From a virus (taxonomy: Duplodnaviria; Heunggongvirae; Uroviricota; Caudoviricetes): a stretch of DNA of 64,000 nt. Shown here piece after piece: positions 1-64,000 of this stretch; the stretch's first letter is position 1; every line of letters starts with the position of its first letter. Position numbers and translations under genes: made by a program. The stretch spans positions 1 through 64,000 of the IMG/VR virus record IMGVR_UViG_2724679293_000007; one strand, written 5' to 3'. The notes beneath the pieces are model-generated. The model saw only the letters and a list, made by a program, of their open reading frames with translations. It was not told the origin of the DNA and ran no database searches.

Positions 1-192
1 CGGGCGCAGGGGGTGGATGCTGCTATAGAAGCTGCAAAAAATCTGGTGGCCCAAGAATATGAGTATAAGGATTTCAAAGCGGCGCAGAGTGATTGCTGTA
101 TGTACCCTGGTTCAGACCTGGTAGGGAAGGTTGAAATGACTGAGTGGTTAGTTGACTTTGCTGCCCAGCTTCGCAAAGGAGGCAACCAGTGA
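1..192 (+). CDS. hypothetical protein, 3' fragment (gene starts upstream of window)
   Basis: Frame 1 open from window edge to TGA at 190-192; stop overlaps GTG start of next gene (GTGA coupling). Confidence 0.35.
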   Translation, partial: RAQGVDAAIEAAKNLVAQEYEYKDFKAAQSDCCMYPGSDLVGKVEMTEWLVDFAAQLRKGGNQ

Positions 193-917
193 GCGAAATT
201 AATTACCAGGCACTGCGTGAGGTGGCGGAACGTGCAATTCCAGCAATGGAACGCCTGTTAATGTTGCCAGCTGATGATGATTTGTTAAGTGAACAGGAAC
301 TTAAAGATTACGGTGTGGATATTGATGCGCTCAATGCCTTCAAATTTCTGACCGGACCAGAAACCGTGCTGGCACTACTGGATGAACGGGAAAGAAACCA
401 GCAATACATCAAACGCCGCGACCAGGAGAACGAGGATATTGCGCTTACGGTTGGGAAGCTGCGCGTTGAGCTTGAAGCAGAAGAGAAAACATCAGCAGCT
501 AGACTTGAGGCGCTCGACCGCACCCACAAAATGTTCCAACGGGAACAATGCAGGGCAGAGGCCGCAGAGAAGCGTATTGCTGAACTGGAGAAAAGCGAAG
601 AGCAACTCATTAACGAGCGTGACCATGCTGAGTCTGCTTTAGCTGATATGTATTTTGCAGCAACCGGGGATAGGCCTGAGTGGAGTAACTGGTTCGGTTT
701 TTCAGATGCAGTAGATGCCGTAGTTGACAGAATTGCTGATTTAGAAGCTAAACAGCCATCGCCAGTAGTACCTGAAGGACTGATTAAAGCGGTGCGTTTT
801 TATGAGCAGGTAAAGCGTGAGAATCCGCCAGTCGAAACCGGAGCATGGAAAGACGCTGTTGACTGGGTGCTCAAAGAGGCTTGCCAGTCTGTAAACATTG
901 GCATCAAAGGAGAGTGA
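189..917 (+). CDS. hypothetical phage protein (242 aa), coiled-coil rich
   Basis: ORF track; GTG start preceded by AAGGAGG; first gene of co-directional operon. Confidence 0.55.
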   Translation: MSEINYQALREVAERAIPAMERLLMLPADDDLLSEQELKDYGVDIDALNAFKFLTGPETVLALLDERERNQQYIKRRDQENEDIALTVGKLRVELEAEEKTSAARLEALDRTHKMFQREQCRAEAAEKRIAELEKSEEQLINERDHAESALADMYFAATGDRPEWSNWFGFSDAVDAVVDRIADLEAKQPSPVVPEGLIKAVRFYEQVKRENPPVETGAWKDAVDWVLKEACQSVNIGIKGE

Positions 918-918
918 T

Positions 919-1434
919 ATGGCGTTAACACACCGCGAACTCTGTCAGATTGCGTACAAGTTCCTTAAGCGCAACGGGTTCAAGGTTTGTTTTCATGACC
1001 GCTTTATAGCTGTAACCAGTACCGGAGAATAGCCAGATGCTATGGGATTCAGAAATTCAGCATCATGCCTGATAGAGGCGAAGTGTTCTCGTGCTGACTT
1101 GTTGGCAGATAGAAAAAAGCGTTTTCGTAAAAATCCGTCTCTTGGAATGGGCGACTGGCGATTCTTTATTAGTGAGCCGGGAATTATTTCAATTGAGGAT
1201 TTACCACCTGGCTGGGGATTACTTCACGTTGTTAACGGAAGAGTACGGAAAGTACATGGGTGGCCCAAGGGTAATTGCTGTTGGGGTAATCCTGACGATA
1301 AGCCATTTACTGGAAATAAGCAGGTTGAATGCGATTACATGTTATCTGCATTAAGGCGCATGGAGTTGAGAGGGCACCTTAATGAAATATATGACGGTGT
1401 AATTGTTAATAAGAAAGAAGGAAACGCGGCATGA
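919..1434 (+). pseudogene. PD-(D/E)XK-like nuclease-fold gene interrupted by in-frame amber codon (TAG 1030-1032); downstream part is ORF 1042-1434
   Basis: ATG 919 and ORF 1042 are in the same frame separated by a single TAG; joined product has D...E-x-K spacing (FHDRF ... IEAKCSR) typical of restriction-endonuclease-like fold. Confidence 0.4.
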
Positions 1435-1895
1435 TCACTATTACCAATAAGAAACAGTATCCCAGCGAGCAATATCTTAATGAGCTGATCACCAACATAG
1501 AGTTTGCTGCAAGGGCACCAGTTGAAGTCGTGAGAGCAATGGCAGCAGAGCTACAGAAGCGGCGCGAAGCTGATAGTGCAGAACCAGTTGCTTATATTTT
1601 CAAACATCCGGCCGGGAAATTATTCTGGGCTTTAACGGATGAAAGCAATAAAGAGCAAGCGGACGTTATTCCTGTTTATGCTGCCGCGCCTGCGTCGGTT
1701 GTGCCGGATAATGCATCAGAGCCTCTTGCTTATGCTTACAAAGAGCTTACGCCTGAGATTATGCGCAACCATTTAGCTGTATTCGAGCGATATGGAATAG
1801 CCCCAAACGATAGCACTACCACAATTCAGGCACTGCGAATCGCGCTGGATGGTATAGAGCGGAGCGACGCCATGCTTCAGGGTAAAGGAGGGTGA
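1431..1895 (+). CDS. hypothetical phage protein (154 aa)
   Basis: ORF track; ATGA overlap with upstream stop. Confidence 0.55.
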   Translation: MITITNKKQYPSEQYLNELITNIEFAARAPVEVVRAMAAELQKRREADSAEPVAYIFKHPAGKLFWALTDESNKEQADVIPVYAAAPASVVPDNASEPLAYAYKELTPEIMRNHLAVFERYGIAPNDSTTTIQALRIALDGIERSDAMLQGKGG

Positions 1896-1896
1896 T

Positions 1897-2106
1897 ATGG
1901 CTATTGCCGCAAGTTACACAATGCATCTCTATTGTGACTGCCGCCAGTGTACGGAAGGTGTATATCCAGTGCCAGACTTCGGTGAGTATATCGGTACGTC
2001 ATGGGCTGGCTGTGCAAAAGAGGCGCGCAAGGATGGCTGGCGAATAAGCAAAGACAAAACGCGTGCTTTTGCGCCCGGGCATAAAGTTTTGAGGATTAAC
2101 AAATGA
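1897..2106 (+). CDS. small Cys-rich protein (69 aa), possible zinc-binding
   Basis: ORF track; CxC..C..C pattern; GAGGG RBS. Confidence 0.45.
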   Translation: MAIAASYTMHLYCDCRQCTEGVYPVPDFGEYIGTSWAGCAKEARKDGWRISKDKTRAFAPGHKVLRINK

Positions 2107-2771
2107 CCACTATTACCAAAGAGCGACTGCTGACAATCAAGCAGTGGCGCGAAACATACGGACCGGGTAGCAACGTTGTACTGCCAGCAGAAGAAGCGGA
2201 AGAACTGGCACGGATTGCACTGGCATCGCTGGAAGCAGATCCCGTTAAACGAGTTAACTCAGATCAGATGCACCGAGTCTGCTTAGAAGCTAATCGCTAT
2301 TTAGATAAATATGACGCGATGGCGAAAGAGGTAAATAAGTTGCTTGGACGCATCGCCCCGCCAGCGCCGGTATTGCCTCATGAGTGGAGGCTGTCAAATG
2401 CACAGGCGTTTATCGAGCGATACTCTCCGCCTTCAGTGGAAGAAGCCGCACTATTTGCCTGGAACTCCTGCCGCGCCGCCATGCTTCATGGTGCCGAACC
2501 TGTAAGCCAGACTTACAAGTTGAACGAGCTGGCTGGCAACTATCCGGTAACTCCGGATGGTTGGATAAGCTGTAGTGAGCGAATGCCGGATAGCAAAACA
2601 GCCGTTCTTGTTGCCAGGGAGTTTGACAGGAAAGGTGACTGGCGAATGAAATGGGCGACTTACATCCCCGGGCATCCTGACGCTAATGATGGGTGGATAA
2701 TTCCTGGTGCGTCGTGGAAACCGTCACACTGGATGCCGCTACCAGAACCGCCGCAGGAGGTGAATCAATGA
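2103..2771 (+). CDS. hypothetical phage protein with DUF551-like C-terminus (222 aa)
   Basis: ORF track; C-terminal W..HWMPLPEPP motif recalled from DUF551 phage proteins; ATGA overlap. Confidence 0.55.
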   Translation: MTTITKERLLTIKQWRETYGPGSNVVLPAEEAEELARIALASLEADPVKRVNSDQMHRVCLEANRYLDKYDAMAKEVNKLLGRIAPPAPVLPHEWRLSNAQAFIERYSPPSVEEAALFAWNSCRAAMLHGAEPVSQTYKLNELAGNYPVTPDGWISCSERMPDSKTAVLVAREFDRKGDWRMKWATYIPGHPDANDGWIIPGASWKPSHWMPLPEPPQEVNQ

Positions 2772-2851
2772 GCTGGCCTGAAGCATTCACCACGGTAGGA
2801 ATTGTGATGGCGGCAGCACTGGGTTTGTATTCAATTTGTCGCTGGTGGTAA
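2768..2851 (+). CDS. possible small hydrophobic peptide (27 aa)
   Basis: ATG overlaps upstream stop (ATGA); MSWPEAFTTVGIVMAAALGLYSICRWW is one transmembrane-like helix; below ORF-track size cut-off. Confidence 0.25.
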   Translation: MSWPEAFTTVGIVMAAALGLYSICRWW

Positions 2852-2853
2852 CG

Positions 2854-3087
2854 ATGGGAAAAATAACTTTTGTAGTCGAATTTGAGGATGGTAAAGAGCC
2901 ACCTGTTAGCGCCAATCTTGATGTTGCTGGTGGCAGGCTTGTTTCGGTTCTATTTGGTGACTACCGAGATGATTTCTTCCAACCAGAAGAAGTTGATGTG
3001 GTGCGAGAGGCATTAAACGAGTTAAGTGTTGATAACGATGATGCTCATGCGGAAATCATCCAAAAAATGGAACTGCTAACTCACTAA
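2854..3087 (+). CDS. hypothetical acidic protein (77 aa)
   Basis: ORF 2836-3087 in track starts at TTG; in-frame ATG at 2854 with GGTGG RBS preferred. Confidence 0.45.
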   Translation: MGKITFVVEFEDGKEPPVSANLDVAGGRLVSVLFGDYRDDFFQPEEVDVVREALNELSVDNDDAHAEIIQKMELLTH

Positions 3088-3135
3088 ATTATCAATTATG
3101 GTGCTATCACCTACGACACCGAGAGAAAATTTATA

Positions 3136-3258
3136 ATGTCAAAAGTAAATGTTTTGATTTTTTCAGTAATTGTAGGTTTTGGTTTTTCTGCTGGAGTGCA
3201 TATTTATATTACGTGGGAAAAAATCATCAACTACGTATGGAGTTGTTTTATTAAGTGA
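3136..3258 (+). CDS. possible small membrane peptide (40 aa)
   Basis: ATG 3136 to TGA 3256-3258; MSKVNVLIFSVIVGFGFSAGVHIYITWEK.. single TM helix; AT-rich. Confidence 0.25.
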   Translation: MSKVNVLIFSVIVGFGFSAGVHIYITWEKIINYVWSCFIK

Positions 3259-3265
3259 GGTAAGT

Positions 3266-3559
3266 ATGTGGAGAGGTAATAGTCATGGCAAAAGCCAGAT
3301 GATACTTACCGAATATCAGTTTGACCATAAAACCAATAAATCACGTTCAGTATATTTGCTTCGGCACAATAGCCGCGTAAGGAATACCGTGCTGGAGCAA
3401 AATCTGACTGTTGAAATGGATAATTACGGGGGCTTCAAGCCAACAATTTCGCTTGATGATTTTCCTCGTGGTTTAAGCGAAAGAGAAGCAATGCTGAAAT
3501 TAGCAGAATGGCTACAAAGATTAAGCATTGCTATTGAAGATAACTGGTCTGAACCTTAA
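3266..3559 (+). CDS. hypothetical protein (97 aa)
   Basis: ORF 3179-3559 in track; start reassigned to in-frame ATG 3266 with GTGAGG RBS. Confidence 0.45.
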   Translation: MWRGNSHGKSQMILTEYQFDHKTNKSRSVYLLRHNSRVRNTVLEQNLTVEMDNYGGFKPTISLDDFPRGLSEREAMLKLAEWLQRLSIAIEDNWSEP

Positions 3560-3565
3560 ATTTAT

Positions 3566-3940
3566 ATGATGACACTAAAACATTTTCTTGACCGCCCATT
3601 ATGGGCGGCAGCAGCAGGCTATGACTTTAATTATATGGATTGCATGTCTTATACCGCCAATGCATACGACCATTCCTTCAGTCTGCTGTTTAATTCTTTA
3701 AGAATACTGCCGCAAACAGAAGTTGGAGAGCTTCATTTATGGCTATTGGGCTTTATCGCGGCTGGAGTTGGTATTGCTGTATGGCCTTTTATTTTCTGGC
3801 TGGTGGCTGTTGTAGTGTGGTTTAAGTGCAAGACATACCGGAGAAAGTATTTCTTAGGTGATGGAATGACTGATATTGCCAAAATGAACATTGAAAAATG
3901 GACTAAGGAATGTGAAAAGAAATGGCGCAAAAAGAAATGA
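3566..3940 (+). CDS. membrane protein (124 aa)
   Basis: ORF track; long hydrophobic segment LHLWLLGFIAAGVGIAVWPFIFWLVAVVVWF. Confidence 0.5.
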   Translation: MMTLKHFLDRPLWAAAAGYDFNYMDCMSYTANAYDHSFSLLFNSLRILPQTEVGELHLWLLGFIAAGVGIAVWPFIFWLVAVVVWFKCKTYRRKYFLGDGMTDIAKMNIEKWTKECEKKWRKKK

Positions 3941-4854
3941 CCAGAATCACTGAAGAGCGTATATCAGAGATTATTTCCCGTATCGAAATGTATGGTCACG
4001 GTGCTGGATATACGGCAGATGAAGTATTGGCACTTGCCCAAATGACTTTGGCGGCTTGCAAAGATGATAAAAAAATGAAGCTTATCGACTTGTTAGTGAA
4101 GGAGCTGCCTAAGTGCGGCGGGTGGCCTGATGGAATGAGTTATTGTTACCTACCCAGTGTCAATTTAATGGCACCATGCGCGACTTTTGCTTTTGGCTCA
4201 GACCACAAAAAAGACACTTTCTTTGGGCGCAATTTTTGTTGTGAGATTGAGCTTCCAATTGGTGACCTTGATAGCGATGAATACCAGTCAGTTGTCACTC
4301 GCGAACAATACGAATCAGCTCTCATAGCGTCGCAGAAAGTCGAGTTCAATGGTGATGAACTTGAAAGTAAGACTTACAGGTTGGATTTTGGGCAATGGCT
4401 GGAACAGCAACGCGGGAAAATCGATGTGGACTGTGGTTGTGTGTCCACTGAAACATTCATGCACTGGCTGCGGGTAGCTTACGAGGCTGGCAACTATCCG
4501 GATATTCCGGATAGTTCGGTGCCAGCGCCAGGAAAGGGCGTCACCGGTGAACGTATCCGAATTAAGCCGCATGTTTATCGCGAACTGGTTAACCGCCTCC
4601 ACGATACAGCGGTCAAGTGTGCTGGCACCCAGCAATTACGAGAAAGAATTAGCCGTGTTTTGGGCGACGTTATTACGCCAGATCATCATAAACAAGCCGA
4701 GAAAAGTGACCTGGAAAGGTGTCACCTTGAGGCGGCATTAAACATTAAGCCGGGGCATACGCTTGGCATTATTGATGCACTGTTGGTTCATAAGATGGCC
4801 AGGGCTTTATTGTCGTTGGTGGACGCTGGTGATACAAGCGAGGGTGAAGTATGA
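3922..4854 (+). CDS. hypothetical phage protein (310 aa)
   Basis: ORF track; overlaps neighbours at both ends. Confidence 0.55.
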   Translation: MAQKEMTRITEERISEIISRIEMYGHGAGYTADEVLALAQMTLAACKDDKKMKLIDLLVKELPKCGGWPDGMSYCYLPSVNLMAPCATFAFGSDHKKDTFFGRNFCCEIELPIGDLDSDEYQSVVTREQYESALIASQKVEFNGDELESKTYRLDFGQWLEQQRGKIDVDCGCVSTETFMHWLRVAYEAGNYPDIPDSSVPAPGKGVTGERIRIKPHVYRELVNRLHDTAVKCAGTQQLRERISRVLGDVITPDHHKQAEKSDLERCHLEAALNIKPGHTLGIIDALLVHKMARALLSLVDAGDTSEGEV

Positions 4855-5213
4855 GAGTTGCAGATCACATCAAACACCTTGAAAGAATTATCGAAAACGG
4901 TGAACTCTTAAGAGATCAGATGAGACGCACGGCAGAAGCCAGGGAGGCGATAATCCGCAGTCAGGCTGGTAAATTAAAGCAATTGTCAGAGATTAACACG
5001 CTATACAAGAACAGACGTAACCGGGCGGTGATGCGGCTTCAGAAAGCACGTAATGAAATTAAATTGGTGGAGGCAAAACTGAAAAAACAGATCCAGCGTT
5101 ACGATCAGCAAGATGCTTTTTATGCCGCCATCAAGGCGGCTGCTAATGAAATAGGCATCTGGAAGTTGCTGGTGGAGAAAGCAAAGACGAAGTTAAATGC
5201 CAACGAAAGCTGA
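4851..5213 (+). CDS. hypothetical coiled-coil protein (120 aa)
   Basis: ORF track; ATGA overlap; last gene of + operon. Confidence 0.5.
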   Translation: MRVADHIKHLERIIENGELLRDQMRRTAEAREAIIRSQAGKLKQLSEINTLYKNRRNRAVMRLQKARNEIKLVEAKLKKQIQRYDQQDAFYAAIKAAANEIGIWKLLVEKAKTKLNANES

Positions 5214-5288
5214 ACTACAGGTGCCCACCAGCACATACAGAAAATGATTGTTTCCACATCAAGGAGATTTTAATGTTTCACTGAAACA

Positions 5289-5426
5289 TTAAGTAAGCCA
5301 GTGCATAATTCCATTTTTTACTGACCTTAAAAGCAAAATCAAAACGATGATGAGGATAATAGCCAGAATCTGGCTAATAATAGGCGCATCTAAAAATGCA
5401 CTCAGGAACTGAAAAAAAGCGTTCAT
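5289..5426 (-). CDS. possible small hydrophobic protein (45 aa), candidate type I toxin-like peptide
   Basis: Minus-strand ATG 5426-5424 to TAA; MNAFFQFLSAFLDAPIISQILAIILIIVLILLLRSVKNGIMHWLT; AGGA upstream; sits in a 1-kb otherwise non-coding region. Confidence 0.25.
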   Translation of the reverse strand: MNAFFQFLSAFLDAPIISQILAIILIIVLILLLRSVKNGIMHWLT

Positions 5427-5468
5427 TCAGGTGGTTCCTTGTCAAATGTAAAGGTGCACTTGCTCACG

Positions 5469-5497
5469 TTGACGTAGAAACCCAACCCCTATATAGT
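5469..5497 (+). promoter_or_regulatory. sigma70-like promoter (TTGACG-17bp-TATAGT)
   Basis: Hexamers at 5469-5474 and 5492-5497 with 17-bp spacer. Confidence 0.3.
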
Positions 5498-5587
5498 TGG
5501 ATTCGGTGAATGAAAGTCGTTAACGTGAGCTTACGGCACATGTTTTCGGAAAAACATCAGGGAACGGCTAATTCCTTGATGCGGGTG

Positions 5588-5614
5588 GGGTCTGTAATGC
5601 AGACCCTATCTATT
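5588..5614 (+). terminator. possible intrinsic terminator (GGGTCTG-TAATG-CAGACCC then U-rich)
   Basis: 7-bp perfect stem, 5-nt loop, followed by TATCTATT; about 110 nt after the putative promoter. Confidence 0.3.
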
Positions 5615-6288
5615 AACGTCATGATTGCATCTCAAATTTTCTCCTTATCTTCAATTAATCTACATTCATTTCATCTGTTAGCCACCACAATATGTAGAAA
5701 ATGGCCCTCTTGCAAGTGCATAACTTTGTGGATAACTCAGGAAGGAAAAAGTGGCTTTCGCGCACCTTCGGTCAGACAAGGTGTCCGGGAAAGTCAACGC
5801 AAAGAAAAAAATTGTTAAAAATAACGTTTGTTGGAATTGTATATTTTTATCCCCTTCAATGGTTAGCATTCTATTAACATCTTTTTTTAGAGACAGAAAA
5901 ACATATCGTAACAACATATATACAGTGTTAAGAGGCGAGTATTATCCTGCGGTGGGAATTCTGGGCGCTGTTAGATTCGACTTTCTCAGCAGGATTACAT
6001 CGTCAACTTGCGACGTTGCCGTATGACTTTCGTGTGATAGGTGACAATGATGCGGCTAGTGAGTTACTTGTGAAGTTTTTCGGAAAAGGTTTTGTGGCCT
6101 CGGATCTTGATGAGCTACAGCAACATGAAGTGTCTAATTTGATTTTTAGCCATAGCCAATAAGCCTCCCTCCTCCATCAAGGCCACAATTTGTGACCTTA
6201 AACAATTTGTTTTCTGCTTTTTCTTATTTGAGAAAATAACGTTGTTGACAGCTAATAGGCTCGTTGTTGTTATACATGCCTGTATAGA

Positions 6289-6645
6289 TTATGACCGTAA
6301 ATTATTAGCGGATTTTAAGCCATATTCACCGTTGTAGAAATTACTTATGTTCCACTCATTAGGAAGTTCTTTTCTGTCCAATGTATAGTGGCGCACGATA
6401 TAACGATCTTCATCTTCTTCGATGGACAGGCGGACATAGCCAATGTGAATCACCGATACGGGCGGTGTTCGTATTGCATAGATGTCGCGGAGATATACCG
6501 GCAGCTCGACAAATGCATCAGGTGCATCTGTGATGCTCGTTTTTTCACAGTATTCATATAACGCATCGTTGATATCGTTAAGAGATTCATGATCGTATAT
6601 TTCCAGGTAATTACCGCGATAGCGATGGTACTCGACTTTAGCCAT
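6289..6645 (-). CDS. hypothetical protein (118 aa)
   Basis: ORF track; start ATG directly abuts stop of upstream gene (TGA-ATG). Confidence 0.5.
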   Translation of the reverse strand: MAKVEYHRYRGNYLEIYDHESLNDINDALYEYCEKTSITDAPDAFVELPVYLRDIYAIRTPPVSVIHIGYVRLSIEEDEDRYIVRHYTLDRKELPNEWNISNFYNGEYGLKSANNLRS

Positions 6646-6960
6646 TCAAAATCCCCTGTTATCGTTTTGCATTTCTCTAATCCGGTTCAGAACTACTTCG
6701 TGCTGGACTTGGATAGCGGCTTTTTCGTTTTCAAGCCGGGCAATAGACATCTCTAATTCTTTGCTGTACCAGGCGAGCCGGGCCAGGTTCATCCGGTTGT
6801 GGTCGAGAGTTGGAGACACTTCGACGCGATCCCTTTCTTCCTGCTTTAATGAGAAGAGATTCATCTCATCCCTTGAGGAAAATTCAGCAACAATTTCTTG
6901 TTGATGATCCGGTCGCTGCGGCATCCTCGCCAGTATAAATGGCGGTTCTTTTGAAAACAT
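6646..6960 (-). CDS. hypothetical protein (104 aa)
   Basis: ORF track; co-directional with neighbours. Confidence 0.5.
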   Translation of the reverse strand: MFSKEPPFILARMPQRPDHQQEIVAEFSSRDEMNLFSLKQEERDRVEVSPTLDHNRMNLARLAWYSKELEMSIARLENEKAAIQVQHEVVLNRIREMQNDNRGF

Positions 6961-7014
6961 GAATGTCGGTTCAGACCGTGTTTTTACCCAGCTTGCCTGC
7001 TGTCTTTCGGCAAG

Positions 7015-7230
7015 TTAACAGGCTTCATCATAGTTATCTGCCAAACAAAGCACGGATGGACGGTCCCACGCCCCACCATTCAGACAATAAACTACAATTT
7101 TCCCGTCAGGTTGTGTAACCCCATATGGATGGTCCCACCAGGCGTCCAGCTGAGTTTTAGAGCGTTTCTCGTTAGGAGTGCAGTCAAAATTTTTGGGCAA
7201 TACAGGATCGAGAGGAATGCGATTAGGCAT
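7015..7230 (-). CDS. hypothetical protein (71 aa), divergent from humD
   Basis: ORF 7015-7464 in track runs into humD promoter; start reassigned to Met 79 (ATG 7230-7228) with AAGGAA RBS. Confidence 0.45.
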   Translation of the reverse strand: MPNRIPLDPVLPKNFDCTPNEKRSKTQLDAWWDHPYGVTQPDGKIVVYCLNGGAWDRPSVLCLADNYDEAC

Positions 7231-7364
7231 AGCTAATTCCTTATTAACTGATTGGCAACGAGGTTGCGCTGATCCGTTGGTGATGAATAGTAGCAAAGAG
7301 CACAAAATCATCAGCGGTGGTTGATGTACGTAACGCGTTTGCACCAAAGGTGTCTCTTTAATGT

Positions 7365-7384
7365 ATACTGTATAAATGAACAGT
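7365..7384. promoter_or_regulatory. LexA (SOS) box TACTGTATAAATGAACAGTA
   Basis: Perfect CTGT-N8-ACAG consensus 21 bp upstream of humD start, between divergent genes. Confidence 0.6.
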
Positions 7385-7404
7385 ATTATTGGGGTGAAAA
7401 CGCT

Positions 7405-7794
7405 ATGGGCTTCCCTTCTCCTGCGGCGGATTATGTTGAAAGCCGAATTTCTCTTGATCAGCAACTAATCAGGCATCCATCAGCAACCTACTTCATGCGG
7501 GCAGCTGATAGCCATCACCGTGAGGGAATATTGCAGGGTGCTTTGCTGGTGGTTGATTCCTCGCTTACTCCGGTTGATGGTTCTCTGCTTGTGTGCGCTA
7601 TGGAGGGTGAATATCGCATAAAGAGATACAGGAAGTATCCGCGCCAGCACCTGGAGGATTTAAGCACCGGGAAGAAAGAGGCGTTACCAGTAGATGACGA
7701 TGGATGCACGGGCAGTAATGCTGTTTTTGGTGTGATCACTCATGTCATCAATGATGCCCGAAGTGGGGAGTTTGATGATTGTCCGGTTATTTAA
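7405..7794 (+). CDS. humD: HumD, UmuD'-like translesion synthesis subunit
   Basis: 129 aa product MGFPSPAADYVESRISLDQQLIRHPSATYFMRA.. matches recalled P1 HumD; preceded by LexA box. Confidence 0.85.
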   Translation: MGFPSPAADYVESRISLDQQLIRHPSATYFMRAADSHHREGILQGALLVVDSSLTPVDGSLLVCAMEGEYRIKRYRKYPRQHLEDLSTGKKEALPVDDDGCTGSNAVFGVITHVINDARSGEFDDCPVI

Positions 7795-7835
7795 GCTGCA
7801 AAGGGCTGGTGCTTTATGCCTGTGAGGTTTATGAT

Positions 7836-7860
7836 TGTGTACACATAACGAGTACACGAG
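7836..7860. promoter_or_regulatory. phd-doc operator palindromes (TGTGTACACA / GAGTACAC)
   Basis: Two GTAC-centred palindromes just upstream of phd start. Confidence 0.45.
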
Positions 7861-7866
7861 GTGTTT

Positions 7867-8088
7867 ATGCAATCCATTAACTTCCGTACCGCGCGCGGCA
7901 ACCTTTCTGAAGTGCTCAACAATGTTGAAGCCGGGGAAGAGGTTGAAATCACCCGCAGAGGCCGTGAGCCAGCAGTAATTGTCAGCAAGGCTACTTTCGA
8001 AGCCTACAAAAAAGCGGCGCTGGATGCTGAATTTGCATCCCTGTTTGACACCCTGGACTCCACCAACAAGGAACTGGTTAACCGATAA
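7867..8088 (+). CDS. phd: Phd antitoxin (prevent host death)
   Basis: 73 aa [44 protein letters not shown].. as recalled for P1 Phd; ORF track starts at upstream GTG 7861. Confidence 0.95.
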
Positions 8089-8468
8089 TGAGGCATATAT
8101 CACCGGAAGAACTTATTGCGCTTCATGATGCGAATATAAACCGCTACGGCGGCCTGCCTGGCATGTCAGATCCGGGCAGGGCAGAGGCCATTATCGGGAG
8201 AGTCCAGGCCAGAGTTGTGTACGAAGAGATTACCGACCTTTTCGAAGTCTCCGCAACCTACCTGGTGGCTACTGCGAGAGGGCATATATTCAATGATGCC
8301 AATAAGCGTACCGCGCTAAACAGTGCGCTGTTATTTCTACGCCGTAACGGGGTGCAGGTATTTGATTCACCTGAACTGGCAGACCTTACCGTAGGGGCTG
8401 CGACCGGAGAGATATCTGTATCTTCTGTCGCCGACACGTTACGTAGATTGTATGGTTCCGCGGAGTAG
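8088..8468 (+). CDS. doc: Doc toxin (death on curing), Fic-fold kinase
   Basis: 126 aa [39 protein letters not shown]..; 1-nt start/stop overlap with phd. Confidence 0.95.
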
Positions 8469-8472
8469 ATTA

Positions 8473-8652
8473 ATGGCACGTAAATACAACAAATTGTCCC
8501 GTGAAGCGTTAAAGATGCTTCTTGATGGCGTGAGTCGCCGCGAGGTAAAGCAATACCTGGTTGGTAAGCAAATTGGTGCCAGGACCGCTATTGCTGTGTT
8601 ATGCCGTCAGGAAATGGTTGTGCTTAAACAGAGAATGCCGGGCAGCAGATAA
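8473..8652 (+). CDS. pdcA: small protein downstream of doc (PdcA-like)
   Basis: ORF 8452-8652; ATG 8473 chosen to avoid overlap with doc; named by P1 synteny. Confidence 0.45.
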   Translation: MARKYNKLSREALKMLLDGVSRREVKQYLVGKQIGARTAIAVLCRQEMVVLKQRMPGSR

Positions 8653-8679
8653 AGCCCAATCAGTGATGAAAGGTGTGAT

Positions 8680-9723
8680 GTGAAAGCCGTAATTACTCCC
8701 TTTGTACAAAAAGAGCTTGGCGTCGCCACATTCAAAGTGGATCAGGAAGTCAGAAAGCTGGTGGAGGCTGGCCGTAAATTTATTATGGAGCCGGTGCCGC
8801 GTGAGTTAATCGAGCACATGGACGACGGCCTCGTTGTTTCCGAGCAAACTATGGCAACAAATGAGGCGTTGCAGCCGTTTTTTAACAGCGATGAACTGTT
8901 TCGCCGTATTGGTGGAATTGACGCGCTGGTGGCGTGGTTGCGCAGGAAAGAGGGGCAATGCCAGGCCGCAGATCGTAGCTGGTGTGACAACCATATTGTC
9001 CACGCAGAACGAGACAATAGCGCGGTGTTGCTGTGCTGGCATCACGATAACCATTACCGGATGCGTGGTTTTAATGAGCTGAAAGAAACGCTGCATAATA
9101 ATCGCGTTAACTGGATACTGGATGTCGCCCGTCAGGAAATGGGGCTTTCAGATGGCCATGATTTAAGTATTCAGGAACTGTGCTGGTGGGCTTTCATGCG
9201 CAACATGATGCACCTGATGCCGGAAGAAGTTTACCGTATATCAATAAATAAGATGAAAGCCGCAACGCAGGATAGCGGACCTCTGAAAGAGGCGGATATT
9301 CGCCCGTATGACGATCGCGCTACAGCATATGTTCAGATGATGGAAGAACGCGCCGCGCCGATGCGTGCAAAAGTATGCCCTGTGGATGTTGACTCCGACC
9401 CTGGCATGGCGCATTTCAAAATACCAAAACTGCAATCGCTAAAATTACCTGAGTACATGGACTTTGTTGCTTCCCGTCCATGCTGTGGGTGTGGAGCGGC
9501 GGGAGCTGGCGCTCACATTACGCCTTATATCGTTCGTCATAGTCGATTATGCGCGCATGACATTTACGCAATTCCTCTGTGCCAGTCATGCCAGCGTGAT
9601 ATTGAGCGTGACCGCGATAATTGGGAGAAGACGCACGGTAGGCTGGCGATGCATCAACGATTGTTCTTTGATTACGCGCTTGGAGTCGGCGCTATCACAA
9701 GTCACTCGTCGAGCGTTAGATAA
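8680..9723 (+). CDS. pdcB: PdcB-like protein (347 aa) with Cys-rich C-terminal motif
   Basis: ORF track, GTG start; C-x2-C pairs near C-terminus; named by P1 synteny. Confidence 0.55.
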
Positions 9724-9724
9724 A

Positions 9725-9741
9725 ATTGCTCTAATGTATTG
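9725..9741 (+). promoter_or_regulatory. C1 operator (ATTGCTCTAATGTATTG)
   Basis: 13/17 match to recalled C1 operator consensus ATTGCTCTAATAAATTT; upstream of lpa. Confidence 0.6.
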
Positions 9742-9811
9742 CTATTTATTTAATCGAGAGTATTATATTCCACGTTGATTAGTTGACATGGGCTAATCAG
9801 TAGGTGACAGG

Positions 9812-10264
9812 ATGTTACTTAACTGGCAGGGACGCCACTTCATGGAAATAAATCACTCACGAATAACATCGTACGAGATTGCGGATTACATGATCCGCAC
9901 TAAATCTCTTCTATCAGCGAAAGAACTCGCAGCAATTCTTGAAAAGGAATACCCGCACCTGGATGTCGATAAGCGCGATGTTTATCTGCGCTTAAAGGCT
10001 ATCGCTGTGTCTAAGTATTCGTCTGTTTTGATTGATGACAGTACACGCCCACGTAGATTTCAGATCCACTCTCTGAATCCTGAATTCTTTCGCCGCAGCC
10101 GCGCTCCGCGCCGGTTTGATGAAAAACTCCAGAACGAACTCTATATGACGCAGGACGAAAAGGAACGCCGGGAGCACCAGCCTTGGGTAATGGCGCGTCA
10201 ACTTTTCAATAAGGTGGCCCGTCAGCACCGTCATTACGGTAATGCCACATCCGCACGTATCTGA
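9812..10264 (+). CDS. lpa: Lpa, late promoter activator (gp10)
   Basis: 150 aa ORF between pdcB and pacA under a C1 operator, as in P1; alternative start at Met 11. Confidence 0.6.
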   Translation: MLLNWQGRHFMEINHSRITSYEIADYMIRTKSLLSAKELAAILEKEYPHLDVDKRDVYLRLKAIAVSKYSSVLIDDSTRPRRFQIHSLNPEFFRRSRAPRRFDEKLQNELYMTQDEKERREHQPWVMARQLFNKVARQHRHYGNATSARI

Positions 10265-10291
10265 TTGATTGCTTGCCCGTTCCGGGCCTTT

Positions 10292-10304
10292 TGACATGTG
10301 ACTT
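10292..10304 (+). promoter_or_regulatory. late-promoter element TGACATGTGACTT upstream of pacA
   Basis: Member of the recurring AAGTNACTT-like family seen upstream of several late genes in this window. Confidence 0.35.
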
Positions 10305-10349
10305 TCGTTACCCTCGCGTCAAAAAGAGTTTTTACGAAAGGAAGCATAA

Positions 10350-11543
10350 GTGACCTGGGACGATCACAAGAAGAATTTTGCTCGCCTGGCGCGAGATGGT
10401 GGTTACACCATCGCACAGTATGCCGCCGAGTTTAATCTTAACCCTAATACCGCACGTCGTTATCTCCGTGCCTTCAAAGAAGACACCAGGACAGCGGACA
10501 GCCGCAAGCCAAATAAGCCTGTCAGGAAACCACTAAAAAGCATGATCATTGATCACGCTAATGATCAACGTGCAGGTGATCACATTGTGGCTGAAATAGC
10601 TGAAAAACAAAGAGTTAATGCTGTTGTCAGTGCCGCAGTCGAGAACGCTAAGCGCCAAAATAAGCGCATAAATGATCGTTCTGATGATCATGACGTGATC
10701 ACCCGCGCCCACCGTACCTTACGTGATCGCCTGGAACGCGACACCCTGGATGATGATGGTGAACGCTTTGAATTCGAAGCTGGCGATTACCTGATAGATA
10801 ACGTTGAAGCGCGGAAGGCCGCGCGCGCTATGTTGCGTCGGTCCGGGGCCGATGTTCTGGAAACCACTCTTCTGGAAAAGTCTCTTTCTCATCTCCTTAT
10901 GCTGGAGAACGCCAGGGATACGTGTATTCGTCTGGTGCAGGAAATGCGCGATCAGCAAAAAGACGATGATGAAGGGACTCCGCCTGAATATCGTATCGCG
11001 AGCATGCTAAACAGCTGTTCCGCGCAGATAAGCAGCCTGATCAACACCATTTACAGCATCCGGAATAACTATCGAAAAGAAAGCCGGGAGGCGGAAAAGC
11101 ACGCTTTATCTATGGGGCAAGCTGGCATTGTTAAGCTGGCATACGAACGAAAGCGTGAAAATAACTGGTCAGTGCTGGAAGCAGCTGAATTCATCGAGGC
11201 GCATGGCGGGAAAGTGCCGCCCCTGATGCTGGAGCAAATCAAAGTCGATCTGCGTGCTCCTAAGACCAATACCGATGATGAGGAAAGGCAAACAGCCGTC
11301 GGTGGCCCTTCTCTTGAAGATCTGGACAAAGTTGCGCGAGAACGGGCCGCCAACCGCCGCGCCGATGCCGCATTGTGGATTGAGCAGCGTAGGGAAGAAA
11401 TCGCCGATATCGTTGATACAGGCGGTTATGGAGATGTTGATACTGAAGGTGTATCAAAAGACCCATGGCTGGAACAAGACCTGGACGAAGACGAGGAGGA
11501 AGACGAAGAAGTTACCCGCAAGCTATACGGGGATGATGATTAA
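10350..11543 (+). CDS. pacA: PacA, terminase small subunit (pac recognition)
   Basis: 397 aa, GTG start, [28 protein letters not shown]..; contains pac site; acidic C-terminus. Confidence 0.9.
10543..10701. other. pac packaging site: two clusters of TGATCA/G hexamers (Dam sites)
   Basis: Four hexamers at 10543-10582 and three at 10673-10701 (plus one at 10734) flanking a spacer, the 4+3 architecture recalled for P1 pac. Confidence 0.8.
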
Positions 11544-13027
11544 TGGCCAGAAGTTGCGTAACGGATCCACGTTGGCGCGAGCTGGTGGCGCTATATCGTT
11601 ATGACTGGATTGCGGCCGCTGATGTTTTGTTCGGCAAAACACCTACCTGGCAGCAGGATCTGATTATTGAGTCTGTGCAGGAACAGGGTAGCAAGACATC
11701 TGTTTCGTCTGGTCACGGTACCGGGAAATCAGACATGACTTCTATCATGATCATGTTGTTCATAATCATGTATCCCGGTGCCCGCGCCATTATCGTTGCG
11801 AACAAAATTCAGCAGGTAATGACCGGTATATTCAAGTACATCAAGATAAACTGGGCTACTGCCACCAGCCGTTTTCCATGGCTTGCTGATTATTTTGTCC
11901 TGACAGAAACCGCTTTCTATGAGGTTACTGGTAAAGGTGTATGGACTGTAGTACCGAAGGGCTTTCGTCTGGGAAGTGAAGAAGCTCTCGCCGGTGAACA
12001 CGCAGATCATCTTCTGTATATTATCGATGAAGCCTCCGGTGTCAGTGATAGAGCTTTCGGTATCATCACCGGTGCTCTTACCGGACAGGATAACCGCATC
12101 TTATTGCTGTCACAGCCTACACGCCCAAGCGGCTATTTCTACGATACACACCATAAACTGGCCAAGCGTCCTGGTAACCCTGATGGCGTTTATACGGCGA
12201 TCACGCTTAACAGTGAGGAATCACCGTTGGTAACGCCAGCATTTATCAAAATGAAGCTGGCGGAGTACGGCGGGCGTGATAACCCTATGTACATGATTAA
12301 GGTACGCGGCCTATTCCCTAAATCACAGGATGGCTTCCTTCTTGGACGTGATGAGGTTGAACGTGCAACGCGGCGGAAAGTCAAGATTGCAAAAGGATGG
12401 GGCTGGCTTGCATGTGTGGACGTTGCTGGTGGTACGGGACGAGATAAGTCCGTTATCAATATCATGATGGTGTCCGGCCAGCGAAATAAACGCCGTGTAA
12501 TCAACTATCGAATGCTGGAATACACAGACGTTACAGAAACGCAGCTTGCCGCCAAAATTTTCGCAGAATGTAATCCTGAGCGATTCCCAAATATCACCAT
12601 AGCGATAGACGGTGATGGGCTGGGTAAAGCAACGGCGGATCTGATGTACGAGTATTATGGTATTACCGTACAGCGTATACGCTGGGGTAAAAAGATGCAT
12701 AGCCGTGAAGATAAGAGCCTGTACTTTGATAAACGTGCTTATGCCAACGTTCAAGCCGCAGAGGCCGTAAAATCTGGTCGTATGAGACTGGATAAGGGTA
12801 ATGAAACTATTGAGGAAGCGTCGAAAATCCCTGTAGGGATTAACTCCGCAGGTCAATGGAAGGTGATGAGTAAGGAGGATATGAAGAAAAAACTCAACCT
12901 GCACTCACCAGACCATTGGGATACATATTGTTTCGCTATGCTGGCGGATTATGTTCCCCAGGATGAAGTGCTTAGCGTCGAAGACGAAGCGCAGGTTGAT
13001 GAAGCTCTGGCATGGCTTAATGAATAA
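11543..13027 (+). CDS. pacB: PacB, terminase large subunit
   Basis: 494 aa; start overlaps pacA stop (TAATG); position as in P1. Confidence 0.85.
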
Positions 13028-13051
13028 CTCATTGACCATGCCGGATAGAAA

Positions 13052-13903
13052 CTATTGCGCGCTTTCGGGGTTGTCGTTTACTGGCTGCCCCTTCTTAGTT
13101 TTACGGCTGCGCGTAACTGATGCGGCTGATTTGACCTTTTTCTCTTCGCGAGTGATGGCAATTTGTTTTTTTACATTTTCAATATCTGCCAGGCGATATA
13201 TTTTTGCCTGCGGCCAGCGGTCGCAGATGATCGGTTCTATAGAGTCATAAAGGCTAAATTTTGCTTTCTCGAATTCACCGTTGATGATGATTCCATCACG
13301 GAGAGTTTCATCGCAGATAAACACACCACACAGCGGCACATGGTAACTAACTGATTTACCATCATTGTAGTTAGGGCTACTGGAAATGTAATGGACGCGC
13401 AGCATTGTTTCGCTAAAGCCGTGTACACGCATACGGAATTTTTCATCCTCCGGGTACTGCTTCATTAGCTCTTTTGTTGCTTCCAGGTTCTCTATGTATT
13501 TCGCACTGTGCTCATTGATCCCCGCGCTTTTCTGGATGCGAATGTCCTTATCAATCAGGTGAATAATGCGGCCAGCGGTCATGTTGACGCTGTTCACAGC
13601 TTCTGTCTGATAAGTTGTAACCTTACGCACACCGCGAAGGATGTTAGGCACTGGATATAAAATAGTCTTTGGGATATTGAGGTCTGGGTACTGTTCCAGT
13701 TCTCGCGCCATTAAAGTCCATTTATCAATTTCAGCCTGAATGCTGTCCGTTTCTTTGAACGGCAGGACGACAACCGGGCGAACAGGACGACCGTCGCTGG
13801 CGGCATCAACGTGTTGGGCGCGTGCAACAGCTTTTTTTAGAAAGAGATCCCTGAAGCTGACGAACTCCTGGTACAGTTGTTCGCCGTAGACATAATTTAT
13901 CAT
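13052..13903 (-). CDS. c1: C1 repressor of lytic functions
   Basis: 283 aa MINYVYGEQLYQEFVSFRDLFLKKAVARAQ.. matches recalled P1 C1; cognate operators across the window. Confidence 0.9.
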   Translation of the reverse strand: MINYVYGEQLYQEFVSFRDLFLKKAVARAQHVDAASDGRPVRPVVVLPFKETDSIQAEIDKWTLMARELEQYPDLNIPKTILYPVPNILRGVRKVTTYQTEAVNSVNMTAGRIIHLIDKDIRIQKSAGINEHSAKYIENLEATKELMKQYPEDEKFRMRVHGFSETMLRVHYISSSPNYNDGKSVSYHVPLCGVFICDETLRDGIIINGEFEKAKFSLYDSIEPIICDRWPQAKIYRLADIENVKKQIAITREEKKVKSAASVTRSRKTKKGQPVNDNPESAQ

Positions 13904-13997
13904 TGATCCTCCTCCAGAATTGACATGGCCAACAACTCACAGCGGATTACACTGGGAGTTGTTGGCCACCATTATAGAAGGATCCAACGAAAATAAT

Positions 13998-14014
13998 AGA
14001 TTTATTAGTGCATT
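13998..14014 (-). promoter_or_regulatory. weak C1 operator-like site
   Basis: Reverse complement AATGCACTAATAAATCT, 14/17 to consensus; between coi and c1. Confidence 0.3.
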
Positions 14015-14223
14015 TATTGTGAGTCTGGCTGGTTAGTGGCCATGAGATATTCGATTGTGTCAGTGAGATCATCCAGGTCGTCTTGGGTGATGCGGTACTC
14101 CTGATTGGATATCTTTGAGTAGTGTTCAGCAATGGCGCGGGCAGCGTCGGTTTCGGCGGGGTCTACAGATAAAGCGTTAGAGCAATGTCTAACGTCGTCG
14201 ATGGTTGGTGGAATGAAAGCCAT
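14014..14223 (-). CDS. coi: Coi, C1 inactivator
   Basis: 69 aa ORF immediately upstream of c1 on same strand, size and position as P1 coi. Confidence 0.75.
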   Translation of the reverse strand: MAFIPPTIDDVRHCSNALSVDPAETDAARAIAEHYSKISNQEYRITQDDLDDLTDTIEYLMATNQPDSQ

Positions 14224-14461
14224 AATTATGCCTCACTGTATTGACAACACAGAGCCTGAAGCTCTGACCTACTGTTTCACCCATGATCCATGCTGGGGTA
14301 ATCTAACAACATTGCGCTGTGTGTAAGATGAGCAATGCATAGCTGTAATGCCGTTGTATAAGGTTTCCCTGTTTGCTCATTTCCTTCTGAGCCGCTCTAC
14401 AACGCTGAAGACACATTAAATAGTGAATCCAAAGTCGTATTACGAAACGGCGGCAAAACTA

Positions 14462-14478
14462 TAATTTATTAGAGCAAT
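14462..14478 (-). promoter_or_regulatory. C1 operator (reverse complement ATTGCTCTAATAAATTA)
   Basis: 16/17 match to consensus; upstream of coi-c1 operon (Op99 cluster in P1). Confidence 0.65.
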
Positions 14479-14544
14479 TGTCAAACAACTATGAAAAACA
14501 ATCCAGTTTTTGGCTGGTGGAGTGGGATTTTTCTCTCAAAATTT

Positions 14545-14561
14545 ATTGCTCTAATAATTCT
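14545..14561 (+). promoter_or_regulatory. C1 operator (ATTGCTCTAATAATTCT)
   Basis: 14/17 match to consensus, opposite orientation to site at 14462. Confidence 0.6.
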
Positions 14562-14604
14562 TGATTTTTATGCGCAGCTGGACGTAAACTCCTCTTCGGA
14601 CCTA

Positions 14605-14638
14605 ATAACTTCGTATAGCATACATTATACGAAGTTAT
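14605..14638. other. loxP: loxP recombination site
   Basis: Exact ATAACTTCGTATA-GCATACAT-TATACGAAGTTAT, 13-bp inverted repeats around 8-bp spacer. Confidence 0.97.
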
Positions 14639-14710
14639 CTTAAGGGTTATTGAACATGATCAATTTACCTGTAAATCCATACAGTTCAATACCTTATCAG
14701 GTCAAATAGT

Positions 14711-14730
14711 GATCACTTGATCATTTGATC
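14711..14730. promoter_or_regulatory. cluster of three GATC (Dam) sites upstream of cre
   Basis: GATCACTTGATCATTTGATC; P1 cre promoter region recalled as methylation-sensitive. Confidence 0.45.
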
Positions 14731-14827
14731 AAGGTTGCGCTACGTAAAATCTGCGAAATGTTGGCAGTGTTAGTGCTCCAGATTTCGCGTAGCGCACTTA
14801 GCACCACCAATCAATCAGAGGTGAAAA

Positions 14828-15049
14828 ATGGGATATTCAGCTGCTAAAGTGTCCACTCATATTGAGCTTGAGAAAAACCGTGGTTACTGGCGGGCAAAAG
14901 GGTTTGATCGTGATAGTTGTCAACTGTCATTATCGCGCGGTGAAGAGAAAATAGAACGCACGCGCGGTCGCTGGCGTTTCTATGACGAGAACCATAAACA
15001 GGTAAAGGCAGAGCCGATCCTGTACACTTTACTTAAAACCATTATCTGA
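14828..15049 (+). CDS. hypothetical basic protein (73 aa) between loxP and cre
   Basis: ORF track; GAGGTG RBS; function unknown. Confidence 0.4.
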   Translation: MGYSAAKVSTHIELEKNRGYWRAKGFDRDSCQLSLSRGEEKIERTRGRWRFYDENHKQVKAEPILYTLLKTII

Positions 15050-15056
15050 GTGTTAA

Positions 15057-16088
15057 ATGTCCAATTTACTGACCGTACACCAAAATTTGCCTGCATTACC
15101 GGTCGATGCAACGAGTGATGAGGTTCGCAAGAACCTGATGGACATGTTCAGGGATCGCCAGGCGTTTTCTGAGCATACCTGGAAAATGCTTCTGTCCGTT
15201 TGCCGGTCGTGGGCGGCATGGTGCAAGTTGAATAACCGGAAATGGTTTCCCGCAGAACCTGAAGATGTTCGCGATTACCTTCTATATCTTCAGGCGCGTG
15301 GTCTGGCAGTAAAAACTATCCAGCAACATTTGGGCCAGCTAAACATGCTTCATCGTCGGTCCGGGCTGCCACGACCAAGTGACAGCAATGCTGTTTCACT
15401 GGTCATGCGACGGATCCGAAAAGAAAACGTTGATGCCGGTGAACGTGCAAAACAGGCACTGGCGTTCGAACGCACTGATTTCGACCAGGTTCGTTCACTC
15501 ATGGAAAATAGCGATCGCTGCCAGGATATACGTAATCTGGCATTTCTGGGGATTGCTTATAACACCCTGTTACGTATAGCCGAAATTGCCAGGATCAGGG
15601 TTAAAGATATCTCACGTACAGACGGTGGGAGAATGTTAATCCATATTGGCAGAACGAAAACGCTGGTTAGTACCGCGGGTGTAGAGAAGGCACTTAGCCT
15701 GGGGGTAACTAAACTGGTCGAGCGATGGATTTCTGTCTCTGGTGTGGCTGATGATCCGAATAACTACTTGTTTTGCCGTGTCAGAAAAAATGGCGTAGCT
15801 GCGCCATCTGCCACAAGCCAGCTATCAACTCGCGCCCTGGAAGGGATTTTTGAAGCAACTCATCGATTGATTTACGGCGCTAAGGATGACTCTGGTCAGA
15901 GATACCTGGCCTGGTCTGGACACAGTGCCCGTGTCGGAGCCGCGCGAGATATGGCCCGCGCCGGAGTTTCAATACCGGAGATCATGCAAGCTGGTGGCTG
16001 GACCAACGTAAATATTGTCATGAACTATATCCGTAACCTGGATAGTGAAACAGGGGCAATGGTGCGCCTGCTGGAAGGTGGCGATTAG
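15057..16088 (+). CDS. cre: Cre tyrosine site-specific recombinase
   Basis: 343 aa MSNLLTVHQNLPALPVDATSDEVRKNLMDMFRDRQAFSEHTWKMLLSVCRSWAAWCKLNNRKWFPAEPEDVRDYLLYLQARGLAVKTIQQHL.. recognised as P1 Cre; loxP 419 bp upstream. Confidence 0.98.
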   Translation: MSNLLTVHQNLPALPVDATSDEVRKNLMDMFRDRQAFSEHTWKMLLSVCRSWAAWCKLNNRKWFPAEPEDVRDYLLYLQARGLAVKTIQQHLGQLNMLHRRSGLPRPSDSNAVSLVMRRIRKENVDAGERAKQALAFERTDFDQVRSLMENSDRCQDIRNLAFLGIAYNTLLRIAEIARIRVKDISRTDGGRMLIHIGRTKTLVSTAGVEKALSLGVTKLVERWISVSGVADDPNNYLFCRVRKNGVAAPSATSQLSTRALEGIFEATHRLIYGAKDDSGQRYLAWSGHSARVGAARDMARAGVSIPEIMQAGGWTNVNIVMNYIRNLDSETGAMVRLLEGGD

Positions 16089-16105
16089 CCATTAACGCGC
16101 AAATG

Positions 16106-16122
16106 ATTGCTCTAATTCTTTG
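16106..16122 (+). promoter_or_regulatory. C1 operator (ATTGCTCTAATTCTTTG)
   Basis: 13/17 match to consensus; upstream of cra. Confidence 0.55.
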
Positions 16123-16138
16123 ATATTTATGGCGGCAT

Positions 16139-16450
16139 ATGAGAAAGGATTTCAACATCGACGGAAAATATGTAGTGCTGTCTGTGAGCACTAATATTCA
16201 GTCGCCAGCCGTCATTGTCACTGTAAAGCTGAGCGATAGAATGCCTGATATTGACTCAATATCCGTTGCGTTCCCTGTCAGAAGTATGCGTAGTGCTGAA
16301 CATTTCGTGATGAATGCCACCGAGGAAGAAGCACGGCGCGGTTTTGCTAAAGTGATGTCTGAGTTTGGCGAATTTTTGGGGCACGTTGACAAAGCCCTCT
16401 CAATCAGTTCAGCAAGGTCCAAAGCATTAACAGCTTCCATGATGAAATAA
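16139..16450 (+). CDS. cra: Cra-like protein (cre-associated), 103 aa
   Basis: ORF directly downstream of cre as in P1. Confidence 0.55.
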   Translation: MRKDFNIDGKYVVLSVSTNIQSPAVIVTVKLSDRMPDIDSISVAFPVRSMRSAEHFVMNATEEEARRGFAKVMSEFGEFLGHVDKALSISSARSKALTASMMK

Positions 16451-16581
16451 AAAAAGCCTGGCAAGGAGCCAGGCTGCACAAAAGAGCGGGTTTGTATTCC
16501 GCATCCAATCAATCAAGAAGGAGTATAGCACACAGGTACTGAAGTGAAAAAATGTGATTCGCGATAAACAAAATCCCTACC

Positions 16582-16610
16582 ATTGCTCTAATTGATTGCT
16601 ATAATTGAGC
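16582..16610 (+). promoter_or_regulatory. tandem overlapping C1 operators (ATTGCTCTAATTGATTG and ATTGCTATAATTGAGC)
   Basis: Two operator-like copies offset by 13 bp upstream of ref, as recalled for P1 Op2a/b. Confidence 0.6.
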
Positions 16611-16696
16611 CGCAGTTTTTGTCAACTACGAAGACGTTGCCATTACTTAACTCCTTGACATCATTGGCGGCCATCAGGCCGCCTTTTTTTTGCCAT

Positions 16697-17257
16697 ATGA
16701 AAACAATCGAACAAAAAATTGAACAGCACCGTAAGTGGCAGAAGGCAGCCAGAGAACGAGCGATCGCTCGGCAACGGGAGAAGTTGGCTGATCCGGCCTG
16801 GCGAGAATCTCAATATCAGAAAATGCGGAATACTATCGACCGCCGTATCGCTAAACAGAAAGAGCGCCCACCAGCCAGCAAAACGCGGAAAAGCGCGGTA
16901 AAAATAAAATCTCGTGGCTTGAAGGGACGAACACCGACGGCGGAGGAGCGGCGCATAGCCAATGCTCTTGGCGCTCTCCCCTGCATTGCCTGCTATATGC
17001 ATGGAGTAATATCTGAAGAGGTGTCTCTGCACCATATCTCCGGTCGTACCGCGCCTGGTTGTCACAAAAAGCAATTGCCACTTTGTAGATGGCACCACCA
17101 GCATGCAGCACCGGCTGAAGTAAGAGAAAAATACCCCTGGCTGGTCCCTGTTCATGCCGATGGTGTGGTTGGAGGCAAGAAAGAATTCACCTTGCTGAAC
17201 AAGTCAGAGATGGAGTTGCTGGCTGACGCCTATGAGATGGCAAACAGCATGCACTAA
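16697..17257 (+). CDS. ref: Ref, recombination enhancement function (HNH nuclease)
   Basis: 186 aa from ATG 16697 (ORF track starts at upstream ATG 16592); Cys/His-rich HNH-like C-terminal half; C1-operator controlled. Confidence 0.8.
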   Translation: MKTIEQKIEQHRKWQKAARERAIARQREKLADPAWRESQYQKMRNTIDRRIAKQKERPPASKTRKSAVKIKSRGLKGRTPTAEERRIANALGALPCIACYMHGVISEEVSLHHISGRTAPGCHKKQLPLCRWHHQHAAPAEVREKYPWLVPVHADGVVGGKKEFTLLNKSEMELLADAYEMANSMH

Positions 17258-17292
17258 TAAATATATTATTTTTAATCTGAAATAATTGACAA

Positions 17293-17305
17293 CTGACAAG
17301 TGACT
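17293..17305 (+). promoter_or_regulatory. late-promoter element TGACAAGTGACTT
   Basis: AAGTGACTT core; between ref and mat. Confidence 0.35.
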
Positions 17306-17408
17306 TCAGTCAGAATCATCACATGCCCGGTACGGATGGATCCCTTTTCAAATATTCCATGGACGGCACAGTCTGAGTACCGGGCGCTACCTTCAGTTGT
17401 ATTGCTAA

Positions 17409-17436
17409 GCCGCCGCTGGTGGCTTTTCTTTTTTAT
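17409..17436 (+). terminator. intrinsic terminator (GCCGCC-GCT-GGTGGC + T-run)
   Basis: GC stem followed by TTTTCTTTTTT; lies inside the N-terminal extension of track ORF 17300-18088. Confidence 0.5.
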
Positions 17437-17446
17437 AAGGGGCGCT

Positions 17447-18088
17447 ATGGATAAGAAAATATGCGTTGTTTCGATGAGCGTCGGCAAACCGGCGTCAATG
17501 ACTGCCGCATGGATCAACAATGAGCTGATAATGGCTGAGCGGACCAGCTACCCTGAACGCCGCCGCGATATGGAACTCCAGCTGCTGCGCGAATTGCGAG
17601 AAAAAGAGGAAAAGGGTTTTATCGTGCTGGTGGAAGAGGAAAACAGCTTTATTACCGGTCGAGTTGGCCAGCGTGTAAGGTTGCGCGATCCCTTCATGAA
17701 CAGCAGGCCGGTACTAATTGAAGCAATGCAGATTTACAAGGCGCTGGAACGCCAGAAAGCGATCAAGTTACCGCGCAAAGAATCCGGCAAATACATCCTC
17801 CACCAAAGCATCTTCGATTCCGAACACGATAAAAAAGGCGATGAATTTTTCAACATCAACTGGAGCGAAATAACGACAGAGCATGTTCTGACGTTACTAT
17901 GTTGCTTTGCGACGGAATACAACAACGTTGCCAGCGCAGACTACATAAGGGCAATGGCTGGGGAAATTGATACCCATCAGGAACCATCGTTACTAAGCCC
18001 CCTGATTAATATAATTCGCGGTACCCATGCGCTGACACAAAAGCAAGTTCCGCAAGGATTGTTAACAGGAAAAGGAAATTTTTTTTAA
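17447..18088 (+). CDS. mat: Mat-like protein (maturation control)
   Basis: ORF track 17300-18088; start reassigned to ATG 17447 after the terminator; position as P1 mat. Confidence 0.55.
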   Translation: MDKKICVVSMSVGKPASMTAAWINNELIMAERTSYPERRRDMELQLLRELREKEEKGFIVLVEEENSFITGRVGQRVRLRDPFMNSRPVLIEAMQIYKALERQKAIKLPRKESGKYILHQSIFDSEHDKKGDEFFNINWSEITTEHVLTLLCCFATEYNNVASADYIRAMAGEIDTHQEPSLLSPLINIIRGTHALTQKQVPQGLLTGKGNFF

Positions 18089-18234
18089 CCGACTATTTGT
18101 TTAAAAACGGAGATCGTTGTTTACCATTTCTCCGTTTTCTATCAAGAGGGGCAACCTCTTTAAGAGAGTCAAAATTGTTTCTCCTTCATCGCTATCGCTG
18201 ATAACATCAGCTCAAAAAACGAAGGAGTTTTTCT

Positions 18235-18840
18235 ATGTCTGACACTTCGACAAACGAAATTGTACCACACCTACCATTAATCTTCGAAAATGAAGCTAAT
18301 GGGATTCTTCAGGATCTGGCCTGTACCCCATCGCTGATGGGGATGATGATGTTTGCGACAGAAGAGGAACTGAAAGCGGCACGAAGCCACATAATAGACG
18401 TATTTGAAGAGTGTTACCGAGCCGGACATTTACGCATTATGGGCTTTACTAATGAAGGACAGTTGTTCGGGTACGCCTTAATTTTTGGGCATCCATCAGG
18501 AAACTTACCATTGTACTGTCATAAAATTTATGTATATGAGCAATATCGTGGTAATGGACTTGGAAGTAAGATACTGGCAGAAATACTTGCATTTCCAAAT
18601 GAAGTCGGATTGATTTGCCAGTCTGCTTTAGTTCCTTTTTATGAATCAGCGGGGATGCACTTTAAAGGGAATTACACTACTCCACCAGTCGCTAATTTCA
18701 CAAAAACCCGAGGGATGTATGAGGGGCTTTGCGTGATGAGTACCAATAAGACGGACAAGATTAATGATATCCCCATCTTCATGTTAAATAATCGCGATAT
18801 TGATACCATTATACAAGCTATGGTATCGGCAAAAAAATAA
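18235..18840 (+). CDS. GNAT-family N-acetyltransferase (201 aa)
   Basis: Acetyl-CoA motif QYRGNGLGSKILAEIL; AAGGAG RBS; no partner gene; occupies the position where P1 carries res/mod. Confidence 0.7.
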   Translation: MSDTSTNEIVPHLPLIFENEANGILQDLACTPSLMGMMMFATEEELKAARSHIIDVFEECYRAGHLRIMGFTNEGQLFGYALIFGHPSGNLPLYCHKIYVYEQYRGNGLGSKILAEILAFPNEVGLICQSALVPFYESAGMHFKGNYTTPPVANFTKTRGMYEGLCVMSTNKTDKINDIPIFMLNNRDIDTIIQAMVSAKK

Positions 18841-18960
18841 CCCTACAGCTCCAAAATGCTGAAAAGATCACAAATGGTTTAATCTCCAAATGTTAAACAT
18901 GATTACTTCTGCATAAAACTTTTTCAGCCCGGTCGAGTGCCGGGCATAAACTCGGAAAGT

Positions 18961-19209
18961 TTAATCAGCATTCAGAAGCAACGCATTATCTATGATGATC
19001 TGCTCCCATTCTTCGAATGCCCGGTCGCGGACGCCCTGGGGGACACTGTTTGTTTTGAAATCGACGACCGTCCGCCATTTCCCGTCCGGACGGTACATGC
19101 GCAGAGCTTTACTTCCCCCTTCCCTGCGCACCTCAACGTTATGCTTATCAGCAAACTCTTGTAATGCTCGTAGCGTCCCATGCTTTACTGTGTAGTATCG
19201 CTTTTTCAA
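18961..19209 (-). CDS. lxc: Lxc-like small protein (82 aa)
   Basis: Size and position downstream of ulx/darB; named by recalled P1 synteny. Confidence 0.4.
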   Translation of the reverse strand: MKKRYYTVKHGTLRALQEFADKHNVEVRREGGSKALRMYRPDGKWRTVVDFKTNSVPQGVRDRAFEEWEQIIIDNALLLNAD

Positions 19210-19646
19210 GTTTTCTCTCCAGCCTGTGCCAAGGCTTCAACTTCCAAATCGTAAGACTCAAATTCATAGTCCTGGTCGTCAACTTCTTCAGGCACTGGCA
19301 GTAAATGCCAGGCTGAGTATATCTGACCATTATCAAAACGCTCCTGGCTGTAGAGCGTCGCGGCTATGAGTGTTAGAGCCGGGCGGTCATAACGGTAAAT
19401 TTTGCGAACGTCACGGTCAACGAGACGACCGAAATTACCATAACCGCGCTCCAGTAATAATTTTTTAATTTCCGGCCAGTATGGACCATAGCTGCGGTAC
19501 AGGCGGGGATTTTTCAGTAATCGCCCGCGTAGCCCTGACAGGAAGAAATCAACGTATTCGTCTTCTGTCTTTCCTAACAACGCCGTACGCAGCACCGCCT
19601 CAAGATATGTTTTATTCGGTTTTATTGTATCAGATAATGTGGCCAT
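19206..19646 (-). CDS. ulx: Ulx-like protein (146 aa)
   Basis: ORF between darB and lxc, overlapping stop/start; named by recalled P1 synteny. Confidence 0.4.
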   Translation of the reverse strand: MATLSDTIKPNKTYLEAVLRTALLGKTEDEYVDFFLSGLRGRLLKNPRLYRSYGPYWPEIKKLLLERGYGNFGRLVDRDVRKIYRYDRPALTLIAATLYSQERFDNGQIYSAWHLLPVPEEVDDQDYEFESYDLEVEALAQAGEKT

Positions 19647-19679
19647 ATTATGCGACGCCCGGCGAACCGGGCGCTCCTG

Positions 19680-22600
19680 TTATGCGTATTGTTGGATGAC
19701 GGCCAGAACGTCCGCCACGTTGTGTTTTGTCTCGATAATCCACCAGTTACCCGGGAAATCGCTGTTCTTCGCCTTCGCTGGCAGCCAGCGAGCGCCGAAT
19801 TTCGCCTTGATTGCGTCTTTCGCACGGAAAAGAACGCCTTTCATGCCTGAGGCTTCCTGAAGCCCAAATACCTCGCCAGCGGCGAATTTTGGTGCGTACA
19901 TCATCTTCAGGTCGGCGGTGGATACGCGATAATTCAGACCAAGAGACTGAGCTATGCTGGTGGCATCACCCTGTATTGATGATAACTCTTCTTGTTTCTC
20001 GTTTCTGGCGGCAATTTCTTCCTCCGTGATGTTGCCAAGGGCCAGGTTTATCCGATCAGCGTCGGCCTGTTTCTCTTCATCGGTGCGCCCGGCAAGAACC
20101 GTGTTAATTCTCTGCAATATCTCAACATGATTCTTGCGCATGCTGAGTAATTCCGGCGTAACCTCGTTAAGGTCCACCAGCCCAAGGATGGCAAGGTCAG
20201 TAAACATTGATACCAGGTTGTAGGTCATGCGATAGCTGAGTTGGCCATAGGCTGATGGCAACTGCACCGCATCCATTTTATAGGCATCCATAAATTTAGA
20301 GCCGTCGTTTACGACATCCGCAATTGCCGGTGTGATTTTTCCTGTGGTGGCGGCCACCCTGATTGCTGTTACCCACGATTGAGTCAGCGCGGCGACTGCA
20401 TGATTCAGATTGGCTTTCCGTTCTGCTGCAATGCGCGCACTTGCTGCGTCCATTGCCTGCTTGATCTCGTCTTTATTGCTGTAAATGCCAATGGTGCCAA
20501 ACTGTGCTGTGGTGATCTCATAATCTGACGCCCGGAACTCATTGGTACCGAAAATGGCATTGGTGACTTCAAGTTCAGAATCCCCGTTACGAGTAGACCC
20601 CTGGCTTGTTTTTTCCGGCATTCTGGCGATCGCATCCGCTATTTTCTCCTGAATTGCTTCAGGGGATAGCGTATCTCCGTATGACGCGATTACATCGCCA
20701 TAATTGGAGCCAAACAGTTCAACCAGGAATGCTTCTGCCGAACGGATCTGGCGGTTATTCCCTTCCGACATCATACCAAGCACCCATTTTGCAATTGACG
20801 ACTTCAGCGCGCCGTCACGGCGATCCGGGTAAACCGCATGCTTCAGTGGGTCCGTATAGGTACCAACAAAATCAATGCTATAGCCTGACTCTGTAGTCTG
20901 AACGCCGTATGAGTCAGTGATTTTGATCATGCCGCGCTGCTGGAAACGGTAGAAATCGTCACAGGAAACGATGTCGTTAATCCCGGCGATGGAGACGCCA
21001 CCACTGATTTTCTGCATAACAGCATCTTCATCGGGAGTTACATCAACCTGTTTATCCAGCGTCTTCACATCCCAGTTACCCGATTTGGTACCTTTGAAGG
21101 TAAAGATAATCTCCACGTCTGCGCGCTGGCTGTCGAAGTCCAGAGACTTAATGCGGACGATATCACCGGCACAATCATAGTATTGGCCTACACGCCATGA
21201 GCGATCGCCGATAACAAGGAACTCACTCGCATGGTTAACCAAGTCAGGATCAACATCCAGAATGCCTTTATTTATTGCATCCTCCACCAGCGGGCGCAGG
21301 CGTTTGATATCCGTCGCGGCCTTCTGAGTACGGTTCAATAATTTCTCATAGCGGGAGATGGCTTGAGAGATATTAGCCTTGCGCTGAATGGCGCTTTTCA
21401 ACGACGCGCGATACTGTGCTAACAACGTACGGTCTGTGTGATGGACGCTACCCCAGCGGGCTTTCCAGTCTGCGTTATCAGCTGCTTTGGCCATTACCGC
21501 CTGTTTGAATTTGGCGACCTCGGTGGTGGTCTTTTCAAGTTCCGCTTTGCTTCGCTCTAATTCAGCGGTAAGCACCTCCACATCCTCACCAGCTGCGTGC
21601 TGCGCCTTGATGTAGTTCTGAAGGTCGATAGTAGCCTGTTCTTTCTGGCGAGCGCGTTGCGCGGCTTTCGCCTTATCCATTTGAACCTGCATCATTGCCA
21701 GACGTTCACCGTCATCCTTCGCGGTATACATCTGCATTTCGATCATATCATTGGCGTCGGCGTTCTCCATTTCTGACTTATCTGAACGGAGGATATCGGA
21801 GATCCAGCCTGCTTTACGCTTCAGCGTCTTCAGTCGGTATTCATCGAAAGAACCCTTGCCGCAGTAGTAGTGAACGCGAACGCTTGCACGGTTGGAGCCA
21901 ACTCGGGCACCGCGACCGTTACGCTGTGCGATACTGGCTGGTGTCCATGGCAACGTCAGATGATGGATGTCAGTCGTTCCTCGATGCAGGTTGATACCGA
22001 CCTCGGCCTTTTTGTTGCAGATGATGATCGGAGTCCGGCCCTCCTGGAAGTCGGCAGCAATCTTTTCCAGCCCGCCCAGCGACATTTCATTTTGCTGCGC
22101 GATATAGGCGTCATACAGAGCCATTTGCTCGTTGTATTTCGCTATCTGCGCATCTGTTGGTTCATCCGGTAGCTCTTTCGGCGGTTTAACAGCTTTCAGT
22201 TTCTGACCGGTTTTACCTGCCTCGGCAACCGTCTGAGCATTCAGGATCCCCACCTTTGAAGGTTCAAGGTTAAGAGCATTGCAGATAATGCGCTTGAGCT
22301 TCTGGTGCTGCGTTTTTTCATCGGTGAAGATGATTTGCTTACCTTCCGGGAAAAACTCCTTCAGCGTGGCAATCAGCTTCGCGTATTTGGGCGTAACGGG
22401 GTGAGTTACGGTCTGTTCGTCAATGCCAAACCTGGCCAGGCGCTTATTCACTTCCTGCTCGAACGCTTCCGGAACCTGCAACTGAATAAACTCGCCCTTA
22501 TCTATCAGGGAGTATTGCGATTGCTGCGTGATTGAATCATCACTGTCGTCGTCTTCGCTGGTGGCTTGTTTAGGCAAACTGTCCGCCAGCTGCTGCACCG

Positions 22601-25600
22601 CATCGGCGTACTCCGGCAGGAAACGATAGGTGATCCGACGATAGTACAGGTCCATGTCAGTACATACGCGGTCCATATCCCTGATTATTGAGAAGATCGG
22701 ACGGGCTTTCTCGTGCTCAATCACGCCGTCTTCATTGACCGAGGTCGTTACGCCATTGTTGGCTTTGGCCGCCGCTTCCGCCTGCTGACGCAATTCTTCA
22801 TACGCCGCCAGTTGTTCTTCAGTAAGTGGTGCATCCTGCTGGTGTTCGTCCAGCTCCGGGATCTCCACGGTATCCTTAACGTCTTCCGCCGTTTTAAGCG
22901 TTACCCAGCGATGGAATATACCGCGCAGCGCATCAAGGTTTTCAAAGCCCACCAGCGCCATTTTTTCTTCAACTTCACCGCTGATTTTCTGTACCGTTTC
23001 CAGCCTGGTCTTGCCGAAGAATTTAACGAAGTCATCAGGACCGTAGATCCCCATCTTCTGCCAGTATTCCTTCGGCAGAACATGAGAAAGCATGTTGTAT
23101 GCATCGATCGGGGTGTTAACGACTGGCGTTGCAGTCAGGAGAACCGGCCCGCGCCCGCCATTCTTTTTCATCAGGTACGCGTTTTTAATTGCCATATCCC
23201 GCGCCGATTGCGCCACCGCGCTGGTGGGCAGATAGGCCAGTTGTGACGCTTCGCGACCATTTTTATAGCTATTGCGGTAGTTGTGACCTTCGTCGGCGAT
23301 CACACTATCGAAGCCCATATCCTCAAAGTACGGATACTTCTCTGCTTTTTCGGTGCCGGTATCTGAATACTCCGACAATACCCGGCGACGCGCGGCCTCT
23401 TTGCGGTGGGAGTCGGAGTCCATTGCGCTGGCTACGCGCCCGGCGGCAACGAAGTCATAAAGCATATCCTGTGCATGCTCATCTACGGTGTCATCACGTA
23501 GCGGAATGCGGGCGTATTGTTCTTTGGTAAACACGACTGCACGGTAATTTGAGTGCGGGATCGCGTTCATTCGCGCGGTGATAGTGGCTTCATCTGCCAG
23601 TTTAAGAGCATCACGCATAAGTGGAGTGCCATCAGTACCAAGGACAGGTTTACCGTTCTCATCGAGCACCGGCACCTGGCGAATCTGATCGCCATCCATC
23701 AGCACATCAAGACCGACGAACAGGTAGTTACTGAATGCCGCTTCACTCAGGAACTCTTTTGCTTCGTAATACCAGTTTTCCAGCACTGATTTAGGCACTA
23801 CATAAGCAGTACGGGTGGAGCGACCGTTCTCATAGTTGAACGCCTCAAGCGCCAGCGCGGTCGTCGTTTTACCCAGCCCGGTGCCGAAGCCCAGGATGCC
23901 GCGCCCATCTTCAGACAGTCGTCGCACCTCGCTATTCTGGTAATCAAATGGCTGGCGCTTACCGCTTAATCCCTTCAACCCAAGCGGATCGCCAGAGTGT
24001 TCATACGGAATATTGCTATTGAAAACATCGTTGTATTTGGCAACCAGCTCATCGTAGCGATCGTGTGTCTTGATCCACTTATTGAACTGGTCCTCAAGCA
24101 GTGCCATCTGCTCGCGGTAGCCGTTCGCCGTCGCGCTATCTTTGCCACCGATACGCGCACCATTGAGATACTTTTCCAGCTGTGCCGGGAACCCGGTCGC
24201 GTTTTCACCTGATTTACGGTCCCACTCGTAGCGGATCTCGCCTGTTTCTTTATCCTTGCGCTGGACGACACCGTATCGGTGTCCGACGAACAGACCATCA
24301 CCACCGTGATAGGTGTCAGAAACCATTTCGTCGCCTTCCAGCTGCACTGACTGCACATAGCGCAGATCCGGATAGCCGTTTTCCTGCAAAAACTCCAGAA
24401 TGACGGAACGGTCGAACCAACGGCTATTGAGCTTAAAGCGGATATTCTCTGCTGGCGTCTTGATGCGCTTCTCTTCGATCGCTGCCAGCTGATTAAGGAC
24501 GTTGTTCTTTACTGGACCGTCGGGGAGCGTGGCGAGGAATTCCTGTTTTGGAACCACTATCTCGTTAATGTCGCCGCTGGTGGCGCGGGCGAACGGAACA
24601 ATCCCGCCATACGGCGAAACCGCAATACCTGGGGTGCTGGCCAATAAATTAAGCAACTCTTCATCACTGGCTGGCAGTTCGCCGGTAAACGCAAGGCGGA
24701 AATCATCGAGCTGGATTGGATCGCGGGTAAGATCGCTATAGAGATAACGCAAGGTGTCCTGATAGCTGGTGGAGTCATAACTTGCGCTGGAATCATGCGT
24801 AACCAGCTTTCCTGTCAGCTCGTCAGAAATAGTGCCATCCAGCTTAATTGCACCACGGAAAGCAAACCAGGCGCGCGCACCGCTTCCCGATAATTTAGCT
24901 ATCGGACCGCGACCGGGGTTACCAAAACGGTCAATCTCTGCCTGCAAACGGGATACCAGAGAAAGGCGCTGCTGTTCGATTTGTTCAGCACTATGCCCGG
25001 CGGCCTTCATATCCTGATATTCAATTAACATCCGGCCAATCATTGCCCCGCGATACAAGCGTTCACGGTATTTTTCAGGCTGGCTGTTAATCCAGTCCAC
25101 CAGCTGCACCATATCGTCGCTGATTGATGTGGTGTACTTATCGCGGACATTTGCCATCTGGGTAAATGTCATACCGAGACGGCCTTCTGTTGTAGTCAGG
25201 TTACGCTGAAGAGCCTCCCAGCTATCCGCGCCATAACTGGCAGCATCAATCTTAAGCTCCTTACCAGCATCAGCTTCAATCCAGCGACCACCAGCATATT
25301 TTTGCCATACGCCATTAATCAGGCGCATTTCCCCTTCATCAACAACGTCTGCTGTCGGTGACGGTTCAGCCATATCTAGCAAAGACCAGTCGATACGACT
25401 TTCGAAACGATGAATCAGCTTCGCTTTAAGAGCCTGGTTATCAATCTGCCCGTCGGCACGAACCTCAATACGCCCCTGGAAGCCCTTTTCCTGGGTACCA
25501 TGAACAAACCGGCGGCCGTCCTTTTCAAACCACTTGCCAGAAATAAACGTTGGCCAAAGCACATTTGCCAATTCAAGAGTGCTTTCATCCACCAGGGGGA

Positions 25601-26447
25601 TTTTCTCAGCCATCTCTGCCGGATGTTTGCGCATCAGCACCACATCTACGACCGTACTGGTCCCGTTTGCGTCAAAAGTACCGGTAGGCAAGCGGTGGGC
25701 ACCAAGAAATTCAGCTTTCCGTGATAGGCGCAGGCGTAACCGCTTCATGTTTGAACCTGAAACAATGGACGGCGGCACAATCACGCACATGAATCCGCCT
25801 GGCTTTATCTTGTCCAGCATGCGGAGCATGAAGTAAGAACCCATGTCCGTTTCTTCTGCGTAAGGCTTATCGATGTTGCGTGTGTTATCACGACCACCGA
25901 ACGGAACGTTACCCACAACATGGTCGAATGAATCGTTAGGCGTGCTTACAGCCAGCTGTTCGAACGGGGAAATCTGTACGCTGTCTTCCGGGTGTAACAG
26001 CTGGTTTATACGACCGGAAACACTGCTGATCTCAGTTGCGGTCATCACCGTACCAACCGGTTTTGTCTCATTAAAAACGCCGGTGCCCGCCGATGGTTCC
26101 AGAGTGTTACCTACGTCCGCGCCATAGAGCTTCATGATCTCCCAGACACCTTCAGCGATAGGCTTTGGTGTGTAATATTCGGAGACGGACCCGCCAATGC
26201 CGCCTTCACCGGTGTACCCAGCCAGGATCTGGCGCTGTTCATCTGTCAGTGTCGCGCCGTCCACCAGCGAATTAAGCAAATCTATCGCCTTCTGATTCGC
26301 CTCCCGGCGCAGTCGGTCATAGCTTTTGCCTTCCACCTTTTCCACGCCGTATTTAATCGGCGCTCGGTGAGATGTTATTGCCCTAATGTATTTCAATATT
26401 TCGCTGACACTTGAACAGCGAAACACCCCCATAGATAGCTTGTTCAT
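19680..26447 (-). CDS. darB: DarB, giant antirestriction protein with methyltransferase and SF2 helicase domains
   Basis: 2255 aa; N-terminal MTase-like motifs (GNVPFGG), Walker A GFGTGLGKTT and DEGH box; size equals recalled P1 DarB. Confidence 0.85.
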   Translation of the reverse strand: MNKLSMGVFRCSSVSEILKYIRAITSHRAPIKYGVEKVEGKSYDRLRREANQKAIDLLNSLVDGATLTDEQRQILAGYTGEGGIGGSVSEYYTPKPIAEGVWEIMKLYGADVGNTLEPSAGTGVFNETKPVGTVMTATEISSVSGRINQLLHPEDSVQISPFEQLAVSTPNDSFDHVVGNVPFGGRDNTRNIDKPYAEETDMGSYFMLRMLDKIKPGGFMCVIVPPSIVSGSNMKRLRLRLSRKAEFLGAHRLPTGTFDANGTSTVVDVVLMRKHPAEMAEKIPLVDESTLELANVLWPTFISGKWFEKDGRRFVHGTQEKGFQGRIEVRADGQIDNQALKAKLIHRFESRIDWSLLDMAEPSPTADVVDEGEMRLINGVWQKYAGGRWIEADAGKELKIDAASYGADSWEALQRNLTTTEGRLGMTFTQMANVRDKYTTSISDDMVQLVDWINSQPEKYRERLYRGAMIGRMLIEYQDMKAAGHSAEQIEQQRLSLVSRLQAEIDRFGNPGRGPIAKLSGSGARAWFAFRGAIKLDGTISDELTGKLVTHDSSASYDSTSYQDTLRYLYSDLTRDPIQLDDFRLAFTGELPASDEELLNLLASTPGIAVSPYGGIVPFARATSGDINEIVVPKQEFLATLPDGPVKNNVLNQLAAIEEKRIKTPAENIRFKLNSRWFDRSVILEFLQENGYPDLRYVQSVQLEGDEMVSDTYHGGDGLFVGHRYGVVQRKDKETGEIRYEWDRKSGENATGFPAQLEKYLNGARIGGKDSATANGYREQMALLEDQFNKWIKTHDRYDELVAKYNDVFNSNIPYEHSGDPLGLKGLSGKRQPFDYQNSEVRRLSEDGRGILGFGTGLGKTTTALALEAFNYENGRSTRTAYVVPKSVLENWYYEAKEFLSEAAFSNYLFVGLDVLMDGDQIRQVPVLDENGKPVLGTDGTPLMRDALKLADEATITARMNAIPHSNYRAVVFTKEQYARIPLRDDTVDEHAQDMLYDFVAAGRVASAMDSDSHRKEAARRRVLSEYSDTGTEKAEKYPYFEDMGFDSVIADEGHNYRNSYKNGREASQLAYLPTSAVAQSARDMAIKNAYLMKKNGGRGPVLLTATPVVNTPIDAYNMLSHVLPKEYWQKMGIYGPDDFVKFFGKTRLETVQKISGEVEEKMALVGFENLDALRGIFHRWVTLKTAEDVKDTVEIPELDEHQQDAPLTEEQLAAYEELRQQAEAAAKANNGVTTSVNEDGVIEHEKARPIFSIIRDMDRVCTDMDLYYRRITYRFLPEYADAVQQLADSLPKQATSEDDDSDDSITQQSQYSLIDKGEFIQLQVPEAFEQEVNKRLARFGIDEQTVTHPVTPKYAKLIATLKEFFPEGKQIIFTDEKTQHQKLKRIICNALNLEPSKVGILNAQTVAEAGKTGQKLKAVKPPKELPDEPTDAQIAKYNEQMALYDAYIAQQNEMSLGGLEKIAADFQEGRTPIIICNKKAEVGINLHRGTTDIHHLTLPWTPASIAQRNGRGARVGSNRASVRVHYYCGKGSFDEYRLKTLKRKAGWISDILRSDKSEMENADANDMIEMQMYTAKDDGERLAMMQVQMDKAKAAQRARQKEQATIDLQNYIKAQHAAGEDVEVLTAELERSKAELEKTTTEVAKFKQAVMAKAADNADWKARWGSVHHTDRTLLAQYRASLKSAIQRKANISQAISRYEKLLNRTQKAATDIKRLRPLVEDAINKGILDVDPDLVNHASEFLVIGDRSWRVGQYYDCAGDIVRIKSLDFDSQRADVEIIFTFKGTKSGNWDVKTLDKQVDVTPDEDAVMQKISGGVSIAGINDIVSCDDFYRFQQRGMIKITDSYGVQTTESGYSIDFVGTYTDPLKHAVYPDRRDGALKSSIAKWVLGMMSEGNNRQIRSAEAFLVELFGSNYGDVIASYGDTLSPEAIQEKIADAIARMPEKTSQGSTRNGDSELEVTNAIFGTNEFRASDYEITTAQFGTIGIYSNKDEIKQAMDAASARIAAERKANLNHAVAALTQSWVTAIRVAATTGKITPAIADVVNDGSKFMDAYKMDAVQLPSAYGQLSYRMTYNLVSMFTDLAILGLVDLNEVTPELLSMRKNHVEILQRINTVLAGRTDEEKQADADRINLALGNITEEEIAARNEKQEELSSIQGDATSIAQSLGLNYRVSTADLKMMYAPKFAAGEVFGLQEASGMKGVLFRAKDAIKAKFGARWLPAKAKNSDFPGNWWIIETKHNVADVLAVIQQYA

Positions 26448-26458
26448 TGGTAATCCTT

Positions 26459-26470
26459 AACAAGTGACTA
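26459..26470 (+). promoter_or_regulatory. late-promoter element AACAAGTGACTA in darB-prt divergent region
   Basis: AAGTGACTA core plus ACTAGT palindrome, 53 bp upstream of prt start. Confidence 0.35.
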
Positions 26471-26513
26471 GTGTTAAATTCCGTTCAAACACGATGCGAA
26501 TTATTCTAATTAA

Positions 26514-29244
<2,731 letters not shown>

Positions 29245-29257
29245 CCACCAAAAATAA

Positions 29258-29280
29258 CCCCGGCGGCTGCCGGGGTTCTC
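29258..29280. terminator. hairpin terminator CCCCGGC-GGCT-GCCGGGG
   Basis: 7-bp GC stem between convergent pro and the lyz-side genes. Confidence 0.5.
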
Positions 29281-29288
29281 GTTAACTA

Positions 29289-29543
29289 TTATCGCTTTCG
29301 CCTGCGTGCCATATATTTGCGCACCGCGCGGCGTGGACAATCTGAAGCGGTTTCTTTCTGCTGCATCAATCTTGCAGCCATGCTCAAAAATGTCAGGCAC
29401 AGCCGAAGCCCGGCATATAATAGCGGTTCCAGTGGCCACGTCTCATTGAGCACATATACCGCCATGAAAATCGAGTCGAACACTATCGCCGCCAGCGATA
29501 ACTTCATTGTCGAAAGTCGGCGGAGCTGCCGGAGTTTATTCAT
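29289..29543 (-). CDS. small membrane protein (84 aa), possible lysis accessory
   Basis: Start overlaps lyz stop by 8 nt; hydrophobic core; basic C-terminus. Confidence 0.4.
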   Translation of the reverse strand: MNKLRQLRRLSTMKLSLAAIVFDSIFMAVYVLNETWPLEPLLYAGLRLCLTFLSMAARLMQQKETASDCPRRAVRKYMARRRKR

Positions 29544-30093
29544 TGACCAGCCCCGTCAGGCAAAGCTGGCGTTCTTTTCCACGGCGAATCTTTAACCCGG
29601 GCAGGGGGACGCCGTTACTGTTCACGAAATCAGGGAGATGGTTACACATATTCACCCATTCCCCTTTCTGCGCCCACTTGTGGATGGACGTTTCTACTCG
29701 CATGCCTCGCGCTTTGCTGTAGTAGGTCCGTAAACTATTGCATCCCATATTGAATGCCGCGCTTGTCATTGCGCTGAAGGCATTATCGGGCATGTCTTTG
29801 CCCCGGAAGTGCTGGTTAATACAGCGTTCAGCGATCAGGATATTCTTTTCCCAATCAGCGGCGATTTGCTGGTCGGTTTTTCGCACGCCAGGCGTTACCC
29901 CGTGTGTATTACCAATCCCGTCAGTCCATACACCCGCCGGGCACATGTATGGATCACGTCGGCAACCTTCAGCGTTTCCGATAAGCTCAAGCCCCGCCTG
30001 GTTGGTTCGCACATTGCCATTACCCATCACGATGGTAATCATCACCGCAATAGCGCAAATTGCACCGCCTCCTGCGGCTGTTTTTCCCTTCAT
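29536..30093 (-). CDS. lyz: Lyz, SAR (signal-anchor-release) endolysin
   Basis: 185 aa from internal Met: MKGKTAAGGGAICAIAVMITIVMGNGNVRTNQAGLELIGNAEGC.. matches recalled P1 Lyz; track ORF has a 33-aa upstream extension. Confidence 0.9.
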   Translation of the reverse strand: MKGKTAAGGGAICAIAVMITIVMGNGNVRTNQAGLELIGNAEGCRRDPYMCPAGVWTDGIGNTHGVTPGVRKTDQQIAADWEKNILIAERCINQHFRGKDMPDNAFSAMTSAAFNMGCNSLRTYYSKARGMRVETSIHKWAQKGEWVNMCNHLPDFVNSNGVPLPGLKIRRGKERQLCLTGLVNE

Positions 30094-30192
30094 AAAGACC
30101 TCATAAGCGAATTTTTTACGCTCCAGGACAAACACCCATTCACAGCCAATACCGACTGACTCGATCCCTTTAGAAGGCACAGGATAATGCAA

Positions 30193-30204
30193 ATCACTTG
30201 TTAG
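30193..30204 (-). promoter_or_regulatory. late-promoter element upstream of lyz (reverse complement TAACAAGTGATT)
   Basis: AAGTGATTT core on minus strand. Confidence 0.35.
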
Positions 30205-30226
30205 CTATGTTTCAAAGATATACATT

Positions 30227-30243
30227 ATTGCTCTAATTGATTT
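30227..30243 (+). promoter_or_regulatory. C1 operator (ATTGCTCTAATTGATTT)
   Basis: 14/17 match to consensus, 20 bp upstream of ssb start. Confidence 0.6.
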
Positions 30244-30262
30244 ATTTTATTAGGTAAGATAA

Positions 30263-30751
30263 GTGGCACAACGCGGTGTAAACAAAGTCATCCTGATTGG
30301 TACCCTGGGGCAAGACCCGGAGATCAGGTATATACCAAATGGCGGCGCGGTCGGAAGACTCAGCATCGCAACGAATGAATCATGGCGCGACAAGCAAACG
30401 GGCCAACAGAAAGAGCAAACAGAATGGCATAAAGTCGTCTTGTTCGGAAAACTTGCTGAAATTGCGAGTGAGTATTTACGAAAAGGTTCTCAGGTATACA
30501 TCGAAGGGAAACTTAAAACCCGTAAGTGGACAGATGACGCCGGTGTAGAACGTTACACGATGGAAATTATCGTCAGCCAGGGCGGCACCATGCAAATGAT
30601 CGGCGCTCGCCGTGACGATTCACAGTCCTCAAATGGCTGGGGGCAATCAAACCAACCTCAAAACCACCAGCAATACAGTGGTGGCGGTAAACCTCAGAGC
30701 AACGCCAATAACGAACCTCCAATGGACTTTGACGACGATATTCCGTTTTAG
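30263..30751 (+). CDS. ssb: single-stranded DNA-binding protein
   Basis: 162 aa, GTG start; [51 protein letters not shown].. and acidic tail DFDDDIPF closely resemble E. coli SSB. Confidence 0.95.
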
Positions 30752-30791
30752 GATTTACCTAAGACGTTTATGTAATTAATTATCTATCAGG

Positions 30792-30818
30792 CCCCTGTTA
30801 ATACAGGGGATTTTTATT
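30792..30818 (+). terminator. intrinsic terminator (CCCCTG-TTAATA-CAGGGG + T-run)
   Basis: Perfect hairpin then ATTTTTATTT after ssb stop. Confidence 0.6.
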
Positions 30819-30999
30819 TCTAGTAACTATAAGAGGTGTTAATTATTAATTGACAATCTTTAGTGTTTCGCGCACCTTGCAAGTATCCAATATTTACTGA
30901 TTGTGGATGCATAAAGAAGATCCACAGCGTTACAAATTTGTATTTCTTTCTTCAGCAATTAAGCAGGCGACTTGCTCTATCCTGCCCAAAGGAACACGT

Positions 31000-32355
31000 A
31001 TGACACACTGCAAAGAAAATACTTGGTATGAGCGTCAAGGGTACAATACAACCCGCCCGAATGAGATAAGGTCGGAGTATGAACGTGATCTTTCCCGGTT
31101 AATCCACTCTTCCGCTTTTAGGAGATTACAATCGAAGACGCAGGTGTTGGGATTGGGCGAAAGCGATTTCTACCGTACGCGGTTAACTCACTCTATGGAA
31201 GTAGCGCAAATTGGCGGCGGTATCTTGTCTCAGTTGTCTAAGCACGATACAGATGAGGGGGGTAAATTCTTACCTGACCCAAGCCTGATGCAGGCTATCT
31301 GCCTTGCTCATGATATAGGACATCCCCCCTTCGGTCATGGTGGTGAGGTCGCACTAAACTACTGCATGAGATCCTATGGCGGCTTTGAAGGTAACGGGCA
31401 GACACTGCGTATACTCTCCAAACTGGATAAGTACACCGAAACCAATGGGCTGGATCCCACCCGTAGACTTATTTTAGGCGTACTGAAATATCCAGCAAGC
31501 TATTCAGAGGTCGTCAATGAGAGGGCTTACAGCCAGTTACAGCCAAGAAGCAATGAGTGGTTGTTTAAATCATCCGAATTTAAGCCCCCGAAATGTTACC
31601 TGGACTCTGAGGAGAACACTGTTAGATTCGCACTCCAACCTTTTGATAGTGGTGATGTTAAGTTATTCAAAACGGTAAAAACTACCGCGTTGAATAAGCA
31701 CAAGAAAACAATATATAAAGCACTGGATACAACGATTATGGACTTGGCTGATGAGATATCCTACTCACTCCATGATCTTGAAGACGCAATTTCTCTGAAG
31801 ATGATCGACAAAAAAATGTGGGAGGAGCACTTCGAGGACAAGTCCCATTTATTTGCAGCTTGCCAATGCGACTCGTTTAATCTAAAAGCCGATGATGTAG
31901 CTGAAAAACTGTTCGGCGAAAGTTATCTACGCAAGGAGTGCATAGGGACACTTGTTCATCTGATGATCACTAGCGTTAAGCTTGAAGTGCAGAACTCTGA
32001 TTTCAAAAGTAAAATTTTACGCTATAAAGTGGCACTTCCTGCCGCGGTAGAAGAGTTACGTAAAGCCATTTTTGAGCTGGTTAAGAACAAAGTTATTCAG
32101 CACGAAAACGTCCAACTATTAGAGTTCAAAGGTCAGAAACTGATTGTGGAACTATTCAATGTACTGGCAAATGACCCAATACGTTTTCTCCCGACAGAAA
32201 CCCGAAAGAAATATAATCAAGAGGAAGCAAAAGGTGATGATAAAAAAATGCGCGTCATTTGCGACTATGTTTCAGGCATGACAGATGATTACGCTACTAG
32301 ACTGTATGAGAAAATATTTGTACCGAGAAAAGGCTCTATTTTTGATAGACTCTGA
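31000..32355 (+). CDS. dGTPase-family HD-domain dNTP triphosphohydrolase (Dgt-like)
   Basis: 451 aa from ATG 31000 (track ORF starts at 30901); motifs RLTHSMEVAQIG, HDIGHPPFGH, DLEDAI and C-terminal SGMTDDYA align to E. coli Dgt from memory. Confidence 0.8.
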   Translation: MTHCKENTWYERQGYNTTRPNEIRSEYERDLSRLIHSSAFRRLQSKTQVLGLGESDFYRTRLTHSMEVAQIGGGILSQLSKHDTDEGGKFLPDPSLMQAICLAHDIGHPPFGHGGEVALNYCMRSYGGFEGNGQTLRILSKLDKYTETNGLDPTRRLILGVLKYPASYSEVVNERAYSQLQPRSNEWLFKSSEFKPPKCYLDSEENTVRFALQPFDSGDVKLFKTVKTTALNKHKKTIYKALDTTIMDLADEISYSLHDLEDAISLKMIDKKMWEEHFEDKSHLFAACQCDSFNLKADDVAEKLFGESYLRKECIGTLVHLMITSVKLEVQNSDFKSKILRYKVALPAAVEELRKAIFELVKNKVIQHENVQLLEFKGQKLIVELFNVLANDPIRFLPTETRKKYNQEEAKGDDKKMRVICDYVSGMTDDYATRLYEKIFVPRKGSIFDRL

Positions 32356-32522
32356 TCTTTTTCTATTATATAGTACGTAGCCGGGTTCCAGAACCGCATA
32401 AAATTAGATCTGGATATAATTCATTTAATTATCTGTTATATGCCAAACATAACGGTATATAATAGTGGATTAGATGTTACAACTTGACGCAGAATAAATA
32501 GCTTTTATTGGCGCATGATGCA

Positions 32523-32546
32523 AACCCCGCAATGAAGCGGGGTTTT
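32523..32546. terminator. bidirectional hairpin terminator (CCCCGC-AATGAA-GCGGGG-TTTT)
   Basis: Between convergent dGTPase gene and the 122-aa gene. Confidence 0.6.
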
Positions 32547-32562
32547 AACTGTGGTAAATGAG

Positions 32563-32931
32563 TTATAATCTTTTAATCAGGCTCTCAATATTAGTTGGTT
32601 CAAAGTAATGCTTATTAACCTCTCCATTTATGAGGAAACCGTCTTTTAGTAGTCGGTCTAGCTCACGCTCTGCTTCTTTGTTGAACATACCTGGATATAT
32701 TCTCTTGTACAACTGAAATGTACCATTCATATTCCTGTAAGCATTCTCAGCAATTTCAATGGAGATTTCATTTCCGGCGTTAAATACAGGAATGAATATC
32801 TCAAGAATATCATTCTTTAACTTCTGTTTAAGTTTCTTTTTTTCAACAATATTAGAATAAAAGATACCTAAAAAAAATGTGCAGATACCAGGAAGCCAAT
32901 TATTAACGAAAACCTCAGACAAAGCGTCCAC
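32563..32931 (-). CDS. small protein with N-terminal transmembrane helix (122 aa), AT-rich
   Basis: ORF track; WLPGICTFFLGIFYSNIV hydrophobic segment; low GC relative to backbone. Confidence 0.5.
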   Translation of the reverse strand: MDALSEVFVNNWLPGICTFFLGIFYSNIVEKKKLKQKLKNDILEIFIPVFNAGNEISIEIAENAYRNMNGTFQLYKRIYPGMFNKEAERELDRLLKDGFLINGEVNKHYFEPTNIESLIKRL

Positions 32932-33137
32932 TATCTTACTCCAGAGTTAAGATTGATTCTCATAACGCACAAACTCCGTTCAAGGCGATTTTTATATTAC
33001 AAACTATACATAAACGCTGATCAATATCTCCAGATTTTGTGTGCCTGTGCATGAATATGCACTAATCATAATCGACCAGAACTTCCGTTAATCGCTAAAC
33101 TCGAACGATTCTAGCCACATAGACGATCTGTTAGTAT

Positions 33138-33446
33138 CTAATATACAAACTGATCCACATGATCACCCAAGTCATCGTCGTCGTCCTCATCGCCACCATC
33201 TACTGCTGGCCAATCAACAAACCAGCCAGCGTAAAGATGCAGCGTTCGGAGAACATCACTTGCGGGAGCATCAAGGGTGTTAACGAATCCCATATAGCTA
33301 TTGGGATTTGCCCCAGCTATGGCTTCAGCGATCATGTCCTCGGTAATGTCACCGGAGATAATGCTTAAACGCCCGGAAACTTCTTCGTTATCATCAAATT
33401 CGATAATGGCATCTCCACCTAATGGCGCTGCGATTTTAATCTGCAT
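33138..33446 (-). CDS. acidic protein (102 aa), last gene of dar operon
   Basis: ORF overlapping ddrB stop; run of D/E at C-terminus. Confidence 0.5.
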   Translation of the reverse strand: MQIKIAAPLGGDAIIEFDDNEEVSGRLSIISGDITEDMIAEAIAGANPNSYMGFVNTLDAPASDVLRTLHLYAGWFVDWPAVDGGDEDDDDDLGDHVDQFVY

Positions 33447-36423
33447 TATTTAGCTCCTTTGCCACACCTAATAACAGTTCCAGCAATCCGTCACCATTCA
33501 TCAGTGATGCGGCAGCGGCCTCTTTGTCATGATACAACTGAAGAGCCATAGAGAATACTTCCGTTGCTGACGTTTTGGAAATAGTCGGTGATTTCTGCCG
33601 AATTTTCTCGGTGTTACTTACTGAGGCTGGTGGGTATACCTTCGCCATATAAATATTACTCAATCGAGATCTGAAGCACCATTCAGGCTTGCCACGCCCA
33701 CCGATATTAACGAAAGATGGTTTATCCCCTTCAACATTGGCCTTCAGGAATGACCGGGCTTTCTCTAACAAACCAGGGTTACTGTACTCAAGATGATGAC
33801 CCAGCTCGTGCCACAGTGCACTTGCAGTTTCATCGTTCAAATTGACAGCAACAACACCATTAAGATTTGCATATGCCCTTCCCTGGTGGTGAACCACCTT
33901 TGATAAGGTCGAAATTTTACCGCCGGTCAGGCGATAAATATCAGCAAGTTCCTTGCGCAGGTCTATCCCACCATTCTGTCCAGCGCGGGCTTCTTCCACT
34001 TCTTCCGTGATAAAAGAGTCGGCCCACTCAAGAGCTTTTTCTTCAGATACGGATGAGTTTGCGATCGCACTGTTCATGGCAGATAACACTTTCTCGTGGA
34101 CCGAACCCATACTTCGCTGATTCATTTGCCAGCGTGTCTGCGGGTTATATGAGAATCGCTTAAGTAGTTGGTCAAGCTGCTCAAGTTCTTCTTCACTGAC
34201 ATACTTTTTAGCCTCACCAATAATGCCAGGGAGAATATTGCCGTTAGGATTAAACGCTCGCGAAAGGAAGAGTTTCAGCGCCCCCATGCCCTCCGATGCT
34301 TCAATATCACCAATAACCCGGTTAACAATGGCCGCACTCTTCGGATTAGCATCCGCCAACGCTCTGGCTACGATTTGCAGGGACGATACGACCTCACGCT
34401 GCATATCCGTCCTGATCTCATCAATAAACTCTGGCGTTATGCCGTGCTCTTTAAGGATATCCCTGCCTTCCGCCGTTACCCCATCGATATCACCGACATG
34501 TTTATTAACCCGACTTTGCAATGCCTTAAATGCCTTCAGAATTCCACGGGCATCATCCGCTTTACTAACGGCCTTCCTGAATGCTGGCAAGAAGTCAGAG
34601 TTAACCTCATTTTGTTGATCGGCCCACTGAATGGAGGCTTCTTTCATCTCGTCCAGAGTCAGATCACCCAACGCGGTATGGTCTGTGAATATGAGCGACA
34701 ACCTCTGAACCATTTCTGCCAATGGTGATGCCGAATGCGCCGCGCTAAGGAATGCTTTCACCCTGGTTGGGCGAATGGAAAACCAGTCAATAGCTGGTGG
34801 CATATCTCCGTTTTTTATCGCCTGCGCTATCTCGTCAAAGCCATCGCGCCCAAGGGAGGATGCGTGATTTAACAAGCCGCGAAGTAACGAATTGCTGATA
34901 CCGAATAATCGGCACCATTTTTTCACGTCGGCAACAGGCATTCGAACAAAATGCGCAAGCACTTGAACAAGCTGTTCATCCTGGGGATCTGTACGGGAAA
35001 GCAGCCTGATCAGATGAATAATGTCTTTGATGCCGGATGCCCGATGTAATAGCAAGCTGGTATATGGAGCAACACCGTTGTAACTACCGCCAGAAGCTGA
35101 CTCGAAAAGACCGCCAGATATCCCTTGCATACCTTCGTTTTCCAGTTCCTGAGATACTTGGCGAAGGATATCCTGTAACGACACATCGCCGCCGCCAAAC
35201 ATATCCCCGAGCGCCTGGCCCTGGTGCTGTAACTCATCATTGATACGTTGCGCCATCAACTTAAAGGCGGTGGCCATACGCTTCGCGCTACGGTTATTCG
35301 CGACGATGAACAACGCGAGTGCTTTCACTTCCGGGGCCGTTTCGCTGAACATATCCCCCTGAGCAATAACATCGGTAATATGCTGGCCTGACTCCTTCGA
35401 TTGCCTTACCAGGTCTACCGCATCTTTCAATGCCGCCAGCGCCTTTTTATCGAGGCTATCCGCTGTCTCAATGCCATCAACAATAGTTGTCACAGCCTGC
35501 TTGTGCGCTTCTCCTGATAAAGCCTGCATCTGGACAAAATCATTGGCTGCCGCATTAAGCGCCGTCAGAACATTACGCATATCCGGATCAGGTTCTTCTG
35601 CAACCATCCTTACCAGGCGCGCATCCTTATATGCCTTGGCAAAGATCGCGTTTTGTATACGGTCAACAAGTTGCCGCGTTGGTCGCCCATCTTCCGTTAC
35701 AAGGCCAGCAGCCTGTGTGGCACCAACTTGCGTCATGAATCCGCGAATAAACGCGTCATTACTGCGGCTAAGCAGATCTCCGCTTTCTGACGGATTAAAC
35801 AGCGCCATCATCGCCGGTGTTATGCTGTCGGCATCAACAAAAGCCTTTTCACTGGCTGCCATTTCCTGAAGATCAGAAATATTTGAGTCCTTGGCAAACT
35901 GAACGCGGTCAACCTTAGTTAACCGGCGGCGCACCAGTACAGGAGCCGTCATTGATTCAACCTTTTCAGGTCGTATGCCGAATTCGGTCGCATGTTCAAT
36001 CAGGTACTCACGATACCGATCCGCATTGCCGTCCTGATAGGCTTTAATGATTCCCATGGTCCGTCCATTACCTGACTCAACGGCATTGTCCTCACCAATT
36101 ATCGGCGCGCCATGGCTGGATAAACCGGAATCGGTAAGCTGAGCAGGCCGCAAATCTTTGGATATCTGGTTAACCTGAAGAAGGCTGGATGCGCGGGTCC
36201 GGTCGCGCGGCTGAAGTTCCTGGGGATAGTCAGGATTAATTTTCCCATCCAGAGTATTGGATACCAAAAGAGCTGAGGCATCGACGATATCAAACGCTGT
36301 TTTTACCTCGTCTCCCTTCGCTGTCACCACATACGAAACCCGCCCATAATCGGGCAGGTTCTTAAGCAGCTCGATCAGCGTTTCTATGCTGGTGGCAATT
36401 ACCACCTGATCGCTTAAGCTCAT
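33436..36423 (-). CDS. ddrB: DdrB-like antirestriction/head internal protein (995 aa)
   Basis: Large ORF downstream of ddrA/darA; size matches recalled P1 DdrB. Confidence 0.65.
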   Translation of the reverse strand: MSLSDQVVIATSIETLIELLKNLPDYGRVSYVVTAKGDEVKTAFDIVDASALLVSNTLDGKINPDYPQELQPRDRTRASSLLQVNQISKDLRPAQLTDSGLSSHGAPIIGEDNAVESGNGRTMGIIKAYQDGNADRYREYLIEHATEFGIRPEKVESMTAPVLVRRRLTKVDRVQFAKDSNISDLQEMAASEKAFVDADSITPAMMALFNPSESGDLLSRSNDAFIRGFMTQVGATQAAGLVTEDGRPTRQLVDRIQNAIFAKAYKDARLVRMVAEEPDPDMRNVLTALNAAANDFVQMQALSGEAHKQAVTTIVDGIETADSLDKKALAALKDAVDLVRQSKESGQHITDVIAQGDMFSETAPEVKALALFIVANNRSAKRMATAFKLMAQRINDELQHQGQALGDMFGGGDVSLQDILRQVSQELENEGMQGISGGLFESASGGSYNGVAPYTSLLLHRASGIKDIIHLIRLLSRTDPQDEQLVQVLAHFVRMPVADVKKWCRLFGISNSLLRGLLNHASSLGRDGFDEIAQAIKNGDMPPAIDWFSIRPTRVKAFLSAAHSASPLAEMVQRLSLIFTDHTALGDLTLDEMKEASIQWADQQNEVNSDFLPAFRKAVSKADDARGILKAFKALQSRVNKHVGDIDGVTAEGRDILKEHGITPEFIDEIRTDMQREVVSSLQIVARALADANPKSAAIVNRVIGDIEASEGMGALKLFLSRAFNPNGNILPGIIGEAKKYVSEEELEQLDQLLKRFSYNPQTRWQMNQRSMGSVHEKVLSAMNSAIANSSVSEEKALEWADSFITEEVEEARAGQNGGIDLRKELADIYRLTGGKISTLSKVVHHQGRAYANLNGVVAVNLNDETASALWHELGHHLEYSNPGLLEKARSFLKANVEGDKPSFVNIGGRGKPEWCFRSRLSNIYMAKVYPPASVSNTEKIRQKSPTISKTSATEVFSMALQLYHDKEAAAASLMNGDGLLELLLGVAKELNNAD

Positions 36424-36435
36424 CCCTGTTACGCC

Positions 36436-36801
36436 TTATGCTGCCTCTTCAATGTTGGCGGCTATCCATGCCGCCGTGTGCTGTTTAACCTGGTCCAGGT
36501 CGATGTATGTGCCAACATATTGACTCAAGTCCTGCAAGGTACCGATAAATGCATCTGTGCTCTGATCGACGAATTTATCAGCCAGGAAATCAGCAACCAG
36601 TTTTGGCACACCATCATGTTCCGAAGGTTGTTTTTCCTCGCCACTACCACCGCCGGACGCGCCGTACCCCATCTGTTGCATGATCTGGTCAATTTCATCG
36701 CTGATATCCAGCAACTCCATGCCACTCGCGGTAGCAGCTTTGGACATCAGAGAATCCAACTTGTCGCTGAGGTCCATTAACTCAATAGCTGATAGTGTCA
36801 T
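36436..36801 (-). CDS. ddrA: DdrA-like protein (121 aa)
   Basis: Overlaps darA stop; size matches recalled P1 DdrA. Confidence 0.6.
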   Translation of the reverse strand: MTLSAIELMDLSDKLDSLMSKAATASGMELLDISDEIDQIMQQMGYGASGGGSGEEKQPSEHDGVPKLVADFLADKFVDQSTDAFIGTLQDLSQYVGTYIDLDQVKQHTAAWIAANIEEAA

Positions 36802-38717
36802 GCCGCTACCCCCGCTTTCTGGATTGCTACCAGCAGATCAGCCAGGTGGCGAGCAGCGCCATTAACCAGCTCTTCGTTTTCCTCAAAACGCCCGGCAGCC
36901 TGAAGGGCTGCAATCGCTTCCCGGACATTACCCCGGGCGTTACGGATCTCCGCCATGTCAGTGCTTTGCATATCCATCACGTTATTGAGATATTCAATGG
37001 CTTTATTAGCCTCTGCATCTGCTTCGCTAACCGTTTCATCAGGCTGTGCCGGGGCAGGTTCTGGCTGAGTAATCTCACCGACTTCGGCCTGCAATGCATT
37101 GATCATGCTCTGCACCATTTTCTCGGTGCCAGCGCCCCCCGGAAACGCAATATTGGGGAAAGTTTTTTGAAACTGAGTTTTCAGCATTACGCGGAACTCG
37201 TCTGGTGAGCTGGTGGCCAGCTCCAGAGCTTTTTGTGCATATTTGCCAAACGGACCATTAGTAAGTGTCTTCGCCAGGAAGTCGAAAGAATCCTCGCGAG
37301 GCAATAACTTCAGGTCGTACTCACTCATTTGCTGATCAGAAAGCGGGGTATCGTAAGTAGCAATGCCGTAGCGTGCATATTCATAATACGGGTCACCTTC
37401 ATCAGGGCGCGGCAGAATTGCTTTGTTACCTTCAGGTATTGCGCCAGGGGCCGCCGGACGCATTTGCAGGGCATATCGATATGCACCTACAGAGACTTCT
37501 GGTTCAGGCGAAGAGCTACCGGTATCCTCCGCTGGTTCAGGTTCGACGTTTTCCGGTTTATGTTCTTCTGGTTGGACCAGGTATTCCGATACATTACCCG
37601 CTTTATAGGCTTTAAACAGCTTGCCGATCGCATCTGCCATGTCCACACCCTGTATGGATTTAGCCTTGATCATGTACACGCTGCCATCCGAATCGGTTAA
37701 CTGGATATACCCTTCGCCGTCCTCAATGAATTGCTTCATTGATGCACCATTACTGAGCGTCACTTCCCCGTTCATATGCATACGATTTTTGATACTGGCA
37801 AGGCGATCCATCATCGCGCGAGAGTGTCCACCAGTCATCCCTGCAGGAGCAATGGTATCGCGCCCACCAGTGCGATTGAGCTGATCAATCTCCGTCTGCA
37901 AACGCTCATTCTCTTCATAAAGAGAATCCGCTTCCGATGCAACAGCGTTAATTTTCTGCTCCAGATCTGCCTTCTGCCCTTCTACCGCTGCCACCTGATC
38001 CACGAGGTCGCTCATGGCATCCTCTTTCTGGTCACTGTCAGCCTGTAGTTGGGTTATTTCATCAACAAGGGCTTTTTTCTTCTTCTGCGCACGCTGGAAT
38101 TTTGCCGAGTTTTTCTCTGCAAGGTTGGCAAGTTTCATGGTGACCTGCGCCAGCGTCATATCACGTCCACTCATCGGAGCAACTGTGTGAGTAACGTCTT
38201 TTTTATTCAGTAAGAACTGGAAAGCAACCAGCGTATCGCTATTGGTGATCCGGTTTTCCGCTGTCGGGCTATGAAACAGAATGCTGATAGTCTGACCATC
38301 ACTGAGCGGAATAATGGCTGGCAAGACCGGCAGCCCGTTAACGTTACGTGCCCGGCCAATTTCAGCGCCGCCGATCGCGCGCGCGCCGCTCTGGGCCACA
38401 TCCCCCGTTTTATCACTCCCCGCAGAGATTCCGGTACCATTCAGCTTCTGGTTCAATGCCCGGACAAATGCCTGCATGGTCCGGTGTAACTGCAAACGAG
38501 TAGAACTAATCGCCTCCAGTAAATCCGTAGCACACCAGTGGATCGGCGTGTCATAGAAGAACGTAGCCTCGATTTCCTCCAGGGTGTTGGATTCCGTCAT
38601 CAGATAGCGGTCCTCACCGGCCATTAATGCGCGATATTCATCATCAGTCACTGGCGGGGGAAGCACGTCAAGCCCAGGCTTGATCGTCACCCCTTTATTG
38701 ATATTGAACTGTTCCAT
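36798..38717 (-). CDS. darA: DarA antirestriction protein (639 aa)
   Basis: Size and operon position (lydA-lydB-hdf-darA-ddrA-ddrB) as recalled for P1. Confidence 0.7.
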   Translation of the reverse strand: MEQFNINKGVTIKPGLDVLPPPVTDDEYRALMAGEDRYLMTESNTLEEIEATFFYDTPIHWCATDLLEAISSTRLQLHRTMQAFVRALNQKLNGTGISAGSDKTGDVAQSGARAIGGAEIGRARNVNGLPVLPAIIPLSDGQTISILFHSPTAENRITNSDTLVAFQFLLNKKDVTHTVAPMSGRDMTLAQVTMKLANLAEKNSAKFQRAQKKKKALVDEITQLQADSDQKEDAMSDLVDQVAAVEGQKADLEQKINAVASEADSLYEENERLQTEIDQLNRTGGRDTIAPAGMTGGHSRAMMDRLASIKNRMHMNGEVTLSNGASMKQFIEDGEGYIQLTDSDGSVYMIKAKSIQGVDMADAIGKLFKAYKAGNVSEYLVQPEEHKPENVEPEPAEDTGSSSPEPEVSVGAYRYALQMRPAAPGAIPEGNKAILPRPDEGDPYYEYARYGIATYDTPLSDQQMSEYDLKLLPREDSFDFLAKTLTNGPFGKYAQKALELATSSPDEFRVMLKTQFQKTFPNIAFPGGAGTEKMVQSMINALQAEVGEITQPEPAPAQPDETVSEADAEANKAIEYLNNVMDMQSTDMAEIRNARGNVREAIAALQAAGRFEENEELVNGAARHLADLLVAIQKAGVAA

Positions 38718-38718
38718 G

Positions 38719-39330
38719 TTAATTTCCTGCTTTCAGTTGCTTAAGACGGCGTTTGAGTTCGCCATTTCTGGCCTTTTCGTTATTGAGTCGGCCTGTCTCC
38801 TTATCCAGCTTCGCCCGCAAATCAGTGATCTGCTGTTGATTGAAAGACACCGAATTCTGCGCGGACTTATAAGCGGCAACCACCTGAGCATTCCGCTGTT
38901 TTGCTTCTTGCAGGCGCTGAAAGTTGGATTTAACTGCCGGTTTCTTGTCTACCGGATTGGCTACACGCTTCGCTTTGGCGATCAGTGATTTCTGGAATTT
39001 TGCGGAGTTTTTGCGGGCCGCCTGTCCCATGACGGTACCAAGCGTCTTGATATCCGGCGACTGAGCGTTAGGAATAGCTTTTCCATTCAGTTTCACAGAC
39101 GATATATCGCCAGTATCGTTTACCTGTATGGCAAGGATTTGTCCGTCGTTAAGAACCAGCTTTGCGGTTTTAACTTTAACGCCATCTTTCGTTGTTGCGC
39201 GGTTGCTGGAGTCAACCTCAATTACCGTAACCCCGGTTTTATTGATCGCCGCGATAAGGGATTTCAGCCCCTTTTCATTAACCTGGTCAAAATCGACCGT
39301 TGCATACTTATTTTTCGTCATCTGACACAT
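38719..39330 (-). CDS. hdf: Hdf-like head morphogenesis protein (203 aa)
   Basis: ORF between lydB and darA; alternative start at Met 4 (39321). Confidence 0.55.
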   Translation of the reverse strand: MCQMTKNKYATVDFDQVNEKGLKSLIAAINKTGVTVIEVDSSNRATTKDGVKVKTAKLVLNDGQILAIQVNDTGDISSVKLNGKAIPNAQSPDIKTLGTVMGQAARKNSAKFQKSLIAKAKRVANPVDKKPAVKSNFQRLQEAKQRNAQVVAAYKSAQNSVSFNQQQITDLRAKLDKETGRLNNEKARNGELKRRLKQLKAGN

Positions 39331-39751
39331 CCTGTGCGAGATTTATTACGTAACTTCTGCGGATTTGCTGAGTAACAGGGAAAATCCGATACAACGGGTT
39401 AATGAACGAGTCGCCATGCGTAACCATGACGTTGAAATGCCACAGTCGCTCTCCTTTACCCATATATTCAGTGGGTATGTACAACCATTCACTGTTTTCG
39501 CCCTGTTCAGCCGACGTCAGACAACGTTGTTCGCCTTCAATCACTGTCGTCGGCTTCTGAACATCGCGGATCCAATATCTGACCGTTGCGCCGCGCAAAA
39601 ACGGGAATTTAGACCGGTATTTGAACGGCACCCGGATGAAACCCGGTTTAATTTCCACATCACCAAGTTCTAAATGCGTGATGTCCTTGCGTTTTAGCAA
39701 ATAGCGATCGGCTAAGGCTAACGCAAGAACGCATACACCCCAGCCAATCAT
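39308..39751 (-). CDS. lydB: LydB-like lysis regulator (antiholin)
   Basis: 147 aa ORF overlapping lydA stop (ATGA), as in P1 lysis cassette. Confidence 0.6.
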   Translation of the reverse strand: MIGWGVCVLALALADRYLLKRKDITHLELGDVEIKPGFIRVPFKYRSKFPFLRGATVRYWIRDVQKPTTVIEGEQRCLTSAEQGENSEWLYIPTEYMGKGERLWHFNVMVTHGDSFINPLYRIFPVTQQIRRSYVINLAQDVSDDEK

Positions 39752-40077
39752 TTCCCGCCTCCCTTTTTCACCAAACTTGTAAGAACATTCAGAATGCTAT
39801 CGATATTCACTCGTTTCATCCCTGAAATCACCTCATGACCGTTATTGCTGGCTATCGTTACCATTAAGTACGTAATTGATAACTCCCAGCCCTCGTGTTG
39901 CCCCAATAGGTACGCCACCGCGCCAGCTGTCACTGCAACAAAGATCTCCGTAACCAATCCCAACAAATTGCCAGACTGGCGACCGTCTCGGACATCCATC
40001 AGGAACGTGCCTATCCCACCAATTACTGAAAGCAGGAGCGCAATAGCAACTGGAGCTAATTCCTGTGTGTCAAGCAC
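39748..40077 (-). CDS. lydA: LydA holin
   Basis: 109 aa with three hydrophobic segments and charged C-terminus KKGGGK; first gene of dar operon. Confidence 0.7.
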   Translation of the reverse strand: MLDTQELAPVAIALLLSVIGGIGTFLMDVRDGRQSGNLLGLVTEIFVAVTAGAVAYLLGQHEGWELSITYLMVTIASNNGHEVISGMKRVNIDSILNVLTSLVKKGGGK

Positions 40078-40105
40078 AAGTTCCCTCCTACGTTGTCAGG
40101 AGGTA

Positions 40106-40118
40106 ATGGTATGCAAAG
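40106..40118 (-). promoter_or_regulatory. late-promoter element for dar operon (reverse complement GAGAAGTTACTTT)
   Basis: AAGTTACTT palindrome about 35 bp upstream of lydA start. Confidence 0.4.
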
Positions 40119-40543
40119 TAACTTCTCATCTGGTTGTTCATAATTTGCCAATACATTCGTAAATCAAGTGAAAAACCCATATTTTGGTTATTCTTAATAC
40201 AAAATGGCTATTCCAACTACATATCAAAAAAGCAACCACATCCAAAAATGAGTTTCCCCACTGAACTTCTGCAAGACAAAAACCAACAAAACCACCTTTT
40301 ATGGCAAGCAGCCATGCTTCAAGCCAATGTAAAAAACATGGCTTATAAGCTCCACGCCTAACTCCAGTAAGAAATAAATAGGTTCCACTAATAATGGACA
40401 TTAAAAAAATCAAAATCTGCATAAGCTCCTCCCGGATCTAACAAAAATCAAGCAGGAACCTATTCAGATTGTTATTTCTGTGCATAACGCTTTGTTCTTT
40501 AAAATTCGCAGACTCATAAGAACAACGCATTAGAGTAAAAATC

Positions 40544-41104
40544 ATGCTGATCGGCTATGTACGCGTATCAACAAATGAACAAAACACTGCTTTGCAACGA
40601 AATGCCCTTGAAAGCGCAGGATGTGAGCTAATTTTTGAGGATAAGGCGAGCGGCAAAAAGACTGAACGCCCTGGGCTAAAAAAGGTTTTGCGTATGCTTT
40701 CCAGAGGTGACACCCTGGTCGTATGGAAGTTAGATCGTCTTGGGCGCAGCATGCGTCACTTGGTTGTGCTGGTGGAAGAGCTGCGTGACAGAGGAATTAA
40801 TTTCCGGAGTCTCACTGACTCTATCGACACCAGTACACCAATGGGGCGCTTTTTCTTTCACGTAATGGGGGCGCTGGCAGAAATGGAACGTGAGCTTATC
40901 GTTGAACGTACACGCGCTGGACTTGATGCAGCTCGCGCAGAAGGTCGTATAGGTGGGCGTCGGCCTAAATACCAAGAAGAAACATGGCAGCAAATGCGGC
41001 GATTGCTCGAGAAGGGCATCCCCCGTAAGCAGGTTGCAATCATCTATGATGTGGCTGTTTCCACGCTTTATAAGAAGTTTCCGGCGTCATCATTTCAATC
41101 CTAA
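40544..41104 (+). CDS. cin: Cin serine DNA invertase
   Basis: 186 aa [45 protein letters not shown].. resolvase/invertase N-terminus with catalytic Ser-10 and C-terminal HTH. Confidence 0.95.
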
Positions 41105-41121
41105 ACCTTGGTTTAAGAGAA
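41096..41121. other. cixL crossover site
   Basis: CAATCCTAAACCTTGGTTTAAGAGAA; same ACCTTGGTTT core as cixR and resembles Gin gix site. Confidence 0.6.
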
Positions 41122-41686
41122 CTTGGCACAAGCGGTGAAAAGATCCCCCTGTTGAGCACGGCTAACACATGGAGCGCACGCCAGACTTTCAACGGTGGGA
41201 TCACCGGGGCGCTGGCGGGGAACGCCGACACCGCGACGAAATTAAAAACAGCCAGAAACATTAATGGCGTCAGGTTCGATGGTTCGGCTGACATTAATAT
41301 CAATACTCTGGTATCTCGCGGTCGCGTAACGGCCCTGGAGGCGAATGCACAGGGAACATCCGGGATTCAGCTGTATGAGGCATACAACAATGGCTACCCT
41401 TCCCCCTATGGCAATGTGCTTCACCTTAAAGGTGCCACCGCTGCTGGCGAAGGTGAGTTATTCATTGGCTGGAGTGGCACGAGCGGTGCCCATGCGCCCG
41501 TACATATCCGTTCGCGGCGGGATACTGATTCTGCCAACTGGTCTGAATGGGCGCAGGTCTATACGTCAAAAGATTCAATTCCCGGCGTCAATGCCAAAGG
41601 GAATCAGGACACCTCTGGTAATGCGGCTACAGCGACCAAGTTGCAGACAGCATGTACTATCAATGGCGTCTCGTTTGATGGTTCTA
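41108..41686. repeat. left inverted repeat of C segment (about 579 bp)
   Basis: Mirror-image identical ORFs in the track (41242-41424 minus vs 46235-46417 plus) and shared peptide [10 protein letters not shown]...GVSFDGSK in Sv' and S. Confidence 0.85.
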
Positions 41687-42768
41687 AAGATATTGAACTT
41701 AACCCACGGTCTATAGGCACAATCAACTCCACAACAATGTCTTTTAGTGGTGGTGCAGGATGGTTCAAGCTGGCAACTGTAACCATGCCGCAGGCAAGTT
41801 CTGTTGTTTCAATTACGTTGATTGGTGGCGCGGGATTTAACGTGGGGTCACCTCAACAGGCAGGTATATCTGAACTTGTTTTGCGTGCAGGTAACGGTAA
41901 TCCGAAGGGGATTACTGGTGCTTTATGGCAGCGCACATCGGCAGGGTTTACAAATTTTGCGTGGGTCAATACTTCTGGTGACACTTACGATATTTACGTT
42001 GCTATTGGAAATTATGCGACTGGTGTAAATATTCAATGGGATTATACCAGTAATGCCAGCGTAACGATTCATACTTCACCAGCATATTCTGCTAATAAGC
42101 CGGAAGGATTAACGGACGGTTCTGTTTATTCGCTGTATATTTCGCCGCATGAACTTTATCCGGTTGGCGCACCGATCCCTTGGCCATCAGATACCGTTCC
42201 GTCTGGTTATGCCCTGATGCAGGGGCAGACTTTTGACAAATCTGCATACCCGAAACTTGCAGCCGCTTATCCGTCAGGTGCGATCCCTGATATGCGTAGC
42301 TGGACGATTAAGGGCAAGCCCGCCAGTGGTCGTGCAGTATTGTCTCAGGAACAGGACGGCATTAAATCGCACACCCACAGCGCCAGTGCATCCAGTACGG
42401 ATTTGGGGACGAAAACCACATCGTCGTTTGATTACGGTACTAAAACGACCAGTTCATTTGATTACGGCACAAAAACTACGAATAGCGCTGGAAATCATTC
42501 ACACAATATACCTGTTGGTCACACTGGCGCGGGGAATGGTGTATCAGCCGGTTATAACGCTGCGTTAGGTACTGGTACCACGTCGAGCGCAGGAGGGCAT
42601 GCTCACAATGTATATATCGGTGCCCATAACCACACTATCGGCATTGGTGCTCATGCCCATTCTGTCATTATTGGTCCCCACGGACACACCATCACCGTTA
42701 ACGCTACGGGTAACGAAGAAAACACCGTAAAAAACATCGCATTTAACTATATTGTGAGGCTTGCATAA
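41152..42768 (+). CDS. Sv', alternative tail-fibre C-terminal segment (silent in this orientation)
   Basis: No own start; first about 179 aa identical to the IR-encoded part of S, then unique C-terminus with [10 protein letters not shown] repeats and His-rich HxH motifs. Confidence 0.7.
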
Positions 42769-43346
42769 TGACATTCAGAATGAGTGAACAATCACGGACC
42801 ATAAAAATTTATAATCTACTGGCTGGAACCAATGAGTTTATTGGTGAAGGTGATGCATACATTCCACCTCATACAGGTCTGCCTGCAAACAGTACCGATA
42901 TTGCCCCGCCAGATATTCCGGCTGGCTTCGTGGCCGTTTTCAACAGTGATGAGGCATCGTGGAATCTCGTTGAAGACCATCGGGGAAAAACCGTCTATGA
43001 CGTGGCTTCCGGCGACGCGTTATTTATTTCTGAACTTGGCCCATTACCGGAAAATGTCACCTGGTTATCCCCGGAAGGGGAGTTTCAGAAGTGGAACGGC
43101 ACAGCCTGGGTGAAAGATGCAGAAGCAGAAAAACTGTTCCGGATCCGGAAGGCGGAAGAAACAAAAAACAGCCTGATGCAGATGGCCAGTGAGCATATTG
43201 CGCCACTTCAGGATGCCGTAGATTTGGATATTGCGACGGAGGAAGAGGCATCGTTACTGACTGCATGGAAGACATATCGGGTATTGTTGAATCGTGTTGA
43301 TACAGCAGTAGCAGCGGATGTTGAGTGGCCAGTCGCCCCGCAATAA
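42768..43346 (+). CDS. U', alternative tail-fibre assembly chaperone
   Basis: 192 aa, Tfa-like C-terminus ([12 protein letters not shown]); start overlaps Sv' stop. Confidence 0.7.
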
Positions 43347-43353
43347 AAAGATA

Positions 43354-43381
43354 AAGCCATCGATAGAAATATTGATGGCTT
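43354..43381. terminator. hairpin terminator (AAGCCATC-12nt-GATGGCTT)
   Basis: 8-bp stem between convergent U' and the acetyltransferase gene; U-rich on minus side. Confidence 0.45.
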
Positions 43382-43389
43382 TATGTACT

Positions 43390-54000: not shown

Positions 54001-54486
54001 CTTACTCCCTGACTTTCCAATAAAACGACCACGCGCATCGCGTTGGTTTTGGCTTTTTTGCGTACCGCCTTTTTGACCGAACATTTCGCGGGCGTGTTCG
54101 GCTGCTTCGGTCCGTTGCGCCTTTACATCTTCTGTTATAGCCTTCCTGCCTCGTTTTTTACCCTTTCGCGTAGTTGATTTGGCCTGCGGTTCCTGTAGAG
54201 CAACATCCTCCTGAACTACACGAGGAACGTCCCCTAAATTAAGCCGTTTCATTGCCTCAACAATAGGGTCCACTGATGGCGCATTGGCCACAAAGTCTGG
54301 CCGGGAATTTTCGATTGTGCGATTTAATGCCGACACACTGCGAGAGACAGGATCAACAGTTGCAACGCGTCCCCCTTTCAAATCTTCAACAGCTTCCCGG
54401 ATACCTGCAAGCTCTTCCAGCTCTTTTGCGCTGGCGGTTTCAACTGTCCTTATAACATCGTCAATGTTGGCGTTTTTTCTTTCCAT
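51058..54486 (-). CDS. sit: Sit, tail tape-measure-like protein with lytic transglycosylase domain
   Basis: 1142 aa; SLT motif ...AIAATESGGDPNAKSPLTRSPDGKLSGGALGMFQF..AYNAG..; Gly/Ala/Lys-rich repeats. Confidence 0.8.
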   Translation of the reverse strand: MERKNANIDDVIRTVETASAKELEELAGIREAVEDLKGGRVATVDPVSRSVSALNRTIENSRPDFVANAPSVDPIVEAMKRLNLGDVPRVVQEDVALQEPQAKSTTRKGKKRGRKAITEDVKAQRTEAAEHAREMFGQKGGTQKSQNQRDARGRFIGKSGSKAAAEDARAERAEKTRRKEDDERLNAESGLLKKLSKVAEGIGNPSETRAVDALGYAVAGPLWAAGKELGGISKEVGGSLNGARKSIADVIRGNDDNSRKKGFFRRKSQSSADVVQVNTQKRTVQELQDQTSEIKEGNDKILSALDQIAKNTGKKKGGLLSKLFSLLGKGAGGIASLIFGRGALKKVGSMALGALGIKKVASLLGFGGKKAAAKEAGELATRGAGKLATKGLGKLGVKALAKGVLRAIPLVGTVVGGIYDAVTGWNDTEAQRRTFGLKDGEDPSFQQKAAYTLANVLDMGGLVSGISSAIGGVLKSLGFEDIGNMLQSFSTESIAQAIDSGITNLETYISNLGDTISTTFNDYTAKIGDAISAWFSDTTKSLNEKLDAIKDFFTVDNLKKVFSDAIDSAIDFIKNPGKYIKEAGSNLWSAAKELSGEVADAAVQSTPVAWVASKLVNKADAKEVTPELKTPAKERQEGNAPKTEYTPKKANIVTRVVNASLDTAKDSNKTVKETANQIINANAVETGNRALQKIDKAIGQNSSSSSSRNTTGTRNDIQKAADTYNNGNLDVKVGSLGAEGKANLDKLAPYFAELENKYGLPEGTLYAIAATESGGDPNAKSPLTRSPDGKLSGGALGMFQFTSIARKETGISEPDAFDPVKSAEAAALLMSKYLKQANGDLNEAITAYNAGFGTINKWKKGTGDLSKENREYAIKVNTHRARYLGGEIYTPGAGAQGGAQYGVRGPLPDNAVIDQSTGLAFTPGDSPFEKGGLVDKIGNAVGVNDLVNKFMNGRGMRREVVQGTLEERARGRGTATAAGNVYVDTPMPVEEARPVANNSSYFDQLGAQMGIDGLYDKLINARGMRSNNSPQPASTSQVTTAANDLQQPTGRMQIDGQVISDLGGSGAKPTMQLADNTVSLDGETKRLFAQMTSLLARIEEHTKDSAKGQGTVVKVSTPQPGVMRTVPLSIDDPLMNDYARVD

Positions 54487-54567
54487 GATCTTATCGCCTA
54501 CCGTTTCGGTTTAAGTTTTTCTTCCAGTTTCTCCAACAGGAAAAACGCATAGGATTCAGTAAGCCTT

Positions 54568-55449
54568 TCAGCGTCCTGAATCGGTATACCCCCATACAAA
54601 ACCAGGTTGGACACTAAGGTCTGATAGCTTTTCAATCCCCACCTGTGGAATGAAGTCGGTAGCCCGAAAGGGCACCCACAGACGGGTATATGCACCCTCT
54701 GTGGACTCCTTTTTATCCTGATTTGGGCATTTATGCGGCGGGAGACGAAGACGCATTTCACCTTTATCGATGTAGCACGGTAAACCATGTTCGAGCTTTT
54801 CATGAGCCAGTCGGATGTGTGCCGCCAGCTTCATAAATTCAGTATCAATGGCCATCCGTTTAATCGTTTCATAACGACGCTCAGCCTGATCTTCACGAGT
54901 ACCGCTAACATCGTTATAAAGCTCACACTGATAAGCGAATTCCCAAAAACGCAAATCAACGATCGCTTCTTTGAATTCCGCGTCGTCTTCAGGTGGCAAT
55001 GCTGCACGGCGCATCTCCAGCATTTCCATTGCCCAACCATCAAGCGGCACGATACGCCATTGATAAGGTACTCCCTCTACAGACACCTCAATATCGTCAA
55101 TGAAAGGTTCCACTTCCAGGACCTGGATATCTTCAGCCAGAGCATTCATATCACAATCGTAATAATGCTCTTTACCACAATGTTTACAGGTGTAGGTGAA
55201 TGTCTCGACCGGTGTTTCACGGGAGCCGGTAAATATCCACCATAACGCGGTAATCCGGTCCTGCGCCGTCCATGTCAGGGGATCATGTTTCGCGGGTTCA
55301 GCCAGCAAGGCTTTTAAATACGCCGTTGTCTGTTGTTCTTGTTCCTCCGGTGTTATCGAGTTGAAACGCATCGCATCAGCAATATTTGGCTGACGGAACT
55401 GGATCAATTCAGTTGGCCGCGATGGTAGCGGGAAAAGAGGTAAAAGCAT
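54568..55449 (-). CDS. tail morphogenesis protein (PmgB-like, 293 aa)
   Basis: ORF between tub-like and sit genes. Confidence 0.45.
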   Translation of the reverse strand: MLLPLFPLPSRPTELIQFRQPNIADAMRFNSITPEEQEQQTTAYLKALLAEPAKHDPLTWTAQDRITALWWIFTGSRETPVETFTYTCKHCGKEHYYDCDMNALAEDIQVLEVEPFIDDIEVSVEGVPYQWRIVPLDGWAMEMLEMRRAALPPEDDAEFKEAIVDLRFWEFAYQCELYNDVSGTREDQAERRYETIKRMAIDTEFMKLAAHIRLAHEKLEHGLPCYIDKGEMRLRLPPHKCPNQDKKESTEGAYTRLWVPFRATDFIPQVGIEKLSDLSVQPGFVWGYTDSGR

Positions 55450-55463
55450 CCTTGCTCCTTAAT

Positions 55464-56075
55464 TCAAAGAGAAAAGCTAAAGCCCAGAAGGGAAGCCAAA
55501 GAACTTGAGGATTGGTTAAACGTGCTGTGCAATGCGAAGGTCATTGGGAATGACTTAAATTCAGTAACCTGATCTCGCGCATAGGTGACATCGCCGGTAG
55601 TGACCGGGAATACCGTCATCTCATTTTCCAGTTTGGTTAAACCGGAAGACAGTAACCGATAAATACGCACATTGAGCAAATATTTAGACGGTATATTCCC
55701 GGTACCGTCCGGATTGATCACCCGACTTTTTGCCGTCTTAAACCAGTCCAAAACGAGGCCATCAACGGTATCCCTGACCATCATTGTTATCTGCCCAGGC
55801 GAACGCTCCGTTGGTTGAAGGATATTCCCTCCGCCGATTTTAATCGTTTCATATTCGATGCTGTAATCGTGGTAGGTAATATCTTTGGCAAAGAAGTCTG
55901 CCCCCTCCAGTCCATCAACTTCGACAGAGAACTGCCATCCTTGCGCGAACAACATTTTGTTCATGATGATTGACGTCAGCTTACCAACTTCCCGCTCACC
56001 AACGCCGGAGCCAAATAATGTCGTCGTTAATGCCGAAGATACATAAGACTTTACTGATGCAACATTAAGTCCCAT
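55464..56075 (-). CDS. tub: tail tube protein (Tub-like, 203 aa)
   Basis: Size and position upstream of sit cluster. Confidence 0.5.
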   Translation of the reverse strand: MGLNVASVKSYVSSALTTTLFGSGVGEREVGKLTSIIMNKMLFAQGWQFSVEVDGLEGADFFAKDITYHDYSIEYETIKIGGGNILQPTERSPGQITMMVRDTVDGLVLDWFKTAKSRVINPDGTGNIPSKYLLNVRIYRLLSSGLTKLENEMTVFPVTTGDVTYARDQVTEFKSFPMTFALHSTFNQSSSSLASLLGFSFSL

Positions 56076-56085
56076 ATCAACGACC

Positions 56086-56676
<591 letters not shown>

Positions 56677-56805
56677 TTACCCGATTCTACGAGTTGTCAT
56701 TTGTTACCGGTCAGTCTACACATTTCAGATGCTGCGTTAAAAAACCCAAGTACTTCAAGTAGCACATCGTCATCAACACCCAGCCCCAAGATACGGTGAT
56801 AAAAT

Positions 56806-57873
56806 TCAAGCCTTAAGAGGCTTTGTGTATGTTCGTGTAATCCATCCAGTAATAAACTCGTCCCCTGATTTAACCTGCACGAAAAGCCATTGGCGATCTT
56901 TTTTATCTAAAACAGCCACTATAGTATTTTTGCCAATGCATTCAATCACCTCACTATTTATAGAAGGACTGACGTGTAATCTTACGTTCTCACCAGTTAT
57001 AAAACGAAAACCATTGAGATCTTCCCAACTAATTTCTTTGTTTTCTTTAATTAATTGTTGTTTTGATATTGGTTTATCCTCAAACAGAGATATAAAATAT
57101 GATTCTGCCTTGTGTATTCCCAGCAAGGTTTTCTCTTTTCCGTAATCAATAAAAGCACCAAACACAACTTGAGAAAATATAACCATTAGTAACCATTGCA
57201 GTGGATAAGGAAGCTCTTTAAATGAATCAACAAACTTTGAGCTAGGTTTATTTAATCCTTTATTTTGAACATTACTTTTGGTGTGTGATGTTTCAGTAGC
57301 ACCTTCAGCATAAGCCTGCGCAATAGATGAAATCCCCTGCTCTATTATTTGATGTAATGAAGCATTTCTTGTTCTAGCATAGTGATCTAGTACTTTCTTT
57401 ATGTCTTGGCTTACATCTGTTTTATAACTTGCACTTTGTTGTAATTCTTTAAGTATCGCTTGCATGTTATTTAAACCAGCTTGCTTATTAAGCACCTCAA
57501 GCTGTTTTCGTAATGGCATAGCTATTTCGGCCTGTTTCCTTAGCATTTGAATATATCTATTTGCGTCATGAGGGAAAAGAGCCTGAGTCTGTTTCTGTAA
57601 AATCGCGATATGTTCACGATACTTGCTGCCTATTCCAGCCAAGTTCGGCATACTAGCCAATTGTTTTCGAAGAGAGTTACTAATTACAGCTTGTCTATTC
57701 AATCTTGTCATATTTTGAAAAGAATGTTTTTCTATTCCTAATTGTTTTTGCAAGATCGCTACGTGATCTTTGTATGATGGAATGAGCACTGACTGTTTAT
57801 ACAGTAACTTCAACTCATTAGAATTAGTAATTTTTGTCATATTATTCCATTTATATAATAGAATATTACGCAA
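56806..57873 (-). CDS. membrane-anchored protein with internal repeats and C-terminal SH3b-like domain (355 aa), AT-rich
   Basis: Repeated HxAILQKQ / LRKQL segments, one TM helix (LQWLLMVIFSQVVFGAFIDY), C-terminal pattern like bacterial SH3 (GFRFITGENVRLHVSPS..WLFVQVKSGDEFITGWITRTY). Confidence 0.55.
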   Translation of the reverse strand: MRNILLYKWNNMTKITNSNELKLLYKQSVLIPSYKDHVAILQKQLGIEKHSFQNMTRLNRQAVISNSLRKQLASMPNLAGIGSKYREHIAILQKQTQALFPHDANRYIQMLRKQAEIAMPLRKQLEVLNKQAGLNNMQAILKELQQSASYKTDVSQDIKKVLDHYARTRNASLHQIIEQGISSIAQAYAEGATETSHTKSNVQNKGLNKPSSKFVDSFKELPYPLQWLLMVIFSQVVFGAFIDYGKEKTLLGIHKAESYFISLFEDKPISKQQLIKENKEISWEDLNGFRFITGENVRLHVSPSINSEVIECIGKNTIVAVLDKKDRQWLFVQVKSGDEFITGWITRTYTKPLKA

Positions 57874-57914
57874 CCAATGTTTTATTGATTGCGTTAATCT
57901 TTAACACAGAAAGA

Positions 57915-58391
57915 TCATTTGCCTCGTTTAATACATCCATCCATTTTGGCTTGTTGATACAACTTACTTAGCCCAGAAAGAGGGAATGTAGCAATTTTTT
58001 CATTATCAACATAAGCATCAATCATATTAGCATTTGAATCTGCTGCATCTTGCCAAAAGGCATACCACCAAGAATCTCCAACCATTGATCCAAGATTGCT
58101 AAAAGGATATTGCTCACCATCTATAGTTAATACTATTTTATTCTTGTCAGCATTATACTCTTTTTTATTATTCGACGAACTTAGCAACAAGCCTAAACTA
58201 CCTGCACTATCTGGTGAACCATACATGAATCCCATATCACATAAAAAACTTATCTTATCACCATTATGATTATGGATTGTATATTCTCTCCCCCCTCTCT
58301 CTTCAATTACATTCCATTGTAGAGGATCAATTTTTGCAAATGTTCCTGCTGAAACTAACGATACAAATAATAAAAACCATCTCATATTCAT
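57915..58391 (-). CDS. secreted/periplasmic protein with signal peptide (158 aa), AT-rich
   Basis: N-terminus MNMRWFLLFVSLVSAGTFA then charged mature region; two Cys. Confidence 0.55.
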   Translation of the reverse strand: MNMRWFLLFVSLVSAGTFAKIDPLQWNVIEERGGREYTIHNHNGDKISFLCDMGFMYGSPDSAGSLGLLLSSSNNKKEYNADKNKIVLTIDGEQYPFSNLGSMVGDSWWYAFWQDAADSNANMIDAYVDNEKIATFPLSGLSKLYQQAKMDGCIKRGK

Positions 58392-58413
58392 TCTTTTCGC
58401 TTCTTATCTGTAA

Positions 58414-58764
58414 TTATTCTGCAATATCATTTGCCCATTGCACGGCAGCAAAATGAGTACCCAAACCACTCAGGAAAGCAATTACCCCCAAAACAATACT
58501 TGCTGCTGTTGATTCAAACAAAGTACCAATACTATAGCCAATAGCTCCCCATACTAAGCTAAATACAATCATCAATGGTATTGCCAGAAATTTTATTCTT
58601 AAACTAAAAATCAGTCCAAGAAAAGAACCGCCAAAGGCCCACCATGATTTAGACATTAAACCTATCAGTATTGACAGAATTCCTATTTCAATAAAGAGAA
58701 TATTAGATTGCTCTTCATTGAATTTCGCATTTGTTACACCTTTACGAACATGTTCAGATGACAT
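58414..58764 (-). CDS. integral membrane protein (116 aa, about 3 TM helices), AT-rich
   Basis: Three hydrophobic segments; first gene of the three-gene minus-strand operon. Confidence 0.5.
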   Translation of the reverse strand: MSSEHVRKGVTNAKFNEEQSNILFIEIGILSILIGLMSKSWWAFGGSFLGLIFSLRIKFLAIPLMIVFSLVWGAIGYSIGTLFESTAASIVLGVIAFLSGLGTHFAAVQWANDIAE

Positions 58765-58910
58765 GATTAACTATCTCCTGCCACAGATAAAACGCCTTAA
58801 AATAACATTTTGTAGCATAAAGTTTCACCATGCAATGGTCAAAATCTTTGACCCATATCAATTAAACTCATACATTTTAGTTACCAGGGAAATAATTTAC
58901 ATGGTTGCAA

Positions 58911-58927
58911 GTTGCTCTAATTATTTT
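58911..58927 (+). promoter_or_regulatory. C1 operator (GTTGCTCTAATTATTTT), Op51-like
   Basis: 13/17 match; between divergent cargo operon and c4-icd-ant. Confidence 0.6.
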
Positions 58928-59125
58928 ATTTTTTTAGCTTCATATGCTACATTAACTTGCTTGCGTGCTAATGCATTTTCGGTTTATCCTAAACAGGCAT
59001 CTTAGTAAAACGGATGCCGGGATTGGAACCCCGGATAATGCAAAAGGCGACACAGACGCCAAAAGCGTCTTTTTTTGTGTCATGCCATCGCACAGCCATA
59101 CGTAGCACATAGCTCCGAGATCAAT

Positions 59126-59205
59126 GGTAGTGCTGGCTGGGCTGCCGAAAGGCAGGCCGGTTCCCTTTTGCGCCGGTAGTTCCAACCCAGTCAGTGCTAC
59201 CGCCA
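59126..59205 (+). ncRNA. c4: c4 antisense repressor RNA (immI), tRNA-like precursor
   Basis: About 77-80 nt; long terminal stem (59126-59141 pairs with 59186-59201) ending GCCA, internal GNRA hairpin CTGCC-GAAA-GGCAG, exposed GGUUCC elements complementary to GGAACC targets at 59021-59030 and 59211-59219. Confidence 0.55.
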
Positions 59206-59261
59206 TTGAGATTGGAACCTCACGCGGTAGCTCCTTAAATTAGCAAAAGGAGGCTGCCATT

Positions 59262-59483
59262 GTGGCTACTATCCCTACCCCTACTCATCCTGAATTTATC
59301 TGGCGCTTTTACTCCTGCCAAAAACACCACTATCACTTCGTTATCGCAGCAACAGAAGACGAAGCACGCTCTCAATTGCCTGATGGCCCCTGCATTTTTA
59401 CTGCCCGTTTTTCAACTAACTCGCGCAATTCACTTAGTTACTGGAACCTCCCCTTCTCTGCCGACGTTCAGGGGGGTTTATGA
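59262..59483 (+). CDS. icd: Icd (interference with cell division), 73 aa
   Basis: GTG start with AAGGAGG RBS; 73 codons overlapping ant start (ATGA), as recalled for P1. Confidence 0.55.
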   Translation: MATIPTPTHPEFIWRFYSCQKHHYHFVIAATEDEARSQLPDGPCIFTARFSTNSRNSLSYWNLPFSADVQGGL

Positions 59484-60523
59484 AAAAACCTCTCGTCACC
59501 CGGAATGAAATAGCCGAAGCGATCGCCCTGCATACTGCCTGTATGCCGACACGGGAGATCCCCGGCGCAATTGCCAACTATTTCATGATAACCAAGCGTT
59601 TTTATACCCGGATAGATAAGGCTGTGATCAACAGGCTACTGATAGCCGAGATCAGGGATTATTTGATTGAACAAGGACGTCTACGTTACGCAACAGTGGC
59701 AGCAGAAATGAGAAAGGAGGCACATAGAATGACCGGTAATAATTTGAATGTTGAAAAACCAGCACCTGTTGCTTCAGCTACGCCAGCACCAGCCGTGAAT
59801 GTCATCCCCAACACCGGAGACACAATCGACAGCCAAACATTGTTGAAGATGGTCAATGAGGCACGCAAGTTATGTGGAGAACCATTGGTTAGAAACAATA
59901 AATTCATCGAAAAAATACTCGACGAATTAGAAGGTGAGGACGGTTACACAAAAAGTGCAACCGTGCCGCCAGGTGGCGGTACGCCTATGGTTGTCATAAC
60001 CATGACCTACAAACAAGCCCTGCGAGTTGCCGCGCGCGAGTCAAAAGCGGTCCGCCGTTCGCTGATCGACAAACTGGAAGAATTGCAGCAGGCAAACTCC
60101 CCTGCCCCATCGATCCCCCAAACATTACCAGAAGCCCTACGCCTGGCTGCCGAGTTAGCAGAACAGAAAATGCAGTTGGAACAACAGCTGGTGGCCGCAG
60201 CCCCTAAAGTCGATTTTGCCGACCGGGTATCAGTGGCCAATGGAATCCTGATCGGGAACTTTGCAAAGGTCGTTGGACTTAAGCAAAACGCCCTTTTCTC
60301 ATGGTTGCGCCAGAACGGCATTCTCATGGCTTTTGGTGCGCGCAAAAACGTACCGCGCCAGCAGTACATTAATGCCGGGTATTTCACGGTGAAAGAAGTG
60401 GTGCTGGATGATGAAAATGGCTACCAGATACGGCTGACGCCCCAATTAACGGGTAAAGGCCAGCAGTGGTTAACTCGCAAGCTACTTGATGCTGGTTTGT
60501 TAAAACCAGTAGCAATAGGTTAA
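59480..60523 (+). CDS. ant: Ant antirepressor (Ant1), KilA-C/Ant C-terminal domain
   Basis: 347 aa; C-terminal 135 aa homologous to KilA C-terminus; downstream of c4 and icd. Confidence 0.75.
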   Translation: MKKPLVTRNEIAEAIALHTACMPTREIPGAIANYFMITKRFYTRIDKAVINRLLIAEIRDYLIEQGRLRYATVAAEMRKEAHRMTGNNLNVEKPAPVASATPAPAVNVIPNTGDTIDSQTLLKMVNEARKLCGEPLVRNNKFIEKILDELEGEDGYTKSATVPPGGGTPMVVITMTYKQALRVAARESKAVRRSLIDKLEELQQANSPAPSIPQTLPEALRLAAELAEQKMQLEQQLVAAAPKVDFADRVSVANGILIGNFAKVVGLKQNALFSWLRQNGILMAFGARKNVPRQQYINAGYFTVKEVVLDDENGYQIRLTPQLTGKGQQWLTRKLLDAGLLKPVAIG

Positions 60524-60600
60524 TAAAAGAAAAAACCTGCCAGCAAACTGGCAGGTTTCTGAGCAGATCGTCCAACCCGATCTGGATCGAGTTAGAAAAA

Positions 60601-60617
60601 TTTGCTCTAATAAATTT
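60601..60617 (+). promoter_or_regulatory. C1 operator (TTTGCTCTAATAAATTT), Op53-like
   Basis: 16/17 match to consensus, 70 bp upstream of kilA. Confidence 0.7.
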
Positions 60618-60686
60618 CGTTTTCTAAGTGCAAAGAATCACCATTTCGAGCTGGTGATTGAAGGTTGATGCAAATTTGGAGAAAAA

Positions 60687-61487
60687 ATGCAACAAACATT
60701 CAATGCGGATATGAATATATCAAACCTTCATCAAAATGTCGATCCTTCAACCACTCTGCCCGTTATTTGTGGTGTTGAAATTACGACCGACCGCGCTGGC
60801 CGTTACAACCTTAATGCTCTACACAGAGCGAGCGGACTCGGTGCCCATAAAGCGCCAGCTCAATGGCTAAGAACGCTGTCAGCTAAACAGCTCATCGAAG
60901 AGCTTGAAAAAGAAACTATGCAGAATTGCATAGTTTCGTTCGAAGGCCGTGGCGGCGGCACTTTTGCCCATGAATTGCTCGCTGTGGAGTACGCAGGCTG
61001 GATTTCTCCCGCGTTTCGGCTGAAGGTAAACCAGACATTTATCGACTATCGAGCTGGAAGATTACAACCTGCTATTCCGCAGAGTCTCCCTGAAGCTCTC
61101 CGTTTGGCTGCCGACCTGGCAGAGCAAAAGCAACGGCTGGAGCAAAAAATGCTTATGGATGCACCTAAAGTCGAATTCGCCGAACGCGTTGCTACCGCCA
61201 GCGGGGTTCTAATCGGCAACTATGCCAAAGTGCTCGGCCTGGGCCAAAACTATCTCTTCACCTGGTTGCGTGATAACGGAATTCTGATCGCAACCGGAGA
61301 ACGCAGGAACGTCCCCAAACAAGAATACATCTCCCGTGGGTATTTCCCCCTTAAAGAAACCGTGATCGATACAAGCAATGGAAGCAGGATTTCTTTCACG
61401 ACTCGTATAACCGGCAAAGGTCAGCAGTGGCTGATGAAGCGATTGCTTGATGCTGGTGTGCTGGTACCTGTCGCGGCAACGCGCTAA
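60687..61487 (+). CDS. kilA: KilA (KilA-N plus KilA-C domains)
   Basis: 266 aa; C1-operator controlled; precedes repL as in P1. Confidence 0.75.
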   Translation: MQQTFNADMNISNLHQNVDPSTTLPVICGVEITTDRAGRYNLNALHRASGLGAHKAPAQWLRTLSAKQLIEELEKETMQNCIVSFEGRGGGTFAHELLAVEYAGWISPAFRLKVNQTFIDYRAGRLQPAIPQSLPEALRLAADLAEQKQRLEQKMLMDAPKVEFAERVATASGVLIGNYAKVLGLGQNYLFTWLRDNGILIATGERRNVPKQEYISRGYFPLKETVIDTSNGSRISFTTRITGKGQQWLMKRLLDAGVLVPVAATR

Positions 61488-61516
61488 CAGACGTAGTAAG
61501 AACCACCAGCATTGTA

Positions 61517-62362
61517 ATGCTGGCTAAAGTCACTTTCCTGAGCTGTATAACGATGAGCGATTTTACTTTTTCTGGCTATGAATTGGCCTGCTTTGTAACA
61601 CACTCCGGTCTATCCCGTAGCGCCGGGCATATCCTGTCGCAATGTGCAAATCTCGCGGCAACAACCAGTGAATACTTCATTCACAAGCCTCACCGCCTGA
61701 TCGCGGCAGAAACTGGTTATAGCCAATCAACCGTCGTTCGTGCATTCCGTGAAGCTGTAAACAAAGGAATCCTGTCTGTAGAGATTGTTATCGGCGATCA
61801 CCGTGAACGTCGCGCTAACCTGTACCGGTTTACACCATCCTTTTTGGCCTTCGCACAACAAGCCAAAAATGCGCTGATTGAAAGCAAATTAAAGATCTCT
61901 TCAGCGGCAACCAAGGTTAAAGCTGTTCTCGCTAAGACATTGGCTTTATTTAATTTTTTATCCACACCCCCATGTCAAAATGATACCCCCTCCCCCTGTC
62001 AGGATGACGTGGCAATAAAGAATAAGAAGTCACAAGTTAAAAAAACAAAAAGATCAGTTTCCGGCGGTGCCGGAACGAGCAGACTCAAAAAATTGACTTC
62101 ATGGATCGCTGAGGCAAAAGCAAAGGCTGACAATCTGCGGTTATCCAAAAAACGCGCTCAAAAACATGAGTTCAAGCAGAAAGTAGAGGCGGCAGCGCGG
62201 AAATATGCTTACCTGAAGAACAAGCGTTCTCCTGATATTTGCGGGATATCAAACTTCGATAATCTGCCGCATTGCATGACGGTAAACAAAGCTCTTAATG
62301 CGGTTTTAGCCAAAAATAAAGATAACGAACAATGGGGTATACCGGCAGGATTCAGAGGGTGA
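61517..62362 (+). CDS. repL: RepL, lytic replication initiator (oriL inside gene)
   Basis: 281 aa, size and position after kilA match recalled P1 RepL. Confidence 0.75.
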   Translation: MLAKVTFLSCITMSDFTFSGYELACFVTHSGLSRSAGHILSQCANLAATTSEYFIHKPHRLIAAETGYSQSTVVRAFREAVNKGILSVEIVIGDHRERRANLYRFTPSFLAFAQQAKNALIESKLKISSAATKVKAVLAKTLALFNFLSTPPCQNDTPSPCQDDVAIKNKKSQVKKTKRSVSGGAGTSRLKKLTSWIAEAKAKADNLRLSKKRAQKHEFKQKVEAAARKYAYLKNKRSPDICGISNFDNLPHCMTVNKALNAVLAKNKDNEQWGIPAGFRG

Positions 62363-62365
62363 TAG

Positions 62366-62382
62366 ATTGCTCTAATCTGGAG
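62366..62382 (+). promoter_or_regulatory. C1 operator (ATTGCTCTAATCTGGAG)
   Basis: 11/17 match, conserved ATTGCTCTAAT half; just after repL stop. Confidence 0.5.
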
Positions 62383-62412
62383 TCACCTGGCGTTTTCAGT
62401 TTGAGGTCGGAG

Positions 62413-62658
62413 ATGCAATCTGATTTTTTACAGTTAGCGATCGCTTTTGCAGGATATGTTTGTATTGGCTTCTGTGTATACATGATCAGCCGAAAAATGC
62501 TTGTCGATATCGACCGCAAAGAACGAGCAGAGGAGATCTTAGTATGGATTTTCTTTGGCGCGGTCTGGCCATTAGGGATCATGTTTGCTGCAACATTTCT
62601 TCTGATGTGGATATTCACCCTTCCAGGTGATTTCTATAGAAAAAAAGCCAGACATTGA
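62413..62658 (+). CDS. small membrane protein (81 aa)
   Basis: Track ORF 62332-62658 overlaps repL; start moved to ATG 62413 with GAGG RBS; two hydrophobic helices. Confidence 0.45.
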   Translation: MQSDFLQLAIAFAGYVCIGFCVYMISRKMLVDIDRKERAEEILVWIFFGAVWPLGIMFAATFLLMWIFTLPGDFYRKKARH

Positions 62659-62781
62659 TACAATCGTTGCGGGTGCTTGAGGCTATCTGCTTCAGGCATG
62701 ACCCGAAAAGCAGATAGAAGAAAGCCCCAGATAACATTACGCGTCCTGCAAGACGCTTAACATTAATCTGAGGCCATATCT

Positions 62782-62988
62782 ATGCTTAGCATACGTAGAT
62801 TAGCCTCTTACCGACCAAAAGGTCAAGGAGAAGCAGGCTATGAAGCAGCAAAAAGCGATGTTAATCGCTCTGATCGTCATCTGTTTAACCGTCATTGTGA
62901 CGGCACTGGTAACGAGGAAAGACCTCTGCGAGGTACGAATCCGAACCGGCCAGACGGAGGTCACTGTCTTCACAGCCTACGAATCTGA
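62782..62988 (+). CDS. mok: mok-like overlapping reading frame (modulator of killing)
   Basis: 68-aa frame starting upstream of hok and overlapping it out of frame, the arrangement of hok/sok loci. Confidence 0.35.
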   Translation: MLSIRRLASYRPKGQGEAGYEAAKSDVNRSDRHLFNRHCDGTGNEERPLRGTNPNRPDGGHCLHSLRI

Positions 62989-62995
62989 AAGGTAA
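62840..62995 (+). CDS. hok: Hok-family type I toxin (51 aa)
   Basis: MKQQKAMLIALIVICLTVIVTALVTRKDLCEVRIRTGQTEVTVFTAYESER closely matches recalled Hok; below ORF-track size cut-off. Confidence 0.85.
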   Translation: MKQQKAMLIALIVICLTVIVTALVTRKDLCEVRIRTGQTEVTVFTAYESER

Positions 62996-63300
62996 GAGAC
63001 CTGGCGGGGAGTGATCCCCGCCACTCTTCGTGTGTCTGGTAACCTCAATGCACCCTTTTCTCCCCAATAGTGTAAAACACAATGAAGTAGAAGGAGTTAT
63101 TTCACATCATGCAAAGATTCAGACCATATCTCCCAATAGCCTTCGCGACATGATGACTTTCAGAAATATCTAGCTGTTAACAAAATTCCATACTTGCTTT
63201 GCTAATACCACCTAGATTATATATGGAAAAATACACCTAAAACTTAAACAAATTATATCCACAACAAACATCCATCTATTAGGATTAAAATTAATTTAAT

Positions 63301-63342
63301 AATAAATAATACAACACCGGTTCATTTTCTAACAAACCGGTG
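63301..63342 (-). terminator. intrinsic terminator after MazG-like gene (CACCGGTT-12nt-AACCGGTG + U-rich)
   Basis: 8-bp stem followed on minus strand by TTGTATTATTTATT. Confidence 0.55.
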
Positions 63343-63349
63343 GGCACCA

Positions 63350-63964
63350 TTATTGGAATAACTTACTGATTACATTAAAAACATTAAGGGCGTTACTTGC
63401 CACACTAGACATCTTGGCTGAATTTTTTTCGATTGAGTCAAGAACACTTTCGACTTCCGATAAAGTTCTTCTGCTATCTGCATCTTTTCCTGAGTCTATC
63501 GCATCTTTAATTGCAGATATAGCAGACTCTAAATTCTCCTTAAACTCACCTGTCGTCTCATCCTTCAAGAGAAGTTCTAACTCTTGTTTAAGTTTTTCCA
63601 ATGATGCTCTTTTCTCATCAGTTTTACTAATCTTCCCTGAATAACTGACACAAACACATTCTCTTTTATTGCAGACAGGACAACCATTTAGATAATAACT
63701 TTCAAACGCCTCGCCAAGATCATCATCTTTAAAAATAATCCCCCATAAAGAAAACAACCAAGCATATATATCAGCACACTCTTCATGAAGATTTTCTTTG
63801 TTGTAATTTTTATCTTCAATTGATTTAGCATAAGCCTCTTGCAACTCACCCAACTCTTCGAATAACCTGGATGAATGATAAAACCCACCAAAAGTAGACC
63901 AAATGGTTCTATTCGACGGATAGATATCATTAATCATTCGTGGCGCATAAGGCGGAAATTGCAT
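63350..63964 (-). CDS. MazG-like NTP pyrophosphohydrolase domain protein with CxxC..CxC motif and helical C-terminus (204 aa), AT-rich
   Basis: EELGELQEAY...(17 aa)...EECADIYAWLFSL fits the EExxE...ExxD all-alpha NTP-PPase signature; low GC. Confidence 0.55.
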   Translation of the reverse strand: MQFPPYAPRMINDIYPSNRTIWSTFGGFYHSSRLFEELGELQEAYAKSIEDKNYNKENLHEECADIYAWLFSLWGIIFKDDDLGEAFESYYLNGCPVCNKRECVCVSYSGKISKTDEKRASLEKLKQELELLLKDETTGEFKENLESAISAIKDAIDSGKDADSRRTLSEVESVLDSIEKNSAKMSSVASNALNVFNVISKLFQ

Positions 63965-64000
63965 AGGTTTAATAGCGTTATATTTATTGAAAAGCTCATC

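Follow-up and report, generated by a model that had tools for sequence, protein, structure and literature searches.

The gene at the end of the window and its surroundings

The window, by which we mean the whole 64,000-nt stretch of DNA that was analysed, ends inside a low-GC minus-strand gene. The elements of the window that are relevant for its description are the following:

30901-32352: dGTPase-type ORF, recognised by a domain match (HD and HD_assoc)
62671-62845: sok (Rfam RF01794, 113.9 bits)
62840-62995, plus strand: hok, which adjoins the gene
63068-64000, no strand: in-window part of a 1,539-bp low-GC cassette, which as a whole would run from 63068 to about 64606, delimited by alignment of the occupied site with the empty site of p15648-1
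63315-63342, minus strand: intrinsic terminator hairpin with a U-rich tail, 8 nt past the stop codon of the gene (consensus scan, 12 stem pairs)
63350-64000, minus strand: 3' two-thirds of the coding sequence, i.e. residues 115-330 and the stop codon (63350-63352), as given by the open frame, AP026755.1 and WP_000944483.1

The original prediction had described a minus-strand ORF with the motifs EELGELQEAY and EECADIYAWLF, followed by CPVCNKRECVCV and a long helical tail, and this ORF (63350..63964) is indeed present with all of these elements. The size of 204 aa assigned to its product is, however, an artefact of the window edge. Upon translation to the edge, the frame shows no stop from the ATG of M127 up to base 64000, and with no stop upstream of the chosen ATG, the ORF runs off the window. 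The ATG at 63964 is the internal M127 of a 330-aa protein, the true start of which (M1) is located about 342 bp past the edge. Plasmid AP026755.1, which is 100% identical to the window between 62700 and 64000, carries a CDS of 993 bp that encodes 330 aa, and the annotated CDS of NZ_CP010146.1 (99.8% identity over the same interval) is likewise 993 bp and 330 aa long. The RefSeq entry for the product is WP_000944483.1, 'MazG-like family protein'. The gene is thus real and moderately interesting, whereas its earlier model is wrong, and an ORF that touches the edge of a window should not be taken as a gene model.

The host element is a P1-like phage-plasmid of replicon type IncY. On one side of the gene lie icd, two KilAC-type antirepressor genes and repL, on the other side head genes, parB, parA and repA; the element further has a Cre-type integrase ORF and a 2,255-aa ORF of the size of DarB, which we take to be DarB. 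The previously noted proximity of hok holds in so far as hok adjoins the gene, but a functional link between the two does not, given that among 72,556 PLSDB plasmids 560 have the adjacent hok locus and only 17 the gene. In empty-site plasmids, hok is found directly beside the backbone gene. As an operon partner, hok/sok was rejected as incidental because of its convergent orientation to the gene and the lack of a conserved linkage. That the gene is poor in GC (0.34-0.35 compared to 0.47 for the window), and that it is a second cargo gene for a predicted nucleotide-metabolising enzyme in the window beside the dGTPase-type ORF, had been claimed and is correct in both cases.

The cassette that carries the gene has a GC content of about 34% (0.30-0.37 versus 0.44-0.52 in the flanks) and is inserted between hok and the conserved backbone gene WP_000509939.1, where, compared with p15648-1, which lacks the gene, it stands in place of 12 bp of an intergenic terminator hairpin. 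In addition to the gene and its terminator, it contains about 250 bp of AT-rich non-coding DNA and, outside the window, a putative upstream promoter region of about 265 bp. In AP026755.1, the cassette occupies positions 9212-10750 on the complementary strand. At the cassette junctions we found neither terminal inverted repeats nor direct repeats of more than 6 bp, and the lack of terminal repeats suggests a recombinational cassette exchange. An origin as passenger of a transposon or IS was rejected, as the junctions are devoid of terminal repeats and 12 bp of the empty site have been replaced.

The RNA of the terminator folds with -20.7 kcal/mol (z = -4.4), a value that none of 200 shuffled sequences reached, and another hairpin that resembles a terminator is located at the end of the upstream gene. 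As the gene has a terminator of its own and the gene upstream ends in such a hairpin, we conclude that it constitutes its own transcription unit. In a promoter scan, the number of sites was no higher than in shuffles and none was called above background, and a search of the 250-bp non-coding tail of the cassette against Rfam returned nothing at E<=0.1. Occurrences of the cassette are few and almost clonal. Of 5,426 complete E. coli genomes, 19 have it, in each case on a plasmid and with at least 99.5% identity, and nine IMG/VR viral contigs carry it at 100% identity. The P1-like phage-plasmids with the cassette come from E. coli of livestock and humans.

Protein architecture and family placement

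From the sequence, an alignment of 28 homologues and an AlphaFold2 (AF2) model of the full protein (pLDDT 84, pTM 0.70), the 330-aa product can be divided into module 1, module 2 and a C-terminal four-helix bundle. Module 1 (approximately residues 1-100) is located outside the window. It is a helical, degenerate MazG-like unit, from which the acidic metal signature is absent in the 28-homologue alignment, and it ends in the Cys4 cluster C87-P-Y-C90-x4-C95-x-C97 (SCCPYCLGAPCSC). Its basic residues R40 and, in most relatives, a K or R at position 59 are candidates for completing a phosphate pocket. The parts of the protein that are encoded within the window are:

63638-63946, minus strand: module 2 (residues 133-235), MazG-like and helical with a Cys4 knuckle (profile matches; AF2 pLDDT 86-97)
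63836-63859, minus strand: first acidic motif E162-E163-L-G-E166-L-Q-E169, equivalent to EExxE in MazG enzymes, invariant in 28 homologues
63770-63784, minus strand: second acidic motif E187-E188-C-A-D191, equivalent to ExxD in MazG enzymes, with E188 and D191 invariant in 28 homologues
63650-63682, minus strand: second Cys4 cluster C221-P-V-C224-x4-C229-x-C231, all four cysteines of which occur in 168-169 of 169 aligned representatives
63353-63622, minus strand: C-terminal four-helix bundle (residues 241-330), with AF2 helices 241-259, 262-284, 287-307 and 312-328

Modules 1 and 2 are homologous to each other, knuckles included (hhalign probability 94.3%, E=9.6e-8). In the AF2 model, a disordered linker (residues 236-240) joins this core to the C-terminal bundle, for which profile and fold comparisons returned generic helical-bundle matches only and which is kept in the relatives of about 330-350 aa. 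Judging from their sequence, the two Cys4 clusters are likely to be structural Zn knuckles, and the core may be described as a single-chain pseudo-dimer with one putative live metal site and two predicted structural Zn sites.

In all 28 homologues, E162, E163, E166, E188 and D191 as well as all eight cysteines are invariant. Among 175 distant representatives, the most remote of which have about 20% identity, approximately 93-96% of the aligned sequences retain the acidic residues, with the first motif being present in 155-160 of about 167 and E188 and D191 each in 159 of 170, and essentially all retain the cysteines. The motif is therefore no random resemblance, and the active site seems to be under selection. 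The spacing within module 2 (E163-x2-E166, 21 residues, E188-x2-D191) fits the superfamily signature of ExxE, about 12-28 residues and ExxD. A loss of these residues on careful alignment, which the original prediction had named as an argument against itself, is hence not seen, and the same is true for homology to a structural phage protein. Its impression of a non-standard MazG architecture was even exceeded, considering the tandem modules, the two Cys4 knuckles and the four-helix bundle.

The assignment of the core to the all-alpha NTP-pyrophosphatase superfamily (MazG, HisE, dimeric dUTPases) is well supported by profile and fold comparisons and by the conserved EExxE...ExxD signature, and the class had been predicted rightly. 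The protein has the all-helical bundle fold of MazG type, and two MazG-like units form its core, as the dimer does in small MazG proteins. Module 2 matches profiles of the solved MazG-type structures 1vmg (E=1e-4), 2p06, 5ie9, 2q73 and 2gta, and PHROG 2245 'nucleoside triphosphate pyrophosphohydrolase' matches over 52 residues (E=3.5e-6); PHROG matches also bear the name 'MazG-like pyrophosphatase'. Against the Pfam family MazG (PF03819), the fragment in the window scores 16.2 bits and the complete protein 14.7 bits, both below the gathering threshold of 22, whereas some relatives pass it (P0142 with 27.1 bits; P0011 and P0016 by precomputed hits).

Scanning the protein against NCBIfam yielded chance-level matches only, and PADLOC-DB v2.0.0 gave no significant match, with LmuB at E=0.015 on the coiled C-terminus being at chance level. 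No solved structure shares the whole architecture. In a literature search, part of which was crowded by unrelated matches, we found no description of this tandem Cys4 MazG-like family and no report that it protects from phages. Within a known type of enzyme, the gene product represents a variant that has not been characterised.

Relatives, genomic settings and fusions

A word-indexed homologue search resulted in 28 clusters, and an exhaustive profile search collected 992 representatives at E<=1e-3, of which 449 reach E<=1e-10. The close relatives are lone cargo in four unrelated types of temperate phages, namely P2-like, lambdoid, inovirus and P1-like. A relative with 79% identity sits in a P2-like phage, where it is flanked by the tail genes S and V. 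Two others with 78% and 53% identity belong to lambdoid prophages, with replication genes on one side and nin genes on the other, and P2-like prophages of Providencia and of a second enterobacterium have further ones at their edges. In an 8-kb filamentous prophage (inovirus) of Vibrio, the relative is the only accessory gene. This inovirus prophage was also the sole match in the phage collection, and no homologue was detected in the lytic-phage database. The wider family is common in chromosomes outside of prophages and across phyla.

It had further been suggested to look for an operon partner beyond the edge of the window. Past the edge the same gene continues, and no conserved partner was detected across 35 loci. 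All-vs-all BLAST of the neighbours at these loci gave no conserved one, save for a 248-aa protein with two transmembrane segments (two-TM protein) encoded after the gene solely within the 334-aa clade; tblastn showed no trace of it in the cassette or the window, and it has no PADLOC match.

In at least 6 of 29 distant loci, R-M, CBASS or other defence genes adjoin the gene. At one of them, it lies between a type III methylase and a restriction enzyme, and the neighbours at distant loci include a type I REase, a type IIG enzyme, a PD-T4-6-like kinase, an IetS-like protease and a GajB-like helicase as well as CBASS cyclase and E1-E2 genes. Many other distant loci have ordinary metabolic or housekeeping neighbours.

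The core is also found fused to other domains. Among 40 longer relatives, the partners are TIR (at least 10), GGDEF (9), CHAT (6) and a dCMP/cytidine-type deaminase (5), and more rarely a Ser/Thr kinase (2) or a PNP/UDP-type nucleosidase (1). Several further extensions of longer relatives match no named domain. The acidic site is intact in the fused cores, with the first acidic motif being kept in the TIR, CHAT, GGDEF, deaminase and PNP fusions. TIR is attached at either end of the core, while in the GGDEF fusions the core is usually N-terminal, i.e. in the position of a sensor. The four-helix bundle is kept in TIR and deaminase fusions and replaced in GGDEF, CHAT and PNP fusions.

Possible function and comparison with known systems

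What could be the benefit of such a gene for a P1-like phage-plasmid? From our point of view, it may be a prophage-borne, single-gene immunity factor that acts on a nucleoside triphosphate, a reading toward which we lean tentatively and not quite as far as an even chance. Module 1, in which the metal-binding acids are lost, would serve as a structural partner, and module 2 would keep one complete Mg-binding site made up of E162, E163, E166 and E169 together with E188 and D191. A MazG-type site cleaves the alpha-beta phosphoanhydride bond of a (d)NTP and does not open cyclic nucleotides. The four-helix bundle probably contributes to oligomerisation or regulation. In the lysogen, where its gene would be transcribed from a promoter of its own, the protein would most likely protect the host and the element against other phages, and this could proceed via hydrolysis of the nucleotide pool that the invader needs, be it canonical dNTPs or a phage-specific modified dNTP, or else via the sensing and consumption of such a nucleotide. 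The core might hence be an effector that removes the (d)NTP pool or a ligand-consuming sensor that drives an output (here the four-helix bundle), two variants that cannot be separated computationally.

MazG-like phosphoesterases have been predicted to represent NTP-targeting effectors that replace the effector in PUA-HAD immune systems (10.64898/2026.01.15.699771), and MazG NTP-pyrophosphohydrolase domains, none of them validated, have been predicted to be defensive and are sometimes encoded in defence islands (PMC13092281).

A different function had been put forward in the original prediction, namely an anti-defence role through the degradation of a signalling nucleotide. An enzyme of this kind would destroy a triphosphate-bearing immune signal or a toxic nucleotide and thereby help the phage-plasmid to establish itself or to replicate; (p)ppGpp, ITP/dITP-type signals and linear pppN intermediates can be imagined as candidate substrates. 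The carriage of the gene by four types of temperate phages and its intact active site are compatible with this, and P1-type elements are known for counter-defence cargo, of which the DarB-sized ORF of 2,255 aa in the window reminds. However, the family is common in non-prophage chromosomes across phyla and has no homologue in the lytic-phage database, and the chemistry of MazG enzymes leaves cyclic oligonucleotides intact. Both the fusions (TIR, CHAT, deaminase, PNP) and the positions within R-M loci would be unusual for anti-defence and fit host-side immunity. We prefer host-side immunity over counter-defence because a conserved catalytic core has repeatedly been captured as a moron by unrelated temperate phages and because immune effectors are swapped on this core next to frequent, albeit not universal, defence neighbours. 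With the fusions, the R-M and defence neighbours and the moron slots all pointing to the host side, the anti-defence role is not favoured, appears improbable to us, and probably has the actual direction inverted.

House-cleaning is the role of classical MazG, RS21-C6 and the dimeric dUTPases, and one could similarly assume that the protein sanitises the dNTP pool from dUTP or from oxidised or deaminated dNTPs for the replication fidelity of the element. This would agree with the conservation of the catalytic residues, with a fold that is closest to that of dimeric dUTPases and of small MazG proteins, and with the names of the PHROG matches (NTP pyrophosphohydrolase, MazG-like pyrophosphatase). 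We nonetheless give little credence to this assumption, as the gene is dispensable, being missing from about 97% of the P1-like plasmids with the same hok site, as the identity to dUTPases amounts to only 7-8%, and as the two predicted Zn knuckles, the four-helix bundle, the fusions to TIR, CHAT and GGDEF, the positions in R-M loci and the moron slots would all be left unexplained. More plausible, if still unlikely, is a nucleotide-sensing regulatory module with no immune role, in which the tandem core would act as an input domain that binds a ligand and resets itself; the version on the P1-like element would then modulate the physiology of the host or the element through the four-helix bundle. 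GGDEF is among the most frequent partners (9 of 40) with the core usually N-terminal to it, kinases occur too, and many loci lie among metabolic genes. Against this stand the TIR, CHAT, deaminase and PNP partners and the R-M and CBASS neighbourhoods, which are immune hallmarks, and the repeated gain of close relatives as single morons by unrelated temperate phages, which is typical of defence or virulence cargo. Lastly, the AT-richness and rarity of the gene and its lack of a curated family match could let one think of a decaying remnant or a chance ORF. The chance of this is negligible, and the conservation data effectively refute it: 19 genomes share an intact ORF of 330 codons with an identity of 99.5% or more, and the catalytic and Cys residues are conserved among the 992 representative homologues. 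A confident AF2 model (pLDDT 84, pTM 0.70) and a dedicated terminator after the gene also speak against it.

Taken together, the anti-defence, house-cleaning and signalling explanations carry a weight comparable to that of the immunity factor, and several observations speak against the latter. GGDEF and kinase fusions are equally typical of general signal transduction, and many of the distant loci have housekeeping neighbours. The protein has no recognisable toxic effector domain of its own and no match to a family in PADLOC, NCBIfam or Pfam. In addition, a gene with 34% GC may be subject to silencing by H-NS, which we likewise count against immunity.

One could speculate even further that the tandem, Zn-knuckled and half-dead MazG core is a previously undescribed portable immune or signalling module, which would bind and hydrolyse a specific, possibly invader-derived NTP and be combined with swappable outputs, and that the gene carried by the P1-like element constitutes a new anti-phage system, made up of a single gene and traded among temperate phages. 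We consider this extended proposal somewhat less likely than not. The outputs would in this case be TIR, CHAT, GGDEF, deaminase, PNP nucleosidase, kinase, the two-TM partner and, in the present protein, the four-helix bundle.

Overall, the gene is a credible candidate for a new single-gene anti-phage system. If lysogens turned out to be protected, a MazG-based immunity factor would be validated for the first time, and nucleotide-pool immunity would gain a new enzyme class beside dGTPase and dCTP deaminase. With 330 aa, the protein would further provide a compact single-gene entry to about 1,000 relatives with TIR, CHAT, GGDEF and deaminase outputs, and its substrate could reveal which nucleotide marks an infection. 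P1-like elements spread resistance genes, and the cassette may therefore also affect which phages, therapeutic ones included, the strains resist.

Among the characterised proteins, the small single-domain MazG proteins (Sulfolobus SSO3215 1vmg, AF_0060 2p06, B. subtilis YpjD 2gta and the integron-encoded iMazG 2q73; PF03819) are the best sequence-profile matches and have the helical module and the EExxE...ExxD signature in common with module 2. They are, however, chains of about 100 aa that form homo-oligomers in which all sites are alike, whereas the present protein unites two modules, one of them dead, in one chain. They also lack Cys4 knuckles, of which there is one per module here, with a four-helix bundle following the core. 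The dimeric dUTPases (5myd, C. jejuni 1w2y and the trypanosomatid enzymes) show 7-10% identity and a Foldseek match that is not significant. They have no Zn knuckles, as opposed to the two predicted here, and they are core replication helpers, in contrast to the rare cassette described in this study. In E. coli MazG (3cra), two MazG-like domains are also present in one polypeptide, and these two domains contribute unequally to catalysis. The similarity to it is limited to a weak echo in Foldseek and is significant neither in sequence nor in fold, and E. coli MazG is a chromosomal housekeeping and stress-response gene whose product has neither Cys4 knuckles nor a C-terminal bundle.

With regard to function, the MazG candidates of DefensePredictor (PMC13092281) belong to the same domain class and have been flagged computationally as likely defensive, a likeness that is to be read at the level of the domain class. 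The PUA-Calcineurin-CE-HAD system differs in its partners, as the gene described here has neither a PUA nor a HAD partner. Together with dGTPase and dCTP deaminase, this system belongs to the pool-depleting anti-phage enzymes, which are not homologous to the present protein apart from the MazG domain class. The proposed logic is nevertheless alike, in that a single enzyme of a mobile element would remove the (d)NTPs of the invader, and in the case of the defensive dGTPase, a gene of the dGTPase type is even present in the same window.

Insertion site and the hok/sok neighbourhood

Towards its right end, the window comprises the following features.

Window 62332-62658, plus strand: small ORF 3' of repL; RefSeq gives an 81-aa hypothetical protein at the position equivalent to 62413-62658
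Window 62671-62995, plus strand: complete hok/sok locus (Hok ORF and Rfam sok match)
Window 63068: cassette junction, from comparison of an empty site (L044 4368-4379) with an occupied one (L002 12369-13907)

The empty site contains 12 bp of a terminator hairpin. In the occupied site these are replaced by the 1,539-bp cassette with the MazG-like gene, and no repeats accompany the cassette. Judged from these sequences, the spacer between hok and the flanking backbone gene WP_000509939.1 probably acts as a cargo-exchange site. In seven plasmids, an extra segment of ~1.7 kb (L045 1640-3340, NZ_CP091040.1) separates hok from the cassette and encodes a 378-aa ORF, which we take to resemble an IS4-family (IS186-like) transposase.

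The hok/sok locus itself, with a Hok ORF of 51 aa (window 62840-62995) and a sok match of 113.9 bits in Rfam (window 62671-62845), is part of the backbone common to 560 plasmids; it does not depend on the MazG-like cassette. The small ORF downstream of repL contains hydrophobic stretches, which are suggestive of a membrane peptide; no Pfam match was obtained for it.

C-terminus and bundle loop of the MazG-like protein

The database cluster representative P0001, at 329 aa, ends one residue early, without the terminal Gln (window 63353-63355), while the window and the E. coli plasmid AP026755.1 both encode 330 aa; this difference in length is a trivial C-terminal variant. Alignment of 28 homologues further revealed a conserved loop.

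Residues 284-293, window about 63464-63493, minus strand: S-G-x-D-x-D-x-R-R-T loop of the four-helix bundle

Within this loop, D289 is conserved at at least 90% across the aligned homologues, and the loop could represent a regulatory or binding site.

Possible functional companions

Two further genes were noted, one in relatives and one on the same element.

L006 11080-11826, L049 9077-9823 and L005 11068-11790, after the MazG-like gene on the same strand: 248-aa protein
Window 30901-32352, plus strand: HD plus HD_assoc ORF of the dGTP triphosphohydrolase type (484 aa, domain matches)

The conserved 248-aa protein follows the MazG-like gene in the 334-aa clade (Pectobacterium, Pantoea and another enterobacterium). 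Two TM segments are predicted in this protein, and its middle part is helical. This protein gave no PADLOC match and is assigned no Pfam family in the contig tables; in this clade it may serve the MazG-like gene as a membrane effector partner. Since defensive dGTPases are among the already known anti-phage classes and a dGTPase-type ORF resides in the window, the P1-like element may therefore bear two nucleotide-pool enzymes as cargo.

Homologues in other phages

L046 8001-8990: homologue in a P2-like phage, 79% identity
L043 (PQ189347.1) 6649-7641: homologue in a Vibrio cyclitrophicus filamentous prophage, 29% identity

The P2-like homologue lies between the tail genes S and V, with some 0.5 kb of non-coding DNA after it; its position appears to be a moron slot midway through a late structural operon. 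The Vibrio homologue is the sole accessory gene of its 8-kb prophage and sits 3' of a zot-like gene. In CTX-phi, the toxin is found at this position.
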